Shown here: positions 1 to 64,000 of the stretch, piece by piece
Position numbering within the stretch: the first letter of the stretch is position 1
How the letters are laid out: each line of letters starts with the position of its first letter
Source of the DNA: a virus
Direction: 5' to 3' (one strand)
Length of the DNA stretch: 64,000 nucleotides
IMG/VR virus record: IMGVR_UViG_3300034417_000033
Location: 32,001-96,000 of that record
The notes under the pieces: generated by a model
Database searches by the model: none
Told to the model about the DNA's origin: nothing
What the model saw: only the letters and a program-made list of their open reading frames with translations
Made by a program: the position numbers and the translations under genes

Positions 1-1180
1 CTGCTGTGCCGTTTTTGTCAATAAAAATATTAATCACGCCTTCCTTTCTTAATCGCGGTAAAACAAACTGCACCTTACCTAACGACTTTTCCATCAACGT
101 GCGCAATCCTCTTGCACCTGTTTTATTCTTGATGCTTTTTACTGCAACATCACGAACAAAATCTTTATCAAACTCTAATTCAACATCGTCAATTTTAAAC
201 AGAACTTTATATTGATCAATTAAGTTATTTTTAGGTTCAGTCAATACACGAACCATCATATCTTCATCAAGTGCTTGGAAAGTAACAGTAACAGGGAAGC
301 GGCCAATAAACTCTCTAATGAAACCATATTGGTGCAAATCTTCCGACTCTACTAAATTTAAAACACTTTCCTTTTTATCTCTTGCTTCAACTTTAGCAGA
401 GAAGCCAATGCTTGTGCCTAAAGACAACCGCTTGCGTATAATTTCTTCGAGGCCAACAAACGCTCCACCAACAATAAACAAAACATCTTTTGTATTAAAG
501 TCGATTGTTTCTTCTCTGTGACTGCCTGGCTTTTGTATCTGAACTTTATCGCCATCTACTGCACGAAGCAATGCTTGCTGTACACCTTCACCGGAAACAT
601 CTTTGGCGCCTACGCCATCTACCTTTTTTGTCTTCTTATCGATCTCATCAATAAACACAATACCTTTCTGTGCTTTATTGATATCGTTGCCTGCTACTTT
701 CAGCAGTCTTTCAAAAATGGATTCGATGTTGCCACCTACATAACCTGCTTCAGTTAATGTAGTTGCATCAGCAGTAACAAATGGGATATCTAACAGTTTA
801 GCAATTGTGGAAGCAACTAATGTTTTTCCACAGCCGGATGGACCCATCATCATTACGTTTGCTTTTTGTAATTCAGTTTCGTCCACTACTGGATTAGAAA
901 TTCTCTTGTAGTGATTATACAGTGCAACCGCAAGTGTTTCTTTTGCATCGTCCTGGCCAACAACATATGTGTCGAGATATTCTTTTATTTCTTCTGGAGT
1001 TTTACGGACTGCAACGACAGTGTCGTCTACAGTTGTTGCATTCCCTGCAATCAGGCCGAAACTCAGCGTAATACACTCGTCGCATATGTACGGAGTGTCA
1101 GCTCCTTTGTCAGGACCTTCGATTAATTTTTTTACGCTGCTTCTACTTTTGTTGCAAAAGGAACATTTTAAATCTGACAT
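1..1180 (-). CDS. clpX: ClpX-like AAA+ unfoldase (3' end runs off window)
   Basis: Hand translation from ATG 1180: MSDLKCSFC...ICDEC Zn finger, VGQDDAK, GPSGCGKT Walker A, TEAGYVG, FIDEIDK Walker B, DVSGEGVQQALL, TGARGLR; open to window edge. Confidence 0.95.
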   Translation of the reverse strand, partial: MSDLKCSFCNKSRSSVKKLIEGPDKGADTPYICDECITLSFGLIAGNATTVDDTVVAVRKTPEEIKEYLDTYVVGQDDAKETLAVALYNHYKRISNPVVDETELQKANVMMMGPSGCGKTLVASTIAKLLDIPFVTADATTLTEAGYVGGNIESIFERLLKVAGNDINKAQKGIVFIDEIDKKTKKVDGVGAKDVSGEGVQQALLRAVDGDKVQIQKPGSHREETIDFNTKDVLFIVGGAFVGLEEIIRKRLSLGTSIGFSAKVEARDKKESVLNLVESEDLHQYGFIREFIGRFPVTVTFQALDEDMMVRVLTEPKNNLIDQYKVLFKIDDVELEFDKDFVRDVAVKSIKNKTGARGLRTLMEKSLGKVQFVLPRLRKEGVINIFIDKNGTA

Positions 1181-1240
1181 TTACTATCCTCTTATTGTAG
1201 TTAACAATAACATCAAAGGCTGTTTGTGTCAATGACGGTA

Positions 1241-2326
1241 TTATCTGTTTTTTGGACTGGTCCACAACTCAGCGTGGTGCTGGTTTGTGGATTCTGTAAC
1301 GTTGGGGGCATCTTTGACAAGATTACTTTCTTCATTGCCTTGATGAACAGGTGCTGTCGTTCGGTCAGGCGTGCTTTCTTTTGTCTTAGATTTTCTCTTC
1401 GGTATCCGGGGAGGTTTTCCATCCACGACGGGAACATGCTTGGTGTCAGGAAGGTTATTAGCATTCTTGTTGCGTTCATTTTTCTGGTGACTTTTTTTGG
1501 TGTTGCCAACAGGTTTGCTGTCTCTAGGTAGTGTTTTACTCCTACCACGTACGACTGGCGGCCCCATCGGATTCTCTTTTTTCTCACGGTTCATCCTTTG
1601 TGTGTGATTAGCTGCAATTAACAACAATATTGCAAGTGGATCAAACACTAGCACAATAATCAATATTAAAATACGAACTGCTTTATCTAACTCTTTTTCG
1701 GAGTCGCCATAAAGCATCTGTGCCAAATATTTGATTGGCCCAATTTCCATTTCTACTTTTTTTAACTCTGACGACAATTTCGATCTTTGTTCTACATAAA
1801 CATCAATATTCTTTTGTGCATCTGTTATTGTGTTACTTAGTTCTTTTCGCTCTGTCTTCTGTCCGTTACGTAAAGAAATAGACCCATTCTTTCCTCGGAT
1901 CCTTTCTGCCGCAACAAGGCCATCAACCTGCTTGTCTAACTGGCCAATTACGTTCTGTGCATCAGCAATGTCTCTTTTTTCACTTGCAATCTTATCGTCT
2001 AAGACTTGTATTTGATCAGCGTTGTTTGCAACAGGTGCGCCCTGTTCCAAATGTGCTTTAGAAAGATACCCGAAGATTCCCATACTTGTCAAAAGTATAA
2101 GAACCCCAGTGATTATAAACAGCGGTATTTTTAAAGTTCTAGGTGCATCATTCCAATGCCGGTATAGCCAACTTGCACAAACAAGTTTACCAAGTTCTAA
2201 CGCAGAGCTAAAGCTCATTGCTGCAATTGGGGCGCCAGCAAATACTGCTGCCATACCCGTAACGGAGAACCATCCCGATATGCACGAAATTAATAAAGCT
2301 GACAAGTATACAATAAATAAGAACAT
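1241..2326 (-). CDS. Multi-pass membrane protein with long coiled coil and low-complexity C-tail
   Basis: Three N-terminal hydrophobic helices, heptad region, a fourth TM; late box 5 nt upstream. Confidence 0.8.
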   Translation of the reverse strand: MFLFIVYLSALLISCISGWFSVTGMAAVFAGAPIAAMSFSSALELGKLVCASWLYRHWNDAPRTLKIPLFIITGVLILLTSMGIFGYLSKAHLEQGAPVANNADQIQVLDDKIASEKRDIADAQNVIGQLDKQVDGLVAAERIRGKNGSISLRNGQKTERKELSNTITDAQKNIDVYVEQRSKLSSELKKVEMEIGPIKYLAQMLYGDSEKELDKAVRILILIIVLVFDPLAILLLIAANHTQRMNREKKENPMGPPVVRGRSKTLPRDSKPVGNTKKSHQKNERNKNANNLPDTKHVPVVDGKPPRIPKRKSKTKESTPDRTTAPVHQGNEESNLVKDAPNVTESTNQHHAELWTSPKNR

Positions 2327-2331
2327 ATAGT

Positions 2332-2339
2332 TATTTATC
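2332..2339 (-). promoter_or_regulatory. Late promoter box GATAAATA
   Basis: T4 TATAAATA-like octamer recurring upstream of late genes. Confidence 0.7.
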
Positions 2340-2342
2340 TGC

Positions 2343-2579
2343 TTATCGGCTATCGTCTTGAAACGCCTCGCCAGCTAATACTGCTGCACATGCTTCTACT
2401 TTTGAAATCTTGAAAAACTTGATACCTTCTACTGCAACAATAACAGTTACACCTGGCAATTTCTCTCTTGTGGTGTCATATATCTTTCGCATTTGAGACT
2501 GGCTGACATTAGGCACTGTAATAACTAATGCTTCATTAGGACCGATGGATAATGTTTCTATACTTTTAATGTCTATCAT
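2343..2579 (-). CDS. Hypothetical protein
   Basis: Tightly packed ORF with ATGA overlap. Confidence 0.65.
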   Translation of the reverse strand: MIDIKSIETLSIGPNEALVITVPNVSQSQMRKIYDTTREKLPGVTVIVAVEGIKFFKISKVEACAAVLAGEAFQDDSR

Positions 2580-2776
2580 TTGCTAAAATCGAACTCCCAT
2601 AGGTCGCCACGTAGTAGTAACAGTAGTTTATCTTCTGGCGAAGGTTCTGGTGCCACTGTTATTTTTGGACCGTGGCCTTCTTTAAAAATTATGAAAAAGT
2701 TATTGGCAAATAACTCTCCCCTGAATATGTTTCTCAAATCACGTTTATGTTCTGTGTCAGCAAAATAATATTTCAT
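2576..2776 (-). CDS. Hypothetical protein
   Basis: ATGA-coupled ORF; PEDKLLLLLRG motif. Confidence 0.65.
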   Translation of the reverse strand: MKYYFADTEHKRDLRNIFRGELFANNFFIIFKEGHGPKITVAPEPSPEDKLLLLLRGDLWEFDFSK

Positions 2777-3000
2777 AATTTAAAATTCGACTGGTATTGA
2801 TTGTTGAACTTTAGTAACATTTCTTCTTCAGGAGAAAGCTCATCTTCAACGACGATTGTGTTAACATCAACATACACATCATAAATCGCAATCCACCAAC
2901 GCTTGTGATTCATCTCAAGATAATTAAAGACTTCACCTACAGCAGTGCCAGGGTTTACTCTGATTATGTTGATGCTACGCTTATTCAAACTCTTTATCAC
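2773..3000 (-). CDS. Hypothetical protein (start uncertain)
   Basis: Packed ORF; PEEEMLLKF motif. Confidence 0.55.
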   Translation of the reverse strand: MIKSLNKRSINIIRVNPGTAVGEVFNYLEMNHKRWWIAIYDVYVDVNTIVVEDELSPEEEMLLKFNNQYQSNFKL

Positions 3001-3457
3001 TCCTGTGACCTACACGTTTTGCCATATTTGCATCAGTTTCACGGACTTCAACTTTGCAGCACCAAACACGTTCTGCTTCGCCTGATCCAAACGATGGAAG
3101 GAAAATAGTATTAACATATTCATAAATGAAGTCTGCAATACCTTCACAACCTGTTTTCTCAACTTCAGTAATCTTTGCAAGACCAATTTTACCAAGGTGC
3201 AATAAATCTTCACGCTTAGGATCATCTTGTGCTACTAACAGAGTATGATCAAACCAATCTTCAAGCAAGCCTTTTAATGGCTTAAGACTGCCGAAATCCA
3301 CCACCCAGTTCCGTGCATCAAGCGTATCACTTTCAAACTCTATGTGAAACGACAATGCGTAACCGTGGATCAGATTGCAATGCGAATCTGCTCTCCACTG
3401 TCTGTATGCTACAGGACCAAGTTGCTTATACGTCTTGGTGGAAATATATTTCGCCAT
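2981..3457 (-). CDS. queD: 6-carboxytetrahydropterin synthase / PTPS family
   Basis: CNLIHGY, WVVDFG, FDH, VRET motifs; adjacent to folE. Confidence 0.9.
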   Translation of the reverse strand: MAKYISTKTYKQLGPVAYRQWRADSHCNLIHGYALSFHIEFESDTLDARNWVVDFGSLKPLKGLLEDWFDHTLLVAQDDPKREDLLHLGKIGLAKITEVEKTGCEGIADFIYEYVNTIFLPSFGSGEAERVWCCKVEVRETDANMAKRVGHRSDKEFE

Positions 3458-4170
3458 TACGAACCTAACCTTGCGATGGACATAAACTCTGCTTTTGTGG
3501 AAGCATCGTCTTTGAAAGCGCCGCTAATTCTGCTTGTTACAGTTCTGGAGTTAACGTCTTGTACGCCACGCGATTTAACACAGAAGTGTTGTGCATCAAC
3601 AAGAACTGCCACGTTATCTGTTTCAAGGATAAAGCAAAGTGCAGCATGAATCTGCATAGTTAAGCGTTCTTGTACTTGTGGGCGTTTTGCAAAGTATTCT
3701 ACAATCCGATTCAGTTTGGACAATCCCAATACTTTCTTATTTGGAATATACGCAACTGTTGCATAACCATCAATAGTGATTAAGTGATGCTCGCACGATG
3801 ATTGAACGTTTACATTACGCTCAACAATCATTTCGTCAGAGTTGAATTTGTTTTCAATTGCAGTACATTTTGGGAACGTCTCGGCATCTAAGCCATAGAA
3901 GATTTCCGAAACATACATCTTAGCAACACGGGTTGGGGTGTCGATTAAACTGTCGTCAGTTAAATCCATACCTAGTGTTTCTAAAATTTCTTTTACATTT
4001 CTTTCAATAATGTCAATTTTTTCCTTAACGGTGTAGGCTCTATATTCGCCAACTGTGCCGCTGATTGGAACTTGATCGTTATTGAGTGGTGTTTCTAATC
4101 CAAGTTCAATTAAATGTTGTCTAACTCTTGCACCTAATTCTGGATCGCACTTACGTTTATCTAAAGACAT
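3457..4170 (-). CDS. folE: GTP cyclohydrolase I
   Basis: TPTRVAK, SCEHH, GLSKLNR, QVQERLT, HFCVKSRG. Confidence 0.97.
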   Translation of the reverse strand: MSLDKRKCDPELGARVRQHLIELGLETPLNNDQVPISGTVGEYRAYTVKEKIDIIERNVKEILETLGMDLTDDSLIDTPTRVAKMYVSEIFYGLDAETFPKCTAIENKFNSDEMIVERNVNVQSSCEHHLITIDGYATVAYIPNKKVLGLSKLNRIVEYFAKRPQVQERLTMQIHAALCFILETDNVAVLVDAQHFCVKSRGVQDVNSRTVTSRISGAFKDDASTKAEFMSIARLGS

Positions 4171-4229
4171 GACTACCTCCCGTAGTTGTTATTTTTATGG
4201 GGCGTATACGCCGCTTGCGTATACATGTT

Positions 4230-4237
4230 TATTTATC
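4230..4237 (-). promoter_or_regulatory. Late promoter box GATAAATA upstream of folE
   Basis: Octamer match 60 nt upstream of ATG. Confidence 0.55.
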
Positions 4238-4610
4238 AGTAAAGCTGTTTACACTGGTAAATTATTTGACTTAATTCATAGTCATACGTCGATGCTGTTG
4301 AAGCAGTCATCATCCTGGAGTTTTTTTCCGCTTCCATAACCGTCATATATCTACGAAGCAAGTCTTTCATTTTGTAAATATCATTTCGCAGCGACATGTT
4401 GTCATTGTACAAACTCACAATATTGTCGTTCATTGCTTGCAGTATGTTTTTGTTAAATTCTGGCTCTTCTGTTTTTGCAACATTGGTTGCAAGTTTTTCC
4501 GCCAGCCTATCTTGGTGTAATTTATGATACAGCTCTGGAGTCACATACTGGAATATGTATTCATCTATTCGACTTAAATAGTCTTTCTCTACATTATTGA
4601 GATATTTCAT
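4236..4610 (-). CDS. Hypothetical coiled-coil protein
   Basis: Packed ORF. Confidence 0.7.
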   Translation of the reverse strand: MKYLNNVEKDYLSRIDEYIFQYVTPELYHKLHQDRLAEKLATNVAKTEEPEFNKNILQAMNDNIVSLYNDNMSLRNDIYKMKDLLRRYMTVMEAEKNSRMMTASTASTYDYELSQIIYQCKQLY

Positions 4611-4789
4611 TTTCCCATCCTTTTTAATTTTTCTACTAATTCATCCTTAATATATACTTCAATCCGTGCAATCATCGCAATTGCATCTGCTTTCGTTCTA
4701 GCGGAATACACCAGTTTCTTTTCTGGGCATTTCCAATACCAAGGTGTGGATAATCCGCCAATAAACGGGTTCCACCGTGGATCGTTCAT
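4607..4789 (-). CDS. Hypothetical protein
   Basis: ATGA-coupled; ends ELVEKLKRMGK. Confidence 0.6.
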   Translation of the reverse strand: MNDPRWNPFIGGLSTPWYWKCPEKKLVYSARTKADAIAMIARIEVYIKDELVEKLKRMGK

Positions 4790-5049
4790 CCTCGCACTAC
4801 CTTAATGTTTGTAACACATGCTTCTGCGTATTTCAAAGCGTCGGCTTCATTGGAAAACAAACGGTCACGATACGATTCTGAATAGTCGTTTTTTATCTGT
4901 GCAATAGATGTCCACCAAAGTAAATATCGGCGCTGTCTAATCACCACATAATATTTTGCTTGTTTGTGACAATATCTTACCCAAGCTGCTGTAATCACTT
5001 TAATTTTATCTCCAGCCGTAGCCGTGTTCTTCGGGGCCGTAGGTGCCAT
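4786..5049 (-). CDS. Hypothetical protein
   Basis: Packed ORF. Confidence 0.6.
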   Translation of the reverse strand: MAPTAPKNTATAGDKIKVITAAWVRYCHKQAKYYVVIRQRRYLLWWTSIAQIKNDYSESYRDRLFSNEADALKYAEACVTNIKVVRG

Positions 5050-5236
5050 CTGCCATTACCTCTTTCCAACGCCAATGATTAGATATTCCATATGTTCCCC
5101 AGTACTGACCTTCGGTAATTTCTACAGTTCTGCCAGACGGGTGAGTCACAACGTCTCCGATTTTAAAAGGGGAACTGCCGAGCACACTCGACACCATATC
5201 TTGAATACTTTTGGAAACGTGCGTCATGTTAGTCAC
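5006..5236 (-). CDS. Hypothetical protein
   Basis: Packed ORF, SH3-like FKIGDVV start. Confidence 0.65.
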   Translation of the reverse strand: MTNMTHVSKSIQDMVSSVLGSSPFKIGDVVTHPSGRTVEITEGQYWGTYGISNHWRWKEVMADGTYGPEEHGYGWR

Positions 5237-5552
5237 CTTGATAAAAATCCGATACTCTAACGTACCCTTTTATTTTAATAATGCGTTCTCTAACCCAACA
5301 ACCTATTATAACACAGACAATGAACGAAAAGCAAGCAATTGATCCATGCATCGTTTTCGGTTGATCAGAAATATAATATTCATACAGTGCAAGTAATGGA
5401 AAGAAAGTAAACAATGATGTGATAGGAATTGTAATTGGTCCTGACACATAAGTAAATTTCTCACCTTGCATGGTACGAATTAATATTTCGTTCTTATGCA
5501 ATATCTTTGACACTGCGATCCCTGAAATAGTTAACAGTGCGATACACTGCAA
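5229..5552 (-). CDS. Hypothetical membrane protein
   Basis: Hydrophobic segments; start uncertain. Confidence 0.55.
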   Translation of the reverse strand: MQCIALLTISGIAVSKILHKNEILIRTMQGEKFTYVSGPITIPITSLFTFFPLLALYEYYISDQPKTMHGSIACFSFIVCVIIGCWVRERIIKIKGYVRVSDFYQGD

Positions 5553-5760
5553 TCAAAACTGCCAGAGCACCAATAAACCAAAGCTCATATGGTGTGCCCG
5601 GTTCTTTAAGTGCTTGCCTAAAAGCATATGCAAACAATGCTAATGGAGAACCAACAAGTGCAAGTTTATACAGACCTGCAATGTTTCCAGGATTTTCATA
5701 TAAGACTGTGCCCTGCAATTTTGCTAGGACTCGGTCTTTTTCTGTGCGTGTTACCCTCAC
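5494..5760 (-). CDS. Hypothetical 2-TM protein
   Basis: GTGA overlap with thyA stop. Confidence 0.6.
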   Translation of the reverse strand: MRVTRTEKDRVLAKLQGTVLYENPGNIAGLYKLALVGSPLALFAYAFRQALKEPGTPYELWFIGALAVLIAVYRTVNYFRDRSVKDIA

Positions 5761-6608
5761 ACTGCCATCCCAGGTTTGTTTTCAATATCTGGAAGTGGAT
5801 CGTAACCAAACAATTCTAAATCTGTAAACTCTAAAGCCAGAATGTCATCCAGCGAATTTAGTTCTTTGTTAATAACTAGCTTCGGCAATTGTCTTGGAAT
5901 CCTAGTCATTTGTTCTTCAACCATTGCTAGTTGGTTTTGGTATATGTGTACATCATTACCGAAGTATACTAATTCACCAGGTTCTAATTTCAACATTTTT
6001 GCAAATGCCATATTCAAGAATGCGTATCCCATAATGTTATACGGTAAGCCAAACGGGACGTCGTTTGATCTCAATATAAAAGAACTATTGAGTGAACCAC
6101 CAGAAACAATATATTGATGATACAAGTGGCATGGCGGCAGTGGGGTTCCAGATAGCTGCTGCGGATTCCAGGCGCTGACGATGTGGCGTCTCCCGTTTGG
6201 GTCCTGTTGCAGTCCAGCTAAAAGACCTTCAATTTGGTCTATGCCACTGTTGGCTGCGCCTAATGTTCCGCCGAAGTTTCGCCACTGATGGGAGTAACCT
6301 GTTCCTAAACTTCCTTCTGGCAAATGGTGAAGGCCTCGTGCGTCTAAAAACTCTCGAGTCGTATTTCCTTTCCATATGTTAATTCTCTTTTCTTCCAACA
6401 GCTTAGTGTCTGTTTCCCCACGAAGAAAGAACATCGTTTCTTCAAATGCAATCCTTAGTGCAACTCTTCGAGTAGTTAGGATTGGGAAGCCTTCTGCCAA
6501 ATTCCAACGCAGGGTTCTTCCAAAAACTGAACGAGTGTTACCGGCTCTAGATTCTTTGTCGATGCCATTTGCATAGACATCTTGTAGTAACGCAATATAA
6601 TTTTTCAT
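5757..6608 (-). CDS. thyA: Thymidylate synthase
   Basis: GFPILTT, RRHIVSAWNP, LPPCH, RSNDVPFGLPYN, DVHIY. Confidence 0.97.
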   Translation of the reverse strand: MKNYIALLQDVYANGIDKESRAGNTRSVFGRTLRWNLAEGFPILTTRRVALRIAFEETMFFLRGETDTKLLEEKRINIWKGNTTREFLDARGLHHLPEGSLGTGYSHQWRNFGGTLGAANSGIDQIEGLLAGLQQDPNGRRHIVSAWNPQQLSGTPLPPCHLYHQYIVSGGSLNSSFILRSNDVPFGLPYNIMGYAFLNMAFAKMLKLEPGELVYFGNDVHIYQNQLAMVEEQMTRIPRQLPKLVINKELNSLDDILALEFTDLELFGYDPLPDIENKPGMAV

Positions 6609-6976
6609 TATTCTCCTTGTAATTTTTGTACTAGGGCAGCTCGGTTTCTTTGGTATTTTGCGATAACATACATCAATATCAGAGGAGAAGAAATTAGTCC
6701 AACAACAATAAAGAAAGTAGAGTTAATCGTAGGAACAACATAATACAGTATTGTTCCAAACGCTAAACTTGAGAAAGCCGTTAGGAATAATAAACATGTT
6801 TGTAAAATAACAACAGGCCCATTGACGCTGTCTATAGGTCCTGGTAGAGGGACAAGAATCTGATCAGATGTCCAGTTGCCGGTCTTCACAAAGTTCCTAG
6901 TCGAAAGGTATGCTTTATAATTAAGGAACAGAAATATCACAATAGAAGAAAGCACAATAGCTAAGCCTGGACCCAC
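6608..6976 (-). CDS. 3-TM membrane protein, paralogue array member
   Basis: FVKTG motif, ends LVQKLQGE. Confidence 0.75.
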   Translation of the reverse strand: MGPGLAIVLSSIVIFLFLNYKAYLSTRNFVKTGNWTSDQILVPLPGPIDSVNGPVVILQTCLLFLTAFSSLAFGTILYYVVPTINSTFFIVVGLISSPLILMYVIAKYQRNRAALVQKLQGE

Positions 6977-6977
6977 G

Positions 6978-7337
6978 TTATTCCCCTTTTAATTTTTCTA
7001 CAAATGCGTATGGTTTGCGTAAACGTTTTGCTGTAAAGTATACAACTGCCATAAATATTAATGCCGATACAAAAGAAATTGCAATCGGATTTTTATCAAG
7101 AATGAAATTAATCACGTTCAGTACTATTTCACAAACAAAAAATGCACCCATTGCAATACAACATGCAACAACCGGAATCTCAGATATGTGTGTGTTTTCT
7201 ATTGAGCCAGGTATAAGCGCATAGTTTCCAGTCTTAACATATCGATATGCTGCAACCAATATGACTACAGCAAAGGAAAGCCCTGATAAAATAAAACTGG
7301 CAACAGCCATATTCTCATCTGTTAGTAGCATACTCAT
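6978..7337 (-). CDS. 3-TM membrane protein, paralogue array member
   Basis: YVKTG motif, ends FVEKLKGE. Confidence 0.75.
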   Translation of the reverse strand: MSMLLTDENMAVASFILSGLSFAVVILVAAYRYVKTGNYALIPGSIENTHISEIPVVACCIAMGAFFVCEIVLNVINFILDKNPIAISFVSALIFMAVVYFTAKRLRKPYAFVEKLKGE

Positions 7338-7675
7338 TTTCCCGTTAATCGGTTAATAAACTTTTCCTTTTCTCGAAAGTGACTAGCTATAGCAATAGTC
7401 GCAATAGTAAATATTAACAGAAGTAAGAAAAGGTAAACTACAGGATTATAGAGTGCAAGCTGTTTGCATATTACAAAAAATCCTTCAATAAGTAACGCAA
7501 TTATTCCTCCAGATACAGATGCAATAGTTATTGTGGTTAGCCAACCCTCAAGAACTCCGCCAGTTGGAGTCATAGGCAGTATTCCAGTTTTTACAAACTT
7601 AACTGCGGCAGTTATCATCACTGTGCCAAAAACCAACAGTGCTGAACAAACAGCAATTTTATCAACTACAGTCAC
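7334..7675 (-). CDS. 3-TM membrane protein, paralogue array member
   Basis: FVKTG, LEGWL, ends FINRLTGK. Confidence 0.75.
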   Translation of the reverse strand: MTVVDKIAVCSALLVFGTVMITAAVKFVKTGILPMTPTGGVLEGWLTTITIASVSGGIIALLIEGFFVICKQLALYNPVVYLFLLLLIFTIATIAIASHFREKEKFINRLTGK

Positions 7676-8016
7676 CCTTCTTCTCCTCTTAATCTTTCAA
7701 CAAATCTTTCTTTTCTTCGCATTCGCCTTGCAACAAAAACTGTTATAGAAACAAATACCATGGCTCCAGCAAATGCGTACATAATTGGGTTATGGTTCAG
7801 TAGTTGTTTGCCTATCTCTAGCACTCCCCTTACCACTAAGATACCAAGCAAACTTACGCACAGCCCAGCGAGAAAACTTAGCAACCATCCCTCAAGTTCG
7901 GTGGAGGCAGGAAAGAAAAAAGTTCCAGATCGAACATACTTCACCGATGTCCACAATATAAATGCAGTAAATGTAACGATGGGTGATGACATTGCAATTA
8001 CATCAATGGGCGGCAC
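7672..8016 (-). CDS. 3-TM membrane protein, paralogue array member
   Basis: YVRSG, LEGWL, ends FVERLRGEEG. Confidence 0.75.
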   Translation of the reverse strand: MPPIDVIAMSSPIVTFTAFILWTSVKYVRSGTFFFPASTELEGWLLSFLAGLCVSLLGILVVRGVLEIGKQLLNHNPIMYAFAGAMVFVSITVFVARRMRRKERFVERLRGEEG

Positions 8017-8365
8017 GTCCGTCTCCTTTTAATCCATCAATTAGCACTGCTTGGGCACGAAGCCTCTTAGCTCGGCGCACCATCACTATAATAGCAAATA
8101 TAACAATTGGGATTGTCCCTGTTACTATATTCCATTTCCAGAAACATAAAGAAAGAGTAGTTGCTACAACACCGCAAAGTTGTATTAGCACAAATGGAAA
8201 AAAGACAGTTTTTAAATTAAACAAGCCGTCATTAGTATCAAGCTGGAGCCACTTTCCAGTAACAATGTGAAAGTCCACAAGATACCACACCTTAACAAGA
8301 ATAAAAGCCATAGCTATATAAAATACAGCATATGGCGTAAATACTTCTACACTAGGCATTTCCAT
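8003..8365 (-). CDS. 3-TM membrane protein, paralogue array member
   Basis: HIVTGKW, ends LIDGLKGD... Confidence 0.7.
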   Translation of the reverse strand: MEMPSVEVFTPYAVFYIAMAFILVKVWYLVDFHIVTGKWLQLDTNDGLFNLKTVFFPFVLIQLCGVVATTLSLCFWKWNIVTGTIPIVIFAIIVMVRRAKRLRAQAVLIDGLKGDGRAAH

Positions 8366-8570
8366 CTTTTAGGATCTCCGCTTTATGCAGCCTTTTTATA
8401 TTCGCAATATAAAACTTGCCAATTGACTCTGCTGCAAGCAATTCTTCAAACAAATGATGTGGCACATCCTTATACTGGTATTTAGAGCCAGTTAAGAATT
8501 CCACATACACATCGCCTTCAAAATATGCAACTGCTTTAAGATTGCTGCTTTTTACATTATGCCAATTCAT
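8352..8570 (-). CDS. KTSC-domain protein
   Basis: VKSSNL..VAY, VEF..GSKYQY..VP, AESIGKF. Confidence 0.9.
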   Translation of the reverse strand: MNWHNVKSSNLKAVAYFEGDVYVEFLTGSKYQYKDVPHHLFEELLAAESIGKFYIANIKRLHKAEILKDGNA

Positions 8571-8571
8571 A

Positions 8572-8985
8572 TTACCCCGCCAATTTTTCTGCCAAAAGTT
8601 TCATTTTGTGTCTCTTACTAAAGAACACGTACCTAATTAAATACAGTATTGCTATGGGCCATGCCACAAAAAATACACAAAGCATTACGAGCGATGAGAA
8701 AAGACTAGCAAACCAAACATCTATACTATTACACCGAAGTGTAAAAATAGTATCAGCAATAATCTCGAAGCCTACTAATTTGTTTAGATATTTCTTCCAA
8801 TCCTGATATTTAAGTGAGAGGGTGTCTTCCTTCAATTGGAACCAGTCGTAATTGTACAACATGAAATCGTAAAGCGCAAATATTAATTTTGCAATTGCAG
8901 CTAATACAACAGCAGCAATAATCATTATAGAAACAATGACGCTGACTGCCAGATACTGCGTGTACAAATTATGCAATGTTTCCAT
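8572..8985 (-). CDS. Membrane protein
   Basis: Two hydrophobic segments; ends LAEKLAG. Confidence 0.7.
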   Translation of the reverse strand: METLHNLYTQYLAVSVIVSIMIIAAVVLAAIAKLIFALYDFMLYNYDWFQLKEDTLSLKYQDWKKYLNKLVGFEIIADTIFTLRCNSIDVWFASLFSSLVMLCVFFVAWPIAILYLIRYVFFSKRHKMKLLAEKLAG

Positions 8986-8986
8986 T

Positions 8987-9811
8987 TTATACCCTTATTA
9001 AAAGTTCAGAGTTCCAACCTGGGTTAAGTTCGTTCGGTTGATATCCACGTGGGTTGCAAATTACCCGTGTGTTTCCAATCATGTAATCGGAGCTATCGTG
9101 CATATGACCATGGAACCAAAAGTCTGGCTCATACTTTAGAACCAGTTCATCCAAGTTGCTGTAATATGCTGAGTTATATTGATCACCATGAAACTTAGTG
9201 TGAACGGATTTAAAAGATGGGGCGTGATGTGTTATTACCACTGCCTTTTCATCCTTCTTCAGTTTCACTTCTATTAACTGAGATTCAATAAACGCAACTG
9301 CATCCAAGTGCCTAACATACGCATCGCCCGGAAGAAATTTACGCAAGTATGGTTCAGACATAGTTCCGGTGCGGATCGTTTTGTGATCATACACACCCAT
9401 CTGTGCAGTAATCATATCACTATGATTAGCGTTGTTGTAATTCGTCCACATTGTAGAGCCAATAAATGTTACATCATCTATTTTAACAGAATCGTTCTGC
9501 AGGAAAAATACGCCAGTGTGCTGCGCCAATTCCCGAAACTTTCCGTATGCTGTAGTAATGCTTGCGCCATACAGTTCGTGATTTCCCGGAACATATATTA
9601 CCGCTTTAAATCTAGGGCACACTTCTTCCAAAAACGGAATAATTGTGTATGGCCTGTCTATCACGCCAATGTCGCCAGCTAGAATTAACACAGTCTCGTG
9701 ATCGAACGGAAGTTTCGGAAGAGAGAAGTAGTAATCAGGCAGAGCCCGTACCCCGTTCTTATACCGTTCAAATTCAAGATGTATGTCGCTTGCTTCGCGA
9801 ACTAAAAGCAT
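8987..9811 (-). CDS. Calcineurin-like metallophosphoesterase
   Basis: SDIHLE, LAGDI, GNHE, THH, HGHMH. Confidence 0.93.
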   Translation of the reverse strand: MLLVREASDIHLEFERYKNGVRALPDYYFSLPKLPFDHETVLILAGDIGVIDRPYTIIPFLEEVCPRFKAVIYVPGNHELYGASITTAYGKFRELAQHTGVFFLQNDSVKIDDVTFIGSTMWTNYNNANHSDMITAQMGVYDHKTIRTGTMSEPYLRKFLPGDAYVRHLDAVAFIESQLIEVKLKKDEKAVVITHHAPSFKSVHTKFHGDQYNSAYYSNLDELVLKYEPDFWFHGHMHDSSDYMIGNTRVICNPRGYQPNELNPGWNSELLIRV

Positions 9812-9837
9812 GATAATAAACTCTGTTGTGTTTTGCT

Positions 9838-9865
9838 ATTATAACAAAAACAACGTAAATGTCAA
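9838..9865 (-). promoter_or_regulatory. sigma70 promoter TTGACA-16-TATAAT
   Basis: Consensus hexamers. Confidence 0.75.
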
Positions 9866-9866
9866 G

Positions 9867-10178
9867 TTATTTTTTAACTGGAACTGTAATGTTAACTTGG
9901 GAAACTGGAGCGGCGATTCTAATCTGGGCAACTAGTGGTTTCATTTCTCTCCACCTTTTAGAATTTACTACGTCAGCACTGTTTTGCTTCCGAATGTCAC
10001 CAAATTTGTACCACGGTGTTTCTATCCACTCTCCTCTTTCTTCATCCCAGACGCCGCCAATCGCATTACTTGGCAATTTAGGTTTAGGGAATTTGCCAGC
10101 TAGGCGTAAAGCACAGTCGTACTGGTCTCTAAGATACGCTCGGCGTCCAACCGTAGCTCGCCATAATTTCTGCAACAC
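9867..10178 (-). CDS. Hypothetical protein (start uncertain, probably GTG 10178)
   Basis: Fills the gap and stops just before the promoter; overlaps the upstream gene. Confidence 0.45.
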   Translation of the reverse strand: MLQKLWRATVGRRAYLRDQYDCALRLAGKFPKPKLPSNAIGGVWDEERGEWIETPWYKFGDIRKQNSADVVNSKRWREMKPLVAQIRIAAPVSQVNITVPVKK

Positions 10179-10533
10179 GTCTATTAACAATCCCCTCAGT
10201 CGTCGAGCAGTACCAATCCATGTAACTTTCATTTTTACCATGATGCTTATTCCTAATAGTTGCAATTAAACCAGAAGCATACCGAAAAGATCCAGACCAG
10301 GTGTAAATATTTCCCCTCAGTGCATCCATTAGATTGTCTTCTGTTACATCTAATTTCTTATACCAGGTAGTGTTCGTTAGGGCAGAGTATAGCATCTTTG
10401 CGCCGTACTCTCTTTTAACAAGATTTGTAATTTCAGGAGATTCAAGCAAAATAGTTTCAAACTCTGCCCTATAACGATCGCTTTCTTCTTGTTGTCTTAT
10501 ATAATTAATCTTTTCATGTTCGTTTATGTCCAT
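10129..10533 (-). CDS. Hypothetical protein
   Basis: Packed ORF. Confidence 0.75.
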   Translation of the reverse strand: MDINEHEKINYIRQQEESDRYRAEFETILLESPEITNLVKREYGAKMLYSALTNTTWYKKLDVTEDNLMDALRGNIYTWSGSFRYASGLIATIRNKHHGKNESYMDWYCSTTEGIVNRRVAEIMASYGWTPSVS

Positions 10534-11300
10534 AGCTGACCCCTGATTGTTGCCAATCTCAAAAACATTTCTTCCTGTTCTTTTTCAAACAATTCTCGCT
10601 TCGCGTTGAATTCGTCCATTGCTAACGCATATGCTGCATATTCAGGTGTCTTTCTGTACGATGGATTAAATTGTTTTCTAAAATCAATGTCTGGCACAGA
10701 ATCATAACTTGGCTCTAAGGATTCTTTATTTTTCCACCACTTGTACAAACACAGAACTTCTCTTGCTAACACTGCCTGCTCAGGGTAATAACATGCTGGA
10801 TCCAAGTCCAGCGATGCTTCCCACTCTAAATACTTAATTCCCTGTTCAGGATATCTCTGTTTCCCAAACTTTCTAGAAAACCAACCAGGGTACATTTCGT
10901 CGGGGCCAGTTGACAGTTGGCGCCAACCTTTACTTATTTCTACAAAGTCAACTAGGATAGAAAACATTGCGTTAAGCATCACAACTGGCGGCTCATAATA
11001 CCCAGGCTTTAGCTGTATGTCGACTAAGTGATATCGATGTCTAGGAATGATGCGATACATAAGCCAACGGGCCATTTTTTCACTTCTGATAGACACTGGT
11101 AGAAAAATACGCTTCCTTAAAGTCTTTGTTAAAAAATACCTAAAAGGAGCTTCAGCTCGAAATCGTGCATCAAATTTTTCCCAGCCTTCCATTGTGGTTG
11201 TGACAGGATTAAATTTTAGCCATTGTATAAAATCTTCAGTAAATAACATTATGTCTCCGTATAGAACTAAGACTATAGCATCAGTATACTTAAATGTCAA
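10524..11300 (-). CDS. Hypothetical phage protein
   Basis: 258 aa ORF ending RLATIRGQLWT. Confidence 0.8.
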   Translation of the reverse strand: MTFKYTDAIVLVLYGDIMLFTEDFIQWLKFNPVTTTMEGWEKFDARFRAEAPFRYFLTKTLRKRIFLPVSIRSEKMARWLMYRIIPRHRYHLVDIQLKPGYYEPPVVMLNAMFSILVDFVEISKGWRQLSTGPDEMYPGWFSRKFGKQRYPEQGIKYLEWEASLDLDPACYYPEQAVLAREVLCLYKWWKNKESLEPSYDSVPDIDFRKQFNPSYRKTPEYAAYALAMDEFNAKRELFEKEQEEMFLRLATIRGQLWT

Positions 11301-12403
11301 GCCATGCGTATTAAGCCGGGCCTGTAAGAATTAGGGGCAATTTGAGTTAAGACCATATGTCTGTGCCCTGATTTGTTGGACGATATGTGGAACCACGGAT
11401 TTCTTCCGCCGTATTCCAATATCATTTGATCGCAGTTGATGTCAGCTTTTATTTCCTGTGCTCTGTCCCAAATTTGTTGGGCATTAAATCCGGGGAATTG
11501 TATATCGCTTGCTTGTCCCTTGTTGTGCTGACTAGATCCAGATTTTTGGCGATAGCACGAAGTGATTAAAAAGTTTCCGTATTTTGCTCTTACTGCCTCT
11601 AATACAACATTTGCATGATAACATAAATTACTAAGCAATTGCTTTTGCGTTAGTCCTACGATTGCAACAGTGTCACCAAACTCGTATGTACTAACTGCGG
11701 TTTTTATTGTTAGGTCAGCTAAGGTATAATTTGTAGATAACTGAAACGAATTTGCAAATTGTGAAAAACTTGCGTATGGTTGCCCAGTACCTGGGTTAAC
11801 TGCTGCTTGCCACGTAAAGTTATCTGGCAAGGCGTCAACGTCTGCGCAAGTGTGTGGCGGAGCAGGCGGTTGTTCTGGAGGTGCATCATCTTTCTCTATG
11901 GGCTCAGGAACTTCTACACTGCCAGGTGGAGTAACTGGAGGATCAGATGGATCTTCTGCGCTAGTCTCTTCATCGTCGTGCATTGTAGTGTGGTATTCAA
12001 ACTCAGTAGTCTGCATTGTTGCGCCAGGTGGAGGAATAACTAAAGGTGTGCTACTAACAGGACTAACAAATGCAGAATATTTGGGCGTGTTGTCTACCAT
12101 GTAAGATGTACCGCCTCCGCTGTTCACAAAAACATTTGGCGAGCCTGCCAAAGCAAACGAGCCATCTGTTTCTGGACAACTAGTGTAACTAGCACCTAAG
12201 TAATTAACAAACACATTACTAGAACCTTTCTGTAAGGTACTATCGTGACAACTTTGTCCCTTACAGTGTGTGGGCCATAAATCTGTTTCTCGATGTACGC
12301 CAATGTTATTTGCAAAGACGTTCGAGCTGGCTTGCACGTTTCCACGAGCTGGCCAACCGTCATGTTCTGTATCTACATCGCCGAGTCGAGTAATTTTTGG
12401 CAA
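11297..12403 (-). CDS. PAAR (gp5.4-like) spike-tip domain fused to an M15 Zn-peptidase
   Basis: RLGD..H, SSNVF repeats, HC..CH; Pro-rich linker; SCYR..SQH..GQASDI..WFHIS. Confidence 0.85.
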   Translation of the reverse strand: MPKITRLGDVDTEHDGWPARGNVQASSNVFANNIGVHRETDLWPTHCKGQSCHDSTLQKGSSNVFVNYLGASYTSCPETDGSFALAGSPNVFVNSGGGTSYMVDNTPKYSAFVSPVSSTPLVIPPPGATMQTTEFEYHTTMHDDEETSAEDPSDPPVTPPGSVEVPEPIEKDDAPPEQPPAPPHTCADVDALPDNFTWQAAVNPGTGQPYASFSQFANSFQLSTNYTLADLTIKTAVSTYEFGDTVAIVGLTQKQLLSNLCYHANVVLEAVRAKYGNFLITSCYRQKSGSSQHNKGQASDIQFPGFNAQQIWDRAQEIKADINCDQMILEYGGRNPWFHISSNKSGHRHMVLTQIAPNSYRPGLIRMA

Positions 12404-12721
12404 TTAAGTGATAATTCCTGGTTTAGTAACAAGTACAATTTTAGAAATGCTGCGCTCGTAATCAGCTTGCAATTCTTTTGGCAGCAAGAAGTATGTAACA
12501 ATGCTTGATCTACTAATAGGTAAATCTGCTTCGCCAGCACTAAACAATGGCCAGTGGCCTAATTGTATTCCTGCTTCACCTTGCATTAAAGTCTTAGGGC
12601 TTTGTAAAATTAAGTCTGTTCTATCAACAGAAACAATCTTTGCAAAAATTTCATCGCCAGTAAATAACTTGAATCCGAAAATTTTGCCTTCTTCTAACAT
12701 CATATTTTTATCTTGCAGCAT
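12404..12721 (-). CDS. Conserved phage protein (possible Sm-like fold)
   Basis: FKLFTGDEIFAKI start, Y....SKIV end. Confidence 0.65.
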   Translation of the reverse strand: MLQDKNMMLEEGKIFGFKLFTGDEIFAKIVSVDRTDLILQSPKTLMQGEAGIQLGHWPLFSAGEADLPISRSSIVTYFLLPKELQADYERSISKIVLVTKPGIIT

Positions 12722-12945
12722 TACATATTTACCTTTTTAACAAGTTCGGGATATCCACCAACGTATTCATCATTTATAAAAATTTGTGGAACTGATCGAA
12801 CTGGAACTGGACAAATATCCATTAACTGCTCTCTTGTAAGATCAACCCCTACTTTTTTATATTGAAAGGAGACACCTTTCATTTCACATAATTTTTTTGC
12901 TTGTTCGCAAAACGTACAATTATCTTTACCATAAATTACTACCAT
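12721..12945 (-). CDS. Glutaredoxin (NrdC/NrdH-like)
   Basis: CTFC, RSVPQIF, YVGGY; in the nrd cluster. Confidence 0.93.
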   Translation of the reverse strand: MVVIYGKDNCTFCEQAKKLCEMKGVSFQYKKVGVDLTREQLMDICPVPVRSVPQIFINDEYVGGYPELVKKVNM

Positions 12946-12956
12946 TAATTTTCTCC

Positions 12957-13175
12957 TTATACATTTCTAAATTTTACGGGTGTTACGTGGCACATTTTTA
13001 TCTGACCAGCTTCAAACATTGCTTGCGATGCTGTCATTTCAGCATCAGAAACACAAAACTGCCAAGTGTTAGATACTGGTTGATGCACAAATGTTAAACA
13101 TAAAACTTGCCCATCAGATAAAGGCAACAATATTTGTTTTGACGGTTTAATATTCCCACGGTTATGTTCTTCCAT
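12957..13175 (-). CDS. Hypothetical protein
   Basis: GAGG RBS; packed. Confidence 0.6.
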   Translation of the reverse strand: MEEHNRGNIKPSKQILLPLSDGQVLCLTFVHQPVSNTWQFCVSDAEMTASQAMFEAGQIKMCHVTPVKFRNV

Positions 13176-13184
13176 ACTACCTCC

Positions 13185-14285
13185 TCAGAGATCAGGTAAT
13201 TCATCAGAGTCGATGTCCCCTGACATAACTCCTATTACATAGTTTGTAGATTCACTTTCTTGTAACGCGGTTTGTTTTTTATTAATATTTAAATGTCTGT
13301 TAAACCAAGGGATAGGCGATGTTTTGGGATGATCATTTAAATACTTGATGCCAATGTCTTTTAGTTTTGTAAACGCAGTCCAATCGACAAAGTCACGCAA
13401 AATGTTTTCATTCAATCCAATCACAACACCTTTTTGGAACAAATAGTTTGCCCAAGATTTTTCTTCTTCAATTACAGACAAGTACATTTGGTATACTTCT
13501 TCCGCACACTCTTTTTCTAAGTTAGCAAAGTCAGCATCGTCTTTAGTAACGTTATTTATAAGCCAAGCAGTCCATTCAGTGTGTAATAGCTCATCTTGTA
13601 AGATCAAACTAATGATATTACCGTTACCAATAAAGATTTTGTTTTCTACCATAGCAAGGCTTGTCGCAAACGAAACCATAAAACGCAATGCTTCAAGAGC
13701 ATAGCTTGCATGTAATGCTAACCAAATTGCTTTCTTATGTTCGTATGTATCTACAGCAATACCTACTTCTACTTTACAGTTAAGCAAATGCAAAGCATCG
13801 TAATACTCACCGATGTTTGCTGCCATCGACACAATTTCTTGTGTGTCGTGGATAGAATCAAACACATCTTTTGGCACGCCATAAATATTTCTAATAATGT
13901 GACTGTACGACTTAGAGTGAATGTTGCTTTCAAACATTGACCAGATAGAAACAAGTGATTCTAATTCTGGAACTGAACAAACAGGTGTAAATATTTGTGA
14001 TGGTGCTTTACCTTGCACAGAATCCAATGCTGTTTGTCTTAACAAGTTAGCAGTGAACATGTGCTTGATTGCGTCTGATGCTTCTTTAAAATCAATTTTA
14101 TCTTTTGTTAAACTAACTTCTTCTGGAACCCAAAAGAAGCCACGTTGCATTTCTTCAAACCTTGCAAGTTTAGGATAACGATATTCTTCGAAACGCTGAA
14201 CCGTTACCGGTCCGGCTGGATCTAGAAACATTTTCCTATTCAAGTAGTTTGTTGGTGTAGCTAAATTATATTGGTACTTACTCAT
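13185..14285 (-). CDS. nrdB: Ribonucleotide reductase class Ia beta subunit
   Basis: FFWVPEEV, DSVQ, ESNIHSKSY, EALRF, DELLH; ATG 14285 overlaps the nrdA stop. Confidence 0.97.
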   Translation of the reverse strand: MSKYQYNLATPTNYLNRKMFLDPAGPVTVQRFEEYRYPKLARFEEMQRGFFWVPEEVSLTKDKIDFKEASDAIKHMFTANLLRQTALDSVQGKAPSQIFTPVCSVPELESLVSIWSMFESNIHSKSYSHIIRNIYGVPKDVFDSIHDTQEIVSMAANIGEYYDALHLLNCKVEVGIAVDTYEHKKAIWLALHASYALEALRFMVSFATSLAMVENKIFIGNGNIISLILQDELLHTEWTAWLINNVTKDDADFANLEKECAEEVYQMYLSVIEEEKSWANYLFQKGVVIGLNENILRDFVDWTAFTKLKDIGIKYLNDHPKTSPIPWFNRHLNINKKQTALQESESTNYVIGVMSGDIDSDELPDL

Positions 14286-16588
14286 AAAACACACGCCTCA
14301 CATTGTTCTTCATCTTCAAATTGTTCTAACACTGTGCTTACTACTGCATCAGCTTCTTTTGCCCCTGACTTGTTAATTAAAGAATAGTACATTGTCTTTA
14401 ATCCCCACTTGTGTGCCAACATCAAGTTCTTAGCAATAAGTGTTGCTGGAACTTTTCTTTCTGGGAAGAAAGCAGGGTTGTAAAATGTATTAGTGCTCAA
14501 GCTCTGATCTACATACGCTGCAATTACTGCTGCTGTTTTTAAATAACTAGAGCAGTCCATTTGTTCCCACATAAGTTGATAACGGTTTTTCAAACGTCTA
14601 TACTCTGGAACAACTTGTACAAAACTACCTGCTTTAGATTCTTTAACGGAAATCAATTCCATTGGCATCTCAATTCCGTTTGTAGAATTTAATACCACTG
14701 ACGAACTTTCAACTGGAGCAACAGCCATCAATGTTGCATTACGGATACCATACGTTAACAACATTTTACGCAAGGGTTCCCAATCCATCGACGGTGTAAA
14801 GTCAGCAAGTTCATTAACACCTTTGGATCTACGTTCCCATGGGAACACACCTTTGCCATAATACGTGTCTGCGCTGTTTTTACATGCGCCACGTTCTTTA
14901 GCAAGTTCGACACTCATTTCTGTTAAGTAGTATGCTTGGTGTTCCATCCATTTCTTAACTTCTGCCAAACTGTCTTTTTCGCCATATTTAAAATTACGAC
15001 GTGCATGCCAGTATGCAAGGTTTGTGATACCGATGCCAAGCGGCTCAAATTCCAAATTAGCCAATTGGCTTTGCACTGACAAGAAGTCCTGATAGCTAAG
15101 TAAGTTACTCAGGCTACGCACAAGGATACGACATGCTTTACGCATTTCTGCTGGATTACGGAACGAACCCCAGTTAATAGAACCAAGTGTACACAGTGCA
15201 ATTCTTCCTTTAATATCTTCAATACGTTGGAAGGGAATTGTTGGCAACAGGATTTCTTGGCACAGGTTAGATTGATAAATTGGGTTAACCATTGTATCAA
15301 ACGGTCCTTGATTAATAACGTTATCTACGTTAACAAGATAAATTCTGCCTGTGTCAGTTCGTTCTTTAAGAATTCCTTGTTTGAAGATTTCTTCTGCAGG
15401 AATAACTTTTTTCTTAATGCCTTTCTTGTGTTCGTACTCTTCATACAATTTGTCAAACTGTTCTGTGTTGCGATAGAACGCTTCGTACAAATCTGGAACT
15501 TCGCTTGGATCAAACAAAGTGATGTTTTCTTTGTTTTTAAATCTGCGCCAAAAGAACGCGCTAAGTACAACAGAATAATCCATTTGTCTTACACGAGTTT
15601 CTTCTGTACCCTGGTTGTTCTTTAAAACAATCAAGTCTTCAAACTGTAAGTGCCAAATAGGGAACGTAACTGTACAGCTTGCGTTACGAATACCGCCTTG
15701 CGAGCACGAACGTAAATCACCAAACCATTTCTTTAAGAACGGAATGAGACCTGTGTGTTTAATTTCGCCATTTCTAATAGGAGATCCAACTGGACGAATG
15801 CGACCAATCTCAAGACCAATACCAGCACGTTTAGAAGCATACTTAGCCATCATCTCGCCAGAAGCAAAGATGGAATCAAGTGTGTCATCAGACGAAATTA
15901 ATACGCAAGACGAAAACTGCTTAGTTGTTGTTCCAAGGCCTGCCAATACTGGTGTTGCAAGTGTAAACTGGCCTGCGCTTGCGCATTCATAATACTCTTT
16001 TACTAATTTTAATCTCAGGTCTTTAGATTCATTGTGAAACGCTGTTGCTGCCGCTAGTGCATAACGAACTTGTGGCGTTTCATAAATTTGACCAGTTGCT
16101 CTATTTTGCACAAGATATTTTTCTGCAAACTGTGCAATAGCAGCGTATGTGTAATCTTCATCTTTAGAGTGATCAATAAAGAGATCAATTATTCCCCATT
16201 CGTCTTCTGTGTACCAATCTAACAATTCTGATGTATATACACCAGCAGCCACATTCGTGTTTACAATGTCAAATAGTTTTGGGGGCGTGTACGTCCCATA
16301 CACTTCTTTTCTGAGCATAGACACTTTTTGTCTGCCAGCCACATACTGGTAGTTAGTGTTGTTTATTTCTGGATTTTCTGTCTCGTCAATCAAATCAACC
16401 ATCGCCTTTAACAAAAGCTCATCGATAGTTTTTGTGCTCATCCCTGTATGGATTTCGATTTGTGATTTAATTTCAATCATTGAAGGACTTACACCTTCAA
16501 TACCTCGACAAGCGTTTGCTACTTGACGTTGTATTTTAGAAATATCGAGAGGTACCCGTTCACCGTTTCTTTTAACGACTGTAATCAT
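14282..16588 (-). CDS. nrdA: Ribonucleotide reductase class Ia alpha subunit
   Basis: ATP cone VVKRNG, ATP..., FSSCV, SNLCQEI, ALCTL, LKTMYY, C-terminal CEAC. Confidence 0.98.
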   Translation of the reverse strand: MITVVKRNGERVPLDISKIQRQVANACRGIEGVSPSMIEIKSQIEIHTGMSTKTIDELLLKAMVDLIDETENPEINNTNYQYVAGRQKVSMLRKEVYGTYTPPKLFDIVNTNVAAGVYTSELLDWYTEDEWGIIDLFIDHSKDEDYTYAAIAQFAEKYLVQNRATGQIYETPQVRYALAAATAFHNESKDLRLKLVKEYYECASAGQFTLATPVLAGLGTTTKQFSSCVLISSDDTLDSIFASGEMMAKYASKRAGIGLEIGRIRPVGSPIRNGEIKHTGLIPFLKKWFGDLRSCSQGGIRNASCTVTFPIWHLQFEDLIVLKNNQGTEETRVRQMDYSVVLSAFFWRRFKNKENITLFDPSEVPDLYEAFYRNTEQFDKLYEEYEHKKGIKKKVIPAEEIFKQGILKERTDTGRIYLVNVDNVINQGPFDTMVNPIYQSNLCQEILLPTIPFQRIEDIKGRIALCTLGSINWGSFRNPAEMRKACRILVRSLSNLLSYQDFLSVQSQLANLEFEPLGIGITNLAYWHARRNFKYGEKDSLAEVKKWMEHQAYYLTEMSVELAKERGACKNSADTYYGKGVFPWERRSKGVNELADFTPSMDWEPLRKMLLTYGIRNATLMAVAPVESSSVVLNSTNGIEMPMELISVKESKAGSFVQVVPEYRRLKNRYQLMWEQMDCSSYLKTAAVIAAYVDQSLSTNTFYNPAFFPERKVPATLIAKNLMLAHKWGLKTMYYSLINKSGAKEADAVVSTVLEQFEDEEQCEACVL

Positions 16589-16616
16589 GTATTGTTTACC
16601 TTATTATTATTATATG

Positions 16617-17066
16617 TTAGACTATTTTGGTAACTTCTTTTGTAAAAATTTCCACAGTCTTAATATCTTTTTTGATTTTTTCTAAAGTGGCGATGTCGCC
16701 ATGATAGTAATTGATAACGTATTTATTATCAAAAACTACAACCAGATAGCGATCCTGGTTATCATCTATCAAGTGAAGATGCAGCTTTTCTCTCTCCACA
16801 TCTGCTAAAATTACATACAGTGTATGGAAGATTAGTAGTGCCGCAGTGTTCTTACAGAACAAACTATCTATTAAAATTTCCCAAGGCGTAGGCCAAGTTT
16901 GCGGAGTATAAAAATCTATAGACCTTGCCCCCATCGGGAAAGATCTAAAGAAATTTGCGGTTTGTTGTAATTGGTCTATCTGTGGGAGATTAGAAAGTTC
17001 TTTTCTTAGGTCTCTCCATAATACTATTCTTTTATCTACAGGAGTATTATTCCAATCAATTATCAT
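16617..17066 (-). CDS. Conserved hypothetical protein
   Basis: WPTPWEI motif; packed. Confidence 0.75.
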   Translation of the reverse strand: MIIDWNNTPVDKRIVLWRDLRKELSNLPQIDQLQQTANFFRSFPMGARSIDFYTPQTWPTPWEILIDSLFCKNTAALLIFHTLYVILADVEREKLHLHLIDDNQDRYLVVVFDNKYVINYYHGDIATLEKIKKDIKTVEIFTKEVTKIV

Positions 17067-18924
17067 CGAAACTTTTCCATCTGCGAGCGATGACTTTCAT
17101 AATTACAGGAGCGCCAAACTGATGTCTGTACATTACTGATACTACTTTAGTCACAGCATCGTATGAAGTTGAAAATTCAACATCAGGAGCAGTTGGACTA
17201 TCTGTGTTTAACACAGTGTTGTTTCTAATTTCAACTGACTGATCCGACAACGTAGACTCTGACCCAACAATTAACGGGTTACAAACAACAGTCAACTTTC
17301 CAGCTTGTTGGAAATCTGGGCCGGAGTGCAAGCTGTATTCCATAAACTGTATGTCCGAAACAATTATTGAATATTCTAATGGTAAAGAACTAGAGTCTGA
17401 CTGTGCAGGATTTTGAACTTTTGTAAATATTGCCGATGCTGGCAGTTCATAAGTATACACTGCGTCATACAGTGTGTCTGGAGATACACCAGCAGTTGTT
17501 AATTCAGTAATAATCTCTACGTTTTGCTTTGTTGTAACATACCCTTTGTCGTAATTACTCAAGGAGTTAATTAATGCAGCAACGTTGGACGATTGTCTAG
17601 GTGTTGTTAAGAATAAAAACCCATTAATCATTTTGTTTCCGAACGGATTCAAATTGAAGTTATCTGGATTCCCTAAAGTTCCAGAACCAAAACTGTCAAG
17701 TTTAGGGTTTGTTATAGTATCAGCGCCTGACAATGCCGCTGTGTTCATATAGTTAATAAGGAATTCAAGTCTACCATCTATTGCAGCAGAAGTGTCATCC
17801 GGGCCAGACAGCGATGTGTTACTTTCAGGATATTGTGATCCGCCAACACTGTCGCCCAAACCAACATCATATATAAAAGAATACAACGAGTTCGATAGTG
17901 GTGCTTGTATTACAACTGTTGCAGTTGTATACCCAGACCCAGTGTTTACAGGTGTAAATCCAGTTACAAACCCAGTGTTTAAATCTACTATCGCAGTAAA
18001 TTTTGCGTTGATGCCGTTGCCCACAATAGTAACTTCTGGAGAGCCGCCATAATATGCGCCTGGCGTCAATAGTGTTATGGATTGAATTGATCCAGAAACA
18101 ATGTTAGCCGTTGCAGTTGCAGTTATAGCAGACTGGGTTGGAGCAGTCAACTCCACCACAGTATTAATGTCGTATCCAGTACCAGGATTATTGATTGTGA
18201 ATCCAATTACGCGACCTTCACCATCAGATGAAATAATTGCTGTTGCAGATGCACCTGACCCTGGAATTGGGCCGCCGCCATAGTTAGAAATAGTAACGCT
18301 AGGAGGAACAAGATATCCCAACCCAGCGTTGTCAATAATAAACCCTGTAATAGCGCCGGCCGTTACAACTGGAGTTACCTCTGCTTGTGTTTCAACAGTT
18401 TCTGTCCAATCGTATGTTATTAGCGTGCCTGGTCTAAAATCTTCGTAGGCTGAAGTTCCGTGACGAGCGCCATACTCAACAGATGCTAACACTACGTCGT
18501 TTAAATCTCTAAGAATAGTAATGTTTTGCTCTAATGCTGTTACCACATCTCTATTCTGTGGGTCAACAAACACAGAAGATGGAATTAAACCTAATTGCTG
18601 AAGAAGATCAGATTCGTTTGCTTTGGTGTTCACGTCTTGAATAAGTTGCACTGCATTGTACAGACGTCTTTTCTTAGTAACGAACTGGAGTATTTTGTAG
18701 TTGATAATGCCCTGAACAATGTTCTGTCCATTAAGAACTTGTCCCTGGAATAATTCAATACCAGAGATTGCATCTTGTGCATCAAGACCGATGAAGAGTT
18801 GCTTAGTATCAAGACACCAGCCAAGTTCACCTGGCTCTAAAGGTTGTGGGAGATTTACTCTATTACCACGACGGTTTTGTATTCTTGCTACGACAATTTT
18901 ACTAGAAGAAAAATCAGTTGCCAT
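17056..18924 (-). CDS. Virion/tail-fibre-like structural protein
   Basis: RIQNRRG..LEPGELGW..DT..LFIG N-terminal module; four G-x-G-Y beta repeats. Confidence 0.75.
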   Translation of the reverse strand: MATDFSSSKIVVARIQNRRGNRVNLPQPLEPGELGWCLDTKQLFIGLDAQDAISGIELFQGQVLNGQNIVQGIINYKILQFVTKKRRLYNAVQLIQDVNTKANESDLLQQLGLIPSSVFVDPQNRDVVTALEQNITILRDLNDVVLASVEYGARHGTSAYEDFRPGTLITYDWTETVETQAEVTPVVTAGAITGFIIDNAGLGYLVPPSVTISNYGGGPIPGSGASATAIISSDGEGRVIGFTINNPGTGYDINTVVELTAPTQSAITATATANIVSGSIQSITLLTPGAYYGGSPEVTIVGNGINAKFTAIVDLNTGFVTGFTPVNTGSGYTTATVVIQAPLSNSLYSFIYDVGLGDSVGGSQYPESNTSLSGPDDTSAAIDGRLEFLINYMNTAALSGADTITNPKLDSFGSGTLGNPDNFNLNPFGNKMINGFLFLTTPRQSSNVAALINSLSNYDKGYVTTKQNVEIITELTTAGVSPDTLYDAVYTYELPASAIFTKVQNPAQSDSSSLPLEYSIIVSDIQFMEYSLHSGPDFQQAGKLTVVCNPLIVGSESTLSDQSVEIRNNTVLNTDSPTAPDVEFSTSYDAVTKVVSVMYRHQFGAPVIMKVIARRWKSFDDN

Positions 18925-18949
18925 TTAAATGTCCCTGTGTTGTATCTTA

Positions 18950-18957
18950 TATTTATG
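18950..18957 (-). promoter_or_regulatory. Late box variant CATAAATA
   Basis: Upstream of a structural gene. Confidence 0.55.
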
Positions 18958-18961
18958 ACTT

Positions 18962-19627
18962 TTATAAGGTGTTTTTATAATAATTGTAAACTCTTTCAAG
19001 CCACATATCTTTATACTTGTGGTATTCCGAGCCCTCAATGACAAATTCCTGGTATGCTCCTTCTCGGGACATCATCAAGATTACGCCAGTTTCAATGTTT
19101 GTGCCAAACAGCGCATTATGTGCTTCGCCATATGCACAAAGTTGCAGCTTGTAATCTTCAACCCACTCATCTTTTTTGGCGCGGCGGGCGTTTTTATAAT
19201 CTATAATGGCAGGCTTATGTTTCCATTTGCCAACCAAGTCAGTTGTACCTGCGAAAAGCTGGGGATAGTAGACTGTTGCCTCAATCCCCCAAATTTCCGT
19301 CACATGCTTAAGACCCTTTCGGATAATAGTATCAGCAAACATCTTCGATATTAACGGTCCAGTTCTCTCTGGTTTATCAAGCAAAAAGTTTTCTAAATTA
19401 GAATGAAGATGCGTTCCGATGTTTTGGGCTTCTTCTGTAATTCTTTTTGCTTCATCGTCGCCTACACGTTCCCTCCATTGGTCAAGAAAAGAAGTGTCTT
19501 TTCCATAAGAAAGAATTGTAGTGACTGAAGGTAATTTATATCCGTCTTGTGTATCGTAAAAGCGAATGCCGTTGTTCTCTATTCGCTCTAATTTTTTATA
19601 ATTGTATAAGTTGAGCATCTTATTCAT
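18962..19627 (-). CDS. PD-(D/E)XK Cas4-like exonuclease
   Basis: PSVTTIL, GTHLH, AGTTD, IIDYK, QLCAY. Confidence 0.9.
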   Translation of the reverse strand: MNKMLNLYNYKKLERIENNGIRFYDTQDGYKLPSVTTILSYGKDTSFLDQWRERVGDDEAKRITEEAQNIGTHLHSNLENFLLDKPERTGPLISKMFADTIIRKGLKHVTEIWGIEATVYYPQLFAGTTDLVGKWKHKPAIIDYKNARRAKKDEWVEDYKLQLCAYGEAHNALFGTNIETGVILMMSREGAYQEFVIEGSEYHKYKDMWLERVYNYYKNTL

Positions 19628-19632
19628 ACCGT

Positions 19633-19661
19633 AGTATAGCTTAAGATGCTGGGTATGTCAA
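19633..19661 (-). promoter_or_regulatory. sigma70 promoter TTGACA-17-TATACT
   Basis: Consensus; ATG 5 nt after the -10 box. Confidence 0.8.
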
Positions 19662-19673
19662 GTGTTTTCTACA

Positions 19674-20564
19674 TTACCACTTAACAGTCCACTGAAGTGT
19701 GGTTCCTGTCGATGGGTTTTCTGCAAGTGTAATGCTGTATCCCAAGTCAGTGAAATGCTTTTTAACATAATCTATTTGGTCTTGGATGATAGGGTCTTTA
19801 GAAGTCCCTGCAACAACATCGTAATAAGGATACGAATCAGGCTTAGCATCGTTGTTAAGATCCTGAGGTGTTGTCATTGGAGTATTTACGTCAACTGTTA
19901 CAGGAGATGTGTTTGTGTACAATTTTGTATACAACAAGCCAGTTTCAGTCGATAACACAATTCCCCAAAGTAATGGATCCATACCAAGGTCAACATCAGT
20001 GGATTGTACTACCCATCCAGTGTTTGCTTGAGTTCCCTCTGTTACATACACTGCTGCGTTCGGAACGTCAGTGTCGAGATTAAAATCAACTACTCTTGCC
20101 CAACCAAACTCACTAGCAGCGAAAAGGCCGTTTTGTTCAGGACGTGTTTGGTTCTTAACTAACACTCTATCCTGATCGACAGTTTGAATTCCGTCAATTA
20201 CAAGTAACCCGCCAGTTATAATATCTATATCAGCGGTAGTTGCAAGACGAACAGGAGTATGCCATGTAATGCCGGATGGTGACGGGGAAACCCAAACATC
20301 GCCTGCATTAGGATTAGCAGGAGATATTGTCTGAACATATACTGTCCCATTAACATTTGTTTTAGGAACTGCAACAGCAACCCAAGCATATGTAGCTGGT
20401 GTTGACGATGTCATATGTGGAACTAAAGTAGAACGCTTATGCAAGTCTATTTGCACTAAAATTGATTGTTGAATCGCACAAATCTCTTTAAAGATTACAG
20501 CATAATCTCTAGAGCTAATCTTAGCATCTGATGCGGGTAAAAAAGAACTTGAGTCGCAGGTCAT
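19674..20564 (-). CDS. Putative structural protein with tail-fibre-like module
   Basis: VRLATTA..IDG..DRVLVKNQT..QNG module. Confidence 0.7.
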   Translation of the reverse strand: MTCDSSSFLPASDAKISSRDYAVIFKEICAIQQSILVQIDLHKRSTLVPHMTSSTPATYAWVAVAVPKTNVNGTVYVQTISPANPNAGDVWVSPSPSGITWHTPVRLATTADIDIITGGLLVIDGIQTVDQDRVLVKNQTRPEQNGLFAASEFGWARVVDFNLDTDVPNAAVYVTEGTQANTGWVVQSTDVDLGMDPLLWGIVLSTETGLLYTKLYTNTSPVTVDVNTPMTTPQDLNNDAKPDSYPYYDVVAGTSKDPIIQDQIDYVKKHFTDLGYSITLAENPSTGTTLQWTVKW

Positions 20565-20575
20565 TTATATCTTCC

Positions 20576-20905
20576 TCAATTAACTGCTTTTTGGGCTAAA
20601 TCCGAAACCATATCACTGCTGCTTTGGCCATCGCCACCATTATCGCCGCCCATCGAAGAATCTTCTTTAGCTCCCAACGTAACAGACTTTTCATTTGCAT
20701 CTGAAACAAATGGGCTGCTTTGTAAAACAGGAATCAAAGATTCTGCGTCTGCATTAAAGCCCATTTGATTAAGTTGCTGACAAAGTTTACTTGTGTCTAT
20801 TTCAGAAATGCCATTTGCTTTTAATGTTGCAAGCAGGTCAGCCAGGGCTGACTCTACTTTATTAGTATAGTCATTCCCTTCCTGTAATATTTCGTGTGCT
20901 CGCAT
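20576..20905 (-). CDS. Hypothetical head-associated protein
   Basis: Likely start MRAHEILQE right after the upstream stop. Confidence 0.7.
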   Translation of the reverse strand: MRAHEILQEGNDYTNKVESALADLLATLKANGISEIDTSKLCQQLNQMGFNADAESLIPVLQSSPFVSDANEKSVTLGAKEDSSMGGDNGGDGQSSSDMVSDLAQKAVN

Positions 20906-20906
20906 C

Positions 20907-22205
20907 TTATTTTCTAGACTTAAGACGTTTAGCTTGTGCAATAAGATTTTTTGTTTCTAAAATTTTACGCTTTAAATCAGCTTCCTTGGATTCTTTTGTT
21001 GCACGTCCCAATGGCTCTTCTTCAGGACCAGCAGCAGCAATGTCGCCACCGAAAGCGTCACCTGCTAAGTCTTCAACATCGTTGCCCAGCTCGTCGTCAA
21101 CACCCATATCGCCCATATCGTTAAAATCTTCACCGCCGCCGATCTCGGCGTCCATATCTGTTTCAGCATCCATTCCACCACCAGTGGAAATGCTTGTTAC
21201 AGATGCATCAATTTTATCTTTAGTAGAACGCAGATTTCCAAGAACGTTTTCAAGTTCGCTTTGCATTGTAGTTTGAAACGATGCCGCAACGTCTTGACCG
21301 TATGCTTGACGCATTTGATCGGAAACTGGAGGAAGATCTTCGTTCATAAGTCTGCCTACTTTTTCGATCATATCTTGCAATTCTTGACTGAAGCCTTTAG
21401 CAGCAATAATAACTTCTGCTTGCTCAACTTCGCTTTCTAGAAGAGCACGTAATTGTTTTACAAAATTTTCTTTCATTTGTGTGGTCCCTTTTTTTCTAAG
21501 AAGTGCTTGTTTGCCATGTGGGTATGATACTTTTCCGTCATGGTCGTGATTATGGTTATTTTGTGGGGAGTCAACTGTGATGTTGTCCCAATCTATTCCT
21601 GAGCTGCTTTTAGGGCCCGCTTTAATGAATTGGGATGCTCTTTCTCTAGCTGCTGGATCAGCAATATCACGCCCTGTTTTATCTAAATTGGCGTTGTATG
21701 CTTCATCTACTTCTGGCTCAAGCAATTGATTGCCAATGTTCGGCAACAGTTCTTGCACTTTGTTTTTCAAATCATATTCGATTTCGTAATCTGGGAATCT
21801 ATACTTGCTGGAACGGTAATGTTTCATGGCATGTTTGATTGCCTCTTCTTCATCATCGCCAACTTCTACATTCTGCACAACAAAGTTAGCCAAGTTATCA
21901 ATAACTTTAGTATATACTCTGCTTGCTGGGCCTACGCTTCCAGATTCGTTTAATTGCTTCTTGCCGGATATAAGAAGATTTACACCTTCCAGCATAAGCA
22001 ATTGCTTAACAAGCTCCGGATCTTTTGGAGACATGTTTTCCTTAATTTTTAAGGTCATGACATTTTTCTTAATGTCACTTTTAATGTTGTTAAGATCTTC
22101 AACAGAAACTTCAGAATCAAGTGTAAACCCAAAGTTCTCTCTCAAAAACGAGTTGATTTTACCCAACTTAGTGTCTCTGTTAAAATCAAAATCCTGTAAA
22201 AGCAT
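20907..22205 (-). CDS. Acidic prohead core/scaffold-like protein
   Basis: LLESEVEQAEV, acidic tail EEPLGRA..ES, late box upstream. Confidence 0.6.
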   Translation of the reverse strand: MLLQDFDFNRDTKLGKINSFLRENFGFTLDSEVSVEDLNNIKSDIKKNVMTLKIKENMSPKDPELVKQLLMLEGVNLLISGKKQLNESGSVGPASRVYTKVIDNLANFVVQNVEVGDDEEEAIKHAMKHYRSSKYRFPDYEIEYDLKNKVQELLPNIGNQLLEPEVDEAYNANLDKTGRDIADPAARERASQFIKAGPKSSSGIDWDNITVDSPQNNHNHDHDGKVSYPHGKQALLRKKGTTQMKENFVKQLRALLESEVEQAEVIIAAKGFSQELQDMIEKVGRLMNEDLPPVSDQMRQAYGQDVAASFQTTMQSELENVLGNLRSTKDKIDASVTSISTGGGMDAETDMDAEIGGGEDFNDMGDMGVDDELGNDVEDLAGDAFGGDIAAAGPEEEPLGRATKESKEADLKRKILETKNLIAQAKRLKSRK

Positions 22206-22233
22206 AGTTAAAATTCCTTTAAATTCTTTCTAT

Positions 22234-22241
22234 TATTTATC
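22234..22241 (-). promoter_or_regulatory. Late promoter box GATAAATA
   Basis: Octamer, intergenic. Confidence 0.7.
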
Positions 22242-22253
22242 ATATTTCTGTAG

Positions 22254-22697
22254 TTAAACAGAAATTTTCTTCGACTGTATTTTTCGACGCAATCTTTCCA
22301 TTGCATCCATTGCAACTAGTATCCTATCTTCTAACACAAGGTATCTTTCTACATCCTTTTTATCCAATGCAAACGACGCATTGTGTTTATAGAACTTTAA
22401 ATCTTCCTTATGCTTTGCAAACTGTGTATCTAACTCCAACAATGCTGGGATATCAAAATATTTCTTTTTAATCACTCTACCATATATCATAAGTGCTGAA
22501 TCATATAGAAAAATATCAGAATACAATATCTTTCCAGAAACAACACTGTATAAGCCAGTGGTTCGACGTATTAATGAACATGTTCCAGATTGTTGGAGAA
22601 TTTCATCTACTAATGCTGCGGCGTTTATTTTTTTAGCAGCAAGTTCTACGGCCTTCTCTAATGTGTCTATAGCTTTCTTTCTTTTATTTTTATTCAT
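22254..22697 (-). CDS. Hypothetical protein
   Basis: Packed ORF. Confidence 0.75.
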   Translation of the reverse strand: MNKNKRKKAIDTLEKAVELAAKKINAAALVDEILQQSGTCSLIRRTTGLYSVVSGKILYSDIFLYDSALMIYGRVIKKKYFDIPALLELDTQFAKHKEDLKFYKHNASFALDKKDVERYLVLEDRILVAMDAMERLRRKIQSKKISV

Positions 22698-23388
22698 GTC
22701 TGGGCTTTGGGCCCGGTTTTTTATTTGGTTTCAGTTTTCGTAGCTTATTCTTTAATTCATTTTTTGGCATAACTGCGCCAGCAATGGATGCAGAATGTAA
22801 TACACCAAATGTAGATTCTTCAACTCCCAAAGGAGATGATTTATCTTCTATGCCTGCGAGCTGTTTAATTCTCTGTATTTCTTTTTCAGCAGCAGCTTTA
22901 TTTGGTACTTGAGGTGTATTAGTGGCAACAATTTGTTCGGGCCCATTCGTTCTGTAAGTTGTTGCTCCAGCTATATTGTTAACGTTTTTGACGGTAACTT
23001 CCTTTGATTGACCTTTATTTTGTTTTGGTATTCTAACTTTGTCGCCAGCATGTAACTTAGTTAAATCTATTTCTTGGTTACCAGGAGTTGTTGGATTGGC
23101 TGGCTTGCTGGCAGCGTTTAGTGACGCATTTCCAGATTGTGCAGCAGGATCAGGCTGCATAGATTGTTGTGCAGTTGCATACGAGTTTGCACCTTCCTCT
23201 GTTTTTCTAGGAATGTCTGATACTCCTAAAATGTTTGCAACAGTCTGAAGGTCATCAGCATTTATTGCTTTTTCAACATTTACATAGTCACTAAAACTCA
23301 ACTGACGTACTAGTTCCTTTGCTACATCAGTGTCCATTCCTAATCTAGACGACAGTGTATATTCTAACCCTTCTGACAATTTTCTCAT
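22690..23388 (-). CDS. Hypothetical head-associated protein
   Basis: MRKLSE start, RIKQLAGI motif; late box at 23432-23439. Confidence 0.7.
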   Translation of the reverse strand: MRKLSEGLEYTLSSRLGMDTDVAKELVRQLSFSDYVNVEKAINADDLQTVANILGVSDIPRKTEEGANSYATAQQSMQPDPAAQSGNASLNAASKPANPTTPGNQEIDLTKLHAGDKVRIPKQNKGQSKEVTVKNVNNIAGATTYRTNGPEQIVATNTPQVPNKAAAEKEIQRIKQLAGIEDKSSPLGVEESTFGVLHSASIAGAVMPKNELKNKLRKLKPNKKPGPKPRHE

Positions 23389-23834
23389 TTATTAACCTTT
23401 ATAAACTCCACGTTTTTGTTTTCACCCACTGTATTTATCACAGATCCGTTTGGCAAAACAATCCCATGAAGTTCTTTGATTAACAGCCCTACTGGGTCTG
23501 AATCATCTTCAAAAGAGTATTCGTCCTCTACTGCAAACTCCCATATGAACCCCTCACCATCTAGTGTGGGAGAACCCATTAGTTTTAAATCCACAGTCAC
23601 TTTAGGCTCCATCATTACATATGGCATAGACCTAAGAGCAATACTTTGCAACAGTAGTTCAAAGTTTTTTTGACTCTCGTCCTGTATGCTGCCAGTTGTC
23701 AGAATATAGATCCCAGTTGCATCTTCCGGGTATGTTACTGCTTTGGGTGACGAAGCATACATTTTAAAATGCCCAAGACTTTCCACTGATGAGTTGAATT
23801 GAGCTTTTGCGCTTCCGTTAATTCTGTCAGGCAT
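23385..23834 (-). CDS. Conserved hypothetical protein
   Basis: SQKNFE motif; packed. Confidence 0.75.
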   Translation of the reverse strand: MPDRINGSAKAQFNSSVESLGHFKMYASSPKAVTYPEDATGIYILTTGSIQDESQKNFELLLQSIALRSMPYVMMEPKVTVDLKLMGSPTLDGEGFIWEFAVEDEYSFEDDSDPVGLLIKELHGIVLPNGSVINTVGENKNVEFIKVNK

Positions 23835-23843
23835 TGCCTATCC

Positions 23844-25238
23844 TTATTTTTCTAATTTCTTTAAAATGCTTTGTAAGTCACTGCCTCTACTCAGCACACT
23901 TTTTTCTTCTTTCTTTTTCTCTGGACTCACAACACTTTTTTGTTTCAAAGTATTTAGAATATTGGAAGTTTGTGCACCAATTGATGTTTCTTCACCCTCT
24001 TCCAAATCTAAGATCCTTAAGGACTTTGTGTTAAACTTCAAGTCTACTTTAGATCCAACACCAGAAGACGACCGCGTTTTCATAAACTGTATTTGGTATC
24101 TTCCTTGTTCTTTCATAGACGAAGTAACAAAAATACCAATAACATTATCCGCTGTGTTGATTTTGGAAATACCACCAGAGATGTGTGAGTGATCAAATTC
24201 TACTTCTTCATGAGACGATCTGTTTAACTGCGATGCTGTTACAAACAATACATTTAGATCTACTGCTAGGTCACGCAAGTTCTCACTTACATACTTATCT
24301 TTGACGAACAGGTCACTCGGTGAAACTTTGACATTCGTTGGCATACATAAGTCCAAATAGTCGAGTAGGATTGCATCTACCTTAACGCCTGTTTGGATTT
24401 CATATTCTTTAATGTAGGCCTTAATGTCGTTTGCTGTACAACCGTTTTTAAGCTGTTTAATACGCAACGAGCCTTTATTTTTCTTTGCCGCGACTCTGAT
24501 CTTGAAATCAACATCAGTTCTATTCTTCATTACTTCTTGTGTTGCATACCCAGTGAACATGGCGTCGATACGCATGGCACAAAGGACTTCACTTAATTCC
24601 AAACTAAGGTAAACTACGTTCAGACCCATATCAGACCAGTTAACTGCAAAATTCTGCAAGAACAAAGATTTACCAGCACCTGACTGTCCGCAGAAGATTG
24701 TCAATTCCCCTCTGTTCAATCCACCATATAGCTTTTGGTCAATTGATTTATATCCGGTGCTAATTGTATTTTTACTGTTGGCCATTTTATCCAAACGACC
24801 TAACGGATCAGCAAAATAGTCTGTACCTAAATCTTTAACAAGACCAATAGAAACAGCGTCTTTAACTTGCTTTTCAACTTCCCCGTATCTCCCTTCCATT
24901 AACAAGTCTGGAGATTTATAAATCACATGTTCTAATTGCCGGTACCTTGCAAACTCTTCGTATTCCTTTAAAAACCAATCCTTATGTCCGTCGTTTACGC
25001 TATCTAATATTGATACTTCTTTTCCTGTGGTTGCTTTTATCTGCTGTATTAGCGGCAGTGTTCCAAACTCGTTTGCATGTTCTAGAATAAACGCAACTGC
25101 TTTTTTATTTTTATTATCATGAAAGTGGCTTGGGTCAATTACCCCCATACACCTAACAAATAACTCCGGTTCTGTTACGAAGAAGTTTACAAACACATCC
25201 TCGATTTCCTTCGTATACTCTTTTATATCATTGCTCAT
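23844..25238 (-). CDS. Replicative DnaB-like helicase (T4 gp41-like)
   Basis: GQSGAGKS, SLEL, LDYLDL, TASQLNR, KTR. Confidence 0.95.
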   Translation of the reverse strand: MSNDIKEYTKEIEDVFVNFFVTEPELFVRCMGVIDPSHFHDNKNKKAVAFILEHANEFGTLPLIQQIKATTGKEVSILDSVNDGHKDWFLKEYEEFARYRQLEHVIYKSPDLLMEGRYGEVEKQVKDAVSIGLVKDLGTDYFADPLGRLDKMANSKNTISTGYKSIDQKLYGGLNRGELTIFCGQSGAGKSLFLQNFAVNWSDMGLNVVYLSLELSEVLCAMRIDAMFTGYATQEVMKNRTDVDFKIRVAAKKNKGSLRIKQLKNGCTANDIKAYIKEYEIQTGVKVDAILLDYLDLCMPTNVKVSPSDLFVKDKYVSENLRDLAVDLNVLFVTASQLNRSSHEEVEFDHSHISGGISKINTADNVIGIFVTSSMKEQGRYQIQFMKTRSSSGVGSKVDLKFNTKSLRILDLEEGEETSIGAQTSNILNTLKQKSVVSPEKKKEEKSVLSRGSDLQSILKKLEK

Positions 25239-26241
25239 TATAGTTGTCCATTTTCCTTAGAATATTTATTTTTAATGGATTTGTCTCTATCGACGACAAG
25301 ATGGAATGCAATGTAATCAGTCTGCCATACACCTGGCATGCCTGTCCAGCGTCTTTAATATTATTCGCCCATTTTGGAAAAGCGACTGCCCATTTATTTT
25401 CTATTGCAACTGCAACTAGTGGGTCGCCATCCTTATCCCTGTCCGGACATACAACAATTTGTTTATTTAGAGAATTTATAATATCTATTTGGGTTTTATT
25501 TATAGTTCCTAAACTAGAAACCCCATCTGTTAAGTATGCGTCTAACACACCTTCATTTACAATGCAGTATTTTCTGTCATCCTTCTGCTTGTCTAAATTA
25601 TAAACATAATTGTCCGGCATCGTATTTATGTACCGGCGTATGGTTTTATTATGAACATCCTTATAATATCTACCAGTGTTGCCTACAAGTTTGCCATTAT
25701 AATAAAACGGTATTATTATTCGTTTGCATTGCTGCAATTCTTTTTTAGGACTCCAGTAGATATCACCTAAGGACAAATGTCTCTCGTTTGCATATTTCAC
25801 AGCCTGCAAATAATCCATATCTGTGCATCCTTCCCAGCTAGACAAAGGCAGAGAATCCTCCGGAAGTTCAATCTCTTTCCATTTGTCAAATACATTTCCG
25901 GCTAAGACAGGAGAAGCAAATATTTGGCCTGCTTCCTTTTCCCTAAAAGATTGGAATTTTAATTTGTTTACATCAGCCTTTGGCATGCCGATCGCAGTAA
26001 GGAACCAACAGAAATCTTTACTCAGTTCTGTTCCCACTGTCCACAGTGCATGAAATTGGCAATTGAAACAATTTATTCCTATGCCGTCGGGCGACAGCTT
26101 GACTCCGAATCTGCCCTTCTTATCCTGAGTGTAGCCACGCTGGACACAAAGTGGGCAGTTTCTAGTTTTCCAACCTTTTCTGGAGTTCTTTAAATTAGGA
26201 AGATAATTTGTTATTGTTTGTTCTAATACTTCCGCTAACAT
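25228..26241 (-). CDS. DNA primase (gp61-like)
   Basis: CPLC..CFNC Zn ribbon, RIIIPF, EGVLDA, PDRD, KD TOPRIM. Confidence 0.92.
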   Translation of the reverse strand: MLAEVLEQTITNYLPNLKNSRKGWKTRNCPLCVQRGYTQDKKGRFGVKLSPDGIGINCFNCQFHALWTVGTELSKDFCWFLTAIGMPKADVNKLKFQSFREKEAGQIFASPVLAGNVFDKWKEIELPEDSLPLSSWEGCTDMDYLQAVKYANERHLSLGDIYWSPKKELQQCKRIIIPFYYNGKLVGNTGRYYKDVHNKTIRRYINTMPDNYVYNLDKQKDDRKYCIVNEGVLDAYLTDGVSSLGTINKTQIDIINSLNKQIVVCPDRDKDGDPLVAVAIENKWAVAFPKWANNIKDAGQACQVYGRLITLHSILSSIETNPLKINILRKMDNYNEQ

Positions 26242-26247
26242 GTTGCA

Positions 26248-26276
26248 ATTATAGCAAATTGTTATATAATTGTCAA
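26248..26276 (-). promoter_or_regulatory. sigma70 promoter TTGACA-17-TATAAT
   Basis: Perfect consensus; ATG 6 nt downstream. Confidence 0.85.
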
Positions 26277-27154
26277 GCCCTTAAATAAACTTTTACAATT
26301 GGCGTGTTATCTTCTTTTAATGATGATGGACGCTCGTAAGCATTAAGAATAGGTGAATCTGGTCTCCAAGAAAATTTAAGCCATCTGACATTAGCACTAA
26401 AAGTATAATACTTAAATGAAGTCTCGTGTACAAAAGGATGCTCTACGCCATCGCCCATATAATCAATCTTAAAAAATTCATTCGGATCGACAGGAGCCAC
26501 GGTTTCTAAACTTCCCATTAAATAAAACTTGCCAGAGAAGTCACGCATATTCACAGCAAAAGTGTGGGAAGCATGAATGTTGTTTTTTATTCTGTTTGCT
26601 TGGAATGCAGAACTGTAATACACATTAGCTGGCATGTCATCCCAAATTTCCATCTGGGAAACCCAATCGCTGTACCCAACTTCTTTTGTTGGTGCGGGAG
26701 TCATATCTACTGCGGGCATTATTTCCACTGTCATGGATATATGTGCAGACAAGTCTGTGTATAGTGGAGTTGTTGGAGTATCGTATTCATCCGAAGTATT
26801 TCCAGCAACAAAGAAGTTGTAAAAGCCAGGGGCAATGTCGGCAATCTCACGCTCAAGAATATCTAAAGAAAATAATCCCTTAGTTGATGTCGTGAGTTTT
26901 GCTTTTTTCTGCAATACTCGCTCTTGATTTTCGACAGACACCATAGTAGCAACAAGATTGAATTGGTCTATCTTTGTTTTCTTTCGATCGGAGTCATACA
27001 CAATAAAATTAATTTTATTATCAACACCTTTGTAAATGCGTATAGTATTATCGTTCATAGGCCTGTTGTCGGTTGTATTACAAGAGCAGGTTATCACATC
27101 ATCCTCTAAAAGAAGGGTGATTAGCTGATTGTAAAGGTATAGTGTGTGAATCAT
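26273..27154 (-). CDS. Late hypothetical (probable structural) protein
   Basis: IYKGVDNKINF motif; GGTAAATA box at 27160-27167. Confidence 0.7.
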   Translation of the reverse strand: MIHTLYLYNQLITLLLEDDVITCSCNTTDNRPMNDNTIRIYKGVDNKINFIVYDSDRKKTKIDQFNLVATMVSVENQERVLQKKAKLTTSTKGLFSLDILEREIADIAPGFYNFFVAGNTSDEYDTPTTPLYTDLSAHISMTVEIMPAVDMTPAPTKEVGYSDWVSQMEIWDDMPANVYYSSAFQANRIKNNIHASHTFAVNMRDFSGKFYLMGSLETVAPVDPNEFFKIDYMGDGVEHPFVHETSFKYYTFSANVRWLKFSWRPDSPILNAYERPSSLKEDNTPIVKVYLRA

Positions 27155-27159
27155 ACCAG

Positions 27160-27204
27160 TATTTACCTTTTTTTAATCAACAAATCATTTTCATCTGATA
27201 AATA
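27160..27204. promoter_or_regulatory. Divergent pair of late boxes (GGTAAATA minus 27160-27167; GATAAATA plus 27197-27204)
   Basis: Each box lies 5-7 nt before an ATG. Confidence 0.7.
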
Positions 27205-27211
27205 AAAAGCC

Positions 27212-27580
27212 ATGGATGAAAATGATATCAAACAAAATTTTCCGTTCCTCACTATTCTGAAACATCAGATAAAGGAGTACATCTGTATCGTTCAGAATTC
27301 AGATGAAAACATAATCAGCTTCTATGATTTTAATTCTATTAAAACTCAAGCAGAAAAAGAAATATTCCTACAACTAGGGGATACTTGGTGGTGGGAGTCT
27401 AATAGGATGTTACCTATATCAGTATTCCTCCCAAATCAAATGAAGACCTTCCAATACTGCTTAAAAACCATTCTTAGAAAAGATGCAGAAGTAGTAGTTG
27501 GGCCTTGCACTTCACTTCAAAACATTATACAGAAAAGAATCAAGCGTCGGCAGATATCTTTAATCAGGAAGATCGTTTAG
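27212..27580 (+). CDS. Conserved hypothetical protein (only internal plus-strand gene)
   Basis: FPFLT, WWWESNR..PI motif; own late box. Confidence 0.85.
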   Translation: MDENDIKQNFPFLTILKHQIKEYICIVQNSDENIISFYDFNSIKTQAEKEIFLQLGDTWWWESNRMLPISVFLPNQMKTFQYCLKTILRKDAEVVVGPCTSLQNIIQKRIKRRQISLIRKIV

Positions 27581-28150
27581 AAGATTAAGATGCACGCCTA
27601 CCAAGTGTGCATACGAAATCGAATGCGCCATTTTGAAATAGTAGCTTCCGTCTGTCGGTTTATCCCAAACAGTTTTGGCAACTTCGTCCCACTTCTTACC
27701 AACTAAATGCCTTTTGCCTGGCCTAATTACAGCAAGAAACATTGCGACCTTTTCAAACGTATCAACTGCTTCTGGCATTTCTAACAATAAATCATAGTGG
27801 TTTGCAATATGAACTAACTGTTCGCATACTGCCCTATCATAAATCAATGCCCAATTGGGCTCTACCATGAGAGCATCGAGGTGCTCTTCATCACGAACTA
27901 GCTCATATACTGAGTTGTTTAGTATATCTATTTTAAAATAGCCTAAGTTCGGAGATTCCTTATAATCAATGGTAGCGATATTTGTAAATGGGTTAACAGG
28001 TATATTTTGAAGATATATCCCAGTGTTGTGCTTAACTATTTCTTCGTTACGGTGCATCATAGCAAGCGTATGTGGTAACTTAGAAAGAACCAAGTCTCTG
28101 TTTGCTACGTCGATATCAATATCAGTGTCAAAATTTATTCTTGTGTCCAT
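27560..28150 (-). CDS. Mini DNA polymerase III alpha (DnaE)-like protein
   Basis: DIDIDV, KHNTGIY, YFKIDILN, AVIRPG, YFKMAHSISYA. Confidence 0.85.
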   Translation of the reverse strand: MDTRINFDTDIDIDVANRDLVLSKLPHTLAMMHRNEEIVKHNTGIYLQNIPVNPFTNIATIDYKESPNLGYFKIDILNNSVYELVRDEEHLDALMVEPNWALIYDRAVCEQLVHIANHYDLLLEMPEAVDTFEKVAMFLAVIRPGKRHLVGKKWDEVAKTVWDKPTDGSYYFKMAHSISYAHLVGVHLNLLNDLPD

Positions 28151-28437
28151 TTCCTAAATTCGCTCGTGAAATATTCGCCAGTGTATTTTAATTTAAAAGC
28201 CAGCTCATCTTGTTTGTTGTGAAAATCCACCATACTCAGGAAGTGCAAGTTGCGGACAAAATATTGTGGTATCATAATATCCTCGTCAACAACGGTGTCA
28301 GACCATCGACGGCAAAAGTCCTCAACTTTATCAGCATTGGCATCGCATGGAAAGCCTAGTATGGTAGTAAAAATGCAAAGATTCGTAATAAGGCTCAACA
28401 TACTCCTGCTTCGAAAAGCTAAATCTTGATCACCCAT
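28135..28437 (-). CDS. Hypothetical protein
   Basis: QDELAFKLKY motif. Confidence 0.65.
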   Translation of the reverse strand: MGDQDLAFRSRSMLSLITNLCIFTTILGFPCDANADKVEDFCRRWSDTVVDEDIMIPQYFVRNLHFLSMVDFHNKQDELAFKLKYTGEYFTSEFRKWTQE

Positions 28438-29150
28438 TATACTCCTGCGGCAGCTAAAATTTCCTTAACAAACTTAGCATCGTCCTGATTCTGTAGGATT
28501 TTATTTCCCCAAAACTCTGGGTTAATAGCACTCTCAATTATAGTCCCTTGTTCTTCGTTCATTCTACCTAGCAATTGCGGGCCAGTGCTGGACAAATACA
28601 ACACCCACGGACTTATCTTTCCTGATTTTATGAGGTGTGTTGCTTCCACTGGATGGCACGCCACAAAGAAATCAGTAAATTCACGCTGATGTGCTGTTGC
28701 CCATAATTGCATTTCAACAATTGTTCGCTCAACTGCTTTTTCAACCGGCTCTCTTTTGACAAGTTCCGATAGATACGCCTCATACACAATATCGTTACAC
28801 CACTTATCTAGTGGGATGCCCTGTTTAAGAACAAAATCAACAAATTGCTCTGGCATAATTGGATTTAAACCAATCAAATGTCTGCCAAATTTAACAAACG
28901 CCGAATAAAATTGACTATTGATAAAATCCATTTCATTTTTCGGCGTTTTAGACGTAGTAGTTATTTCATAAAACTTTTGAAACACCCTAAAACCAAATCT
29001 AGCTCCAGGTGTGTCCTTATCAGTGTATCTTCTTTTCTTAACGCACATGTGCGCAGACAATGTCTTCTCTGAAGAAAAGCCTTTCTCACAAAATTTGCAA
29101 ATGTGATCTCTATTTGAAAATAACTTTGATTGTTTCTTCGTCATACCCAT
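28437..29150 (-). CDS. Zn-finger-containing conserved protein
   Basis: CKFC...HMC; GKISPW. Confidence 0.8.
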   Translation of the reverse strand: MGMTKKQSKLFSNRDHICKFCEKGFSSEKTLSAHMCVKKRRYTDKDTPGARFGFRVFQKFYEITTTSKTPKNEMDFINSQFYSAFVKFGRHLIGLNPIMPEQFVDFVLKQGIPLDKWCNDIVYEAYLSELVKREPVEKAVERTIVEMQLWATAHQREFTDFFVACHPVEATHLIKSGKISPWVLYLSSTGPQLLGRMNEEQGTIIESAINPEFWGNKILQNQDDAKFVKEILAAAGV

Positions 29151-29571
29151 ACGTTCGCGCCAGAGTTTTCAAATCATCAGGTGTGTTTACTGCAATGAAT
29201 GCGTCAATATCATCCAACTTCATTTGCGGATAAAGATCAGACACAAATTCCTGCAATTTGTTTTTCTTCTTGCCCTTTGGAGGCTTCATGAATCTACGGC
29301 GTGTGTTACGTTCCCCGCATATTGCAATTGTCATCCATGTTAGTTCTGGATGATTCTTTAAATCAGAAAAGTTCTTATTAACGACTGCATTAACTAATGG
29401 CACAAAGTATTCATTATACTCATTAAGTTCACACGATGTTGCCCAGCGCATAGTTAACCAAGGCGAGAACTCTTTCTTCTGCTCTGGTGTTAACTTGCGA
29501 TAAAACAGTTTGTCTTTTCTATCTATTGCATTTAACAAATCTTTTAAATCAATTAATGTTTCTTTAGCCAT
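29110..29571 (-). CDS. Clamp loader small subunit (gp62-like)
   Basis: LNAID.KD..FY, FSPWLTMRW, HPEL.W; replication context. Confidence 0.65.
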   Translation of the reverse strand: MAKETLIDLKDLLNAIDRKDKLFYRKLTPEQKKEFSPWLTMRWATSCELNEYNEYFVPLVNAVVNKNFSDLKNHPELTWMTIAICGERNTRRRFMKPPKGKKKNKLQEFVSDLYPQMKLDDIDAFIAVNTPDDLKTLARTYGYDEETIKVIFK

Positions 29572-29788
29572 GTTCGTGCCCAGTCCAAGGTATACTTAGT
29601 TTATTACAAATACTTTCTTCGCCCAGTAATTTTAATACCATCATATCTGCATTATTGAGAAGGACAAAATAAAGTTTGTCCCCATCTATGCCTACTGCTA
29701 ACACGCCTGGCAAATTACCCATATATTTTTTAGCTTGCTTGTACCAGCGAAACGATATATTTGTAGTCAGGCGCGTTCTTTTTGCCAT
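29564..29788 (-). CDS. Hypothetical protein
   Basis: Packed; ADMMVLKL motif. Confidence 0.6.
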   Translation of the reverse strand: MAKRTRLTTNISFRWYKQAKKYMGNLPGVLAVGIDGDKLYFVLLNNADMMVLKLLGEESICNKLSIPWTGHEHG

Positions 29789-30291
29789 TACTGAAACAGT
29801 GTTGCGATGTCGATTGGTGTTTGAATCTTAGCACCTTCTTTTACAAACAATGCACACAAGGGTTTTTCTCCGCCTTCGACTGGAACAACAAGAATGTTGC
29901 CATTTTTCAATTTTGGGAAATACCACTTAACATCTGCATATACGTTGGAAATAGTAATTTCTTTGGATGCCGGTACCATATGCTCTAATGGATTAAATAG
30001 CAGTGAGTGAAATCCCCTGTCGTTTAACTTTGTTAGCGGCATAATTTCTAAATCGCCATAATCTTCATCACACACAACAATCGACCAATCTAGTGGCATC
30101 TTAATTGTGTGCTTACCAATCTCTAACACAATCGCTGGAGAATGGAACGACTCCAAGAATATCAAAGGAAGGAAGTAAAAGTCTATGTTGTGTTTATCGG
30201 AACAATCAAGCACACAATATCTTATGTCTTCAATTTCCTCTGGAATGCTATCCAGCTCGTATGGGTTATTTTCTACTGTGAGTATTCTCAA
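29788..30291 (-). CDS. Conserved hypothetical protein
   Basis: MRILT, PLIFLESF, WYFPKLK; TTG start with AGGA RBS. Confidence 0.8.
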   Translation of the reverse strand: MRILTVENNPYELDSIPEEIEDIRYCVLDCSDKHNIDFYFLPLIFLESFHSPAIVLEIGKHTIKMPLDWSIVVCDEDYGDLEIMPLTKLNDRGFHSLLFNPLEHMVPASKEITISNVYADVKWYFPKLKNGNILVVPVEGGEKPLCALFVKEGAKIQTPIDIATLFQ

Positions 30292-30311
30292 AATTTGTCC
30301 TATTGTTATTA

Positions 30312-30575
30312 TTATTTTGCAATTTGATTTACCTTTCTATTCTCAAATGGTTGTATAACATCTCTAAATAACTTAATATCTAGTTCACCTGCTAAACAGC
30401 CCAATAAAAAAGTTTCTTTATCCGCACACCTAAACACAACATCGAGAAAATACTTACCTCCGCGCTGCTGTCTAACAAGGTCTGCATACGGAATTCTATT
30501 TTTTCTTAACTGCATTTTTAATGCACTTATTGGAAAATCAAAACTGTATGGAATATTCGTTTCGTGTATATACAT
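30312..30575 (-). CDS. Hypothetical protein (start uncertain)
   Basis: ATG overlaps the -10 box. Confidence 0.5.
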   Translation of the reverse strand: MYIHETNIPYSFDFPISALKMQLRKNRIPYADLVRQQRGGKYFLDVVFRCADKETFLLGCLAGELDIKLFRDVIQPFENRKVNQIAK

Positions 30576-30602
30576 TATAGCAGTTCCTTATAAAGATGTC
30601 AA
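30574..30602 (-). promoter_or_regulatory. sigma70 promoter TTGACA-17-TATAAT
   Basis: Perfect consensus. Confidence 0.8.
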
Positions 30603-32056
30603 CGATCTAGTTTTACCACTTTAAATGGGTACTGCTCTTGTTTATAATATTTCTTACGTTCGGTTAGATGGCGTTTAGAATATTTAGAAGAGGAACACAA
30701 ATCGTATACGTTTGCAAAGTCTTTATCTTCTGCTTTCCGTATGCTTCTGCCGATTGATTGAATAACTCGAATAAAGCTCTTGCCTGGTTCTAACATGAAC
30801 AGATTAAAAATTCTTGGAACGTCAATGCCCACGGCCGCGACACCATAAGTAGCAATGATTGTGTTATTGTCTGAAGTTTGGATCTTTTTATATTCTTCTT
30901 TTCTTTCGTCACTGTCAACTGTCCCGTTAATAAAAACTGAGCCTGGAATAAGCTCTTGTAATATTTTACCTGTCTCAATTCTATCAATTAAGATAAGTGC
31001 GTTGCCACCGTCTGCATGTGTAGTAATGTAGTTTGCAAGAAACTTTAGTCGATCCTTGTCTGTTACTAGATATTTTAGCTCAGTTGCATAGCTTGCAAAC
31101 TTATAATCATAATCTTGTATCTGTGCGACAGTAATGTGCAAGTTACTTAATATGCCTTTGTCTTGCAATTCTTTTGCAGTAACAGAATTAATAAGAGGGC
31201 CAATTGAACAAAGCAATGACATCTTGTCATAATCTTCTAAAGGAATAGTGCCAGTCATCCCCCAACGTATTGGCACATTTGCAAAAGTAGATGTCAGATG
31301 TTTTCGAAGTACCTTTGCATCTGCTCCGTGACATTCGTCCACAATAACAGTTGCAATGCCTTCGACAAAATCATCAAGATCCAATTCCAGATCGTATTTT
31401 TTGCTTTTCTTATCTAGAGCTTCAATACTTTGCCATGTACAAATAATATGTTGGTGCCCAGGCTCTTTTCTATCACCAAAGTAAACACCCACATCAAGAC
31501 CAAGTAATTTGAAATCTCGTTCTGTCTGTGTTACCAGATCCTTACTTGGAACGATAGTTATTGTTCTTCCATACTTTTCTGTCTTGTGTGCAAGTATGGC
31601 CGTGATTAAAGTTTTTCCTGCTCCAGTTGATACTTTTTGTATAGACTGAGTATTTGCAAGATATTCGTTAACTACTTCAACTTGGTGCTCTCGAACCATA
31701 ATTGATTCGCCTGCTTTTACGTGGCCTTCTGGCCAAACAATATGGGCATACGAATCTTCACTAACTGCATCAAATTCAAAAGTGTTATGTACGCGGGCAT
31801 CATCAATCGAAATTAAATATCCTGCCTCTTGTACAATTGGCAACAGCCTATCTAACAAATTAATATTTGTTCTGCCGCCCACATCACAAAACGCTTCTTT
31901 TCCATTCCAACGGCCTAACTTAAAGGCAGGTGAGAACTTAGCCCAAGGCATGAAGAATTCTGTTGCTTGAACTAATTTTCGTCTTGTGCCGGCATCGAGC
32001 CCTTTCAGTTGACAGTTAACTTCGTCCTGAATATAGATTATACAATCCTGCGACAT
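30599..32056 (-). CDS. uvsW: SF2 DNA helicase UvsW-like
   Basis: TGAGKT, VDECH, GMTGT, QSIGR. Confidence 0.92.
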   Translation of the reverse strand: MSQDCIIYIQDEVNCQLKGLDAGTRRKLVQATEFFMPWAKFSPAFKLGRWNGKEAFCDVGGRTNINLLDRLLPIVQEAGYLISIDDARVHNTFEFDAVSEDSYAHIVWPEGHVKAGESIMVREHQVEVVNEYLANTQSIQKVSTGAGKTLITAILAHKTEKYGRTITIVPSKDLVTQTERDFKLLGLDVGVYFGDRKEPGHQHIICTWQSIEALDKKSKKYDLELDLDDFVEGIATVIVDECHGADAKVLRKHLTSTFANVPIRWGMTGTIPLEDYDKMSLLCSIGPLINSVTAKELQDKGILSNLHITVAQIQDYDYKFASYATELKYLVTDKDRLKFLANYITTHADGGNALILIDRIETGKILQELIPGSVFINGTVDSDERKEEYKKIQTSDNNTIIATYGVAAVGIDVPRIFNLFMLEPGKSFIRVIQSIGRSIRKAEDKDFANVYDLCSSSKYSKRHLTERKKYYKQEQYPFKVVKLDR

Positions 32057-32089
32057 GGTTCCTCAATTTTTATTATTATTTTTAATATT

Positions 32090-32293
32090 TTATTTTGAAA
32101 ACTTTAATTTTGCAATTAATAAATCTTCTGTGTGCTTGTATTTTACTTCATATCTTGCTGCTGGATAAATGGAAATTGTTCTTACCATCACAGCATCTTT
32201 AAATATTGCGTGTTGTATTGAAGCATCGAGATATGCTAACTCGATGCTTCCTGCACCTGCATTCCACTGCTCTGTTGTGTAATCGTTCCACAT
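32090..32293 (-). CDS. Hypothetical protein
   Basis: Ends EDLLIAKLKFSK. Confidence 0.6.
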   Translation of the reverse strand: MWNDYTTEQWNAGAGSIELAYLDASIQHAIFKDAVMVRTISIYPAARYEVKYKHTEDLLIAKLKFSK

Positions 32294-32294
32294 G

Positions 32295-32846
32295 TTACCA
32301 ATTCAATTTGTGTGTAAACTGAATCCCTTGGTTTAATACAAGCAAACTATTACAAGGAATAATATTTAACTGATATCGAATATCGGATCTCGGAGTAATA
32401 TTATAACCCAATGATACTGTTTGAACAAGTGCAGGAACTAGTGTTGCCACTGTTGTTGCATCTGTGCCAGTATACCCTGTTGCTGCGCCGAGGTAAGTAT
32501 CATAACCCACAAAGAATCGTTTTCCCAAAGATAGTTTGCCGTCGTACAGTCGATATGCAAACACAAACGACCTCTTACTGTATGAGTTATCGTATGTGCC
32601 TACTAGCCAATCATTGTATCCTGCTAGTACAACCTCGTTGTCTTCATTATATTTGCCAGAGTGCTTGGTGTGGTGTGTCTTAAAACCAGCGTAAAGGTGT
32701 ACTTCATCTGGGGCAATATATGGTTTCGGAACTTCCTGTTTAGTCTTCTCCACGTTTGCTGAATCTAAGCTATCGTGTGGGATAGCAAAAGACATTGTTG
32801 ACATGCACATTACAACAAAAAATAGAACTTTCTTCATTTCATTCAT
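32295..32846 (-). CDS. Signal-peptide outer-membrane beta-barrel-like protein (PagP-like motifs)
   Basis: MKKVL..SFA signal, YNEDN, NSYSKRS, GAATGY, C-terminal W. Confidence 0.6.
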   Translation of the reverse strand: MNEMKKVLFFVVMCMSTMSFAIPHDSLDSANVEKTKQEVPKPYIAPDEVHLYAGFKTHHTKHSGKYNEDNEVVLAGYNDWLVGTYDNSYSKRSFVFAYRLYDGKLSLGKRFFVGYDTYLGAATGYTGTDATTVATLVPALVQTVSLGYNITPRSDIRYQLNIIPCNSLLVLNQGIQFTHKLNW

Positions 32847-33180
32847 CTCCCTGTAATTTATCTTGCAACCGTTGCATCTTTTCCGACTTAGTTATGAAAA
32901 GTTCATAAGATGTAAAATCCAACCATCTTGCCGCATTAGCTGTTGCCAAAAGAAACACTGCAAACATTTGATACATCAACGGCCAAAATGCTTTCATGTG
33001 CAAATCAAAAGAACACACATAATTCACTAGCATTGGAATAAGGAAATTACAAAACAACATGCGTTTTCCAGAATTAACGTACTTTGTTATGTACAGCCTC
33101 TTCGGAGGCTTCGACAGCATCAAATCTGCCATCATAGCTGCGTGTTTTTTATAACTTCGCTCTGCAAAGTATTTAAACAC
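32839..33180 (-). CDS. Membrane protein
   Basis: Two hydrophobic segments; ends DKLQGDE. Confidence 0.65.
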   Translation of the reverse strand: MFKYFAERSYKKHAAMMADLMLSKPPKRLYITKYVNSGKRMLFCNFLIPMLVNYVCSFDLHMKAFWPLMYQMFAVFLLATANAARWLDFTSYELFITKSEKMQRLQDKLQGDE

Positions 33181-33613
33181 TATCGCCCCTCAAACTAGCA
33201 AGCGTTTTTTCCATACCTGTAAGGTACTGCACTTGGTTTAGCAAGTCCATCATTTTGTTCAGTTCAGTAGATGTGTCCAAAAAAGACTGTATTTCTTTAT
33301 CTTCACAAAATATGGAAAACGACTTGTTTTGCTTGTAGTCAATTTCGTTAAAAGCAAGGTTGCATTTTTCGTTAATGACAAACCGAAACAGAGATGTTAA
33401 ATCTCTGGAGATATAAACGTGTACTTCCTTTTCCTGATCCCAAGTAATTTTAATGGGCTCGTAGTGCTTTGCGCTTAATAGCAGCACCATCCGTTTCAGG
33501 AAACGAGTTTTTAAAGACAAGTACTGGTGGTACAAATCCTCTTTTGTTTTTGTCTTTCTGGAATAACCCATCTGTAACTCCATTGCTAAGAGTACACATG
33601 TTAGCATACCCAA
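33173..33613 (-). CDS. Hypothetical protein (start uncertain)
   Basis: Packed; ends ASLRGDSV. Confidence 0.65.
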   Translation of the reverse strand: MGMLTCVLLAMELQMGYSRKTKTKEDLYHQYLSLKTRFLKRMVLLLSAKHYEPIKITWDQEKEVHVYISRDLTSLFRFVINEKCNLAFNEIDYKQNKSFSIFCEDKEIQSFLDTSTELNKMMDLLNQVQYLTGMEKTLASLRGDSV

Positions 33614-33628
33614 GCAATGTTGTCAACC

Positions 33629-34093
33629 TTAGTCTATAGTGGAGTCTTCTAACCCTGAACATCTCAGCTTTGTAATATGGCCGATCATCCAGTTTTTGGT
33701 ATCTAACCCTTTGTGCAATGCAAGGTACTTATTTCTCAGTAATGCAAATTCATTAACTAGAATGGTGAGGTCAATCACTGGCTGGTCACCATCCACATAC
33801 TTTTCTGCATCTCTGGATGTGAGTGCCCGATTATAATTTTCTAAGAACTTCTTAAACGAAGCTGAACGTGCTTTCTTTAGTTCAATGTTTAGGTGCTCAA
33901 GGATTGCCTCAATTTCTTGAAGCTGACCGAAACGCTGCTCAACAATGCCTGGCAACTCAGAAGCATGCCTTTCTAATGACTTGCCCTTCAATGTAAGAGT
34001 GAGCCGGCCATCGTCAAGTTCAGTTTCAAAATGAGTGATACATGGCGATAGCTGAGACATATCCCTAACAATCTTATTATACCAAAGACTCAT
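33629..34093 (-). CDS. uvsY: Recombination mediator UvsY-like
   Basis: SRDAEKYVDG, K.W.IGHI.KLR; downstream of uvsX. Confidence 0.8.
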   Translation of the reverse strand: MSLWYNKIVRDMSQLSPCITHFETELDDGRLTLTLKGKSLERHASELPGIVEQRFGQLQEIEAILEHLNIELKKARSASFKKFLENYNRALTSRDAEKYVDGDQPVIDLTILVNEFALLRNKYLALHKGLDTKNWMIGHITKLRCSGLEDSTID

Positions 34094-34377
34094 TTTAAGT
34101 AATTAACTCCATTGAGCATTGCTTGTGTAAACATAAGAGCTCTACGTCTTCTGTTTATGATTGCTTTTCCATTTACTCGCAGTAATCTCGGATTTACACC
34201 TAACGATTCAATTAGCTTAGTATGCAAGGATGTGATTGCTGCAGGTGTAGTTATTTCCATTGCTAAACTTTCATCTGTCACTAACTGTTCGAGAATAGCA
34301 GAGAGAGTGCTTTTAACACTCTCCCTATCTCCCGAAAGTATGTGAGTTTCTAATATCTCAATACTCGTCGTCATCAT
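34090..34377 (-). CDS. Hypothetical protein
   Basis: Packed. Confidence 0.65.
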   Translation of the reverse strand: MMTTSIEILETHILSGDRESVKSTLSAILEQLVTDESLAMEITTPAAITSLHTKLIESLGVNPRLLRVNGKAIINRRRRALMFTQAMLNGVNYLK

Positions 34378-34579
34378 CTTCCTCTTCTAGGTCGTAATAA
34401 GAAGCAATTGCAGTAGCAATGTCCTTATCAAAACCAATATCGTTATCGTGCCCATCAGCTACGCCATATTCGTCAAATAATTCTACAACAGAATCGGCAA
34501 TATCTAATCTCTCCTTTGGATTTATGTGCGGTTTAATAATTAACCACAAGTCATTCAAAAAAGCACTGTCTCTTGTCAT
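34358..34579 (-). CDS. Small acidic conserved protein
   Basis: W...K.HI..KER...A; acidic tail. Confidence 0.75.
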   Translation of the reverse strand: MTRDSAFLNDLWLIIKPHINPKERLDIADSVVELFDEYGVADGHDNDIGFDKDIATAIASYYDLEEEDDDDEY

Positions 34580-34590
34580 GTTTTCCCCGT

Positions 34591-35682
34591 TTACTCGTTT
34601 GTGTCTGTAGTGAAGTCTTCTAATTCTGTAGATTCTACAGGAACAATTGTTCCTAAATCATCTTGCGAGAACTCGTCCATTACAATCTTCATTTTCTCAA
34701 GATCGTTCCATTCCTTTCTGAAGTACAACATTTCTACGCCAGCTTTTGTGACATAACGATATCTGTTGCCTTGCTTAACTAACTTTCCTGTCTTTTCAAA
34801 CAAATCAAACAAACCAGAAATTGGATTCATACCAGCATCATAAGGAATGTTAATTTTAACTGTTTCAAAAGGCTTTGCGTATCTAGACTTAACAACTTTA
34901 CACACAGCACGAATACCTGCCACTTCTGTAATTTTGTTGCCAAGCTCATCTTCTTTAAGTTTCAATTTTTGCATTGCAACTACAATGGATGCAGCAAAGA
35001 TAGGACCAGATCCACCACTAATAACAGCATCTGGATTAAACATATCTTGTGAAGCGTATGTGTGGTTAGTACATACTAAACCAATGTCTAAGTTACCAAA
35101 CATGTTTGTGCAGTTTGTGACCAAAGCCTTCAGCTGTTTTGCTTTACGACCCATATCGCCTTTCATATCACCTGCCTGGAACTGGTTAGTTTCAGTTGGT
35201 GTTAAAAGCATACCCAACGAGTCAATCACGAATAAAATCTTCGGACGTTCTGCTGAAGGGACATTTTCATATTCTGCTTTATAGTCTTTAACAAAGTCAG
35301 AAATAATTTTTGCTACGTTATCTACCATAGAGGCAGATATTTTTAACATTTTTTCTGCAGATGTATCAACACCTAATGCTTGCAACCAACTTTCGTCAAG
35401 TGCGTTTTCAGTATCAATTAATACAACAAAAATGCCTTTTGCTTGCGCATCCTTAACTACGTTTCCAGACACAATGTAGCTTTTGCCACTGCCGGATTCG
35501 CCTGCTAGGATTGTAACTTTGCCCATTGGGATGCCTTTGTAGAAATCACTACTAACTAAATAGTTAAGTGCGTAATTTCCTGTAGAAACCCAAACTGTAG
35601 GATCGTTAAATCCAGTTGAGATTCCAGCAATACTTTTTGTAATATCTTTACGGAATTTAGAGACGTCGAATGGTCTTGTCAT
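34591..35682 (-). CDS. uvsX: RecA-like recombinase UvsX
   Basis: GESGSGKS, IDTENALD, IDSLG, TNHTY, SGG. Confidence 0.95.
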   Translation of the reverse strand: MTRPFDVSKFRKDITKSIAGISTGFNDPTVWVSTGNYALNYLVSSDFYKGIPMGKVTILAGESGSGKSYIVSGNVVKDAQAKGIFVVLIDTENALDESWLQALGVDTSAEKMLKISASMVDNVAKIISDFVKDYKAEYENVPSAERPKILFVIDSLGMLLTPTETNQFQAGDMKGDMGRKAKQLKALVTNCTNMFGNLDIGLVCTNHTYASQDMFNPDAVISGGSGPIFAASIVVAMQKLKLKEDELGNKITEVAGIRAVCKVVKSRYAKPFETVKINIPYDAGMNPISGLFDLFEKTGKLVKQGNRYRYVTKAGVEMLYFRKEWNDLEKMKIVMDEFSQDDLGTIVPVESTELEDFTTDTNE

Positions 35683-35730
35683 TTTTCTCCTTGTTATGCC
35701 ATGCTTCGGATATTGTATCCTACTGTCGGC

Positions 35731-35758
35731 AAAAGATGGGGAGGATTTACTCCTCCCC
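35731..35758 (-). terminator. Intrinsic terminator after gp32
   Basis: GGGGAGGA/TCCTCCCC stem followed by ATCTTTT. Confidence 0.7.
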
Positions 35759-35791
35759 CATTTGATTGGGCGTTAACCCTTATAGTTCTTA

Positions 35792-36793
35792 TTATTTACG
35801 GTTGCGGATCATATCCAGGATATCTTGCGCAGATTTACCAGTTGTGCTTGCGTTAGCAGGTGGGGTCACAACAATAGCGTCATCGCTATCGGAATCTGTG
35901 CTATCCATATCAAACGGAATGCTGTCGTCTGTAGGAGTAGATACTTTTGGAGTAGAGTACGTTGTACCTTTGTCGGTTCCGGCGTTCGTCGCAGGTGCTT
36001 TGTAATCTAGACCGTAAGGCTTGTAAAACTTCGCCCAACGTTCTGGATCATAAAGATCACCCTCAACAGAAGCTTCAAACATTTCGAATTGTGCGTTGAG
36101 TTCTTCTGAAGTAGGTTTCTTCGGAAGGAATTCACTCAAGTCGTACAAGCCGTATTTGTTGATTGCTTCAAGTTGTTCTTCTGTTAAAGCTGTTTCTCTT
36201 TTTGCCCATTTAGAAGTGCTGTAATCTGCATAACCACCTTTAGATGATTTAGCAATACGGAAGTTTGTTCCGTTCAGCAAGTCAGTTGGGTTGCCTTCCA
36301 TTTCTGGATCGACAAGAGCTGCTTTAATGATGTTAAATACTTGCGGGGAGATAATGAATTTGCGGATTGGATTTTCCGGCAAATCTTTCTCGTGCATTGG
36401 ATCTTCTTCAACAAAACCTTGGAAAATGTAAGAACGTTTTTTCCAATAAGTTCTTGCAGTTGCATCAAGATCAGTACTGAACCAAGGACGAATCTCTTGG
36501 TGAATTGGGCAAGTCTCGCCCCACATTTCAATACATGGTACTTGGATTACAATTTTCTTGTTTTCGTCGCCGCCTTTAATTCCACGGAATGGAATTTTAA
36601 TAAGCTGACGCTCAGTCCAGAAAAAGGTGTTGTCTTCGTTCTTATCAGGGAGGAATCTAACTACTGCTGTTTCACCTTCTGGGATATTCCAGAACGGATA
36701 ACTTGTGTTGTCTTTGTTGGTGTTATTTGATTTGCCAGCACGTTTGTTGTCAAGTGCTTTTAATTTTTCGCGGATTTCTGCTAAAGATGCCAT
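35792..36793 (-). CDS. ssDNA-binding protein (gp32-like)
   Basis: VRFLPD, PC.E..G..CP, YWKKRSY, Y.TSKW, acidic tail. Confidence 0.92.
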   Translation of the reverse strand: MASLAEIREKLKALDNKRAGKSNNTNKDNTSYPFWNIPEGETAVVRFLPDKNEDNTFFWTERQLIKIPFRGIKGGDENKKIVIQVPCIEMWGETCPIHQEIRPWFSTDLDATARTYWKKRSYIFQGFVEEDPMHEKDLPENPIRKFIISPQVFNIIKAALVDPEMEGNPTDLLNGTNFRIAKSSKGGYADYSTSKWAKRETALTEEQLEAINKYGLYDLSEFLPKKPTSEELNAQFEMFEASVEGDLYDPERWAKFYKPYGLDYKAPATNAGTDKGTTYSTPKVSTPTDDSIPFDMDSTDSDSDDAIVVTPPANASTTGKSAQDILDMIRNRK

Positions 36794-36825
36794 TTATGAA
36801 TTTTCCTTTTATGATTATTATAGTT

Positions 36826-36871
36826 TAACGCTTTCCTTTTTTGATTGTTTAAGAGTGCGTTACGTCTCTCA
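36826..36871 (-). promoter_or_regulatory. Candidate H-type pseudoknot in the gp32 leader
   Basis: S1 UGAGAG/CUCUUA; loop UAACGC pairs with downstream GCGUUA. Confidence 0.5.
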
Positions 36872-36915
36872 ACAACTCGCCCCCTAAAGGACTTGATAGC
36901 GTGTAATATTTGTAT

Positions 36916-36965
36916 ATTATACGCTATCCTTATTACAATGTCAACTATTTATCTAAATATTTATC
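36916..36965 (-). promoter_or_regulatory. sigma70 promoter (36916-36944) plus two late boxes (36946-36953, 36958-36965) for gp32
   Basis: TTGACA-17-TATAAT; GATAAATA twice. Confidence 0.8.
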
Positions 36966-38601
36966 TAACTATTTTAATTACAGAGCTAATATTAGCAACA
37001 TACTCGTCGCCATCTATCGGACTGTAATAATGTATTGCTCCACGACTGCCGTCATCGTTCACTTCGTCTGGATTAAAATCTGAAACAGTTCGTTTAATTG
37101 TTTTGCCGTCGGCGCCACGAATAAGAACTACGCTGCCAACTTCTATATCGGAAAGAACATCACTCTCGAAAATATTTTCAAATTTTATTATTTTACTTTC
37201 AAAAGATTTAAAACTCTCTGTAAGTGCATCCGCTGTTTCTTCTTGTAATGCAACAGTGCAATTTTCTAACACTTTAGATAAAACGCTTTTTTCAAATTCG
37301 GTTAGGGCTTGTTCGGAAACAATTTTATTTCCCAATTTCACAACATACGAAGAAAGCTCGGAGTTTTCTTTAATTGTTCTACCTAAAGAAGCAATTTGGT
37401 TTCCAAGTCTAGCAGTTTCTTTTTCAAATATAATGCCGGCCATATCAGAAAACATTTCAGATATTGCAATTTGTGTTCCTGCTGCTTCTTCAATTCTTTC
37501 TAAAAACTTAGTGTTCTCAGTTACCATTGAACTTACAAGTGGGAGAATATCCATAAACTTCTCATCAAATCGTTTAACTGTAAACATGTCACGATATTTG
37601 TCAGTGTCTTCACACTCGCCTTCTAAAATTTGAACTTGTGTTTCTTCCATACGCAACTTAGCAGATTCGTATGTTTTAATTCCGGATAATTTTTTGAGGG
37701 TTTCTTGAATAGAGTTAACGTTCTCTCTTACTAATTCAACAGCATCGTTACTGCCTTCATTAATAAGGTTATTTGATCTAGCATAACGAAGGAACTCTTT
37801 TAACTTCATCATTGTTCCAGTATTGGAAACAATCTGTTCACCAATTTGGTCAGCAACTGAACCGCCCATTGTTAAATGGCGTGCCATTGCTCTTGCACCA
37901 GAAAGACTGTTGTGAGGGAACCTAAAACGCTCGCCATTAGCTTCAAGGAAGATAGCTTGTATATTACGTGTTCTGGAACCACGAATTTCTTCTTGAACTG
38001 GCTTTCTGTGACGAACAAGTATTTGCACGTTCTCTAATGTTTGTCTGCTAGTTTTTGTAGAACCAAACATTTTAGAAAGGGATTCTGCAAGTGCAAACTT
38101 TGCTTGCTCGAAGGATTCTTTAGTTTTACTAGCCATAGCAGCTTTTGCTTTTCTAGCTTTATCAAAATCTTTATCTTGCTTCTTCATTTGCTTAGACCAT
38201 GCCCCTTCTTTTTTCCATTCTTTTTCTGGATCTTTGGCTTCTTCAACGTTTTCCATTGTCGCTTCCTTATAATTTTTAGCTTGATATGAAAAGTCTTTTG
38301 GTTCTACTTTTTTACCAAAATCTTTTAGTGTAAAGTTTAACATGTTTTGACTTGCTACTAATCTTAGTCTCTTCAAGACATCTTCATACACATCTAAAGG
38401 AACATCTGAATTTTTATTCAGAATAATTTCTTCGCTTGTGTCATCTAAAGTAAGCATCATGTTTGGTTCGTCAACGTAGAAACGTCTTGCTTCTTCCGGA
38501 TCGATAACTTCGGACCCATCTAATCCAAACATTTTTATCTGATACCCGTAGCCTTTTAGAATACTAAAAAGTTTCTTAGCTACTCTATCAAAATTTACCA
38601 T
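36961..38601 (-). CDS. Conserved late/head-associated protein
   Basis: GSRTRNI.AIF.E..GERFRFP..L.GARAMARH; late box at 38630-38637. Confidence 0.8.
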   Translation of the reverse strand: MVNFDRVAKKLFSILKGYGYQIKMFGLDGSEVIDPEEARRFYVDEPNMMLTLDDTSEEIILNKNSDVPLDVYEDVLKRLRLVASQNMLNFTLKDFGKKVEPKDFSYQAKNYKEATMENVEEAKDPEKEWKKEGAWSKQMKKQDKDFDKARKAKAAMASKTKESFEQAKFALAESLSKMFGSTKTSRQTLENVQILVRHRKPVQEEIRGSRTRNIQAIFLEANGERFRFPHNSLSGARAMARHLTMGGSVADQIGEQIVSNTGTMMKLKEFLRYARSNNLINEGSNDAVELVRENVNSIQETLKKLSGIKTYESAKLRMEETQVQILEGECEDTDKYRDMFTVKRFDEKFMDILPLVSSMVTENTKFLERIEEAAGTQIAISEMFSDMAGIIFEKETARLGNQIASLGRTIKENSELSSYVVKLGNKIVSEQALTEFEKSVLSKVLENCTVALQEETADALTESFKSFESKIIKFENIFESDVLSDIEVGSVVLIRGADGKTIKRTVSDFNPDEVNDDGSRGAIHYYSPIDGDEYVANISSVIKIVR

Positions 38602-38659
38602 AAGTTCACGCTCACATCATTTAATGTAGTATTTATCTTTTTCACACAAGAATATTTTA

Positions 38660-40216
38660 TTAACAGAAAACCAATGGCATCGGTGCATCGTAGTCATCAA
38701 AGTCGTCACCAATGTTACTGTTTATCTGACTTAACGTCTTATCATCCCACATGCTTATATACTGTGCCATTCTAATAAACAAGATTGTTGACATTACTAA
38801 GTCATCTGTACATCCGCCTTTAGCTTGGAATGTATTCCCGACGCCAATGAATGTTTTTAGTTCGCTAAGCAAATTACCAGAATTGATTTTTAACTTACCT
38901 GTCTCGACCAACGATTTCATTTTAGAACATGCTTCTAATTTACTTTTGTTTGTAGTAATAAAGCCCATACGTTTTCTGCCAGAAGCATTTGTGTTTCTTA
39001 CAGGATCGTGCAACATTGTTCCTGGGAAGTTTTCTTCACCTGTATCTCTCACAACAACAAGTGCAGCTTCGCCCAATGTGTTAGCTTCAATTGACCAATA
39101 CAACTCTGGCTTTCCTTTGCTCTCGATATCCTTTAATAGACTCATAAGTATTTTCATCTGCCCTTCAATTGCAGTCTTATTGTGTTGCCACTCTGCAACT
39201 TGAATCATTGAAGGTAGTTCCCATACTTGTATTGCAGCATTGTCCCCGCCGGTTCCCATACTCGGATCTAAGGCAACAACATATGTCTTAGTAGAGTCAA
39301 TGTCTTTATACCATCGTATTTGAGATTCTTTTCTAATAGGCTGAGACCCTCTCATGCCAGCGAGGATGATTGAATCAATTAGTGTCTCTTCGAAGATAAT
39401 GAACTTACACTCATGTTCCCGCTGGAATCGTTCTTCTCCAATTTTACCACGTTCTTCACTTGCCCATTGTTCACCTCTATCTGGATGTCTTCTCCAGTCT
39501 GCGATGTATGGCACAAATCCATTAATTCCTGCAGGAGTTTCATTACCATACTCATCAAGACGCATGTTAGCCTTGCGCCAAATATCAGCAAATGTATCTT
39601 CGTCAGAGTTGGGAGTGCTTGTAATAATAGCTTTACCACCAGTTGACAACGTAGGTGACAAAGATGTCCATAGTTCTTTAGCAACACGTTGTTCAACGAA
39701 CGCAAACTCATCCATGTAAACAAGTGTAATAGACATACCACGACCAGTATTTTCTGTAGTTGTTGCAGAAACAATACGTGAGCCGTTATCAAATATAATG
39801 GATTGCTTGTTGTACTCTGCTGCTCCAGCTCTAATATGATCCGGTAATTCCTCATACGCAAATCGTATACGAATCATAATTTCACGGGAGTCGCCACCGG
39901 ACTTAGAAGCAACAAGGATAGTAGAATCTCGCACAAACATTGCATACCACAGTAAATATGCAGCAGCTACCGTTGTCTTACCTAACTGACGTCCAGTTAA
40001 TGCAATTGCGTACCTGTTATTATGAAATACGTCAATCATCTCTTTTTGGTATTCATACGGCTCAAATTTCATTCGCCCCTTAACAGGATGCTGAACGTAA
40101 ATAAAGTTTTCCATGAAGTACAACGGCGATTCCATGCACTTCTGTAGTTCTTCAGCTTTCTGCTTGGTATAATTTACCTTAGATCGTGCTTTTTTAATTA
40201 AATCTGTGTTGGCCAT
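38660..40216 (-). CDS. terL: Terminase large subunit (gp17-like)
   Basis: YQ motif, RQLGKTT, YMDEFAF, ITSTPN, LDPSMG.GGD, DDLVM. Confidence 0.97.
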   Translation of the reverse strand: MANTDLIKKARSKVNYTKQKAEELQKCMESPLYFMENFIYVQHPVKGRMKFEPYEYQKEMIDVFHNNRYAIALTGRQLGKTTVAAAYLLWYAMFVRDSTILVASKSGGDSREIMIRIRFAYEELPDHIRAGAAEYNKQSIIFDNGSRIVSATTTENTGRGMSITLVYMDEFAFVEQRVAKELWTSLSPTLSTGGKAIITSTPNSDEDTFADIWRKANMRLDEYGNETPAGINGFVPYIADWRRHPDRGEQWASEERGKIGEERFQREHECKFIIFEETLIDSIILAGMRGSQPIRKESQIRWYKDIDSTKTYVVALDPSMGTGGDNAAIQVWELPSMIQVAEWQHNKTAIEGQMKILMSLLKDIESKGKPELYWSIEANTLGEAALVVVRDTGEENFPGTMLHDPVRNTNASGRKRMGFITTNKSKLEACSKMKSLVETGKLKINSGNLLSELKTFIGVGNTFQAKGGCTDDLVMSTILFIRMAQYISMWDDKTLSQINSNIGDDFDDYDAPMPLVFC

Positions 40217-40926
40217 GATAACATGTACTCCTGTTCAAAGTGTTCCTTCCCAATCACCTGCTTATTTTTTTCTATCCAGTTGACAGGCTGATTATATAAA
40301 TCGGAAGTTTTTATTTCTACTAATTGAAAAGGAGTTTCACGACCTTTTAATTTTTCTATTAATGCTTCGTGTGGATCTTCAGAACGTCTAGACTGTTCTA
40401 CCTTTTCGTGCAGCCAAGAATCCTCTGCTATGTCACCATTTGCAGTAATAACAATTTTGGCACCGCGCAATAAACATGGATATACAGATGCAATCATACG
40501 TTCTTGAGTAGGAGCAGAATAGTAATTAAAATTATCTAATAAAAGCGACCTAAGACTTATGCCACGCATTGCGTTTATTGAGTCAAAAGCAAATATGTGA
40601 GAACCGTTTGTAAAACTAATTTGGCTACCACTGTGATGCACTAGTTGGGAGGCTAAAGCAGAATCTCCACGAACTACATCTCGAATAGCATCTAACATGT
40701 GCCAGGGTTTCATAGACAGTACACCAATACACTGCCCTGGATTAAGAAGACTAGAAGCAATGGCGTTAAGAGTAAGACAAGTGGTTATGCCTGCGCGCCT
40801 AGTATGGTGCACAATTACTCTGTTGTGCGTATCAATCGCACTGAGGATTTTTTCTTGATTCGGAGTAGGCTGAAATTCGCCATGGCCGTTAATAGATAAT
40901 CGTTTGATTAAAGAGTTTGTATTCAT
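40198..40926 (-). CDS. Degenerate terminase ATPase-domain paralogue
   Basis: Colinear with the TerL N-domain but has RRAGITT and LLDNF; no nuclease domain. Confidence 0.8.
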   Translation of the reverse strand: MNTNSLIKRLSINGHGEFQPTPNQEKILSAIDTHNRVIVHHTRRAGITTCLTLNAIASSLLNPGQCIGVLSMKPWHMLDAIRDVVRGDSALASQLVHHSGSQISFTNGSHIFAFDSINAMRGISLRSLLLDNFNYYSAPTQERMIASVYPCLLRGAKIVITANGDIAEDSWLHEKVEQSRRSEDPHEALIEKLKGRETPFQLVEIKTSDLYNQPVNWIEKNKQVIGKEHFEQEYMLSWPTQI

Positions 40927-40932
40927 AACAAA

Positions 40933-40940
40933 TATTTATC
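40933..40940 (-). promoter_or_regulatory. Late promoter box GATAAATA
   Basis: 6 nt before ATG. Confidence 0.75.
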
Positions 40941-40974
40941 AAAAAAAATCCCACTAACTTACGGAAGTGGGATT
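40941..40974 (-). terminator. Intrinsic terminator
   Basis: AATCCCACT/AGTGGGATT stem plus T-tract. Confidence 0.8.
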
Positions 40975-40990
40975 ATTATGCTAATACATG

Positions 40991-43510
40991 TTATTTTTTG
41001 AAGTTTTTAAATGCTTCTTCTAATGTTTCACGGATTTGATCAATGTTAGTAGTGTAAGAATAATCTTCTTTCATACCAGTGTACATTGCATTATCGCCGT
41101 TCTGTGCAGCAGTTGGACCTGCTTTACGTGTTGGGTTACCAGTTGCGCCATTCGGGAAAATCTTTTTAGAACGATATTCGCCGGACGATGGTCTCTGACC
41201 GTAGTCGCCTGCTTGATAGCCTGCGTCGCCGCCCCAGTTTTCATCTTCTTCTTCAACTTGACCGCCTGTAACTTTTTTGTATACACGCATAAGTCTATCT
41301 AACGGCATATCAATAAGTTGATCTACGTCGTAGAATGCGTTAGAACCGGACATGCCGCTTTGTTGCAATTGATCAATGGTATCAATCAATTGTGATGGAT
41401 CAATAGAAGTGTTTAAGAAGCTGCTTTGTTGCTGTACTTCGCCAGCTGCGTCTGAATCAGAATCAAATCCGTCTTCGTCGCCCACATCAACGATGCCACC
41501 GGAAGTGCGCGGCGCTTCTTCAGCGTCATCTTCTTCATCGGCTTCATCTACTTCATATCTGTCGTCGGAATTATATTCTCTGCCTTCAGGCTCACGATTC
41601 ATATTATCCACAACATATTGCTCTAAATTGGCAAGAGCAGCAGGATCTAAACGATCAACAATTTCCTGTCCGTTTAGTTTCACACTGTAAACGTCTACTT
41701 TTTCGTCAGCACCTGGATAATCGTATGTTGCTGGTTCGTGTGGTTGAAGATCATACTCAACTTCAACCTCGTCATCTCCAAGTGGCGCTGTGATTCTGTT
41801 GACATTACTTTTAGGTGCTTCTTGGATTCCTGCTAGTTGCTTCATTCGTTGCATTTCTGGGTTCATTGTATTAATTCCTTGGTCTTGGTCTGGGATGTCA
41901 ACGTACATACAGTCGTCTTGTCCAGGCTGTGTTTGTTGTATTTGTTCATCATCGTCTGGAAGTTCTTGTATTTCAATGTCAAAATCTTCAGCAAAAGATT
42001 CTTCCATCGTACCTGAGTCTTCCAATTCGTCAAAAAACTTATCCGATACCCAAGTATGCGGATCTCCATCTCTTGCCTTAGCAATATTATACGGCATTTC
42101 GCCATTGTTATTATAGTGGTTAAATAAGAAATCATACAATGGGCTGTTGTCTTCTAATTCGCCAAATTCCCACATTTTTTGCACATCTTCTGGGAACAAC
42201 TCTTTAACGTGACTAATAAAGTCGCCTTCGGCTGGCTCTTCATCATCCTCCATCATTTCCCACAGCTCAGCGCCATCGTCTGCGTTAGCAAATGCACTGG
42301 AAATCTTATTAAGGGAATCTCTAGTGTGATTGCCAATTGCACTAATTTCAGGACTGGTCTGAGCAGGGATTTTAATTTCCGGTTCTGCTTGCCAACCCTG
42401 TGGTGCATCGGGGTGATATTCGTTGCCTTCAATTTCATTGTCTGGATCAGCAGGATCATAATATCTTGCTTCGTCTACTGCACCTTCTTCAGCATTGATT
42501 CTGCCAGTGTTGACATAGTCTTCCATATCATCAAATTCATCATCGGCGCCAGAGCGAGCATTTCTTACTTGTGGTGCATCAGTGCCGTGTACTCCACGCA
42601 TATATTTTAAATACTCGCGGGTATTACCAAAATCTGCATATGTTTTTTGCGGGGCAGCAGATTCTGTTAACTTAGTTTTTACGCCGGCTAATTTTAACAG
42701 GCGGCTTAGTTCGTTATCCATTGATTCTCCTAAGATCTTAGATTCTGTTGTGCGGGATTGCCCTTCAGACCAGCAGTCTCTAGCTGACACAGAAGTGTAC
42801 TCGTCTCCGTCGATATAATCTCCTTGAAAACCTTCGTCGCCGCCATATAAACGGAGTGTACTTCCAGAAATTTTATCAAGTCTGCCACATTGTTCGAAAT
42901 CACTTTTAAACCAAACAGTGTCTCCCACACTAACAACAGATCCGTCGCCAAGTTTAACTTTAGGTTTATTTGCTGAAGAAGTTTCAGCGCCTTTAGGATT
43001 CCACTCTCCAACAGGAGGAGTTCCAGAACCACTAACTAATAAAAATTTAGATGCAGGGTAATCGTACAAATTTGTCTTTTTACTGGCGCCAAATCTTCTA
43101 TCATATACAGTTTCCACTCTTGTAACAGTAATGGTGCCATCAGGCTGTATTCTTTTTATTGATCCAACAAAGCCAGCTGGAGCGTATTGAACTTCATTCC
43201 CAGTACGACCGTATTTGCCGTCGCCCAGTTTTGCCCAAGATACACCGTTAGCATCAACCCCTGCTGCGTTTTCCTCAGTTAACTGAGATTCTACAATTTT
43301 TTTAACTTCTATTTTCTTATCTGGGGATTTACGTTTATAACTATCTGCGATTCTATCAGCAGCATCTTTTCCCCAACGAGTGTCTTTTAACTTTCCGTCA
43401 ACATAAACACCGTGGCGAGTATCTGGATCTTCATGTGAGCTTGACATGCCTCCAGATTTCTTATCATACGCATACCCTTCGGATAGCTTACGGTTTAAGT
43501 CATCTGACAT
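40991..43510 (-). CDS. Large acidic modular internal head protein
   Basis: Many (L/V/I/M)xE(S/A/E/G) sites; RLLKLAGV and RMKQLAGI motifs. Confidence 0.7.
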   Translation of the reverse strand: MSDDLNRKLSEGYAYDKKSGGMSSSHEDPDTRHGVYVDGKLKDTRWGKDAADRIADSYKRKSPDKKIEVKKIVESQLTEENAAGVDANGVSWAKLGDGKYGRTGNEVQYAPAGFVGSIKRIQPDGTITVTRVETVYDRRFGASKKTNLYDYPASKFLLVSGSGTPPVGEWNPKGAETSSANKPKVKLGDGSVVSVGDTVWFKSDFEQCGRLDKISGSTLRLYGGDEGFQGDYIDGDEYTSVSARDCWSEGQSRTTESKILGESMDNELSRLLKLAGVKTKLTESAAPQKTYADFGNTREYLKYMRGVHGTDAPQVRNARSGADDEFDDMEDYVNTGRINAEEGAVDEARYYDPADPDNEIEGNEYHPDAPQGWQAEPEIKIPAQTSPEISAIGNHTRDSLNKISSAFANADDGAELWEMMEDDEEPAEGDFISHVKELFPEDVQKMWEFGELEDNSPLYDFLFNHYNNNGEMPYNIAKARDGDPHTWVSDKFFDELEDSGTMEESFAEDFDIEIQELPDDDEQIQQTQPGQDDCMYVDIPDQDQGINTMNPEMQRMKQLAGIQEAPKSNVNRITAPLGDDEVEVEYDLQPHEPATYDYPGADEKVDVYSVKLNGQEIVDRLDPAALANLEQYVVDNMNREPEGREYNSDDRYEVDEADEEDDAEEAPRTSGGIVDVGDEDGFDSDSDAAGEVQQQSSFLNTSIDPSQLIDTIDQLQQSGMSGSNAFYDVDQLIDMPLDRLMRVYKKVTGGQVEEEDENWGGDAGYQAGDYGQRPSSGEYRSKKIFPNGATGNPTRKAGPTAAQNGDNAMYTGMKEDYSYTTNIDQIRETLEEAFKNFKK

Positions 43511-44172
43511 TATTTGGTCTCCTTAGCAGGCGTCGACATCATTGTGTTCTTGCCTTTCTTGGGAGAATTCTCTGCTGCTGTTCTCCACATATCTTTTAAT
43601 GGACTATCTGTGCCAGGCTTGCCTTTCTCTTCGCCTGCAACTGTGTCTTTGTCTATCTTTTGCGCTGGAATTAAATCGTTAGTAACGATGTTTTCTTCTC
43701 TTTCCTTTTTAACTGTTTCTAGAGATTTAAGAAACGCGCTGTTGTATGCTTCGCCGTAAGCTGGCTCAGTTGTCCATTTTTCTGGGTTGCCCAATGCAGT
43801 GGGTTTGCCTGTGTTATCTTCCAACACGTCTTTAGTATATTGGTGACGTGGATCGTTAGCTGTATAAATGGCAACTGCATTCATTGGAATGCCGCCAACT
43901 TCAGCCACTTCTCTTAACAATGCGTCAGGAGTAACAGGGTATTGCAATGTTACATTAAAAATGTGAACTTCGCTATCTCTTACATTTGGGAAATCTAACG
44001 GGCTTTGTTGAATTGGTGTTTTCTTAACAGAAGACACATTTTTCAAATCATATTTTTTAAGTGCTTCTTCAATGTGCCCAACTTGCTCTTCTGCAAGGTC
44101 GTTCACTGCAATCTTAATTGTGAACTCGTAATCCTTTTTCAAGGCGTTAAAATAATCTACAAATCTCTTCAT
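43510..44172 (-). CDS. Conserved late/head protein
   Basis: MKRFVDYF start, TPIQ.SPLDFP; late box at 44203-44210. Confidence 0.75.
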   Translation of the reverse strand: MKRFVDYFNALKKDYEFTIKIAVNDLAEEQVGHIEEALKKYDLKNVSSVKKTPIQQSPLDFPNVRDSEVHIFNVTLQYPVTPDALLREVAEVGGIPMNAVAIYTANDPRHQYTKDVLEDNTGKPTALGNPEKWTTEPAYGEAYNSAFLKSLETVKKEREENIVTNDLIPAQKIDKDTVAGEEKGKPGTDSPLKDMWRTAAENSPKKGKNTMMSTPAKETK

Positions 44173-44215
44173 AAGGATTCCTATTATTGTATAATCTTAC
44201 ACTATTTATCAGAAT

Positions 44216-44740
44216 TTAAAAGAAAGTAGAAAAATCCGATAGCTTGTATTTAAGCCCAACTTTGTTTGCTTTTTTAATTGCTCGCTCTAACTTTAGCTTA
44301 GATACTGCTTCTAAAAATACATGACCTTCTAAATGCTCGTGCTCATGCAAAAACACCCTGGCGTCAAAGCCTTGCAATTCAAAATGTTGCTTATCGCCTT
44401 TAACATCAAAACATTCAACAATTACGCCTAACGGACGCTCAACTTCAATAAACAATCCGGGAAAGCTCAAACAACCTTCATATTCAATATCTTGTTGTTC
44501 AGATGTTTCTATAATTACTGGATTAAATAAGCATGTGGCGCTCTTTTCTGTGCCCATTGCAAAAACACGCTTGTTATATCCTACTTGATTTGCTGCTAGG
44601 CCTAACCCTCTACTACGAACCATTATAGAAGTTAATGTTTGCTCTAACAGTTCTGGCTCTATATCAGGATTGGAAAAATCAAAATCGTCTAATGTAGTTT
44701 TTAAAATGTCTGATTTATAATCAACAAATGAGAAATTCAC
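44216..44740 (-). CDS. def: Peptide deformylase
   Basis: GLGLAANQVG, EGCLSFP, HEHEHLEG. Confidence 0.95.
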   Translation of the reverse strand: MNFSFVDYKSDILKTTLDDFDFSNPDIEPELLEQTLTSIMVRSRGLGLAANQVGYNKRVFAMGTEKSATCLFNPVIIETSEQQDIEYEGCLSFPGLFIEVERPLGVIVECFDVKGDKQHFELQGFDARVFLHEHEHLEGHVFLEAVSKLKLERAIKKANKVGLKYKLSDFSTFF

Positions 44741-45231
44741 TTTGTCAGCTTTCCTTTGGCTATCATGTCTAACAACTCATTTCTATCAAACTCGTTGTTT
44801 GTGTCAGGCGTGGTCGCAGGATCTTTCTTGGATATGTCGTGATCTAGTTTTGCTTTTTTCAATTGTAGCTCAATAGTTTTTAGTTTTCGTTGCACTTTTG
44901 CATCTTTGGCAGTTAGTGCAGTGTTGAGCATGTTTGCTGCAACTTCGTATATTTTAGACATGTGTGCTTCTGGAACATTTAGTCCAAGCTGACACAGCTC
45001 ATTATACGACTCTATTGCCTTTTTTGCAATATCGTCCATTTCCACATCATGTTCACTAAGATTAGTTACAGTATTTAGAGCTAGGTCAATTTTTTCTATT
45101 GCAGTAATAGAGTTAGCAATTTCCACAGTGTGTTCGATAATTTCCTCTGCGCGATGAACAGACTCTTCTGGAGTTAACTCCACATCTTCTGAAGGTGCGA
45201 GATTGAACAGTGATTCGAGTTTCGTTGTCAT
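44737..45231 (-). CDS. Helical protein, possible terminase small subunit
   Basis: Helical profile, ..YEVA..ML, DRNELL; morphogenesis context (inference). Confidence 0.5.
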   Translation of the reverse strand: MTTKLESLFNLAPSEDVELTPEESVHRAEEIIEHTVEIANSITAIEKIDLALNTVTNLSEHDVEMDDIAKKAIESYNELCQLGLNVPEAHMSKIYEVAANMLNTALTAKDAKVQRKLKTIELQLKKAKLDHDISKKDPATTPDTNNEFDRNELLDMIAKGKLTK

Positions 45232-45243
45232 ACATTTCCTTTT

Positions 45244-45669
45244 TTAAGAATTGTGCCAGATATCAGATTCAGTAATGACTCTAAATTTTAGACCATTAGC
45301 TTTGCAATATGCTTGAGCAGCTTGCCATTTAGCGGCATTAATTGCAAGTTTTATTTTGGAACGTGCAGATTTAGCTTCTGACAGATATGTCTCTTTCTTA
45401 GGCTTTATTTCTACAATTTCAGCAATCTGTTTTTTGTGTTTGTCCTCGTATACTACAAGGAAGTCTGGCACATACACAGTGTATTTATTCAGGATGGGAT
45501 TGAAGTACCGTATTCTTATGGGTTCACTTGCCCAAGATACGATGTTAGGATTATCATCAAAAAAGCGCATCACAGTATATTCCCACGATGAGCGATAATA
45601 AGGTTGCGTTTTTCCAGTGTATTTTGCAGGGTTCTTAACTTGGTAGAAACCTTTGAGTGTATTACTCAT
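45244..45669 (-). CDS. Head completion nuclease (T4 gp4 / TnsA-like)
   Basis: YRSSWE, WASE, YVPDF, VEIKP, AKW.AA, FRVITE. Confidence 0.93.
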   Translation of the reverse strand: MSNTLKGFYQVKNPAKYTGKTQPYYRSSWEYTVMRFFDDNPNIVSWASEPIRIRYFNPILNKYTVYVPDFLVVYEDKHKKQIAEIVEIKPKKETYLSEAKSARSKIKLAINAAKWQAAQAYCKANGLKFRVITESDIWHNS

Positions 45670-46115
45670 ATAAGAAGCTCTCTACTTCTGTAAGATGCAG
45701 TGTTATCGTTAGTTACTAAAATTGTAGTTCTTGAAGAATTTGCACGGAACAAGTTCATATAAACATGAGCATACAAATCCATATCTACATAGTCACTGCT
45801 GTTAGTGCTATATAAAACTTTGTTTATTGGGATGCCGCGAAACTTAGCAGAATCTATTGCAACAAGTGCCATTGCTTGTGCTGCTGTTTCAGACGAGCCA
45901 TGCTGCAAAAAATATGCTAATGCAGAATGATAGTCTTCAACAGACAGGCTTCCCGGAGTCAATGTTATGTCACTAAGTGTCACACTAGCAGGTTGAGTTG
46001 CTTTTTCTGATCCGGATGAATTTTGAAAAGTGTTTACAAATTTGCCGTCTTGGTACTGGACATTCTTTCTAGCGCCCTGTCTTTTTAATATGTCTGTACT
46101 AAAACGATTTATCAT
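45666..46115 (-). CDS. Hypothetical structural protein
   Basis: Packed in the tail/head operon. Confidence 0.7.
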   Translation of the reverse strand: MINRFSTDILKRQGARKNVQYQDGKFVNTFQNSSGSEKATQPASVTLSDITLTPGSLSVEDYHSALAYFLQHGSSETAAQAMALVAIDSAKFRGIPINKVLYSTNSSDYVDMDLYAHVYMNLFRANSSRTTILVTNDNTASYRSRELLI

Positions 46116-46628
46116 TTAGTTATGTCCATAGCTAATGTTGCTGTGTAATATTAACTCGAGTGCGGAATGCAATGCTAATCCAGACAAATGCTGCTTTAAC
46201 CAACGTGCTGCAAGTTTATTTACTATTTTTTCGTTCGCATAAATCTTGCCACGGCTTCTCGAATGGAGCCAAGCATGGTACGCCTCATGTGCCGCAGTTG
46301 CGACATCTTTTGCGTCACGGCTGTCCAAGTTAGGGACTCCGAGAGATCCTCCAATATCATCTGGGCTAGAATCATCACTGTTAAACAAAGGCCAAGGAGA
46401 AGAATACACATAATACTGGCCAGGGCTAAAATCTTCGTCATCCCTGACAATATTTTGTTTACCAAGTATATCACAAATAACATCGTACGATGTCCAATCT
46501 GTAGGTGCTTTTGTGTTATCTGATTTTTCATTATGTAGCCACTTTGTTTCTGGATCGCCATCCCAGCCTGCTCTTCGCATCGCATCGTCGGACAAATCAT
46601 ACTCTAAAAGGAGTTCGGTCAACCTCAT
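46116..46628 (-). CDS. HExxH putative Zn-metalloprotease with head-targeting-like N-terminus
   Basis: MRLTELLLE; AAHEAYH...NE. Confidence 0.6.
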   Translation of the reverse strand: MRLTELLLEYDLSDDAMRRAGWDGDPETKWLHNEKSDNTKAPTDWTSYDVICDILGKQNIVRDDEDFSPGQYYVYSSPWPLFNSDDSSPDDIGGSLGVPNLDSRDAKDVATAAHEAYHAWLHSRSRGKIYANEKIVNKLAARWLKQHLSGLALHSALELILHSNISYGHN

Positions 46629-47995
46629 GGTTTTTTCCTAAACACATCTATCACGTCGCCAACTGCTGCTTTTGCTGTTGATGCGAACACCCTAGTTGCA
46701 ACACCCTTGGTTTCACCAATTGCATTGTGGACTAGCTCCCTCTTAATATTTTGGACATTAATAGGATTTTTAAACTTACCAGTAAGAATACTTGCACCTA
46801 CTGCATTACCTATTTGTCCCGGAATGTCGTTAATGATGTTTCCGATATTCCGTTCTAAGTTGCCTAACACGCTCAAATCTGGCTTGCCTGGTAAACCAGT
46901 TACATTAACTGCTGGCTCAAATGGATCTCTCCATCTCTCATGGAAGTCAGGCTTGTTAGGTGCATACCCATCCAATTCTGAAAATTGACCATATTGATAC
47001 ACACCCTTTGCCAACTCATCAAATATAGAATCAGTAAAGGCCATGTTGTAGTTCATGTATTGTGAACGTTCATACTCTATGCCGAACGTCATTTCTGTTA
47101 AATCGTTTTTATCATATCTTAACGTGTCATGCTTAAACGAAGTAATCCTAGGATTAATTAGCGTTACTGCGGAAAATCTTCCGCCATGAACTTGAAATAT
47201 ATCGATGTTTTTTATCAGTTGCTTATTGTTTTGTACAGTCTCCATATTATAGCCATATGAAGAATCAAAATCTATTTGCAACGTGTCGTCAGTATCTGGC
47301 GGTGTAGCATGTAAGTGCTTAATATCATATGAAGGTCCGCCTGTTTTTGGATCGGTTACTACTAAGTTATCTTTAAAATAATACTCGTAGTACATTTCCC
47401 AAAGACGCAATGTTTTTCCGTCAACAACATCGTGCATAGTTAATGCAATAGGTTCGTAATGCACTTTTGTTTGAGCAATACGCTTTCTATTGTATTGATT
47501 AAGAATCGTAGTATCTACAGTTGCTGATGGCATATCTACAGACTTAACTAACGGAATAAGCATTGCTTGCTCACTAGTATTTAAGTATCTCTGTACAAAC
47601 TTAGTACCGTTAGCACAGCGAACGTTATCGTTAAATATGAATCTTACAAAATACTGGAACGACAGTCTAGGAGTGTTATCTTGGTAGTAAGTGCTTTTAG
47701 TGCCAAAGTTCCAGGCTGCATGTTTGGAGTCGTCAAAATACGTTGTGCCTCCACCAAACAGCCCATTACCTAAACCACCCAATAATTTATGAGAAAGGTC
47801 ATTGGCTAATTTCCCGCCAAGTTTCCCAATGTTATTTGCAACGTTAGTGCCAATATTGCCGACAGCGTTACCAAGGGCGTTTTGTCCAGTATCTATTAGA
47901 CTAGCGCCTTTGGATTCTGCCGCACTTAAAAGACTGGCGCCCTTAGCCGAAATATCAGCTTGGGCTTGACTAAAGAGTTCACCAAATCCAGTCAT
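46625..47995 (-). CDS. Tail-tube-fold baseplate protein (gp48/gp54-like)
   Basis: VKSVDMP, NQYNRKR, Y.PI..T.HD; follows the tube gene. Confidence 0.75.
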   Translation of the reverse strand: MTGFGELFSQAQADISAKGASLLSAAESKGASLIDTGQNALGNAVGNIGTNVANNIGKLGGKLANDLSHKLLGGLGNGLFGGGTTYFDDSKHAAWNFGTKSTYYQDNTPRLSFQYFVRFIFNDNVRCANGTKFVQRYLNTSEQAMLIPLVKSVDMPSATVDTTILNQYNRKRIAQTKVHYEPIALTMHDVVDGKTLRLWEMYYEYYFKDNLVVTDPKTGGPSYDIKHLHATPPDTDDTLQIDFDSSYGYNMETVQNNKQLIKNIDIFQVHGGRFSAVTLINPRITSFKHDTLRYDKNDLTEMTFGIEYERSQYMNYNMAFTDSIFDELAKGVYQYGQFSELDGYAPNKPDFHERWRDPFEPAVNVTGLPGKPDLSVLGNLERNIGNIINDIPGQIGNAVGASILTGKFKNPINVQNIKRELVHNAIGETKGVATRVFASTAKAAVGDVIDVFRKKP

Positions 47996-48007
47996 TTAAT
48001 ATTCCTA

Positions 48008-48637
48008 TTATGCACTGAAGCCAGCGGAAGAAGCTACGCCTTTGAAGATATCTGTAATACCAGCCGAGAATGGATCTCCGCCAACTGTTGGAACAACACT
48101 TGCGCCAGCCAATTGAGTTGCGTTATCATAGCAAATTGTTAATTCATAAAGAGACTGTTTGCTATCTGCATAATCGCCTTCTTGTGTTTTAACTTCTGTT
48201 AACCAGCAACCTTCTACGTTCCAATACTCTAATGGATCACCGTGTGTACCATCTAAGGATTGAATTTCCAATCTGAACTTGTAATCAGCTGCGGAAATAG
48301 CACTTGTTTGTTCAAAGTGGTTAACTTGTTTCTGCATTTGCGCGCCTACTGCTGCTGCTACGCTGTTTTGCAAATCATCACGAATAGAAATAGTGATAGT
48401 GTTCCACTTATGCTTTCCACCAATCTTAACGGTCGAATTGTAAGAATGTATTTCTACAGGGTCTTGTGTGTATGTTGGGCGAGCAACTTTTTCCACGTTT
48501 TGTGTAAGCTCTCTTAGTAGATCACCTTTGCCGAAACCGTCAAAAATAACTCTAAAGCGGTAGTTCAATTTCGGCATTAAAATGCCGCCTGGTCCGCCTA
48601 CGGTTGGGTGAATACCAAATTTAGAAAAATCTGACAT
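48008..48637 (-). CDS. Tail tube protein (gp19-like)
   Basis: LMPKL.YRFRV, GKHKW..I....RDD, E.W...GC, L.I.YDNA; late box at 48675-48682. Confidence 0.9.
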   Translation of the reverse strand: MSDFSKFGIHPTVGGPGGILMPKLNYRFRVIFDGFGKGDLLRELTQNVEKVARPTYTQDPVEIHSYNSTVKIGGKHKWNTITISIRDDLQNSVAAAVGAQMQKQVNHFEQTSAISAADYKFRLEIQSLDGTHGDPLEYWNVEGCWLTEVKTQEGDYADSKQSLYELTICYDNATQLAGASVVPTVGGDPFSAGITDIFKGVASSAGFSA

Positions 48638-48703
48638 GTTCTTTCTCCTTCATATAAAGAATCTTTTCTAATACTATTTATCAAATAATAGAAAATTTTT
48701 AAA

Positions 48704-49510
48704 CTAGCGATTTTGTTTGCAAGCAATGCGTTTTTGTATAATCACTTTCTTTAAATTCGCAACTGGCAATGCCACTTTCTTATCTAAATCATACTGTGTT
48801 GCTATTGCAAATCTAATACCAGTTAATAACTCAACTTCATTTACAGTAACTTGATATTTACTCAGATCGTTGCCAGTTGCCGTTTGTGGCATAATAAATG
48901 CGTATGCTTTTTTAGATCCTAAGTCAGCTACAATTTTATAAAATGCATCTGGAACAACAACATTATTTGGTCCTATTGTTTTAGACTCATCGCTGTACAC
49001 TGGGCCTACATAAATTAAAAAGTTATTATTTGATTCTACTGCCCAAGCTCTAATGTATGTCTCTAACAGTTTCCACGTGCCACGGTTTAATCTTGGAGTT
49101 TGCGGCGCCATATTTGTAAGTAGAAAACTTTGATCTTCTGTTTCTAAACTGTATGCTTGGTCTCCTGCAGGAATCTGATGGCCCATATCATATCCACTTT
49201 TTGCATAATCAATAAGTTCTGCTCTGTCACCTTTTCGCAAACTATTGTCCGGAGCAAAATTATTTTTTCTAATTGCGCACCCAATGGAACTTTTTCCATC
49301 AGACACATATGCTGACCAAATAGGGAGTTTTGCCTTAACATCATTAAGTGTAGCATACCCAGTTCTGCAAATTAACGTGCCTGATTTTCCAGACGGCAGA
49401 CCAAACGGCAAGTGACTATTGCAATTGTTTGCGGGAAGTGGATCGGGCTGTTGCCAGGCGGTCGAAACGGAAGAAAATGCGAGTGCAAACAATAAACATA
49501 AGTATTTCAT
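48704..49510 (-). CDS. Secreted DNA/RNA non-specific endonuclease (NucA/EndoG family)
   Basis: Signal peptide, SGYDMGH..PA, TNMAPQ...LNRG.W..LE, VP..FYK. Confidence 0.92.
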   Translation of the reverse strand: MKYLCLLFALAFSSVSTAWQQPDPLPANNCNSHLPFGLPSGKSGTLICRTGYATLNDVKAKLPIWSAYVSDGKSSIGCAIRKNNFAPDNSLRKGDRAELIDYAKSGYDMGHQIPAGDQAYSLETEDQSFLLTNMAPQTPRLNRGTWKLLETYIRAWAVESNNNFLIYVGPVYSDESKTIGPNNVVVPDAFYKIVADLGSKKAYAFIMPQTATGNDLSKYQVTVNEVELLTGIRFAIATQYDLDKKVALPVANLKKVIIQKRIACKQNR

Positions 49511-49541
49511 AGTATGTTATTTACCAGAAATTAAACCCAAC

Positions 49542-49565
49542 AAAAAAGGGCGCGAACGCCCTTTT
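49542..49565 (-). terminator. Intrinsic terminator after the sheath gene
   Basis: AAAAGGGCG-TTCG-CGCCCTTTTTT. Confidence 0.9.
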
Positions 49566-49579
49566 CATTTTATGCTATC

Positions 49580-52321
49580 TTAGCCAGCTAGGCTAGATCC
49601 AGTATTTTTAATACGGATCGGAATATAAATAAACTCGATCGCTTTTACTGGTTGGATTGCGATATCAATCCAAAGTTCGTTTCTATCAATACGATCTGGT
49701 GTGTTGTTGCTCTTATCGCACACAACCAAGAAGTCATACAAGCCACGCAATGTTACTAGGCTGCTTAACAAAGCATCATATGCAGACTTAGCATTGCCAC
49801 GAGTAATATCATCGTTTGGTTCAAACAAGAAGCCATGGGATAATATATCTGCTTGGTAACGGATGAAGTTCAACAATCTTGCAACGTTGATTCTGTCCAT
49901 TGCTGATTCTGCAGAAGCACGAGTCTTCTGACCCCAAAGCACAATACCGCTGTTTGGAATAACACGGATTGGGTTGATGTTGTTAGTATAAAGAACATCA
50001 CGCAAGCCTTGGTTCAAGCTAACTGCTGCAAATTCACCTTCAGCATTTACATAACCTACTGACGAAGCATTAGATACAACACCACGATTTAAACCAGCTG
50101 GAGCAAACCATTGGTATGCAACTTGGTCATTATACGCAAGTGATCTAAGCGTCATGTGCGAAGCTGGAACAACAACGTTGGTTCCGTCTAAGTTAGTTGA
50201 GAAACCACTTGGGTAGTAAATGCCCAAATACTCGTCTGCTGTGATCAAACCTTCATCGCCAGTTTCAGCAGCGTTGAATGCGTTTGTTGCCCAGTTGTGC
50301 AAATCTGTACCGTTAGCAGCTAAGTGGAACGGAGTATCACCAAGAACAAATGCAGTTTCTTTTCTGTCAATGTTCAATGAAACCATGTCGTCCATAAGCT
50401 CTGGATAACCAGGAGTAGCAATCAAATTGTAGAATACTGATTCTGATCTGATGTCTTCGTTGTTTGCAATAGCTGCTTGAAGAGCTTTAACAACAATTTT
50501 CTTAACAGCAGCGTCGCCAGTTACTAAAGAACCATCAACTGCATTGCCGCTTTCGGAAACCCAACGATCGCCTACTAATTCGCCTTCAAATGTATAAGCT
50601 ACAGTCCAACGCTTAACGTTTCTTGTAGAGTAACGTGTGTTGAATAACAACATTCCTGTTGGGTATGCAAGTGCATCAGGTGCATCAGCGTCAAGCACTG
50701 TTGCGGCGCTGCCAACAAACGGATTAGGAACAGTTGGTCTTGCATCAGCAAAAATTACACCTTTTGGAGAGGATTGATCTGTGTTATCAACAAGTCTCCA
50801 GCCAGTAGCAGTTTTAACATTAATGATTGGATAAGATGCAGTATCTGAAGTGTCAACCCATACGTCGCCAGTAGCTGCGCCGATCGGAGCACTTGGGGAT
50901 ACAACTGCAGGTTTTGCCAATTCTTTCCAAGCTCCAGCAGAAGCAATCATAATGTCAACTTTGTATGAAGGATCATACCAAAGTGTGCCATCTTCTAAAT
51001 CGCCTGTTGGTTGTACATTGGACGCTTCATAAACAAGATTTTCCCAGTTGCTATATCTTCCGTCTGGGATTCCAATTGGGTCAGCTAAATCGTTAACAAT
51101 AACCATGCTATTGCCAACCGAGTTCTCGAAAACCAGTTTATTGTCTATAACAATTGCAGTAATTTCGGCTGTGTTAAATCCAGTCCAAGCGTTAATTGCA
51201 TCAGCAGCTTCTTGTGCTGTGGAAGTAGATGTCAAGCCAAGGGTTGCCAAATCAATAAGAATTGGAACGCCAGTGCTATCTGATATTCCAGCTTTACCAA
51301 CACCGTAATTCGTTAGTGTGGAACCCGGAGTATGCACAACTGTTCCGCCGTTGTGTATAAAGATTGGGTTTTGGTAAATGGTTAATACGTCTGTATCTCT
51401 ATCAAGTCTGTAATTATAGTTAACATATGTTGAACCTGCTGTTAATGCAGACCCATATCCAATAATAGCTGCGTCGCCAGTGGCATAAGTTGGTGCAAGT
51501 ACGTTAACAAAAGATCCAGCTGTAGAATCATAATAACTAACATCAAAAGACAACTCTCTTAAATTAATCCAAAAATCGCCAGTAGATAATGCAGTGATAT
51601 TATCTTCTCTAAGTGTTGGGTAAACATTTGAATATTGGATATCAATTCCTGGACCAGCATTAAAATCAGTTCCAGTCTTATCCATAACCTGCCAACCGGA
51701 CGCAAACTTTTTATAAATGGTGTTTTCTGTTCTAAAGTTTCCGTTGCCGTCTTCCACTCTACCTACAGTCACTGCGTGATTATAGTTGGATGGAACGCCC
51801 GATGGCTTAGCGTTTGAGTCTACTTCAGTAGTAACATAAAGAGGAACTTTGTTCCATGTATCAGTTGCGCCGTCAAACATGTAAAGGCCAAAACTGGATT
51901 TTGCCAAGTTCATCCAGAATGTACCTGGATTAGGATTAGCAACTGGTGGAACAGTTCTTGGTGCTAACTGACTTGTGTCAACGTCTGCTCTTAATACATA
52001 AGAAGCATTAGAAATTCCTAAGAATGAATGATCAGCTAACAAGCCGTATTCGTTCAATGAATAACCGTGAAGTGAATTTCCTCCAACGGAGTAAAAGTTT
52101 GGTGTACCGAAAGTTTGAAGCAACTCTCTTTGAGAAGCAACTAACCACAGTTTGCCAGCGTTTGCTTTTGTAGTACCAATTGCAATCGCGTCGCCTGCAG
52201 GTGTAAGTTTATCTTGCGCTGTTGCAATAATAACGAGAGGCACAGTCCCTGGTCCGGAACTTACATAAAATGACTCGTCTGTTACTGTAATAGCGGTTCC
52301 TGGTGAAATAAGTGTCGCCAC
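49580..52321 (-). CDS. Tail sheath protein (gp18-like)
   Basis: LISPG, WFAPAG.NRG, INPI, WGQKT, DRINVARL, FEPND, EFIYIP. Confidence 0.97.
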   Translation of the reverse strand: MATLISPGTAITVTDESFYVSSGPGTVPLVIIATAQDKLTPAGDAIAIGTTKANAGKLWLVASQRELLQTFGTPNFYSVGGNSLHGYSLNEYGLLADHSFLGISNASYVLRADVDTSQLAPRTVPPVANPNPGTFWMNLAKSSFGLYMFDGATDTWNKVPLYVTTEVDSNAKPSGVPSNYNHAVTVGRVEDGNGNFRTENTIYKKFASGWQVMDKTGTDFNAGPGIDIQYSNVYPTLREDNITALSTGDFWINLRELSFDVSYYDSTAGSFVNVLAPTYATGDAAIIGYGSALTAGSTYVNYNYRLDRDTDVLTIYQNPIFIHNGGTVVHTPGSTLTNYGVGKAGISDSTGVPILIDLATLGLTSTSTAQEAADAINAWTGFNTAEITAIVIDNKLVFENSVGNSMVIVNDLADPIGIPDGRYSNWENLVYEASNVQPTGDLEDGTLWYDPSYKVDIMIASAGAWKELAKPAVVSPSAPIGAATGDVWVDTSDTASYPIINVKTATGWRLVDNTDQSSPKGVIFADARPTVPNPFVGSAATVLDADAPDALAYPTGMLLFNTRYSTRNVKRWTVAYTFEGELVGDRWVSESGNAVDGSLVTGDAAVKKIVVKALQAAIANNEDIRSESVFYNLIATPGYPELMDDMVSLNIDRKETAFVLGDTPFHLAANGTDLHNWATNAFNAAETGDEGLITADEYLGIYYPSGFSTNLDGTNVVVPASHMTLRSLAYNDQVAYQWFAPAGLNRGVVSNASSVGYVNAEGEFAAVSLNQGLRDVLYTNNINPIRVIPNSGIVLWGQKTRASAESAMDRINVARLLNFIRYQADILSHGFLFEPNDDITRGNAKSAYDALLSSLVTLRGLYDFLVVCDKSNNTPDRIDRNELWIDIAIQPVKAIEFIYIPIRIKNTGSSLAG

Positions 52322-52322
52322 T

Positions 52323-52400
52323 TTAAAACCTCCTTTTGATTTTAGCTAAAATAGTTTCTATACTTATTTATCGTTATCTTAGGAAAAGGAGGTGTTTTAA
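52323..52400 (-). promoter_or_regulatory. RBS-sequestering hairpin with a late box (52365-52372) in its loop
   Basis: TTAAAA-CA-CCTCCTTTT pairs with AAAAGGAGG-TTTTAA just before the sheath GTG. Confidence 0.7.
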
Positions 52401-52420
52401 ACCGGGGTATTTATGACATT

Positions 52421-53056
52421 TTAAGAAATAATTTTAGCTATAGAAAAAACCTGCTGTTTTAGATCATCTAGTGTCCCAGTGTTTGTTATTACATGGTCTG
52501 TCGGCACAGCAAGCCAAGCCCATTCGCTGAAATGAACATCCGCGTATTTTTCTTCCATTGCAGCTTTTGCAATCTCGTTACCATTGACAGCTAGTGTTGC
52601 AATCTCTTCCCACTCAGGAGGATGCTTTCCTTTTACACGAATTATTTTGCCGCCCAAAGAACGAATGTGCTGCATTTCATTTGGAAATCTTGCATCACTA
52701 ATTATGATATTTTTATTACTAGATTCCATGAATCGCCGCTCAAATGTTAAGAGCCACATATCAGGATTAAAATGATCTCGAAGGGTATCTGTACCAATTA
52801 ATTGCATTGCTTTTCGTGGTGTGAATTTAGGAATCCCTAATTTATCAGACCACCACTTGTCAACAGTATTGCGCCATTCTCTGCTTTCAGGTGTGTCGCC
52901 TTCTAGTAAACTACGTTCCCAGCCAAACAAAGGCGCAACAATATCTTTTAGTGTTGCTGCAAAGCTGTCTCGCTCGTAGTTAAAGTTGTCTACAAAGAAA
53001 TTTGCGGCAGTGTCTTTGCCGCTACCAATAAAACCAGAAATTGCAAGAAGTGTCAT
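52421..53056 (-). CDS. Deoxynucleoside monophosphate kinase (gp1-like)
   Basis: GFIGSGKDT, SFA..LK, TPR..MQ..GT, SDARFPNE, H.SE. Confidence 0.93.
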   Translation of the reverse strand: MTLLAISGFIGSGKDTAANFFVDNFNYERDSFAATLKDIVAPLFGWERSLLEGDTPESREWRNTVDKWWSDKLGIPKFTPRKAMQLIGTDTLRDHFNPDMWLLTFERRFMESSNKNIIISDARFPNEMQHIRSLGGKIIRVKGKHPPEWEEIATLAVNGNEIAKAAMEEKYADVHFSEWAWLAVPTDHVITNTGTLDDLKQQVFSIAKIIS

Positions 53057-53084
53057 ACGCTATCCTTTTATTTTTATAAGAAGC

Positions 53085-53113
53085 AGTATAACACAACTTG
53101 CAACAAATATCAA
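53085..53113 (-). promoter_or_regulatory. sigma70 promoter TTGATA-17-TATACT
   Basis: Near-consensus. Confidence 0.65.
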
Positions 53114-53865
53114 CCAATAATAAAAGGCATGCCTCTATCAGAAGTAACAAATTGCAAAATCTCTTCCTCGAGCCTTTGCATTTCTGCGAGGCCTTCTTGT
53201 TTCAGTGCATCGCCATTTAATGTTACGTTTCCGTTCGGTCCTGGCAATCCGCTTGTAATTTTGCTTCTTGCTTCACCCAACATAAACTTAGACTGTGCTA
53301 ACGCATAATCTCTAATCCACGGTCCAGAATATGTGCCTGTAATAAGATCGTCTTCTGCCTTTGCCAAGTATACAGTAACCATCACTGTTTCTTCACCTTC
53401 AGGACGACGCAGTAATGTTAACTTGTGGTCTGACTCATTCCAAATAAAGTTAATTTCAGAAGAGAAAACTCTTGCCAATGTTTCTTTATATTCGCTAAAT
53501 AATTCCCATGTTGCAAGCCCGCCAGTTTGACCCCATTGCAATAAGAAGTAATTGCTGAATGCTGCCTCAAATGGATCGAAGTTGATGCCACCGCCACCAA
53601 TTGTCACACCTACGCCGCGGCGATAAATTTTTCGGATTTCTTGAACGTTTTCAGGAAGGTTATAAACGTTCTGATCTTCCTGAAGATTCATAAACATAGT
53701 ATCTTCATTTGTGGATCCATCAGAACGCTGTCTGTATCTTTGTATTGCTAGGGTAATTGCCAAATCTAAGTGTTCTGGGTCAAGCTCAACTTCTACCATG
53801 CCGATACCAAGCATAAGCTGGATTTGTTTTTTGAGCGTGTGCCTTGCAGAAGTCATTGCTGTCAT
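53110..53865 (-). CDS. Neck protein (gp13-like)
   Basis: LG...V.VEL, W...Y.LA..K..LG..RSK, LNG; late box at 53886-53893. Confidence 0.85.
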   Translation of the reverse strand: MTAMTSARHTLKKQIQLMLGIGMVEVELDPEHLDLAITLAIQRYRQRSDGSTNEDTMFMNLQEDQNVYNLPENVQEIRKIYRRGVGVTIGGGGINFDPFEAAFSNYFLLQWGQTGGLATWELFSEYKETLARVFSSEINFIWNESDHKLTLLRRPEGEETVMVTVYLAKAEDDLITGTYSGPWIRDYALAQSKFMLGEARSKITSGLPGPNGNVTLNGDALKQEGLAEMQRLEEEILQFVTSDRGMPFIIG

Positions 53866-53892
53866 AGAAACCTCGTTGTTTCTACTATTTAT

Positions 53893-54162
53893 CTAGTCTA
53901 TCGAGTTGTATGGTGACGCTCCAGCTTCTCCTGGATTCTTTAACCTAAGTAAAAAAATCTCCTCTTCCGATAAGTTGAGTCCTTTGCAAAATTCATGAAA
54001 ATCAGGATATACATGGCCACAATATGCCCACACATAAAATTTACCAGATCTAGACACAAATGCTGGACCATCTAATCTGTGCAGGTCACCATTTTGATTT
54101 TTCCATCGAGTTCCGCCATTCCGGTCAACGGTCATGACTGACGCCATGTTATTTTTCGACAC
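53893..54162 (-). CDS. Hypothetical protein with LHRLDGPA motif
   Basis: GDLHRLDGPA; EEIFLLRLK. Confidence 0.7.
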   Translation of the reverse strand: MSKNNMASVMTVDRNGGTRWKNQNGDLHRLDGPAFVSRSGKFYVWAYCGHVYPDFHEFCKGLNLSEEEIFLLRLKNPGEAGASPYNSID

Positions 54163-55273
54163 TTAAAATAAGAACATGTTCGTTTAAGCGACCGTTAAGT
54201 TTAGTTTCGATACCAGTTACTGCGGTAAACTCTTTCTTCTTATTTGTTTTGTTTGCTTTCATAAACGACTTTAGTGAAAGAGTAGTGTTTTTCCTAATAG
54301 ATTTTTCAACACTTTTCTCTGAGAAGCCTTTGATTGCAGTGCCTTTTACTGTTAAGCCTGCGGCGTCTGCTGCAATGTACACGCCAAGTTTTTTAGTCTT
54401 AGTGTTGTACACCCAAATTTCTTTCGATGCAACAAGGTTAACCGGCCGAATGCTTGTAATTCCCAAATCAGTGTCAACCTCTTTAAATTTCAATTTAGAA
54501 ACAACTTTAGCAACATCAATTGCTTTCTTCTGTCTCGGCTTTTTAGCAGGTGTTGACGATGCTTTAAGGTGTTCTACTGCATTAAGCACATCCTGGAACA
54601 TGCCGTGCAATTTCTTTAGTTGCGGCTTTGTTAAGTATGAGTACCCTTCATTTAACTGCTCGTCCTGTCCCCCAATTGCTTCCGCAATTTCTGCAAGATC
54701 AGGTTCGTAAAATTTAGAAATGTGCCTATAGTGACCAACTTTTAGATTCGAGTGTAAAAAGTGCTTCTTAATATCGAATAAGTGAATATTAAAAGTCTTA
54801 GGATCTGTACAAAACGAATCGATCCAATGATCAACATTGCTACACGCTTCTGCAGCCTTTTCTCTGAGGTGGTCTTGTATGTTTGCTTTTTTTGGTGCAG
54901 CAGGTTTTGCTTCGGCGGTAACTACTTCTACTTTCACAGAAGACTTTGCGCGTTTGCCTGCGTTTTCTTGCATTGCTTGCAGATGCTTATGGAAGCTCGC
55001 CATGATCTCGGGTGTTAGTTCTCCACCGTTTTGCAGCATGTATCCGTATTTGCCAATTGCGTCAAACTCATAATCCGGAAGAGAATTTAGAATTTTGAAA
55101 TCATACTCAGTGTTCTTTTTAATCCATGCCATAGTGGCAGGTTTTAATTTCTTAGAATCAATCTCGTAGTTGGTATAAAACCGTGCTTTGAAAAATTCCC
55201 TGTCGTAATCTTTAGCAGTCAGTTTTAATTGGGAGAAATCATATTTAATAACAGTATAGCGTGGAGCCGACAT
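54149..55273 (-). CDS. Conserved basic phage protein
   Basis: QL.EGY, YNTK.KKL..Y, VKGT.I..F, NGRLN. Confidence 0.85.
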   Translation of the reverse strand: MSAPRYTVIKYDFSQLKLTAKDYDREFFKARFYTNYEIDSKKLKPATMAWIKKNTEYDFKILNSLPDYEFDAIGKYGYMLQNGGELTPEIMASFHKHLQAMQENAGKRAKSSVKVEVVTAEAKPAAPKKANIQDHLREKAAEACSNVDHWIDSFCTDPKTFNIHLFDIKKHFLHSNLKVGHYRHISKFYEPDLAEIAEAIGGQDEQLNEGYSYLTKPQLKKLHGMFQDVLNAVEHLKASSTPAKKPRQKKAIDVAKVVSKLKFKEVDTDLGITSIRPVNLVASKEIWVYNTKTKKLGVYIAADAAGLTVKGTAIKGFSEKSVEKSIRKNTTLSLKSFMKANKTNKKKEFTAVTGIETKLNGRLNEHVLILSVEK

Positions 55274-55294
55274 AATGCACCTTTATTGTTTTAG

Positions 55295-55471
55295 TTAGAA
55301 TAGTATATAGCCTTTTTGGAGGAAGAGCAACCGTAAAAAAAGGTTGCTGTTGCAACCTTTGTGTTTTTCTTTTCTGGAATAATCTTTTTTCTTATCCCTA
55401 TGCACTTGTGCCTTATTAAATGTTGCAGCGTGTTTTGCCACAAAATTATTAGTTGTCTGTCGCTTCTTCAT
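55295..55471 (-). CDS. ArfA-like alternative ribosome-rescue factor (candidate)
   Basis: GAGGAG RBS; NNFVAK..FNKAQV..DKKK.YSRKEKH resembles the ArfA core; internal terminator precedes the stop. Confidence 0.65.
   Translation of the reverse strand: MKKRQTTNNFVAKHAATFNKAQVHRDKKKDYSRKEKHKGCNSNLFLRLLFLQKGYILF
55335..55360 (-). terminator. Intrinsic terminator inside the ArfA-like ORF
   Basis: AGGTTGC-AACA-GCAACCT-TTTTTT, about 13 codons before TAA. Confidence 0.75.
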
Positions 55472-55485
55472 TTTATACTCCTCGG

Positions 55486-55570
55486 AAATAAAGACTCCCC
55501 TTAAGGTAGCGAACAATAAGGGGAGTCACGTAACCACAACGGTCCCACGGTGCAGTTAATATTATTTATC
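55486..55570 (-). promoter_or_regulatory. Late box plus structured leader ending in a terminator-like hairpin
   Basis: GATAAATA 55563-55570; 11-bp stem GACTCCCCTTA/TAAGGGGAGTC followed by TTTATTT. Confidence 0.6.
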
Positions 55571-56068
55571 TTATTCTGGTGTTATATTGAACTTTAAACA
55601 GAACACCAACAAATCCTGCTTGCTTCGGAACTGCATCCGAAACTTATTTCTAGTGCCGTTGTATGTGTAATCTACTATTTTGTGTTCCCTGTAAAATATT
55701 CTGTGATCATCAGTGTTAACTCCAAACTTCATGTGTTCTGATAATTTTAGATTATTACTTGGTGAAATAATTAACACGTCATGAGACGAAACTTTGTACG
55801 TGACACTCCATTGCGAACAGCATGACAGCGAATACCAATCACTGTACTCCTTCAGACATTGCTCGAAGTGTGATCGAAAGAAACCAACATGTAAGTCATG
55901 GTACGTAATGTCATTTTCTGGATCAGACACATCGTGCAAGTCAATCTTTAAAAATGTACCTGATGGCCGTTTTAGTAACTTTGCCTTTCCGTGATTGGGC
56001 AGGCAGCGATGCCGAAAGGTTGCAAGGTCAAATTCAGCCACGTTTTCTAAACTCCAGATAGTTATCAA
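55571..56068 (-). CDS. Hypothetical protein
   Basis: Ends FRSKQDLLVFCLKF. Confidence 0.65.
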   Translation of the reverse strand: MITIWSLENVAEFDLATFRHRCLPNHGKAKLLKRPSGTFLKIDLHDVSDPENDITYHDLHVGFFRSHFEQCLKEYSDWYSLSCCSQWSVTYKVSSHDVLIISPSNNLKLSEHMKFGVNTDDHRIFYREHKIVDYTYNGTRNKFRMQFRSKQDLLVFCLKFNITPE

Positions 56069-56366
56069 GCAAGGACTGTATGGAAGCTGCCCCAGCTGGG
56101 TTTGCCGAATGCACGTTAAATTGGAATCCTTCTGGAATTGCAGTGCCGCCCATTTCTAAGTCATGCTCAACCAACCACTTTGCAAAGTCCGATCCGTCTT
56201 GGCCTGGGCCTTGCGCTAAGTCGTGATCGAAGCTAATGTAATCCGGAACACCATTCGTCAGTATGTACACGATCGCTGCTTTCATTGTGCGAACAATAGT
56301 CCACGGGCGATCGGTTTTAGGCGTTCTTTCATCATCCAAATACAAGTATTTCACGGTTTCTTCCAC
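56034..56366 (-). CDS. Cyclic-phosphate-processing receiver-domain protein
   Basis: LYLDDER.P, ISFDHDL, VHSANP.G. Confidence 0.8.
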   Translation of the reverse strand: MEETVKYLYLDDERTPKTDRPWTIVRTMKAAIVYILTNGVPDYISFDHDLAQGPGQDGSDFAKWLVEHDLEMGGTAIPEGFQFNVHSANPAGAASIQSLLDNYLEFRKRG

Positions 56367-56737
56367 AACTCATAATAATATTTAGGATCAACATCAACCT
56401 CAACATCTTGTTGATATCTGTAGGGAGACGAGTTCTGTTTGTGCATTCGTTTCAACTGTTCTAAAACATCGTTCTGTGCGTTAGCTGCGTTAGCTGCTTC
56501 TTTCTTTTTTGCAGCGTTGAGCGTGCCACGTCGAATTTCATGAAAGCGTTCTTCTAATTTTTCATCAATAAACTTATTATAGTCGGCCAGTTCAGTAAAT
56601 GCAACAGCAAGAGACTTGCTGTCTTGAGTGTAATAGATTTTAAATTGTCCGGACAGCCTACCATCTAGAAATAAATCCATCTCCATAGCAGTAGTGTCCG
56701 AAGATTTAATCTTTGTATCTACAATGTAAAGCTCCAT
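56351..56737 (-). CDS. Hypothetical protein
   Basis: Packed; N-half resembles the 56739 ORF (I.DTK...AM...F..G.F). Confidence 0.7.
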   Translation of the reverse strand: MELYIVDTKIKSSDTTAMEMDLFLDGRLSGQFKIYYTQDSKSLAVAFTELADYNKFIDEKLEERFHEIRRGTLNAAKKKEAANAANAQNDVLEQLKRMHKQNSSPYRYQQDVEVDVDPKYYYELWKKP

Positions 56738-56738
56738 A

Positions 56739-57002
56739 TTAAGACATCCTTAAGAATTCAGCTAACACCTTTTCTAAATTCTTCATTTTAAACATAGTTG
56801 CGTCTTCACCTTTAGCAAATGCAATACTAACAAGAGGGTATGACGATACCGTAGATTCGTAATAGTAATATTTTACTTCATCAATAAATTGGCCGTAAAC
56901 AAAGGCTTTAAATACTGCTTCATTCATTGCGCTCTGTCTAAGTTTTGTGTCAATTAATACCCACGATTTAACGCGGATAGTATCTGGCTCGGAACTCATC
57001 AC
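56739..57002 (-). CDS. Hypothetical protein
   Basis: FAKGEDATMFKMK motif. Confidence 0.7.
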   Translation of the reverse strand: MMSSEPDTIRVKSWVLIDTKLRQSAMNEAVFKAFVYGQFIDEVKYYYYESTVSSYPLVSIAFAKGEDATMFKMKNLEKVLAEFLRMS

Positions 57003-57291
57003 ACTTCTCCTTCGATTCTTTCAGGCCGAGGCCGGTTTTATTTCTATACCACTTGATCAGCTCTACTATATTGTCACCCTTAAACGGATGCCCTTCAAAA
57101 TCGCCGAAGCCATGGGATAGTCGGAAGATAAATTTCTCGTAGTCTGTTTTAATTAACGAGATGTCTTCTTTCATGGTCATGTTCATGATCCATTTTACTG
57201 CATCTGGAAACTCGTCATAGTTTTTCTTAACAAGTTCTTCCAACTGTTCTTTAAACGTCAGCATACTCATGATTATGTCCAGTAATTCCAA
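56968..57291 (-). CDS. Protein with ribosomal L7/L12 C-terminal-like motif
   Basis: IVELIKWYRNKTGLGLKESKEKCD. Confidence 0.6.
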   Translation of the reverse strand: MELLDIIMSMLTFKEQLEELVKKNYDEFPDAVKWIMNMTMKEDISLIKTDYEKFIFRLSHGFGDFEGHPFKGDNIVELIKWYRNKTGLGLKESKEKCDEFRARYYPR

Positions 57292-57740
57292 GCGAGGGTG
57301 GATGGTGCAATAACCTTACATCGGTACTGCTGGCCTTCTTCAGCAGTTAACAGCGTAGTATCCCATCGTTTATTAAAGACGTGGGCAGGCAAATAGGAAC
57401 GTGCGTCTTTTATCTGGGCTTGATCTGTGTTGCCACAGCCGCCGTGGATGCCTAAGTCTCTAGCCACTTGCCATATTGCAGGCCAAGGACCTGTTTTTAC
57501 ATTCTCAGTGCCCCAAATTTCGCAATAGTTTATTACTAAGTATTTCATGCCAGCTGCGTTTGCTTTAGCAAGCAGCATTTCAAAATTCTGTTTTTGCAAC
57601 GGAGCTAATTCTGCCATAGCATCGTCTTGTACTTTAGCATAAAGAAAATTATGCACTGCATCGAAGCCACCTGGTAATCTAGGCTTATTGTATCCAATCT
57701 GCGTAGCATATAACTTGTCGCACAATTTAACATCGATCAT
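57273..57740 (-). CDS. Hypothetical protein
   Basis: Packed ORF. Confidence 0.75.
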   Translation of the reverse strand: MIDVKLCDKLYATQIGYNKPRLPGGFDAVHNFLYAKVQDDAMAELAPLQKQNFEMLLAKANAAGMKYLVINYCEIWGTENVKTGPWPAIWQVARDLGIHGGCGNTDQAQIKDARSYLPAHVFNKRWDTTLLTAEEGQQYRCKVIAPSTLAWNYWT

Positions 57741-57968
57741 ATATCACCAGAAGTAAGTTTGTGTGTTAGGTTCCCCAATCCCTAACTCCCCCACCTGAAT
57801 TAGCAACCACCGAAGTTACTTACTCATTAACGTGAGCAGTGCCTCTTGCCATCATCGGTAACACATATTGTTCCTGGATTATTCAGTTTCGAATCCAGGA
57901 ACACTATTAGCGTCATCGTCAACTATCAGGTTCGCATCCAGTCCGTTAAGACTACACAAAGGCTGCAA
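57741..57968 (-). ncRNA. Candidate structured non-coding RNA or leader
   Basis: 228-nt gap with several hairpins, including a 12-bp perfect stem at 57869-57903. Confidence 0.35.
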
Positions 57969-58547
57969 TTAATGTGGGAGCGTAATGCCTTTATCCACAC
58001 CAGTTTTGAACGTTTCTTGCGAGTGCTCGCTTTGAATAACTTTGTAATCGTCAAGATTAATACTTGGGTAACCAGCAATGCCTAACCAGAACTTAGACCA
58101 GGGCTGTTTGGTTGCAATCGCATAAGGCGTAGTATGTTCAAGCACAAGGCGCTGCGAAGCTTCAAACTTGTTACGGCCGGCTTCCATTGCTTCCTGAACT
58201 GAGCGGTATAGTTTCGGATCCAAGTTTGGATTCTGTTCTTTAAGGAACTGGAATACCGCTTTAGAGCCATCCTTACCGTATCTACCAGATAGTGCTGCTG
58301 TATACACGTCTTGCAAGTCCTTCTTGTACATTGCAGGGACTTGAGCCATTTCACCAATCTTCAGAGAATATTGCGCAAGGACGTTTTGACTATCGCTCCA
58401 AGTTTTCTTGATATTTTCTTCTGAGGTAACAGCAAAGTTAGCATAATGGAAGTACATATACGCAAAGGTGCCGCCAATTGTAAGCAAAATGCCTAGTACA
58501 GCGCCGAGCATAATGACTGCGACGTTGCCTCGTTGTTTCGATTGCAT
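57969..58547 (-). CDS. Membrane-anchored helical protein (LemA-like)
   Basis: N-terminal TM, helical body, EQNP, EAGR..F. Confidence 0.55.
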   Translation of the reverse strand: MQSKQRGNVAVIMLGAVLGILLTIGGTFAYMYFHYANFAVTSEENIKKTWSDSQNVLAQYSLKIGEMAQVPAMYKKDLQDVYTAALSGRYGKDGSKAVFQFLKEQNPNLDPKLYRSVQEAMEAGRNKFEASQRLVLEHTTPYAIATKQPWSKFWLGIAGYPSINLDDYKVIQSEHSQETFKTGVDKGITLPH

Positions 58548-58584
58548 GTTTATCTCCAGTTTAGGTTAGTAAAATTACAGTTAC

Positions 58585-58614
58585 ATTATACAGGCATTAA
58601 TACCTGCTAGTCAA
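58585..58614 (-). promoter_or_regulatory. sigma70 promoter TTGACT-18-TATAAT
   Basis: Near-consensus. Confidence 0.6.
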
Positions 58615-59727
58615 CTTCTTTTTAAAGGGATTCAACGGACGCACCCACTTGCCGTTGTCCATATCAAAGCAGTAAAAGAACCATGTTAGGAAGAACGATC
58701 CGAACACTGAAAGGAAAGCAGCAAACCACATCAGTCCTTCTGGAGGCTGAATGGAATCCATTAGGTACTTAAAGTGCTCCATAGGTTCCCGATCAAAGTG
58801 TGCTAACACGTTATCTGCAATAATGTCCAGCGTATGCACGTTTGCAACGGGCTCATCCATAATCAGATTACGCATTTTCACTTGCAACAACTCGTTGCCT
58901 TTGTTCTGCCCAATGGTGATAGTGTCTGTCCAAGCAATTTCCGGAAAGTGTGGTGTACCAAGTAGCACAATCACGTCGTTTTGCTTGCCGCCAACCCATG
59001 CTGCCTCAAGTGCATACCGGTAATCCTGCCCAGGTTCGTTCACAAGCACTACAATTATGTTTGCTTGTTTTTTCGGACCTGCAGATTTCAGCAATTCCGA
59101 CAAGTGCGTATTCCATTCTTGCAAATTAGGAACATTTACGCCAACAGGAATAACACGGTTTGCATTGTAATAGTCATACACTTGCGGATACGCAGGAATC
59201 TTATTTGCAAAGAACTTGATGTTGTCTTGAGAAACCCTAAACAGCGTGTCTGGTGCTGCTTTAATGTAGTTGACATAAGAACTAGTTTTAGCAAACGGTT
59301 CCCCTGTTTGCACAGCAGACCATCGAGGTGGCTCCCTAGTTCCCTGACGGTCGATACGGGCAATATCTGTATCTCCCACGTTTGAGTGGACGACCCAGTC
59401 GTAATCATGCGAGTGCTCATAACAAGTCGAACAGTGCTGTGAGCAGCTCCTGTTCTTTCCGGAACCGGAACAAGATGTATAACAGCGACACTGGTATGAG
59501 TGTGAGCAAGAAACAGTATCTCTCTCTTTCCCAGTCACCTCGCCGTTAAGAATTTGCGTATCATGCAAGGAAGTTGCAAAGCCAATTGCAACTAGGACAC
59601 CAATGATAATCAATGTGCCACCAATTTGGAAAGCACATTCCTTCCAAGTTACATTGTTACGGAAAACCATTCTGGAAATGAACATCCAGATAATGGGGAA
59701 CAAGGACAACATTATAAAATATTTCAC
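58597..59727 (-). CDS. Membrane protein with Cys-rich and TPM-like extracytoplasmic domains
   Basis: 2 N-terminal TMs, CSHSYQC.C..C..C..C..CY, W.GGK.NDV.V, C-terminal TM. Confidence 0.75.
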   Translation of the reverse strand: MKYFIMLSLFPIIWMFISRMVFRNNVTWKECAFQIGGTLIIIGVLVAIGFATSLHDTQILNGEVTGKERDTVSCSHSYQCRCYTSCSGSGKNRSCSQHCSTCYEHSHDYDWVVHSNVGDTDIARIDRQGTREPPRWSAVQTGEPFAKTSSYVNYIKAAPDTLFRVSQDNIKFFANKIPAYPQVYDYYNANRVIPVGVNVPNLQEWNTHLSELLKSAGPKKQANIIVVLVNEPGQDYRYALEAAWVGGKQNDVIVLLGTPHFPEIAWTDTITIGQNKGNELLQVKMRNLIMDEPVANVHTLDIIADNVLAHFDREPMEHFKYLMDSIQPPEGLMWFAAFLSVFGSFFLTWFFYCFDMDNGKWVRPLNPFKKKLTSRY

Positions 59728-59763
59728 TTGCTATTACTCTATAAAATGGAAGGAAAACGGGTC

Positions 59764-60573
59764 TTACGACCCGAAGTTATCAGTAGTTGGTGCAGCAGCA
59801 GGTGCAGCCGAATCATTTACGCCAGTTGCAAGTTCAGTAGCAACAGTTTCGTTTGCAACACCGTATTCTGCAACCACTTCATACTCGCAGCAGCGACCTT
59901 TTGCACTGTTGTAGTCTACCGGAATAGACACAACATCACGCGGATTGACTTTCACAATCATTACGCGGTCAGTATCACGGCTACCGGACGAACCGAAGTG
60001 CTTTAAGTACGACTCGGAACAGAAGTGCAAGCCTTCCGAACAAGTGTTGCGAGCATCTTCGTTAACTTGGTTGCGGCGCATAGTGGGCTTGTCGCCTACT
60101 TTGTTCGAGAAAGTACCGGAATGGATATCCATGTAGTTCTCGCGAACTTTTTTGTACGCCAGGAAGTAACCATCCGAAGTAATCGGAAGGGTATTCTTTT
60201 CCAAGAAGCCAAACAGCTCATCAACTGCTCGTTTCGATGGGTTTTCCATCAAGTTGTTCAGGAAGTTTACCATCGGAGTGATTGGGAAGCCTTCACGGTA
60301 CAAGTCAATCAAACGCTTCGACAGTGCATTGTGCATCAGCTCGCCGTCGTAATGTACTTCGCCTTTAAGAATTTGAACTTTGCCTGCGCCGAAATCTTCC
60401 AGCGATTTCTTAAAGTCTACCAGTTTTTCAACTGCATCCCAATCTTCTGCTTTAATGGCTTCCACCACCTTAGCAAATTCTGGATGAGTATCCTTGCTAA
60501 TGGTATGCGACTTGTTGTCGATTACCAAAACAAGATTTTTACCTTGCATCATGTATGGAATGTAGCCTGCCAT
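59764..60573 (-). CDS. rIIB: rIIB-like protein
   Basis: NPS.RAV.ELF.FL, LAYKKV, CS.GLH, V.P.DVVSIP.DY...KGRCC.Y. Confidence 0.92.
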   Translation of the reverse strand: MAGYIPYMMQGKNLVLVIDNKSHTISKDTHPEFAKVVEAIKAEDWDAVEKLVDFKKSLEDFGAGKVQILKGEVHYDGELMHNALSKRLIDLYREGFPITPMVNFLNNLMENPSKRAVDELFGFLEKNTLPITSDGYFLAYKKVRENYMDIHSGTFSNKVGDKPTMRRNQVNEDARNTCSEGLHFCSESYLKHFGSSGSRDTDRVMIVKVNPRDVVSIPVDYNSAKGRCCEYEVVAEYGVANETVATELATGVNDSAAPAAAPTTDNFGS

Positions 60574-60597
60574 TTTGTTTCTCCAGTTAGTATAGTG

Positions 60598-62862
60598 TTA
60601 GTTTGAATGTACAATCAGGTTAGAATCAACCGCGTTAATGTATTCTGCTGCAACCGTCATATCCTCGCGCAAATCATTGTCGGACCAATAGTTTCTGTCG
60701 GACATTAACTTAATCATCGGATACTGCTTGTAGAACTCTGTTACAGAATTATACGCTTCATGCTCGTACTTGTCAATAGTTAATTTAGCGGAAAATGCTG
60801 CAATTGACTTGAGCATCGACGTTTGTGTTTTCAGTTTTTCAATATCCGAATCCTGACCAAGTTTTACATCGCCGAGATGCTCAATTAGTGCGCCAGCTGC
60901 CGAGTTGTTTGAAAAAGTAATCCCTAATTTCCGGACGCCCAACACAAACGATTTGATTTGTCGTTCAGCTAGTACAGCAGATGCTAACAGTGTCTGACGA
61001 GCATGTGCTTCAGTAGTTTGGTCTGCTTTTTCAGCAATTGCATCAAAAATGTTTTTCCAGTTCTTAGCAGACTTGACTCCTTCGAGGCCTGCTTTACGAA
61101 CGCCGTAAATACGTGAAGCAATTCCGGACGACGAAACAAAGTCCATTACCTTTTCAAAATTCCGGAATGCTGCCATTGCATGTTCAGCCACTGAACCTTC
61201 TGGTGTTTTGACCTCATAGCCGGATACTTCTACATAATAATATATAGTAGTGTCATCAAATTGGTAGTTTCCAGACCGATCGGAATCCCACAACCAACGT
61301 TTGCCTGAGCCGCGGTAGTCGCTGTAGTTTGGGTTTCTGGAATAAGCAACAGTATGGTTGCTTTCCACTTTTTCCTTTTTCGGTGCCTCTGGCATGTCGC
61401 TAACTTTTATGAATGTCGGATTGCCGAATTCCTTAGCAATTAACGCAACATACTTGTCTAGGCTTGCAGAAAAGTCAATTTTAGCCTTTTTGTTGTGCTC
61501 GAAGCCGACCACAACGATATCTTTAGGCTTGCCTGCAAAATACAACCGCATTCTCTGCAAATACGAGCGAGCATCATCACAAATAACAAACACTGTGCTT
61601 TCTGAAAAACCAATATTGTGATAGAACCGGTCAGGCAACCCTTTTGTTTGACGGGAATGATCGTAATCTCGCTGCGGTGATTCACGGCGAAGACCTTTAT
61701 ATCCGGAAGCATACTCTGCAAACGTCATTCCTTTCGGAAACGAATCCAAATACACAGGACGACTCGAAGTATGAGAATAGCAACCTGAGGTACCGTTTCG
61801 ATCATAAGTAAAGTACGAATCAAGTCCAGCGGCTACCCATGCAACTTTAACTGCTGCACCTAAGTAGTTGTCGTTCATGTACTTCTTCAAATACAGAATC
61901 TTTTCCCAATCAGTAGTCAGTTCCTTCATTTTCCCAGCAATGTATACAGACACATCTGCAATAATTGCTTGGGCTCGAACAGTAATGTTTGCCAACGTTT
62001 TCTTATCATACGACAGTTCTTCACGTGACGCTGCAACATCAAGTTCGCCCATTGCGAACTCAATCACCAGCGGGTTGTATGCAAGGAATCGATACAAGTC
62101 AGCATCAATACCTGCTGGATCGAGAGGATACTCTACGCCGCCTTGGATAGCAACAGATCCGCCTTGCCCTTTTCGGAAACGGACGCCTGGGGAAACAGCA
62201 GAACGCTCTGCTTCATAAACAGAACGGATGTGAACTTCTTTTAGGTCGGCGCCAGTAAAATTCGGCAGCACCTTAAAGTGGCGCAGTGCATGGCAAGTCT
62301 CATCACGAATTTGACGAATGTCATTATCGTTTGTGAGTGGGAATTTTACTTCAATCCCAGGAGCGTCGTCACTGTCAGCTTCAGTCATCAACAAAATGGA
62401 TGGGACGCCTTGTTCGTTAATGAATGCACTGTAATTGCGCACTTTTCCGTCCATGTACGCTGCAACAGTAAAGTTGTCAGTGTAGCTGAATGGGGATTTA
62501 GAGCCTAAACCAAAAGCGCCAATCTGGTCGTTCGACTGTGTTTTGCTCGAGGAAAAGTAAGTTGAATACAGGGACAAAATACCTGCGTGATCTAGGCTAG
62601 TGCCATAGTCACGAATGGAAAACCACGGTTCCAAAGTAGTTGGCAAGTGCAAGTCAAACGGAACGTCTGCTTTCTTAGCCATAACATGGCTGTCCAATGC
62701 GTTACAGGAAAGTTCACGCACAATTGCCCGCAGCTTGTTTTTGTACAGCCCGGACGACAGAATCTTGAATGCTTTAGCAGAGTTCTTAATCTGGAATTCA
62801 TTAGAAGCATTCTCTACGTTTCCAATAATAACTACTTCTGCTTGGTCGCCTGTTAAAATCAC
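60598..62862 (-). CDS. rIIA: rIIA-like protein (GHKL ATPase)
   Basis: LY...RAIVREL.CNA.D, IRDYG, S.K, G.FGLGSKSPF, SRE.LSY. Confidence 0.93.
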   Translation of the reverse strand: MILTGDQAEVVIIGNVENASNEFQIKNSAKAFKILSSGLYKNKLRAIVRELSCNALDSHVMAKKADVPFDLHLPTTLEPWFSIRDYGTSLDHAGILSLYSTYFSSSKTQSNDQIGAFGLGSKSPFSYTDNFTVAAYMDGKVRNYSAFINEQGVPSILLMTEADSDDAPGIEVKFPLTNDNDIRQIRDETCHALRHFKVLPNFTGADLKEVHIRSVYEAERSAVSPGVRFRKGQGGSVAIQGGVEYPLDPAGIDADLYRFLAYNPLVIEFAMGELDVAASREELSYDKKTLANITVRAQAIIADVSVYIAGKMKELTTDWEKILYLKKYMNDNYLGAAVKVAWVAAGLDSYFTYDRNGTSGCYSHTSSRPVYLDSFPKGMTFAEYASGYKGLRRESPQRDYDHSRQTKGLPDRFYHNIGFSESTVFVICDDARSYLQRMRLYFAGKPKDIVVVGFEHNKKAKIDFSASLDKYVALIAKEFGNPTFIKVSDMPEAPKKEKVESNHTVAYSRNPNYSDYRGSGKRWLWDSDRSGNYQFDDTTIYYYVEVSGYEVKTPEGSVAEHAMAAFRNFEKVMDFVSSSGIASRIYGVRKAGLEGVKSAKNWKNIFDAIAEKADQTTEAHARQTLLASAVLAERQIKSFVLGVRKLGITFSNNSAAGALIEHLGDVKLGQDSDIEKLKTQTSMLKSIAAFSAKLTIDKYEHEAYNSVTEFYKQYPMIKLMSDRNYWSDNDLREDMTVAAEYINAVDSNLIVHSN

Positions 62863-62894
62863 TTAACTACCCTCGTTTGTCTGTGTATGCGTAC

Positions 62895-62923
62895 ATTATA
62901 GTGACATGTGGAACTGATGTCAA
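62895..62923 (-). promoter_or_regulatory. sigma70 promoter TTGACA-17-TATAAT
   Basis: Perfect consensus upstream of rIIA. Confidence 0.85.
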
Positions 62924-62939
62924 CTGATTTCCGGAAATA

Positions 62940-63356
62940 TTACCAAGAAATACTCAGAAGAATACTGTCGTCCGGTTGCATCCCAAAGTGCTTGATTAGG
63001 CCCTGGTTAAACTGCCACAAAACGTCATCGTCTTCCGGCGATTCCTCCGAATGCACATCGCTAATGTACCAGCTAATGTAGCAATCGTTGCCGGGGAACT
63101 CAATTTCTTTAAGAACTTCACGGCGCCACACATCTTTTCCGGAAAGTTTTCCCAATAACCGAGATTTTTGATCACTTTCGATCAAATACCCTTCCTTCTG
63201 CGCAATATACTCTGCTACCTGGAAGAATTCAAACACCTTCTTTAATTCCGGCTCTGGTTTGTCACACGACCAACAGTGGGCGCCATAATGTAGGTAAAGT
63301 ACAGTTCCGCATTTTTTACACTGTTCGCCTGTCATATTTTTCCCCAAAGTAATCAT
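62940..63356 (-). CDS. Zn-ribbon hypothetical protein
   Basis: CKKC...CWSC. Confidence 0.75.
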   Translation of the reverse strand: MITLGKNMTGEQCKKCGTVLYLHYGAHCWSCDKPEPELKKVFEFFQVAEYIAQKEGYLIESDQKSRLLGKLSGKDVWRREVLKEIEFPGNDCYISWYISDVHSEESPEDDDVLWQFNQGLIKHFGMQPDDSILLSISW

Positions 63357-63645
63357 CTAGTTGTTCGTTAAAAGATAAGGTGTTAAGTCTTTCCGGAATA
63401 GTTATCTTCTGTTCGCCTTTAACAAAAGTATTAAATCTGTTGTTTCGGCAAGATGCACACCCTGCCTTTCCACAATCCATAGAAGACTGTTTTCGGAATC
63501 GGCCGTAGGAATGGCAGAACGCACCAAATCTAGAAAGTTGCATAAACCATTCGGCTTCGCCATAATGAGAACGATAGATAGACATCTGTCTCTTACGGTA
63601 CTGCTCTGTAAGATTGCGTCGGTGGCCCCGTTTCATATCCTTCAT
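63316..63645 (-). CDS. Basic Cys-containing hypothetical protein
   Basis: DCG..GC..C.N.R; likely start ATG 63645, 6 nt after the -10 box. Confidence 0.7.
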   Translation of the reverse strand: MKDMKRGHRRNLTEQYRKRQMSIYRSHYGEAEWFMQLSRFGAFCHSYGRFRKQSSMDCGKAGCASCRNNRFNTFVKGEQKITIPERLNTLSFNEQLDDYFGEKYDRRTV

Positions 63646-63651
63646 AGCCAC

Positions 63652-63692
63652 AGTATACAATGCACAATAAAGTTTGTCAAATTAGATAAATA
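63652..63692. promoter_or_regulatory. Divergent promoters: sigma70 (minus, 63652-63680) and late box (plus, 63685-63692)
   Basis: TTGACA-17-TATACT; GATAAATA. Confidence 0.75.
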
Positions 63693-63774
63693 GTGGGAAG
63701 ACAAAACTTCCTCGTAAGCTCGGAATAATCCGTATAGCGACCACGAGTCCAAAAATTAATGGAGAAGAATAAAA

Positions 63775-64000
63775 ATGGGACGTCCGATTAAAAAGAAATT
63801 CTTTGGTAATGTTGCTAAGGCAGGATTCCAAATCTTAGGAACTGCATGGCTCGGCGGAGCAGCAGTACCAGCAGTTATCATCAAACAATCAGGTACTAGA
63901 AAGTATGTATTCTTTGATGGAACAAACACCGCAGTATGCACACTTGTTGCCACTGCTCCTGCTAAGGCAGGCGAAGCACGTATCACTGTTACTCCACCTG
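63775..64000 (+). CDS. Late structural protein, 5' partial
   Basis: GGAG RBS; MGRPIKKKFFG...IIKQ.G.RKY; open to window edge. Confidence 0.8.
   Translation, partial: MGRPIKKKFFGNVAKAGFQILGTAWLGGAAVPAVIIKQSGTRKYVFFDGTNTAVCTLVATAPAKAGEARITVTPP

Follow-up and report, generated by a model that had tools for sequence, protein, structure and literature searches.

A phage-borne DUF7230 gene with an intrinsic terminator inside its reading frame, a candidate non-stop-controlled ribosome-rescue factor

Analysis of a 64-kb stretch of a viral record (referred to here as the window) revealed a small gene of the DUF7230 family on the minus strand, at positions 55295-55471, in which an intrinsic terminator lies in frame ahead of the stop codon and directly after a basic segment ending in Lys-His (KH). 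Judged by sequence, the C-terminal half of DUF7230 is similar to the segment of the bacterial rescue factor ArfA that occupies the mRNA channel, including KH. We give a probability of about one half to the proposal that this ORF is a phage version of the small release-factor-dependent rescue factors (ArfA, BrfA and ArfT) and is under non-stop control.

Ribosome rescue is essential in bacteria. ArfA (YhdL, PF03889), found in beta- and gammaproteobacteria, is an alternative rescue factor that depends on RF2; its N-terminal segment adds a strand to RF2 and activates it. In regulation of the ArfA/BrfA type the peptide is tagged through tmRNA and accumulates only upon failure of trans-translation. 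BrfA (YqkK) of Bacillus subtilis is release-factor-dependent and has a rho-independent terminator ahead of its stop codon; the KH channel-pocket motif, common to ArfA and BrfA, is the only sequence that the two share (PMC8012679). ArfT of Francisella tularensis is a 40-residue factor with an ordinary stop codon and no internal terminator (10.1101/465609).

The window gene consists of 58 codons and TAA, with ATG at 55471-55469 and TAA at 55297-55295. A ribosome-binding site, GAGGAG, was read from the sequence at 55478-55483 (minus strand), 6 nt 5' of the ATG; the TTG at 55516, another possible start, lacks a site of this kind. The original prediction of a 58-aa ORF with a strong ribosome-binding site is thus borne out. 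The protein matched Pfam DUF7230 (PF23876) with 58.2 bits (cut-off 27, E 8.8e-16) over residues 7-39, corresponding to profile positions 3-34 of 42, and also matched phrog_1359 (E 6e-13); an NCBIfam search with the protein gave no match. The conserved core, residues 7-39 (55355-55453, minus strand), was delimited by the Pfam match, by conservation in the family and by likeness to the ArfA channel segment. The ArfA-like part is found at the end of the core, with Tyr31, Arg33 and Lys36-His37. In a protein atlas, used as a lead only, an ArfA-labelled cluster appeared at rank 6 with a score of 0.83.

Immediately 3' of the Lys36-His37 codons, at the first base of codon 38, begins a stem-loop that spans codons 38-45 (55339-55360, minus strand). 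It has a 9-bp stem, made up of a 6-bp core with four G-C pairs plus three A-U pairs, and a 4-nt loop (AACA), with a folding energy of -11.2 to -11.8 kcal/mol; the centroid fold of the region is this hairpin alone (-11.8 kcal/mol). A run of seven T, the U tract of the transcript, was read from the sequence at 55335-55341 (minus strand, codons 44-46) and is the expected end of terminated transcripts. The U run ends in codon 46 and is followed by 12 sense codons before TAA. A G+C-containing stem-loop passing directly into a U run is the form of an intrinsic terminator, and its place ahead of TAA agrees with what had been predicted. The ArfA/BrfA-type arrangement, a hairpin inside the frame giving an mRNA without a stop, is likewise seen here at the sequence level. 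The predicted hydrophobic tail after the terminator was also found, codons 44-58 being rich in Leu and Phe. The part beyond the U run, codons 47-58 and the stop (55295-55334, minus strand), is probably missing from terminated transcripts and is not conserved as protein; in the closest relative, P0002 (86% identity), the tail is shorter and the ORF ends sooner.

A strict scan of the window for a hairpin with a U run found the motif three times on the minus strand and twice on the plus strand, and no such site occurs inside an ORF of at least 80 aa on either strand. Since there are only three strict motifs on the minus strand, a terminator at most 30 nt after KH is not expected by chance. A maximal-stem scan calls the hairpin of this ORF on the plus strand only; on the minus strand it goes uncalled because the maximal stem leaves four T in the tail.

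Among cultured relatives, the gene neighbourhood is shared only by PA5oct, a jumbo phage of Pseudomonas, and by phages akin to it. The downstream gene encodes 374 aa in the window and 372 aa in PA5oct (39% identity, E 6e-75), a neck gene comes next, and the DUF7230 peptide of the window is 45-49% identical to the PA5oct-type orthologues. The PA5oct orthologue lies in the EST_0191 region of MK797984.1, at about 115.80-115.97 kb. Its hairpin, of 8 bp with a 4-nt loop, sets in at the His-Arg codons; a T run comes next, and the stop lies five codons beyond that run. The PA5oct and window hairpins are unrelated in sequence and occupy the same codon position. In phage 30-3, a sister of PA5oct, the core is identical, the T run has one extra T, a 1-nt indel that shifts the frame after the hairpin, so that the ORF reaches 75 codons. 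The PA5oct hairpin together with the frame shift of phage 30-3 indicates that the position of the hairpin is conserved and that the tail is not conserved as protein. The tail codons of PA5oct overlap a putative sigma-70-type promoter of the next gene. The check proposed with the original prediction, a conserved terminator before the stop in homologues, thus gave a divided result: PA5oct keeps the position and not the sequence, and most phage homologues have an ordinary stop.

Among viral contigs, a search for related loci with the window peptide, P0020, P0005 or the 374-aa neighbour alone found nothing, and tblastn of P0020 and P0005 against phages gave no match. None of 80 viral loci with homologues of the 374-aa neighbour has an adjacent DUF7230 gene, and synteny support is therefore limited to PA5oct-type phages. 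Five loci (L361, L362, L381, L383 and L389) encode a sub-threshold DUF7230 peptide (14 bits) in their first 160 nt, with the homologue of the 374-aa neighbour following about 1.1 kb downstream. The middle segment of these peptides is more ArfA-like, and they may be intermediates between DUF7230 and ArfA.

Analysis of the family at large revealed that DUF7230 is widespread in phages. A tblastn search with the peptide matched 684 phage records, for the most part those of T4-like phages that infect enterobacteria, Vibrio or Aeromonas, and an exhaustive family search gave 52 clusters at 50% identity; all 52 relatives matched the DUF7230 model. In T2, Aeh1, AV111 and KP15 the gene is 38-45 codons long, its ordinary stop follows KH by 2-8 codons, and a hairpin is lacking. 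Ordinary stops are present in most phage members, including those of T4, T2, KP15 and marine phages. As the bulk of phage homologues end at a plain stop and lack a hairpin, the non-stop design is lineage-specific and not a trait of the family. A stop before the hairpin in homologues had been named as evidence against the original prediction, and the plain stops of most phage homologues count as such.

The DNA following KH was compared in two samples collected with degenerate patterns, one of 72 distinct genes from viral contigs and one of about 55 family members from viral and metagenome contigs. Clear cases of a terminator before the stop in the two samples are the window gene, L271 and L059, and weaker cases are L307, L029 and L049. 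In L033, L047, L278, L279, L298 and L340 a hairpin holds the stop, either in its loop or at its edge. Unusual structure after KH was present in 10 of 52 phage and metagenome members, and of these ten, a clear terminator ahead of the stop exists in the window gene and L271 alone. Translation of a U run is expected to yield a Phe/Leu-rich tail with its first Phe 7-11 residues past KH. Such tails were found in about 18 of the 52 cluster representatives, which, going by their peptide tails only, would carry in-frame terminators. The tail after KH has a median of eight residues in 182 family peptides; hence the product has much the same length after KH regardless of whether a stop codon or the transcript's end terminates it. 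In the same 182 peptides, Lys and His of the KH motif are conserved at 87% and 70%, respectively.

Several DUF7230 genes were observed in other settings. The T2 gene (L002, 1504-1623) lies between arn.1 and arn, among early anti-defence genes; the T4 homologue is flanked by these two genes as well, and the T2/T4 form has 39 residues. The gene of the Klebsiella phage KP15 (L433, 248-385, plus strand) is unannotated, as are those in several T4 records, and no paper in the literature searched mentions the family. Marine viral contigs encode proteins of 400-700 aa that include a fused DUF7230 module, at the N-terminus (L010, L027, L116, L118), at the C-terminus (L020, L037, L066) or internally (L038, L081). 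The C-terminal modules are downstream of a nucleotidyltransferase-like domain, an arrangement that recalls the catalytic domain and channel-sensing tail of ArfB.

The original prediction had called the peptide ArfA-like, which has support from the C-terminal KH motif, whose likeness goes beyond composition, and none from the Pfam ArfA model or the PDB-wide search. The Pfam ArfA model (PF03889) gave no match to the protein or its 52 relatives at E up to 1, and with the limit raised to E 10 it matched nothing in the full phage record. A PDB-wide profile search with DUF7230 did not recover ArfA; its best match was an unrelated archaeal virus protein with 14.5 bits, which indicates that scores of about this size arise by chance in large databases. 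In a pre-specified hhalign comparison of DUF7230 with 38 diverse ArfA sequences, whose genes were gathered by genome searches, 23-26 columns were aligned with a score of 20-24 (P 4-5e-4). Against this, 100 column permutations of the ArfA alignment scored 8.9 +/- 2.1 with a maximum of 15.7. The DUF7230 HMM gave at least 10 bits for 9 of the 38 ArfA sequences, compared with 2 of 7600 shuffles.

The aligned segment reads Phe..Val..Lys-Lys..Tyr-x-Arg-Lys-x-Lys-His, and on the ArfA side it is the mRNA entry channel segment. While Tyr-x-Arg-Lys-x-Lys-His is common to both families, the Gly-Lys-Gly-Ser turn of ArfA is absent from DUF7230, which has Lys-Lys-(Lys/Asn)-Asp in its place. The N-terminal half of DUF7230 also differs, being a distinct conserved motif (Asn-x-Val-Ala-Lys-His...); only in a global hhalign do its Asn...Ala positions line up with those of ArfA, and this lacks statistical support. 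A complex prediction of residues 1-47, using the family alignment, with E. coli RF2 scored 0.02 and speaks neither for nor against an interaction.

Comparison of the 3' ends of arfA and bacterial DUF7230 genes revealed two designs present in both. A hairpin with a U run before the stop was found in 9 of the 38 arfA genes, and in these terminator-type genes the hairpin starts at -11 to +21 nt relative to the KH codon; in the window gene it starts at +1. In bacteria, DUF7230 was present in 2 of 401 genomes of a phylum sample and in 20 of 401 genomes of one order. An -Ala-Ala end, with the stop in the apical loop of a hairpin that starts right past KH, was seen in about 8 of 20 bacterial DUF7230 genes; the hairpins of these -Ala-Ala genes are 12-20 bp long with energies of -25 to -44 kcal/mol. 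The same design was found in 10 of 38 arfA genes. Three or four other bacterial DUF7230 genes (L349, L447, L453) have in-frame terminators. The median folding energy of the 66 nt past KH is -20.2 kcal/mol for arfA, -18.1 kcal/mol for bacterial DUF7230 and -8.8 kcal/mol for DUF7230 from phages and metagenomes. The weak but ordered motif, together with two rare 3' designs common to both families, is most simply read as DUF7230 and ArfA doing the same job.

Examples of the -Ala-Ala, stop-in-loop design are L233, L234, L236 and L239-L241 among arfA genes and L436, L437, L443, L444, L448, L449 and L451 among bacterial DUF7230 genes. The full-length product of such a gene would have an ssrA-like C-terminus, and its message, if cleaved, would be non-stop. 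The bacterial gene with an in-frame terminator in L349 (1480-1710, plus strand) lies between Fic-domain and Mrr-like restriction genes, a neighbourhood that suggests a mobile or defence island.

The window peptide resembles ArfA in being tiny and basic, with C-terminal Val..Lys-Lys..Tyr-x-Arg-Lys-x-Lys-His, in a frame broken by a hairpin right after KH that leads to a predicted mRNA without a stop, and in a hydrophobic tail in the full-length frame, with a predicted mature length of KH plus about eight residues. Unlike ArfA, DUF7230 stays below the ArfA model, is mostly phage-borne and has ordinary stops in most members. BrfA, from a Gram-positive host and with about 62 residues when mature, is likened to the window peptide by the layout of its gene. 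The T4, T2 and KP15 type of DUF7230, with 38-45 residues and an ordinary stop, is comparable in length and stop to ArfT; ArfT differs from phage DUF7230 in that it is chromosomal and recruits RF1 or RF2.

The observed layout leads us to infer where transcripts end and that the peptide is tagged, binds ribosomes and recruits a release factor, as follows. Transcription would probably start at a candidate late-promoter box 92 nt upstream, and the terminator right past KH would end most transcripts in the U run, at codons 44-46, without a stop codon. Ribosomes would stall on these stop-less messages. As long as tmRNA is available the peptide would be tagged and degraded; when trans-translation is saturated, which could come from RNA cleavage driven by the phage or by defence systems, an untagged peptide of about 45 residues would be released and accumulate. 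Its basic C-terminal segment ending in Lys-His would then occupy the vacant mRNA entry channel of a ribosome that has stalled at the 3' end of a broken message, and the N-terminal segment would recruit a release factor, so that the ribosome is freed. In the window phage and PA5oct the peptide would come mainly from the terminator-truncated message, while T4-type members with plain stops would be expressed constitutively, as ArfT is.

This proposal draws on the unrelated hairpins of the window and PA5oct and on the independent cases L271, L059 and bacterial L349, L447 and L453, whose hairpins are unrelated too. Counted against it, the likeness to ArfA spans about 25 columns of a Lys/Arg-rich motif, the N-terminal half that would contact the release factor is not significantly similar, most phage members have plain stops, the module is also found fused to large proteins, and the stem is short; the downstream gene moreover lacks a recognised promoter, so that read-through may be substantial. 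In the main alternative, to which we assign clearly less than an even chance, DUF7230 would be a basic peptide that binds RNA, DNA or ribosomes in some other role (a translation inhibitor, a hibernation-like plug, an RNA chaperone or a packaged internal protein), the terminator would have drifted, as a compact genome allows, into an unconstrained 3' end, and the position of the stop would be incidental. Such drift fits the continuum of stop positions, which runs from the loop (L033, L278, L279, L298, L340), the stem edge (L047) and the U run (L029/L049) to beyond the U run (window, PA5oct, L271, L059), and it also fits the plain stops of most members, the fusions to large proteins in marine phages and the weak homology to ArfA. 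It is harder to reconcile with a layout that persists at 45-49% identity, as a stop beyond the terminator leaves the terminated mRNA non-stop under any design and would silence a gene needed constitutively. The rare 3' architectures common to true arfA genes, including the -Ala-Ala stop-in-loop ends, and a motif likeness that is ordered and not compositional also argue against it.

A further alternative, which we regard as unlikely, is that the hairpin terminates weakly, or serves to attenuate or to stabilise the 3' end, and that the full 58-residue protein is functional, its tail serving for example in membrane association. The short stem and the missing call of the maximal-stem scan on the gene strand would allow this. 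The downstream 374-aa gene, moreover, has no copy of the candidate promoter box of its own and may depend on read-through. Against this, the tail is not conserved: the closest relative has a shorter one, that of PA5oct is unrelated, and in 30-3 its frame is shifted behind an identical core. The Pfam profile stops a few residues after KH, and the median tail of the family peptides is eight residues. That the ORF is no gene at all, and the hairpin the terminator of an upstream unit, is very improbable: the ORF is small and lies between two hairpins, but a Pfam match with E 9e-16, a strong ribosome-binding site and homologues in hundreds of phages speak against it.

On the preferred interpretation of the window gene as a rescue factor, a wider one can be put forward tentatively, at somewhat less than even odds. 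DUF7230 would be a large, mostly phage-borne class of release-factor-dependent rescue peptides, distantly related or convergent to ArfA, that repeatedly switched between constitutive and tmRNA-sensing expression. The constitutive state would correspond to the ordinary stop (T4, T2, KP15; like ArfT) and the tmRNA-sensing state, like that of arfA, to the in-frame terminator or to an -Ala-Ala end whose stop is enclosed in a cleavable hairpin. If this is true, phages carry their own ribosome-rescue capacity against RNA damage caused by infection and host defences, viruses have adopted a non-stop mRNA sensor of tmRNA activity, and small release-factor-dependent rescue factors comprise a fourth family. 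A DUF family that hundreds of cultured phages carry, T4 and T2 among them, often without annotation, would also gain a function. No report of a phage-encoded ArfA-type factor was found in the literature searched.

The candidate late-promoter box is the octamer GATAAATA at 55563-55570 (minus strand), about 92 nt 5' of the ATG and just beyond the stop of the preceding gene. The octamer occurs in 15 copies in the window, compared with 3.6 +/- 1.8 expected, and 13 of the 15 are on the gene strand; copies on the minus strand include those at 52365-52372 and 53886-53893. The box is akin to the T4 late promoter. Between it and the ribosome-binding site of the small gene, a hairpin with an 11-bp stem and a 13-nt loop, followed by a U-rich stretch, was read from the sequence at 55493-55527 (minus strand); it may act as a leader or attenuator or form a small RNA of its own. 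Should GATAAATA be a late promoter, it would produce a monocistronic RNA of about 230 nt that ends inside its own frame.

The window is part of a 106.9-kb viral record, which is rated 29% complete; the phage is for this reason taken to be a jumbo phage. No tRNA or tmRNA and no Rfam family was found in the 64-kb window, and no tmRNA in the 106.9-kb record; a search for an RF-1 domain likewise gave no match. ClpX and a peptide deformylase, both named in the original prediction as encoded in the window, were recovered, the former as a ClpX-like 408-aa frame with its zinc finger at 1046-1168 (minus strand) and the latter at 44291-44728 (minus strand). The L7/L12-like protein named with them was traced as a sub-threshold match only (18.9 bits, cut-off 25.9; 56995-57078). 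This match, to the L7/L12 C-terminal domain, lies in a 107-aa ORF at 56968-57291 (minus strand), 1.5 kb upstream of the small gene. Elsewhere in the window, a strong bidirectional terminator-like hairpin is present at 49543-49566 on both strands, with -12 to -13.5 kcal/mol and U runs on both sides.
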